NCBI GenBank assembly: GCA_963766075.1
Contig: CAVYAN010000109.1
Coordinates: forward strand, 1 to 13,903
Source of the DNA: an uncultured cyanobacterium
GTDB taxonomy: Bacteria; Cyanobacteriota; Cyanobacteriia; Leptolyngbyales; Leptolyngbyaceae
Direction of reading: 5' to 3'
Length of the DNA: 13,903 nt
This document shows, one piece after another, positions 1 through 13,903 of this stretch. The notes beneath the pieces were generated by a model. The model made no database searches and was not told the DNA's origin. It saw only the letters and a program-made list of their open reading frames with translations. Position 1 is the stretch's first letter. Each line of letters opens with the position of its first letter. The position numbers and the translations under genes are program-made.

Positions 1-2
1 GC

Positions 3-608
3 TCCCAACTGCATTTCGAGGTGATCGCTAAAACTGCTGCCAAGTATGAGAAGTTGAGACACGGTTCAAAGCATAGCGAGGCTCTCATTGCATACATCCA
101 GAGTGAGGTCGGTAATTTTTTAGAGTTTCCTCGTAATGAACACTCTGAAATTTCTGAGGCAGTTGAAGTTTTGCAAGAGATTTCTGGAAAGCCTAGAAAA
201 TCTTTTGGACAGGGGTTCCAAAGTTCTCCTGAAGTAAGGCGAGTGATTGAACTTAGAGCTATGAACCTTGCAACGGAATATTTTCAGGAGCAAGGATGGT
301 TTGTTGAAGATACATCTCGATATGAATCATATGACTTGCGCTGTACTCGCTCTAAAGAGGAAGTCTACGTAGAAGTCAAAGGTACAACATCAGCAGGCTC
401 TAAAATTCTCATGACATATCAAGAGGTATTGCACACGAAAAAGAATTACCCAAATACAGCTCTTTTCGTTGTGAGTCAAATAAAGTTAAATAATTCTAAA
501 GAGGAGCTAGAAGCATTTGGCGGAGAGATAAAGTTATACATGCCTTGGTTGCTCAATGATGATGACTTAAAAGCGATCGCATATGAATATCAAGTGTCAG
601 CTACATAA
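3..608 (+). CDS. DUF3883 / NO VEIN C-terminal domain protein (PD-(D/E)xK-like putative nuclease), 5'-partial; probable integron gene cassette
   Basis: Motif IELRAMNLATEYFQEQGWFVEDTSRYESYDLRCTRSKEEVYVEVKGTT...MTYQEV matches the DUF3883 pattern (E..A...Y....GW.V.D.....YD........VEVKGT). The frame is open to the left window edge, the gene is more AT-rich than the core genes, and an attC site follows directly. Confidence 0.75.
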   Translation, partial: SQLHFEVIAKTAAKYEKLRHGSKHSEALIAYIQSEVGNFLEFPRNEHSEISEAVEVLQEISGKPRKSFGQGFQSSPEVRRVIELRAMNLATEYFQEQGWFVEDTSRYESYDLRCTRSKEEVYVEVKGTTSAGSKILMTYQEVLHTKKNYPNTALFVVSQIKLNNSKEELEAFGGEIKLYMPWLLNDDDLKAIAYEYQVSAT

Positions 609-612
609 CGCC

Positions 613-697
613 GTATAACAACGCTGTTGCAGCGGATTTTCGAGGGTTGCTGGTGGAATTACAAGATTTTGGCAACCGCTGAACAGCAACGTTATCC
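613..697 (+). mobile_element. attC: Integron attC recombination site
   Basis: R'' GTATAAC (613-619) lies 4 nt after the stop codon; R' is GTTATCC (691-697). Left arm ATAAC-AAC-GCTGTT-G-CAGCGG pairs with right arm CCGCTG-AACAGC-AAC-GTTAT, giving one extrahelical G in the L box and an unpaired AAC/AAC spacer. Confidence 0.8.
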
Positions 698-787
698 AGC
701 GCCACCGCTCAGTCTTACCAAGCCTGGATCAGCCCCGAAAACGATATTTATGACCAACTCTTTGCAGATGAACTGGCAGTGCGGTGA
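692..787 (+). pseudogene. C-terminal remnant of the antitoxin partner of the MazF-like toxin
   Basis: Reads LSSATAQSYQAWISPENDIYDQLFADELAVR*. The acidic W..PENDIYD tail resembles antitoxins upstream of PemK/MazF genes. It overlaps the toxin ATG at 768. There is no start codon and an in-frame TGA lies at 680-682 inside attC. Confidence 0.5.
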
Positions 788-1130
788 CGTTGTCCTCTGC
801 CGAGTGCTCATGCCCTCCACCCAACTCTAGCAATTCAAATTGCGTCCGGCTGTAATTGTTTCAGCCGACTCCATCAATCAAGTTTCAGACGACGTGATGG
901 TCGCTCCCGGCACCTCCAACACAAACCGTTCTCTGACCTCAACCCAATATCTCATCACCGGACCTGAAATCGCGATCGCTGGCATCCGAGTGGAATCGGT
1001 TATTCGGTGTGAGTCAATTTTCACCCTCAATCAACCCATGATCCTCAGAAAACTTGGCTCTTTGAGCATTGAAGCCCTGAACCCAGTGAATCGCTGTTTG
1101 ATCATAGCGCTCCAACTTTCTGTTGGGTAA
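768..1130 (+). pseudogene. mazF: PemK/MazF-family toxin with internal amber stop
   Basis: ATG 768 gives MNWQCGDVVLCRVLMPSTQL*QFKLRPAVIVS...DDVMVAPGTSN...SVIRCESIFTL...ILRKLGSLS in one frame. GDVV, KxRPAVIVS and the later motifs are MazF hallmarks; TAG at 828-830 interrupts it. Confidence 0.8.
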
Positions 1131-1657
1131 TATCCCACTACGGTTTTACCCCAAAAATGGGACCGCTATTGGAACTATTGAATTGATGATTGGGAATGCA
1201 ATCTCAACAGATCTGACGGATGGGTGAAGTGACAATTCGTCGCTAGTGATTTCGACAAAGCTAACAGTCTTGATCGCAGTGCGATCGCTGAAGCCCCTAG
1301 CAATCTCCTTCAAGAGGCTCAACGCAATTTGCAAGATTTTCTAAGGATTTTCCCTGGTCACGGATTCGCCCAGCAAATAGTCACACTCTTGGAAACTGGA
1401 ACTGAATCATAGCCCTGAAGTCAAAGCCCATGTCTACCACTAACCTCCAAGCTAGAGGCCAAATAAATTACTGGCGTACTTCTGCTGAAAACCGCTAGGG
1501 GTTAGGATTTGAAGCGACGGCCAGGGATGGAGAACCAAAAGATCGCGATCGCCCGTGATTAACACGTCAGCCGGAGCCGCGATCACAGTTGCTAAAATCT
1601 TGACATCGCTGCGATCGCGCAGTTGAGGAATTGCGATCGCGTTACAATTAAGTCATC

Positions 1658-1939
1658 ATGATTGCCTCCTTCGCCTGCAAACAGACTCAGGCCCTTTTCC
1701 AGAGAGGTTCCGTCCGCCGATTCCCGACTAATATTCAACGCATTGCCCAACGTAAACTCGCCATCCTGGATGCCGCCGAAACCCTAGATGACCTCCGAGT
1801 GCCTCCAGCCAACCGACTCGAAAAGTTAATCGGCGATCGCGACGATCAACACAGTATTCGCATCAACAATCAATAGCGCATCTGCTTTCAGTGGCAAGAC
1901 CACAACGCTCACGACGTCGAAATAGTTGACTGCCACTAA
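1658..1939 (+). pseudogene. higB: HigB (RelE/ParE superfamily, plasmid-maintenance killer) toxin with premature stop
   Basis: MIASFACKQTQALF...RKLAILDAA...DLRVPPANRLEKLIGDR..QHSIRINNQ*RICFQWQDHNAHDVEIVDCH*. The conserved QWRICF tryptophan is TAG (1874-1876) and the terminal DYH motif reads DCH. Confidence 0.88.
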
Positions 1940-1945
1940 TCCCCA

Positions 1946-2239
1946 ATGCAACCCTTACCTCCCGTTCATCCCGGCGAAATCCTCCTCGAAGAATTCCTGA
2001 TTTCCCTGGGCATTAATGTCGAGCGCCTCACCCAAGATATCCACCTCTCCACCGCACACCTGCAAGCCATCATCCAAGCCCAACAGCCCATCACCGCCGA
2101 CACGGCCCTCCGGCTCTCGCGGTACTTCAGCCTCTCCGAGCGCTTTTGGATGAACCTACAAGTTCAATACGATCTAGCTGTGCAAAAAGACACCCTCGCC
2201 GATCGCCTCATTCAAGACGTGAAAGTCTTGTCGCGCTAG
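1946..2239 (+). CDS. higA: HigA-family antitoxin (HTH-XRE)
   Basis: PVHPGEILLEEFL...ITADTALRLSRYF..SERFWMNLQVQYDL motifs; directly downstream of higB. Confidence 0.9.
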   Translation: MQPLPPVHPGEILLEEFLISLGINVERLTQDIHLSTAHLQAIIQAQQPITADTALRLSRYFSLSERFWMNLQVQYDLAVQKDTLADRLIQDVKVLSR

Positions 2240-2372
2240 ATGTTTTCAGGCTCTTTTCGGGACATCCGATCGCCCAGCCAATGGTAACACTGTTGGAAAA
2301 CTCAGATTAATCAGTAGAGGACATCCTAAACTACTAAAGGATATTACTGGTACAAGGTCAGCGTAGGGGCTT

Positions 2373-2580
2373 ATGGAGGCACAACCACGGGAATTAGTCT
2401 TATACGTCACAGCAGATAATGACTGCCCCTTTGCAGATTGGTTAGAAACTCTGCGAGACAGGCAAGCAAGAGCTAGAATCAAAAAACCTTATCCTTTTAT
2501 TCTGCGGCGGCGACAAAAGCACCCAGAATCAAGATATTCTTAGAGCAAAACAGTACTGGACTGATTTTCAAAAGAGGTAA
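2373..2580 (+). pseudogene. RelE-like putative addiction-module killer protein with internal deletion and frameshift
   Basis: N-terminus MEAQPRELVLYVTADNDCPFADWLETLRDRQARARIKK, then in the +1 frame LILLFCGGDKSTQNQDILRAKQYWTDFQKR*. The family's central GNxGD...ELRI..GPGYRVY segment is absent. Confidence 0.8.
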
Positions 2581-2581
2581 A

Positions 2582-2887
2582 ATGCCAACCCATAAGAGCT
2601 ACCATGCCTATCTAATCGAGTCCCTCAAAGATCCAGCCGAAGCGGCTGCCTACTTAGATGCCGTTTTAGAAGATGGCGATCGCGAATATATTTTGCTGGC
2701 ATTAAAAAATGTTGCAGAAGCTCGGAGAAGTCATCGGGTCCCTGCCAACGAAACAGATTCGGCTTGGGACTATTGCTACCAAACCCTCGCGCAAGGAAAG
2801 ACACCTGATTTTGTTTTGATCGCCACCCTCCTCAGCGAGCTAGGGCTGAAACTCTCGGTGACGGTCAAAGAAGTGCAAGCAGTCTGA
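2582..2887 (+). CDS. Putative addiction-module antidote protein (HTH)
   Basis: SYHAYLIESLKDPAEAAAYLDAVLEDGD...LLALKNVAEAR...LLSELGLKLSV is typical of antidotes paired with this killer family; starts 1 nt after the toxin stop. Confidence 0.8.
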   Translation: MPTHKSYHAYLIESLKDPAEAAAYLDAVLEDGDREYILLALKNVAEARRSHRVPANETDSAWDYCYQTLAQGKTPDFVLIATLLSELGLKLSVTVKEVQAV

Positions 2888-2916
2888 CCCAATTTCGACA
2901 AAATGTAGGCCAATTT

Positions 2917-2976
2917 CTAAAATCTTGATATCGTTGCGATCGCTGTAATTTCAACAATATCAACCACAACCTTCAT
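2917..2976 (-). pseudogene. Possible N-terminal stub of a PIN-family toxin
   Basis: MKVVVD followed by unrelated sequence and a stop after 19 aa; ATGA-type overlap (2976-2973) with the frame of the upstream small gene. Confidence 0.4.
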
Positions 2977-2984
2977 GATTGCGC

Positions 2985-3215
2985 CTAAAGTTCCTGACGC
3001 ACCTCATGCACCACTTGACTGATTTTCTCCAGCGACCGCTGATCAGCATCGGGAGGCAAATCCACCAGTTCTGCAAAGAACGCATTGAGATCCGGCTGAG
3101 GCGCACAAATTTTTTGGTCAAGCAATTGGCGTTCCTCTGGACTCAGCGCCAAGATGATCTGAGCCAACGCATCAATAAGCTTAAGGTTAGTTGCAGATTG
3201 AATCATAATCATCAA
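2985..3215 (-). CDS. Small hypothetical protein, likely antitoxin-like
   Basis: NLKLIDALAQIILALSPEERQLLDQKI...SLEKISQVVHEVRQEL resembles small cyanobacterial proteins found upstream of PIN toxins. It may originally have ended ELWAQS* (TAG at 2987-2985, TGA at 2975-2973). Confidence 0.55.
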   Translation of the reverse strand: MMIMIQSATNLKLIDALAQIILALSPEERQLLDQKICAPQPDLNAFFAELVDLPPDADQRSLEKISQVVHEVRQEL

Positions 3216-3304
3216 ACACGCGTTGATTGTATTGTAGAGCTATACCGCGATCGCCCAGCGGACGGTAGTGCTGTTGGCCACGTCGGATTGATGATGGGGA
3301 GTGG

Positions 3305-5509
3305 CTATAACAATGGCGTGAGTTGAATATAGGCGATCGTCCCTTGCCAAGGCAGGGTTTGGTGGAGCAACCGGACAAACCCCGCCCGGATCTGTTGCAC
3401 CTCTGCATCGGATAGGCCCAAGCGCATGGCATAGCTGGGCTGCGGAGAGGGTTGCGGGGCAAACCACCGCGCCAGCAACTCGGGAGTGAATGCGATCTCG
3501 GTGACGGTCGTCTCCACAGCCATATCAACGGTGAGTGGCAAATTGGCAAACAGTGCAGTCAAATCGGGAACATCCCAGTTGACCAATGGATCATCGGATT
3601 GAACATAGATCGCTTCTTCTGCCTTAACCAATTTTTTATAGAGCGTTGCACTAAGATCGTCTGGATTTAGCCATTGGTATAGGCGCTGCGTGCGCCGAGG
3701 AATTGACTCCGCCAGAATGAGTCTGCCTCCGGGCTGAAGCCATTGGAGCCACTGCTGGATGAACTGGGCTTTATCGGTTTGTCGCAGCAAAGCATTACGG
3801 CCTAGGATGTAATCAAACCGGAGGTCGAGACTGGACAGGCGATCGCCCAATTCTGCCAGGGGCGTCTGGACAACCTGGGGCCGATTTAATTCCGGTAAGG
3901 CCGACGCTTGTTCTGTCAACGCGATCGCATCGCTCTCCTGCCACACACAGGCATAAACGCCGCCCTCCGGCACACGCCGAATCGCCTCCCAGGTAAGTAA
4001 GCCACTGCCCGCATTCAGATCCAGAATGACGTGATGACGTTGGATCGCCGTGCGGGCAAACACCTGATCGCGCACCTGTCCCAACTGCTCCCCCGCCTGA
4101 CTGAGCGATCGCCGCAACCAACGCTCCTGGGCGGAATTCACTGGCCCAAAGGACAACATGGCCGGAACAGTGCCGCTGATGCCATCCACCAGCGCCGCTA
4201 ACTGGGCCTCTCGCTGCCGCGTCACTTGAGTTTGAATCTCAGCCTCGTGGCCCTGATCCGACGGTTGATAGAACACCTGCCCCTGCAAGCTGGCGGGCAA
4301 ATACTGCTGCTCTACCCAGTGCTCGCGATAGGAGTGGGGATAGAGATAGCCTGCGCCATGGCCAAACCCTTTTTTGTCGCGACTGGGATCCTTCAAATGA
4401 TTGGGGGTGTCGTCGGTTTTTTCCTGCTCTACAGCAGTCAGGGCATCGAAAAAGCCCATGACGCTATTAGATTTGGCGGTGGTGGCTAGGTAAAGCGTGG
4501 CCTGGGCCAGGGGATAGCGCCCCTCCGGCAGTCCCACTCGGTCAAAGGCCGCGGCACAGGCATTGACAACCACAATGGCTTGAGGATCGGCAAGGCCAAT
4601 ATCTTCACTGGCCAGGATCAGGAGTCGTCGAAAAATATAGCGGGGATCTTCTCCGGCGTAGATCATGCGGGCCAACCAATAAAGGGCGGCATCGGCATCG
4701 GACCCGCGCACACTTTTGATAAAGGCGCTGATGGTATCAAAGTGGGCATCGCCTTCTTTGTCGTAGAGGACGGCCCGCTGCTGGATTGATTCTTCGGCGA
4801 CGGCAAGGGTGATGTGGCGCACGCCTGCGGGATTGGGGGCAGTGGTTTCAACGGCGAGTTCTAGGGCATTCAGCAGGGCGCGGGCATCGCCGTTGGCAAT
4901 GTTGACGAGGTGCTCGCGGGCGTCGTCATCCAGGTGGATGGCCAGGTGGCCGTAGCCGCGATCGCCCGTGGTTAAGGCTTGCTGCACTACCCGGCGGAGG
5001 TCTTCGGCGTCCAGGGATTGCAGTTGGAACAGGCGCGATCGGCTGACGAGCGCTTTGTTCACTTCAAAGTAGGGGTTTTCTGTGGTGGCCCCGATCAAAA
5101 TGACGGTGCCGTTTTCCACCCAGGGCAGCAGGGCGTCTTGCTGGGCTTTGTTAAACCGATGCACTTCGTCAATAAATAGAATGGTGCGCTGGTGAGGACG
5201 GCGGCTCTGGGCGGTGGAGATCGCCTCCCGAATCTCCTTCACCCCAGACAGGACGGCATTGATGGCGATGAATTGGGCCTGGGTGGTGTTGGCAATAATC
5301 CGGGCCAGAGTGGTTTTACCAGTACCGGGTGGGCCATAGAAAATCAGCGATGACAGTTGATCGGCTTGGATGGCGCGGCGCAGTAACCGTCCCGGCCCGA
5401 CGATCGCATTTTGGCCGATAAATTCCTCCAGGGTGCGGGGTCGCATCCGGTCTGCGAGGGGGGCTTCGGAGGCGATGCGGTCTAAATGCTGCTGCTCAAA
5501 TAAATCCAT
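3305..5509 (-). CDS. rarA: Replication-associated recombination protein A (RarA/MgsA AAA+ ATPase) with C-terminal SAM-methyltransferase-like domain
   Basis: [18 protein letters not shown], Walker [10 protein letters not shown], Walker [64 protein letters not shown]; then [11 protein letters not shown] and LQPGGRLIL. Start placed at MDLFEQ (5509) rather than 5701. Confidence 0.92.
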
Positions 5510-5714
5510 AGGGTTGGGGCTAATCAGCTTCCGATAGTAGCGTAGAAGCAGCCTTCTCGAAACAACGGGCAGAGGGGGAGCCGCGTAAAGCGAAACAAGG
5601 TGGATCATGGCTTCGACGGCGGGGGCTTGGCCGCTGAGGGTGATGTTGATCCAGTCGGAACTGTGAGCCGCTGGGTCGCGGCTCGGGGGTGTCATATTCA
5701 TGTTGGGTCTCCTT

Positions 5715-5768
5715 TTATTAATGCTTTATGCTGCCAGCCGATTATTAATGCTTTATGCTGCCAGCCGA
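5715..5768. repeat. Perfect 27-bp tandem duplication
   Basis: TTATTAATGCTTTATGCTGCCAGCCGA at 5715-5741 and 5742-5768. Confidence 0.95.
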
Positions 5769-6096
5769 CGATAGAGACGAATTCGAGGCGATCGATGAGT
5801 GTTGGTGGTTCGGCAAGCTCTGCCAAGACCTTGCCGAACTCAAAGGAAAATCCCTCTCTAATCGAGAAATTCAATGGTTACAAGGCTTACTGCTGGGCTA
5901 CACCCCCCAAGAAATCAATGAATTGACCTGCGGCAACAAAAATAGCAACGCCCTCCGCCCTGCCTTGGCCAGGGGGCTGTATCCCCTTCTCAAGCAGTTG
6001 ATTTACCAACGGACTGGCCAAGAGACTGAAATCAAGGGCGGCAGACTCTTAGTGGTCCTCGAAAAATTGGGCTATCGCAAAGCCTTGCTTAGTTGA
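5755..6096 (+). CDS. Small helix-turn-helix-like protein
   Basis: LSNREIQWLQGLLLGYTPQEINEL...LRPALARGLYPLLKQL resembles the HTH-like N-terminal module of cyanobacterial regulators and NTPases. Confidence 0.6.
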   Translation: MLPADDRDEFEAIDECWWFGKLCQDLAELKGKSLSNREIQWLQGLLLGYTPQEINELTCGNKNSNALRPALARGLYPLLKQLIYQRTGQETEIKGGRLLVVLEKLGYRKALLS

Positions 6097-6170
6097 GATT
6101 CACCTTGAGAGTCAACAGGGAAGGGCGACATGCCGGAAACCGGGACAGAGAGAGCGGCAACGCGTCAGTT

Positions 6171-6213
6171 GTATCAAGCAATACTGTTTCTATAGAGATA
6201 TCTCTGATATGAC
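6171..6213 (+). promoter_or_regulatory. NtcA binding site with downstream -10-like element (class II NtcA-activated promoter)
   Basis: GTA-TCAAGCAA-TAC (GTA-N8-TAC, 6171-6184, preceded by T), then 23 nt to TATGAC (6208-6213) with TG at 6205-6206; upstream of a nitrogen-related operon. Confidence 0.65.
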
Positions 6214-6265
6214 TACTAGGACGTTTGAAGCCGTCCGATGGATGCGATTTCAGGCCGTAAAATTT

Positions 6266-6388
6266 ATCGCCCCTAGGGTTCCGGTTCGGCTGTTGGGCGA
6301 ATGACTGGTCCGAGAGGGGCAAGCTGTAACGGTTTTTGCAGGATTGGCCAGACCGGCAGTTACACGGCGGGATAAAAGCCCGGGAGAG
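6266..6388 (+). ncRNA. Guanidine-I riboswitch (ykkC-yxkD leader)
   Basis: GCCCCTAGGGTTCCG (6269-6283) ... CTGGTCCGAGAGGGGC (6305-6320) form P1; TGTAAC/GTTACA close P2; the signature ACACGGCGGGATAAAAGCCCGGGAG (6362-6386) forms P3 and the 3' tail. Confidence 0.93.
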
Positions 6389-6430
6389 ACGTTGTTTGCG
6401 ATCGCAGATGGCCTCTTTCTCGGGCTTTTA
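6373..6430 (+). terminator. Riboswitch expression platform: alternative hairpin, probable terminator competing with aptamer P3
   Basis: TAAAAGCCCGGGAGAGA (6373-6389) is complementary, with G-U pairs, to TCTTTCTCGGGCTTTTA (6414-6430); short U run at the base. Confidence 0.6.
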
Positions 6431-6567
6431 ACGTTCGTCACTACAGGTCCTTTTGGGAGGTTAAGCTGATGACGGATAAGTCTTTCTATTCGGGGGAGGC
6501 TTAGATCTAGTGGGTGCAGCGTCGCATTAATGACAACTCGTTTTGGTATTCCCTGGTATTCCCGATA

Positions 6568-7368
6568 ATGATAGAGTCCGCCAACACCATTCAGCAGCAA
6601 ACCGCGATCGCCAAGCTATCCGTCCAGAACGTCGGCAAGTCCTACAAAATGCGGGATAACGCCGTCACAGTATTAGAGAATGTCACGCTCCACATTCACG
6701 CCCGTGAGCTGATCTGCTTAGTAGGCTCCTCGGGCTGTGGTAAATCCACTCTCCTCAACATCATTGCGGGCTTAATCGCCCCATCCACAGGAGAAGTCTA
6801 CGTCGATGGGCAACAGGTGACGGGCCGCCCCGGCTCTGATCGCGGCATGGTCTTCCAAGGCTACACCCTCTATCCTTGGCTTACCGTAGCGCAGAATGTT
6901 GGGTTTGGCCTCCAGTTGCGCAACGTACCCAAGGCAGAACAACGGCAGCAAGTTGAGTACTTTCTAGAGGTGGTGGGGCTAACGCAGTTTGCGCGGGCCT
7001 ATCCCAAACAGCTATCCGGTGGCATGAAGCAACGGGTGGCGATCGCCCGCGCCCTCGCCAACGAACCCGCCCTGCTGCTCATGGATGAGCCCTTTGGAGC
7101 CCTGGACGCCCAGACCAAAGAGCAAATGCAACAGTTTTTGTTGGAATTGTGGGAGAAAACCCATGTCACGATTTTGATGATTACCCACGATGTTGAAGAA
7201 GCAATTTACCTATCCCAACGGGTCTATGTAATGCAATCACGGCCTGGACGAATTCATCAAGAAGTAAGTGTGAACTTACCCACCCACCGAAATTTAGCTA
7301 TTAAACTAGCGAATGAGTTTGTCCAGATCAAACGTCAAGTCCTAGAGGCTCTGTGGGATCAGTCTTGA
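6568..7368 (+). CDS. ABC transporter ATP-binding protein, NitT/TauT (NrtD/SsuB-like) family
   Basis: GSSGCGKST, MVFQGYTLYPWLTV, LSGGMKQRVAIARAL, LLLMDEPFGALDAQT, ITHDVEEA. ATG 6568 preferred over GTG 6514. Confidence 0.93.
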   Translation: MIESANTIQQQTAIAKLSVQNVGKSYKMRDNAVTVLENVTLHIHARELICLVGSSGCGKSTLLNIIAGLIAPSTGEVYVDGQQVTGRPGSDRGMVFQGYTLYPWLTVAQNVGFGLQLRNVPKAEQRQQVEYFLEVVGLTQFARAYPKQLSGGMKQRVAIARALANEPALLLMDEPFGALDAQTKEQMQQFLLELWEKTHVTILMITHDVEEAIYLSQRVYVMQSRPGRIHQEVSVNLPTHRNLAIKLANEFVQIKRQVLEALWDQS

Positions 7369-7458
7369 TACTGCTGCCCCGATTTTCTCTGGATTACGCC
7401 TTGATTGATCACCCATCAGATTTGTTCCCTAATTTATTACCTATCGGATGCCCCATCC

Positions 7459-8463
7459 ATGTTTAAGTTCCTGCGAAATCGGCTTACCCCCATCTGGTCA
7501 CGTATGGGATTGGCGCTAGCCGCCCTGTTTCTGACAGTTGCCTGTTCCACCCCAAAGAATCCCCTTTCACCCGTTCCCCTTAACTCTAGCACCAATAACT
7601 GGGTGGGTCTTACCGGTCATTACATTGCCAACGCCAAAGACTTCTTTAGAAAGGAAGGCGTCTTGGTCAAGGACTCCTTCTTCGCCGTCGAGGGTGAACA
7701 ACAAGCGGCCTTTATCGCGAAAAAAGTCGATATTGCTTGGTTCACCTCTGGGTCGGCCATCCAGGTTGCAGCCAAAGACCCCACCGCCAAAATTATCTAT
7801 TTAATTGACTATTCCAATGGGGGCGATGGCATCCTTGGCCGGGGGATTCAATCCCCCCAAGACGTGAAAGGCAAAACCATCGCATGCGAGAACATTCTGT
7901 TTGAGAAAGTACTGCTGCGGGCCTATTTGAATAAAGGGGGCCTAACCGAAAAGGATGTCACCATTCAAGACATGCCAGCCGCCGATGCGGCCACGGCCTT
8001 TGCCTCCAAAAAAGTGGATATCGCCGTCAGCTATGAGCCCTATTTACGCCAAGCTGCGAAGTTGGGTGGCGGAGAAGTGATCTTTTCCACCGCCAATACG
8101 AATCTAGTTGCCGATGTGGTGATGGTGCATGACTCTGTGTTGCAATCTCGCAGGGCCGATTTAAAAAATTATTTCAAGGCTGTCGATAAAGCCGTCAAGT
8201 TGGCGATCGCCGCCGATCCAGAAGCCATGAAAATCACGGCAGATACCTTGGGTTCTTCGGCGGAAGAGGTCAAACAACAATTGAAATTTGTCAAACTATT
8301 TGATGTCGAAGGCAATAAAACCGTTGCTTTTAAAAAGGACAATCCCAATAGCTTAATCGGGAATTTGGAATTGGTTGCCAAGGCAGCCTACGATTTCAAG
8401 ATAATTTCCAAACCGTTATCGGTTGATCAACTCTACGATGATTCGATTATCAAAGAGCTGTAA
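7459..8463 (+). CDS. ABC transporter substrate-binding lipoprotein (NMT1/SsuA-like), copy 1
   Basis: Signal peptide with lipobox LTVAC; NNWVG, IDYSNGGDGI, VKGKTIA, VDIAVSYEPYL motifs. ATG 7459 aligns with the start of copy 2. Confidence 0.9.
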   Translation: MFKFLRNRLTPIWSRMGLALAALFLTVACSTPKNPLSPVPLNSSTNNWVGLTGHYIANAKDFFRKEGVLVKDSFFAVEGEQQAAFIAKKVDIAWFTSGSAIQVAAKDPTAKIIYLIDYSNGGDGILGRGIQSPQDVKGKTIACENILFEKVLLRAYLNKGGLTEKDVTIQDMPAADAATAFASKKVDIAVSYEPYLRQAAKLGGGEVIFSTANTNLVADVVMVHDSVLQSRRADLKNYFKAVDKAVKLAIAADPEAMKITADTLGSSAEEVKQQLKFVKLFDVEGNKTVAFKKDNPNSLIGNLELVAKAAYDFKIISKPLSVDQLYDDSIIKEL

Positions 8464-8478
8464 CTTCAACGGCGGCTA

Positions 8479-8503
8479 TCGAGGGGCGACCTTGCCCCCT
8501 CGA
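8479..8503 (+). other. GC-rich intercistronic stem-loop after binding protein 1
   Basis: TCGAGGGGC-GACCTT-GCCCCCTCGA; a related hairpin follows copy 2. Confidence 0.55.
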
Positions 8504-8631
8504 GTTTCCTCCGTTCAGGCAATGTCTTCATAGCAAGCAAATAGTGAATTGGGAGCATTCACCTCTATTATCTATATTGACAACAGTTACCGAGCTTATC
8601 ATCGGATTTATCATCTACCGGATCCCCATTT

Positions 8632-9633
8632 ATGCCTAGATTTCTTCGCAACCGGTTCACCTCTGCTTGGTCACTGATAGGACTGACGCTAGTCTCTCTA
8701 TTTCTGACGGTTGCCTGCACCACTCAGAATGCCCCTCAGTCCACGCCCCTTAACTCGGGTACCAATAACTGGGTGGGCTACACCGGTCATCACATTGCCG
8801 TCGGTAAAGGCTTCTTCAAAGAGCAGAACGTCCCTGTACAGGATTTCTTCTTCTCTAGTGAGAGTGAAGAACAAACGGCCTTTCTCGCTAAAAAACTTGA
8901 TCTGGCTTGGTTCACCTCTGGGACTGCCGTACAGGTCGCGGCCCAAGACCCCACCGCCAAAATTATCTATTTGATTGACTATTCCAATGGGGGCGATGGC
9001 ATCATTGGGCGGGGGATTAAGTCTCCTGCAGATGCGAAAGGCAAGACCATTGCGCGGGAGGACATTCTGTTTGAAAAGGTGCTGTTGCGGGCCTATTTGA
9101 ACAAGGGCGGCCTGACCGAGAAGGATGTCACCATCAAGTCCATGCCGGCTGCCGATGCCGCTACCGCCTTTGCTGCCAAGCAAGTAGATATTGCCGTTAG
9201 CTATGAGCCCTATCTCCGCAAAGCCGCGAAGTTGGGCGGCGGAGAGGTGATCTTTTCTACAGCCAACACCAACCTGATCGCGGATGTGGTGATGGTCCAT
9301 GAGGATGTGTTGAAGTCCCGCAAGGCCGATTTACAAACTTACTTTAAGGCCGTGGATAAAGCCGTCAAATTGGCGATCGCGGCGGATCCAGAAGCCATGA
9401 AAATTACGGGAGATAAGCTAGGCATTTCGGCGGATGAGGTTAAGGAACAATTAAAATTGGTGAAGCTTTTTGATGTCGATGGCAATAAAACCGTTGGCTT
9501 TAACAAGGATAATCCCAGTAATTTAAAGGGGAATTTGGAATTGAATGCCAAGGCAGCCTACGATTTCAAAATAATTTCCAAACCGCTGTCCGTTGATCAA
9601 CTCTACGATGATTCGATTATCAAAGGGCTGTAA
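8632..9633 (+). CDS. ABC transporter substrate-binding lipoprotein (NMT1/SsuA-like), copy 2
   Basis: Lipobox LTVAC; colinear paralogue of 7459..8463 with long identical stretches. Confidence 0.92.
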   Translation: MPRFLRNRFTSAWSLIGLTLVSLFLTVACTTQNAPQSTPLNSGTNNWVGYTGHHIAVGKGFFKEQNVPVQDFFFSSESEEQTAFLAKKLDLAWFTSGTAVQVAAQDPTAKIIYLIDYSNGGDGIIGRGIKSPADAKGKTIAREDILFEKVLLRAYLNKGGLTEKDVTIKSMPAADAATAFAAKQVDIAVSYEPYLRKAAKLGGGEVIFSTANTNLIADVVMVHEDVLKSRKADLQTYFKAVDKAVKLAIAADPEAMKITGDKLGISADEVKEQLKLVKLFDVDGNKTVGFNKDNPSNLKGNLELNAKAAYDFKIISKPLSVDQLYDDSIIKGL

Positions 9634-9651
9634 CTTTAGCTGCATCAATCA

Positions 9652-9669
9652 GGGGGCGAACTTGCCCCC
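9652..9669 (+). other. GC-rich intercistronic stem-loop after binding protein 2
   Basis: GGGGGC-GAACTT-GCCCCC, homologous to the hairpin at 8479-8503. Confidence 0.5.
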
Positions 9670-9705
9670 CAAAATTCCCTCCTTTCAGATAAACAGACTG
9701 CAATC

Positions 9706-11067
9706 ATGGCTGAAACACTGACCCCGGAATTACAAACTCTAAAAACGTCTCTGGAAGCCCAAGGCGTGAAATATGCCCTAGCCAGCTTTGTCGATTTGCA
9801 TGGCATGAGCAAAGCCAAAGCCGTGCCCCTGGCCCACCTGGGACAGATGATGGCTGGATCGGAACTGTTCACGGGGGCCGCCTTGGATGGGGTACCCCAG
9901 GATGTTAGCGATGAGGAAGTCTCTGCCCGCCCTGATCTTAGCTCTGCCACCATTCTGCCCTGGCAGCCCGAATTAGTCTGGTTTGCCAGTGATTTGTATC
10001 TCAAAGGCCAACCCTTTGCCGCCTGTTGCCGACACATTCTGAAAACCGTTCTAGCCGAAGCCGCTCAGATGGGATTTACCTTCAACCTCGGCATTGAAAC
10101 GGAGTTTTTCATTCTCAAGGAAACATCGGCGGGCGAGGCGGTGCCCGTGAGCGATCGCGATACTCTGGCGAAACCCTGCTACGACCTCCAGGGCTTGCTC
10201 GACAATTATCCCTGGGTTACCGAAATTGTTGAGGCCATGAACCAGTTGGGCTGGGATGTTTATTCCTTCGATCATGAAGATGCCAATGGTCAGTTTGAAA
10301 CCGATTTTGGGTATTGTGATGCCCTGAAAATGGGCGATCGCATTGCCTTCTTCCGTCTCATGGTCAAGGAAATTGCCCGCAAGCATGGCTACTTTGCCAG
10401 CTTTATGCCCAAGCCCTTTGCCAATCGCTCCGGCAGTGGGGCGCACTACAACATGTCCCTAGCCGACATCACCACGGGAAAAAACCTGTTTTATAACGCG
10501 GACGACAGTCGTGGATGCCAGCTTTCTCAACTTGGCTATCAGTTTATCGCGGGCATTCTTCGCCATGCGCCCGCGATCTGTGCCGTGATTGCCCCCACGG
10601 TGAACAGCTATAAACGCTTGGTCGCACGCGGCAGCATGTCCGGCTTTACCTGGGCTCCCGTGTATATGTGCTATGGCAATAATAATCGCACCAATATGTT
10701 GCGGATTCCCCTGGCGGGCGGGCGAGTCGAATGTCGGGCCGCCGATATTTCCAGCAATGTTTATCTGGGGGCAGCCATGCTGTTGGCCGCGGGCTTAGAA
10801 GGCATTCGCGAGCAGTTGGATCCGGGGGAGCCGCATACGGAAAATATGTATACCCACTCGCCGCAAGCGTTGACCGAGATGGGGATTGGCTGTTTGCCGC
10901 GCACCCTAGGGGAGGCGATCGCCGCATTTGCCCAGGATCCCTTCAGTCAAAAAGTCATGGGCGATTTGATGTACCACTCCTACGTGGACTATAAAACCCA
11001 GGAATGGCAGGACTACCACAATCACATTTCGGATTGGGAACGGCAACGCTACTTGAAGTTTTTCTAA
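9706..11067 (+). CDS. glnT: GlnT-type ('type III') glutamate-ammonia ligase / gamma-glutamylmethylamide synthetase-like protein
   Basis: FVDLHGMSKAKAVP, GIETEFF, DHEDANGQFE, FMPKPF...GSGAHYNMSL, APTVNSYKRL, TWAP, NNRTNMLRIP, RVECRAAD. DHEDANGQFE and TWAP...NNRT are characteristic of the GlnT/GmaS clade rather than GlnA. Confidence 0.88.
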   Translation: MAETLTPELQTLKTSLEAQGVKYALASFVDLHGMSKAKAVPLAHLGQMMAGSELFTGAALDGVPQDVSDEEVSARPDLSSATILPWQPELVWFASDLYLKGQPFAACCRHILKTVLAEAAQMGFTFNLGIETEFFILKETSAGEAVPVSDRDTLAKPCYDLQGLLDNYPWVTEIVEAMNQLGWDVYSFDHEDANGQFETDFGYCDALKMGDRIAFFRLMVKEIARKHGYFASFMPKPFANRSGSGAHYNMSLADITTGKNLFYNADDSRGCQLSQLGYQFIAGILRHAPAICAVIAPTVNSYKRLVARGSMSGFTWAPVYMCYGNNNRTNMLRIPLAGGRVECRAADISSNVYLGAAMLLAAGLEGIREQLDPGEPHTENMYTHSPQALTEMGIGCLPRTLGEAIAAFAQDPFSQKVMGDLMYHSYVDYKTQEWQDYHNHISDWERQRYLKFF

Positions 11068-11073
11068 CTGGAG

Positions 11074-11934
11074 ATGCCCACCGTGATCACCCCCTCAACG
11101 CCCATTCCCCCAAGCAGTCGCCAGCACACCTACTTGCAACCCTCCGTATTTTGGAGCATTCGCCAAGGCTTCCCGAAGCGGCTATCGTTTTTGATCGTGA
11201 GTCTGGCGCTGGCCATACCGCTGGTGTTTTGGTCAATCTTCAGTTACTCCGGGCTGGTGACGCCGATCTTCCTGCCTACCCCCACGGCGGTGTTGCAGGC
11301 TGGACTGAAAATGTTCGCTGAAAATAACCTGCTGCTGGATATCCTGGTTAGCAGTGGCCGGGTACTGGCGGGGTTTCTGGTGGCCGCTCTCATCGGTGTG
11401 CCCATCGGCATTGCGATGGGCACGTTTTACAGTATGGACAGTCTGTTTGCCCCATTGGTGGGCACCGTGCGCTATATGCCCGTCACCGCTTTTGTGCCGT
11501 TGATTATCATTTGGGTGGGGCTGGGTGAAGCCTCCAAGGTGCTGATCATCATGCTGGGTGTTGTGTTGTATAACGCGATCATGATTGCCGACGCTGTGAA
11601 GTTTATCCCCAGTGAAATGATTAATGTGGCCTATACGCTGGGTGGCAATCGCTGGGATGTTCTGTTCCGCGTCATTGTGCCTGCGGCGTTTCCCAGCGTG
11701 CTCGATACGCTGCGGGTCAATATTTCCGGAGCATGGAATTTTTTAGTGATTGCGGAATTAGTGGCGGCGCAAAATGGCATTGGATTCAAAATCATTCAGG
11801 CCCAGCGCTTTCTGCAAACCGATAAAGTGCTCTTCTGCATTATTTTAATTGGCCTGATTGGCTTAATCATCGACTACGGGCTGAAATTTCTGTCGCAAAA
11901 GCTCACTCCCTGGGCGGATCAAACCCGCCATTAA
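11074..11934 (+). CDS. ABC transporter permease, NitT/TauT family
   Basis: FLPTPTAV, hydrophobic helices, EAA-like loop MINVAYTLGGNRWDVLFRVIVPAAFP, WNFLVIAELVAA. Confidence 0.92.
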   Translation: MPTVITPSTPIPPSSRQHTYLQPSVFWSIRQGFPKRLSFLIVSLALAIPLVFWSIFSYSGLVTPIFLPTPTAVLQAGLKMFAENNLLLDILVSSGRVLAGFLVAALIGVPIGIAMGTFYSMDSLFAPLVGTVRYMPVTAFVPLIIIWVGLGEASKVLIIMLGVVLYNAIMIADAVKFIPSEMINVAYTLGGNRWDVLFRVIVPAAFPSVLDTLRVNISGAWNFLVIAELVAAQNGIGFKIIQAQRFLQTDKVLFCIILIGLIGLIIDYGLKFLSQKLTPWADQTRH

Positions 11935-11954
11935 GCCTGCATGCTGGTCAGCGC

Positions 11955-12476
11955 TCAACCACTGGCACAGTCCGAACCCTCAAAGCCTGATTCTAATTTC
12001 TTCTCCCAGAATAAGGCCCGCCCCATTTGAGGATCGAGCTCAAAGCCCCTGAAGCCGAAGGCTGCGTAGGCGGCTTGGGCCACCCGGTTGCCCTCTAGAA
12101 CCTCCAGGGTCAGTTTGCAGCAGCCCAAATCCAGGGCGATCGCCTCGGCTTTCTGGAGCAGGCGTTTGGACAAGCCTTTCCCTCGATAAGGCGATGCGAC
12201 GATGACATCGTGAATATTCAGTAGGGGTTTGCAGGCAAAGGTTGAGAAACCTTCTAAACAGACCACCATCCCCGCTGGTTCCCCATCTACCATCGCCAGA
12301 ATGACATGGGCGGCTGTTCTCTTGGCCAATTCTGTGGGGAGATTGGCTTTCACGAAGTCGGGCAGTCCTTGGCCACCCCCCATGGGATCCAGCGCATAGG
12401 CCTCTAGTAACTGAACCATGGCCTCCGCCTGGGCGGGCAGGCTCAGATCGGCTTCAAAAATTTCAATTATCTCCAT
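11955..12476 (-). CDS. GNAT-family N-acetyltransferase
   Basis: GFSTFACKPLLNIHDVIV..YRGKGLSKRLL...GCCKLTLEVLEGN..AQAAY..FGF; acetyl-CoA motif A present. Confidence 0.9.
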   Translation of the reverse strand: MEIIEIFEADLSLPAQAEAMVQLLEAYALDPMGGGQGLPDFVKANLPTELAKRTAAHVILAMVDGEPAGMVVCLEGFSTFACKPLLNIHDVIVASPYRGKGLSKRLLQKAEAIALDLGCCKLTLEVLEGNRVAQAAYAAFGFRGFELDPQMGRALFWEKKLESGFEGSDCASG

Positions 12477-12518
12477 CCTTGTCCCTCTACACCCTCACCC
12501 TGGCTCGGGCATGTCCCC

Positions 12519-13766
12519 CTACTTTTCCACCCGATTTTCCGCCCCTCCCAGAGGCACAGGATAGGACTTCCCCTGGGCAAACAGCAGCCATAAGGGGCGC
12601 GATTGCAGCCCCAATACGATCAGCAGCAAGACTCCCAAAATTCCCGCCTTCACCTGATTAGCCAGAGTCCATTCCAAATTACCCAGATAGCTGGACCCCA
12701 GCAAAAGGGTATGCAATGCCGCCAAAATCAGGGCGGGCACCGTTAACAGATGAATCCGTCGCCAATGGGGACCCAGACGTCGCGCCATGCCATCAAAACT
12801 CGTGAGCGCCGCAGGCGTCATACCTAATATAGCCAGAAAGCCGCAGCCCATGGCAACTTGGTGCTGGGGCAGCATGAAGGCAATCCGATCAATTTGCCAC
12901 CCTAAGGTGTGGTCCATCATATGAAGCGTGTGGGCGATCGCTAAAATGAAAGCCCCCACCCCCAAGGCGCGACGATAGTGTAATAGCCCCGGCCACAGAG
13001 GACTGAGCGGACGCGCCAGCAAGGCCAGCATCAGGCCCAGCAGCGCTCCGTGCCCCGTGTAATCCACCATCTCACTGGAGCGGCACACCGTCAAAACGCC
13101 AATGATTAGCGTCACCCAACCGCCCATGCGGAACAGTTGGCTGCGGCGATCGGCACTGAGCAAGGCACTGGCCGTGCCCACTGTAACCATGGATGGCACA
13201 GTCCCCAGACCAAAGGCCAACATGGTCAAGGCCCCTCGCCCCCAACTGCCCGTGGACGCAGCGTTAATCTGGGCCGCATATAAAAAGCCGCAGGGAATTA
13301 ACCCCCAGGCTATGCCCAGCACGAGCGGTGTCCACCCGTGCTGTCGGGTAGCTAACTGGTCCATGGCACGCTGCAACTGTTGGTGCAATTTCCCTTGCAG
13401 CAATGGATGCACTAAGGGAATGTGGGGCAACTGGCCGGGGGCAATGTGACTCAGCCCCAGAAAAATAAGCAGCAGCCCTGTCATCAAGGTCATTGTTTGG
13501 CGCAGCAGACTGTCAATGCCAGCTAACTGTCCACCCGCCGCGACAATATCACCGACGGCACCCAACACCCCGCCAACCACGGCATAGCTTGTGACTCGGC
13601 CTACATTCACCCAAAGATGAAACCCCAACTGCTGTGGCCACCCTTTGGCCGAATCAGCGTGCTGCGCTAGGGAAAAGGCGACCGTGAGTGGGCCACACAT
13701 ACCAACACAGTGGCCAAAGCTGCCAACTAAGCCCAGCAGCGCCACCAGGAATAATTCCGTTCCCAC
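12519..13766 (-). CDS. Membrane protein: DsbD_2 / TauE-SafE-like N-terminal domain fused to a ferric-reductase-like (MsrQ-type) transmembrane domain
   Basis: GSFGHCVGMCGP, GRVTSY, GLIPCGFLY, MLAFGLGTVP in the N-half; RRALGVGAF...H, ALTSFD...LGPHWRRIHLL...LAALH in the C-half. Confidence 0.85.
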   Translation of the reverse strand: MGTELFLVALLGLVGSFGHCVGMCGPLTVAFSLAQHADSAKGWPQQLGFHLWVNVGRVTSYAVVGGVLGAVGDIVAAGGQLAGIDSLLRQTMTLMTGLLLIFLGLSHIAPGQLPHIPLVHPLLQGKLHQQLQRAMDQLATRQHGWTPLVLGIAWGLIPCGFLYAAQINAASTGSWGRGALTMLAFGLGTVPSMVTVGTASALLSADRRSQLFRMGGWVTLIIGVLTVCRSSEMVDYTGHGALLGLMLALLARPLSPLWPGLLHYRRALGVGAFILAIAHTLHMMDHTLGWQIDRIAFMLPQHQVAMGCGFLAILGMTPAALTSFDGMARRLGPHWRRIHLLTVPALILAALHTLLLGSSYLGNLEWTLANQVKAGILGVLLLIVLGLQSRPLWLLFAQGKSYPVPLGGAENRVEK

Positions 13767-13903
13767 TAAATCTAGCCCCCTATGATAATCCAGCCTAATG
13801 TATGGTCCAGTTCCATGGCGAGGCCCTTTTCCGGTGGGGTCGCCCTAGCTATGGGGTTGTTTCTGGAAGAGGCGGATTCTCAGTCGCCTCGGTCTGATCG
13901 GTG

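Follow-up and report, generated by a model that had tools for sequence, protein, structure and literature searches.

An uncultured cyanobacterium carries an operon in which a guanidine-I riboswitch aptamer precedes an ABC importer and a GmaS-like glutamate ligase, and, judged from sequence, the ligase probably performs an undescribed step in the use of guanidine as a nitrogen source. This reading follows from two features considered together: an ordinary guanidine-splitting enzyme is encoded elsewhere in the genome, and the ligase gene lies behind a guanidine switch. Our full explanation, a guanidine-switched scavenging operon with a second importer and a guanidine-glutamylating ligase, has in our estimate a probability of roughly 0.42.

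A guanidine-I aptamer heads an importer and ligase operon

The window analyzed here is a whole contig of 13.9 kb (C109). The original prediction, that a near-consensus guanidine-I aptamer heads a five-gene cluster, was borne out (Table 1). The Rfam covariance model RF00442 matched the RNA at full length (107 of 107 model positions; E, 9.9e-13) and above the gathering threshold, and the genes for an ATPase, two binding proteins, a glutamine synthetase (GS)-fold ligase, and a permease follow it in the same direction and in the predicted order. RF00442 was the sole Rfam family exceeding its gathering score in the window, and a permissive scan of positions 6150-6520 revealed no rival ykkC-type family, with all other families scoring 18 bits or less. 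The aptamer core comprises 39 invariant columns common to the window aptamer and 17 others, including the leader of the genome's own gdmH, and it is identical across ligase-linked, gdmH-linked, and carboxylase-linked aptamers. By its core sequence, then, the window RNA is of the ordinary guanidine-I type and is predicted to bind guanidinium and to switch; of a variant aptamer sensing a related ligand, also considered at the outset, there was no sign.

Table 1 Features of the operon and its surroundings
Feature	Position	Strand	Basis or remark
NtcA-type box, candidate	6171..6184	+	GTATCAAGCAATAC (GTA-N8-TAC); 91 nt upstream of aptamer
Guanidine-I (ykkC subtype 1) riboswitch aptamer	6262..6388	+	RF00442, 77.5 bits (cut-off, 63)
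Expression platform: long terminator-like hairpin, then UUUU	6373..6433	+	Folding energy
ABC transporter ATPase, NitT/TauT type	6514..7368	+	PF00005, 121.9 bits
Substrate-binding lipoprotein 1, NMT1/SsuA type	7405..8463 (likely start, 7459)	+	PF09084 NMT1, 72 bits; lipobox LTVAC
Substrate-binding lipoprotein 2, tandem duplicate of lipoprotein 1	8632..9633	+	78% identical over 334 residues
GS-fold, GmaS-like ATP-dependent glutamate ligase (predicted)	9706..11067	+	PF00120, 334.7 bits
ABC transporter permease	11074..11934	+	PF00528, 88.6 bits; starts 6 nt past ligase stop
GNAT gene, convergent	11955-12476	-	

Two layers of control are apparent upstream of the first gene. The 5' arm of the hairpin (6373-6389) is the conserved 3' strand of the aptamer; the two structures are mutually exclusive, which points to an ON switch working by anti-termination. 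The fold of 6366-6440 had an energy of -43.5 kcal/mol (z, -7.75), and none of 200 shuffled sequences was equally stable; of this structure, a simple terminator scan picked up just the inner hairpin (6391-6412). The pattern GTA-N8-TAC, which we take to be the NtcA-type motif, occurs in the window only at the site upstream of the aptamer. Across the 20 aptamers examined (that of the window plus 19 in related loci), 7 have this pattern in the 250 nt preceding them; the background frequency is 0.089 per kb. The operon promoter is thus a probable NtcA-controlled promoter of the nitrogen starvation type, and the available text of PMC12704784 reports gdmH and gimABC to be under NtcA control.

The window importer is a paralog of GimABC

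The best NCBIfam models for the ATPase were those of SaoA and of taurine and nitrate ATPases, each scoring under its own cut-off. Compared with the genome's own Gim proteins, the ATPase is 56% identical to GimC, the permease 40% identical to GimB, and the binding proteins 24 to 30% identical to GimA (24% for binding protein 1). By these identities, and with the gim genes themselves on another contig (C86), the window importer is paralogous, not orthologous, to GimABC. In the available text of PMC12704784, the guanidine site of GimA consists of W59, W62, F205, D135, and D233; we borrowed this numbering from a GimA homolog with exactly these residues. At W59/W62/D135/F205/D233, binding protein 1 reads W/L/D/Y/D and binding protein 2 reads W/Y/D/Y/D, so that W59, D135, and D233 are retained in both, position 205 is aromatic in both, and position 62 is aromatic in one copy.

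The operon can be compared with the GdmH-GhaAB-GimABC locus of Synechocystis sp. PCC 6803 (sll1077-sll1082), as the available text of PMC12704784 describes it. Each pairs a guanidine-I riboswitch and a likely NtcA input with a NitT/TauT importer, whose binding protein has an aromatic cage and two aspartates in the Synechocystis locus and putatively in the window operon as well. Unlike that locus, the window operon lacks GdmH and the Ni chaperones, its binding proteins are duplicated and diverged from GimA, its aptamer directly precedes the importer, and a GS-fold ligase is encoded between the binding-protein and permease genes.

A known guanidine route is encoded elsewhere in the genome

Within the window, we found no genes for GdmH, guanidine carboxylase, CgdAB, or Gdx. 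The expectation that no known guanidine enzyme accompanies the ligase therefore stood for the window but not for the genome, where contig C86 carries a true copy of the PCC 6803-type locus: a second RF00442 aptamer (70.5 bits) ahead of gdmH-ghaA-ghaB-gimA-gimB-gimC. No full TIGR02712 carboxylase was found in the host genome; the best match, at 535 bits, covers the biotin carboxylase part only. A conventional hydrolase elsewhere in the genome had been named beforehand as one half of the case against a new route, and gdmH on C86 supplies that half. The genome also holds GlnA and GlnN.

The ligase is GmaS-like with an altered amine pocket

The ligase matched the NCBIfam model for type III glutamate--ammonia ligase (TIGR03105) at 580.7 bits (cut-off, 469.6). 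Its best solved relatives were 9qur, a "glutamate--methylamine ligase" (421 bits), and Rhodovulum GmaS, 7cql (329 bits), with true GS at 266 bits. Thr56, Ala59, and Trp316 of the ligase replace GS Asp50', Ser53', and the flap Glu, which GlnA from the same genome retains as D, S, and E; by these residues the ligase is not a true glutamine synthetase. Alignment to 7cql and 9qur indicated that D177, E179, E186, R312, W300, and K30' of GmaS (roles from PMC7948447) are kept. The initial view of the protein as GmaS-like rather than GS-like thus holds, by both its closest structures and its active-site residues.

With RhGmaS (7cql; PMC7948447) and 9qur, the ligase shares fold, length, the ligands of ATP, Mg, and glutamate, the catalytic D177/E186/R312, and the Trp in the flap; like them, it is without Asp50'. 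It differs from them in the methylamine pocket, where Q175 has become S187 and N188 has become D200, in a W189-to-F change, in the Asp50' loop, which carries Asp61 as an additional conserved residue, in falling in a separate clade, in lacking an N-methylglutamate pathway context in the window, and in its predicted regulation by guanidine, not methylamine. The clade signature is T56, D61, S187, D189, D200, F201, and W316. The S187/D200 pair is present in 77 of 78 ligase open reading frames of at least 51% identity, whereas all nine paralogs of 30 to 44% identity retain the Q/N pair, and a FastTree tree gave the clade an SH-like support of 98 to 99. Bacillus subtilis GSI-alpha has the same residues as D200 and F201 in those columns; this portion of the signature may therefore have been inherited from an ancestor and not be an adaptation to guanidine.

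These residues bear on the main rival explanation, in which the ligase is a working GS isoform, co-induced with guanidine uptake, that assimilates the three ammonium equivalents from GdmH plus urease or from the carboxylase pathway. The match of D200 and F201 to the B. subtilis columns and the TIGR03105 label are both consistent with such a function. The label, however, is uninformative on substrate, since GmaS-type proteins fall under the same model (the paralog of this type in the genome scores 690 bits). The ligase lacks the three residues that define ammonium catalysis, and RhGmaS, of the same architecture, has a Km of 8.7 mM for NH4Cl versus 27 uM for methylamine (PMC7948447). Moreover, the genome already has GlnA and GlnN, which leaves no obvious need for a third ammonium ligase. 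We consider recapture of ammonium unlikely, though it is the explanation against which ours must chiefly be weighed.

A rather improbable alternative is that the importer also takes up a compound such as methylguanidine, that the GdmH or carboxylase route frees an amine (e.g., methylamine), and that the ligase captures this amine as a gamma-glutamyl amide. The closest characterized enzymes are indeed methylamine ligases, and the Leu at the W62 position of one binding protein may hint at another ligand; but the amine-pocket signature is unlike those of both solved GmaS enzymes and of the GmaS-type paralog in the same genome, no N-methylglutamate pathway genes (mgs/mgd) were found in the window, and the aptamer core is that of an ordinary guanidine-I riboswitch.

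The ligase is an optional companion of known guanidine routes

The survey covered 80 sources, i.e., the window plus 79 related loci. The aptamer was present at 20 of the 80, all within a clade of at least 71% identity, and whole-genome searches of 11 ligase genomes without GdmH, done with Rfam's own model, confirmed aptamers in 10. The ligase clade spans several phyla, with hosts among cyanobacteria, Verrucomicrobia, and Streptomyces. In their guanidine loci it is found behind aptamers (RS-LIG-gimABC in L008), within gdmH operons (RS-gdmH-ghaA-LIG-ghaB-gimABC in L026, L031, and L032; RS-gdmH-ghaA-ghaB-ATP-SBP-IsoCh-MBL-LIG-PERM in L010), and beside guanidine carboxylase operon genes (L005, L017, L034, L073, and L080), as in L034, where RS-SBP-PERM-ATP-CREAT-LIG adjoins the carboxylase. 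In 53 of the 80 sources, a gene for an ABC component is found no more than 7 kb from the ligase gene. A gene for a creatininase-fold hydrolase, often an immediate neighbor, lies within that distance in 29 and directly adjoins the ligase gene, in the same orientation, in 22. In the Verrucomicrobia loci, the ligase is accompanied by Rieske oxygenase genes (14/80) and GFA-type genes (11/80), which suggest N-demethylation releasing formaldehyde and fit capture of a released amine.

Known guanidine routes are nearly always present alongside the ligase: a GdmH ortholog or a TIGR02712 carboxylase was found in 50 of 55 ligase-bearing genomes. Among 401 sampled cyanobacteria, all 7 ligase-bearing genomes also hold GdmH, and 47 of the 54 GdmH-bearing genomes lack the ligase. 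The ligase is thus an optional accessory, and the original idea of a separate assimilation route did not survive in stand-alone form. The co-occurring routes have ammonium as their one common product, which favors recapture of ammonium, as does the fact that this explanation requires no partner hydrolase in the host genome; a preprint (10.1101/2025.03.14.643060), in its available text, likewise interprets a gdmH-adjacent GS gene of Synechococcus WH8020 as serving nitrogen assimilation. The frequent amidohydrolase partners, however, would be without a role beside a true GS.

The optional character of the ligase is also consistent with a conjugate made for other ends (buffering of toxic guanidine, storage, or signaling) or with an unrelated substrate, the ligase merely riding in the operon. 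According to the available text of PMC12704784, guanidine concentrations above 5 mM are toxic to Synechocystis, whose cells keep import and export in balance. One complete 2.77-Mb chromosome (G436) holds the ligase with a GATase-type neighbor, and a search of it for carboxylase and GdmH found neither. The probable nitrogen starvation promoter and the importer of a high-affinity type nevertheless point to scavenging and not to detoxification, and tight, repeated nesting among guanidine genes across phyla speaks against a passenger gene; such non-assimilatory roles seem to us quite improbable.

DISCUSSION

The aptamer, the overlapping hairpin, the gene identities, the residues, and the distribution described above are the observations on which our preferred reading, acylation of guanidine, is built; the importer ligand, the ligase nucleophile, and the fate of the product are what we infer from them. 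The operon would serve nitrogen scavenging and be controlled twice, by a probable NtcA promoter and by a guanidine-I riboswitch through which, once guanidine is bound, transcription would pass the terminator. It would supply a second NitT/TauT importer, paralogous to GimABC, whose two binding proteins keep the predicted aromatic-plus-two-aspartate guanidinium site, and, from a gene nested among the importer genes, a ligase of the GmaS kind requiring ATP and glutamate. The ligase would form gamma-glutamyl phosphate and couple it with imported guanidine, deprotonated by Asp189, to yield N-(gamma-glutamyl)guanidine, an acylguanidine that should be far more readily hydrolyzed than guanidinium. A ureohydrolase or amidohydrolase would then give glutamine and urea or an equivalent pair; in the host genome this enzyme could be GdmH, and in relatives it could be a creatininase-fold, isochorismatase-type, metallo-beta-lactamase, or GATase partner.

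That the ligase gamma-glutamylates imported guanidine is, on this sequence evidence, a possibility somewhat short of even odds. More tentative still is the extension to the whole S187/D200 clade as guanidine:glutamate ligases catalyzing the first step of a third, ATP-driven route to glutamine and urea, alongside GdmH or carboxylase and perhaps as a high-affinity branch with its own importer. Guanidinium, with a pKa of about 13.6, is a poor nucleophile, which argues against its acylation. Acting on an acylguanidine, a creatininase-type partner would most obviously just undo the ligation, a futile reversal. Since nearly every ligase genome has a known guanidine route, a separate pathway also looks redundant.

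There are precedents, by analogy, in GS-like ligases that lack the ammonium residues, are encoded beside a transporter, and glutamylate the transported amine: PuuA and IpuC, of the PuuA/PuuD and IpuC/IpuF pathways for putrescine and isopropylamine, act in this manner. GmaS is another (PMC7948447). As in the Puu and Ipu pathways, the window ligase shares its operon with an uptake system, and in its relatives an amidohydrolase adjoins the ligase. In contrast with those pathways, no partner gamma-glutamyl or amide hydrolase was found in the window operon, nor a close one in the 85% complete genome (best creatininase-fold match, 30% identity, on another contig; isochorismatase, 39% identity; metallo-beta-lactamase, none); the partner in relatives is most often of the creatininase fold, unlike PuuD, and the proposed substrate is guanidine and not an amine. 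Guanidine carboxylase operons (riboswitch, ABC importer, CgdAB, carboxylase, and allophanate hydrolase) resemble our proposal in ATP-dependent activation of guanidine before hydrolysis, the activating group proposed here being glutamyl instead of carboxyl.

The literature surveyed describes two routes of guanidine breakdown, carboxylation and Ni-dependent hydrolysis; ammonium is a product of both. Our searches found no published description of the ligase, in agreement with the original view of a candidate undescribed system. The guanidine regulon thus has a recurrent part, a conserved ligase that lies behind a riboswitch and whose amine pocket is altered, to which no reaction is assigned. The window holds its minimal form, an importer and a ligase with no partner hydrolase, and is the simplest natural test case. 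If guanidine is acylated, the ligase would have a new activity and would channel guanidine nitrogen straight into glutamine, and the routine annotation "type III glutamate--ammonia ligase" would be corrected; if ammonium is the only substrate, GmaS-type active sites would prove able to serve as glutamine synthetases.

Operon layout, regulation and importer ligand

The predicted gene order (an aptamer, then genes for an ATPase, two binding proteins, a ligase and a permease, with a convergent GNAT gene closing the cluster) proved correct, and RF00442 was the single Rfam family over threshold in the whole window. The two binding proteins are tandem duplicates (78% identical). The GNAT gene recurs in no related locus and was dropped as a functional partner. 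The host assembly (5.05 Mb, 85% complete), in which the window is the entire contig C109, is cyanobacterial: LdpA was found, and the closest ligase locus comes from Alkalinema.

Features of the window
Feature	Coordinates	Strand	Details
Small toxin-antitoxin-like pair, first of three in a row	627-1130		PemK/MazF-like toxin 840-1130, 67-aa ORF ahead
Second pair	1658-2239		HigB-like 1658-1876; HigA 1946-2239 (TIGR02607, 93 bits)
Third pair	2373-2887		HI1420-type antidote 2582-2887; 56-aa ORF ahead without family match
RarA/MgsA AAA+ ATPase, 798 aa	3305-5701	-	NF009881, 1186.7 bits; fused to C-terminal methyltransferase-like domain (PF13847, residues 555-666)
GTA-N8-TAC box	6171-6184		91 nt upstream of aptamer; sole one in window
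Guanidine-I aptamer	6262-6388	+	RF00442, 77.5 bits (gathering score 63), E 9.9e-13, full-length
Long hairpin	6373-6430		5' arm 6373-6389; UUUU at end
Mini-ORF, 11 codons	6469-6504	+	GGGAGG Shine-Dalgarno 8 nt upstream; between riboswitch terminator and ATPase GTG
ABC ATPase	6514-7368	+	first of five co-directional genes behind aptamer; GTG start
Binding protein 1, NMT1/SsuA-type	7405-8463	+	start probably 7459; lipoprotein signal peptide
Binding protein 2, NMT1/SsuA-type	8632-9633	+	lipoprotein signal peptide
Glutamine synthetase (GS)-fold ligase	9706-11067	+	PF00120, 334.7 bits; TIGR03105, 580.7 bits (cut-off 469.6)
Permease	11074-11934	+	start 6 nt past ligase stop
GNAT gene	11955-12476	convergent	closes cluster
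Membrane protein, 415 aa	12519-13766	-	DsbD_2 domain (167 bits) and ferric-reductase-like/MsrQ-like haem domain

A variant aptamer, which the original prediction had allowed for, was rejected: the conserved core is that of other guanidine-I aptamers, and a permissive scan of 6150-6520 returned no rival ykkC-type family. The conserved 3' strand of the aptamer doubles as the 5' arm of a long hairpin (-43.5 kcal/mol, z -7.75; none of 200 shuffles was as stable), of which a simple terminator scan flagged the inner hairpin alone. Because the aptamer and the hairpin are mutually exclusive, we infer that ligand binding prevents termination, i.e., that the riboswitch is an ON switch. Of 20 aptamers compared (that of the window plus 19 from related loci), 7 have a GTA-N8-TAC box no more than 250 nt upstream; the background frequency is 0.089 per kb. 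A report on Synechocystis (PMC12704784) shows gdmH, the gene for the Ni-dependent guanidine hydrolase, and gimABC, the guanidine ABC importer genes, under NtcA control. Dual control of the window operon by nitrogen status and guanidine is thus likely. In a search of sequencing runs with sampled words from the DNA, only two runs contained ~5% of the words, and no RNA run was listed as containing them.

At gathering thresholds, nine non-cyanobacterial ligase loci (146 kb) contained one tRNA only and no guanidine riboswitch of any class. Protein regulators probably act at such loci, which have MarR- and NikR-like genes in the vicinity. At L070, L073, L077, L080 and L081, a NikR-like regulator gene adjoins the ligase or guanidine carboxylase genes, in place of the riboswitch seen in other genomes.

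The guanidinium site of GimA, as given in PMC12704784, comprises W59, W62, F205, D135 and D233 (KD, 97 nM). Its numbering was transferred via a GimA homologue with exactly these residues at these positions. In that order, binding protein 1 has W/L/Y/D/D and binding protein 2 has W/Y/Y/D/D, so that Leu and Tyr, respectively, occupy the W62 position. The 12 other ligase-linked binding proteins aligned all have both Asp residues and aromatics at the remaining three positions. These residues fit, but do not prove, guanidinium or a close analogue as the ligand.

A conventional guanidine route in the same genome

The original statement that no known guanidine enzyme accompanies the ligase holds for the window but not for the genome. 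On contig C86, a second RF00442 aptamer (70.5 bits) precedes arginase-family, HypA-like and HypB-like genes and genes for a binding protein, a permease and an ATPase, which makes it the canonical gdmH-ghaA-ghaB-gimABC locus (ghaAB encode Ni chaperones for GdmH). The search of the rest of the genome thus recovered gdmH, while a full-length TIGR02712 guanidine carboxylase was not found there. The original prediction had named, as a finding that would count against it, a ligase that only makes glutamine from ammonium while conventional catabolism proceeds elsewhere; the second half of that condition holds, since a guanidine hydrolase is encoded on C86. The window transporter is a paralogue of the importer on C86, with lower identities to that GimABC in the binding proteins (24 to 30%) than in the permease (40%) and ATPase (56%).

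The ligase is GmaS-like

The best solved relatives of the ligase are 9qur, a "glutamate--methylamine ligase" (421 bits), and Rhodovulum GmaS, 7cql (329 bits); true GS enzymes score at most 266 bits. In alignments, GS Asp50', Ser53' and the catalytic flap Glu are replaced by Thr, Ala and Trp, and the GmaS catalytic and ligand residues D177, E179, E186, R288, R312, R327, W300 and K30', whose roles are described in PMC7948447, are kept. On these residues, the window ligase is assigned as no glutamine synthetase. The TIGR03105 label was rejected as evidence for GS function and carries no weight on the substrate, because the GmaS-type paralogue of the same genome scores higher on that model (690 bits).

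What the window adds here is a comparison of ligase residues with those of GlnA, GlnN and the GmaS-type paralogue encoded in its own genome. Five GS-fold genes were found: GlnA, a 723-residue GlnN, the GmaS-type paralogue (43% identical to the window ligase), a more distant GS-like gene and the window ligase. GlnA is normal, with D, S and E in the Asp50', Ser53' and flap Glu columns. Contigs C2, C26 and C60 (L090, L088 and L089) carry members of this set besides the window ligase, with the GmaS-type gene on C26 and the GS-like gene on C60. The C26 paralogue adjoins PD-(D/E)XK transposase-like, alpha/beta hydrolase and fatty-acid-desaturase-like genes.

For Rhodovulum GmaS, whose active site has the same layout, Table 1 of PMC7948447 lists Km values of 27 uM (methylamine) and 8.7 mM (NH4Cl). 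Two of the seven methylamine pocket residues listed in that paper differ in the window ligase (Q175 to Ser187 and N188 to Asp200); W189 corresponds to Phe201, and an additional conserved residue, Asp61, lies in the Asp50' loop. Capture of methylamine or a similar amine by the ligase is improbable. The pattern T56/S187/D189/D200/W316 was present in 77 of 78 ligase open reading frames of at least 51% identity, the window's included (the exception is L053), and all nine paralogues from the same loci (30 to 44% identity) keep Gln and Asn at the two positions. In a FastTree of 110 GS-fold proteins (supports are SH-like, not bootstrap), true GS enzymes formed one group (support, 99), and the Ser/Asp proteins formed a 23-row clade (support, 98) within a 33-row clade (support, 99), apart from the Gln/Asn groups. 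The Ser/Asp ligases are a distinct clade. Asp200 as a guanidine-specific adaptation is weakened by B. subtilis GS, which shares Asp-Phe at the D200/F201 columns, so that this part of the signature may be ancestral. L045 carries two Ser/Asp copies (72% and 74% identical), and at L037 to L043 a GmaS-type ligase, a GATase and an Fe-alcohol dehydrogenase lie back to back with the Ser/Asp ligase.

Genomic company of the ligase

Scanning reference genomes gave 80 ligase loci, many of them short contigs. In the survey that the original prediction proposed, a covariance model built here, which superseded a regular expression, placed an aptamer in 20 of the 80, all with a ligase of at least 71% identity, and in none of the 35 at or below 67%. 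Since 18 of its matches were its own training sequences, Rfam's model was relied on for confirmation in whole genomes; it scored aptamers above its cut-off in 10 of the 11 ligase genomes without GdmH, searched whole. Aptamer-free loci include ones from Streptomyces, Planctomycetota and Verrucomicrobia.

Examples of gene orders at aptamer-led ligase loci (RS, riboswitch; SBP, binding protein; ATP, ATPase; PERM, permease; LIG, ligase; MBL, metallo-beta-lactamase)
Gene order	Loci
RS-ATP-SBP-LIG-PERM, window-like	L012; L007 and L009 with extra MBL gene
RS-gdmH-ghaA-ghaB-ATP-SBP-isochorismatase-MBL-LIG-PERM	L010
RS-gdmH-ghaA-LIG-ghaB-gimABC	L026, L031, L032
RS-LIG-gimABC	L008, Nodosilinea nodulosa PCC 7104 (culturable; gdmH elsewhere in genome)
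RS-SBP-PERM-ATP-creatininase-LIG, divergent from guanidine carboxylase	L034, Thiofaba

Within 7 kb of the ligase, an ABC component was present in 53 of the 80 sources, a creatininase-fold gene in 29 (adjacent on the same strand in 22), carboxylase in 9, class-I GATase in 8, and isochorismatase-type, MBL and DUF1989 (CgdAB-type) genes in 7 each; these counts are lower bounds, the ORF picker having sometimes retained an antisense frame. L034 and L046 are two relatives with a creatininase-fold partner. In Verrucomicrobia (L059, L061, L063, L064, L065, L071 and L082), a GFA-type (formaldehyde-activating-like) gene comes after a ligase-creatininase pair, with a Rieske oxygenase gene, an FGE-sulfatase-like gene and a 349-aa protein without assignment near. 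The GFA and Rieske company suggests that a methylated guanidino compound undergoes oxidative N-demethylation.

The ligase accompanies known guanidine routes

A known guanidine route was found in 50 of 55 ligase genomes. In the first set (n = 26), 15 had a GdmH orthologue (at least 85% identity), and the other 11 included 9 with a carboxylase over the TIGR02712 cut-off and 1 with a carboxylase split over two contigs. In the second (n = 29), the carboxylase was over the cut-off in 15 and partial in 2, and 8 of the remainder had GdmH. Neither enzyme was found in G420, G424, G428, G436 or G443. In G443, the ligase lies at a contig end beside CgdAB-type genes. The G436 chromosome is complete (2.77 Mb), and its locus L066 is the single good candidate for a ligase that no known guanidine route accompanies. 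L066 has a Ser/Asp-type ligase (54% identical) with a class-I GATase and an alpha/beta hydrolase and no ABC genes near. Of 401 evenly sampled cyanobacterial genomes, 54 had GdmH and 7 a ligase orthologue (at least 68% identity), all 7 within the 54; no probability was put on this co-occurrence, since relatives are not independent. The 47 GdmH genomes without the ligase mark it as optional. The ligase is accessory to a known route and does not stand alone.

Recapture of released ammonium by the ligase is favored by one fact, namely that of the products of the two co-occurring routes only ammonium is shared. The active-site residues of the ligase count against this reading, which we regard as unlikely.

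Proposed function

Three candidate nucleophiles are left: guanidine itself, ammonium, or an amine that a substituted guanidine releases. Where GS-like ligases lack the ammonium residues and stand beside a transporter, their substrate is normally the compound transported, which they glutamylate, as PuuA and IpuC do. GmaS, likewise without ammonium residues, is a further precedent (PMC7948447). On this ground, and because the pocket departs from that of GmaS, amidohydrolase neighbours recur, and two true GS enzymes are already present in the cell, we tentatively favor guanidine as the nucleophile (probability of about 0.4). A nonassimilatory role for the ligase is quite doubtful. With guanidine as the nucleophile, the product would be an N-acylguanidine, on chemical grounds far less basic and more easily hydrolysed, and the proposed acylation would parallel the guanidine carboxylase route, in which carboxylation activates guanidine. 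Cleavage at the amidino carbon might then, speculatively, yield glutamine and urea by arginase-family chemistry, GdmH belonging to that family.

Literature searches on guanidine riboswitches/ykkC, glutamylmethylamide synthetase and creatininase (supplementary synteny figures and the gene lists of Nelson et al. 2017 lay beyond their scope) found no paper treating the ligase, and none matched glutamylguanidine or a guanidine ligase under five spellings. In a 2025 review of guanidine metabolism (PMC12623156), a term search found neither "glutamine synth" nor "glutamyl" nor "GlnT." A preprint (10.1101/2025.03.14.643060) remarks in passing that gdmH adjoins a glutamine synthetase gene in Synechococcus WH8020.

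In the 85% complete host genome, the partner hydrolases had distant matches only (best identities, 30%, 39% and none). With no close partner hydrolase, the window represents a minimal, hydrolase-free form of the system, an importer with a duplicated binding protein plus the ligase, and by the counts of ligase genomes made here the known guanidine route is accompanied, not replaced.
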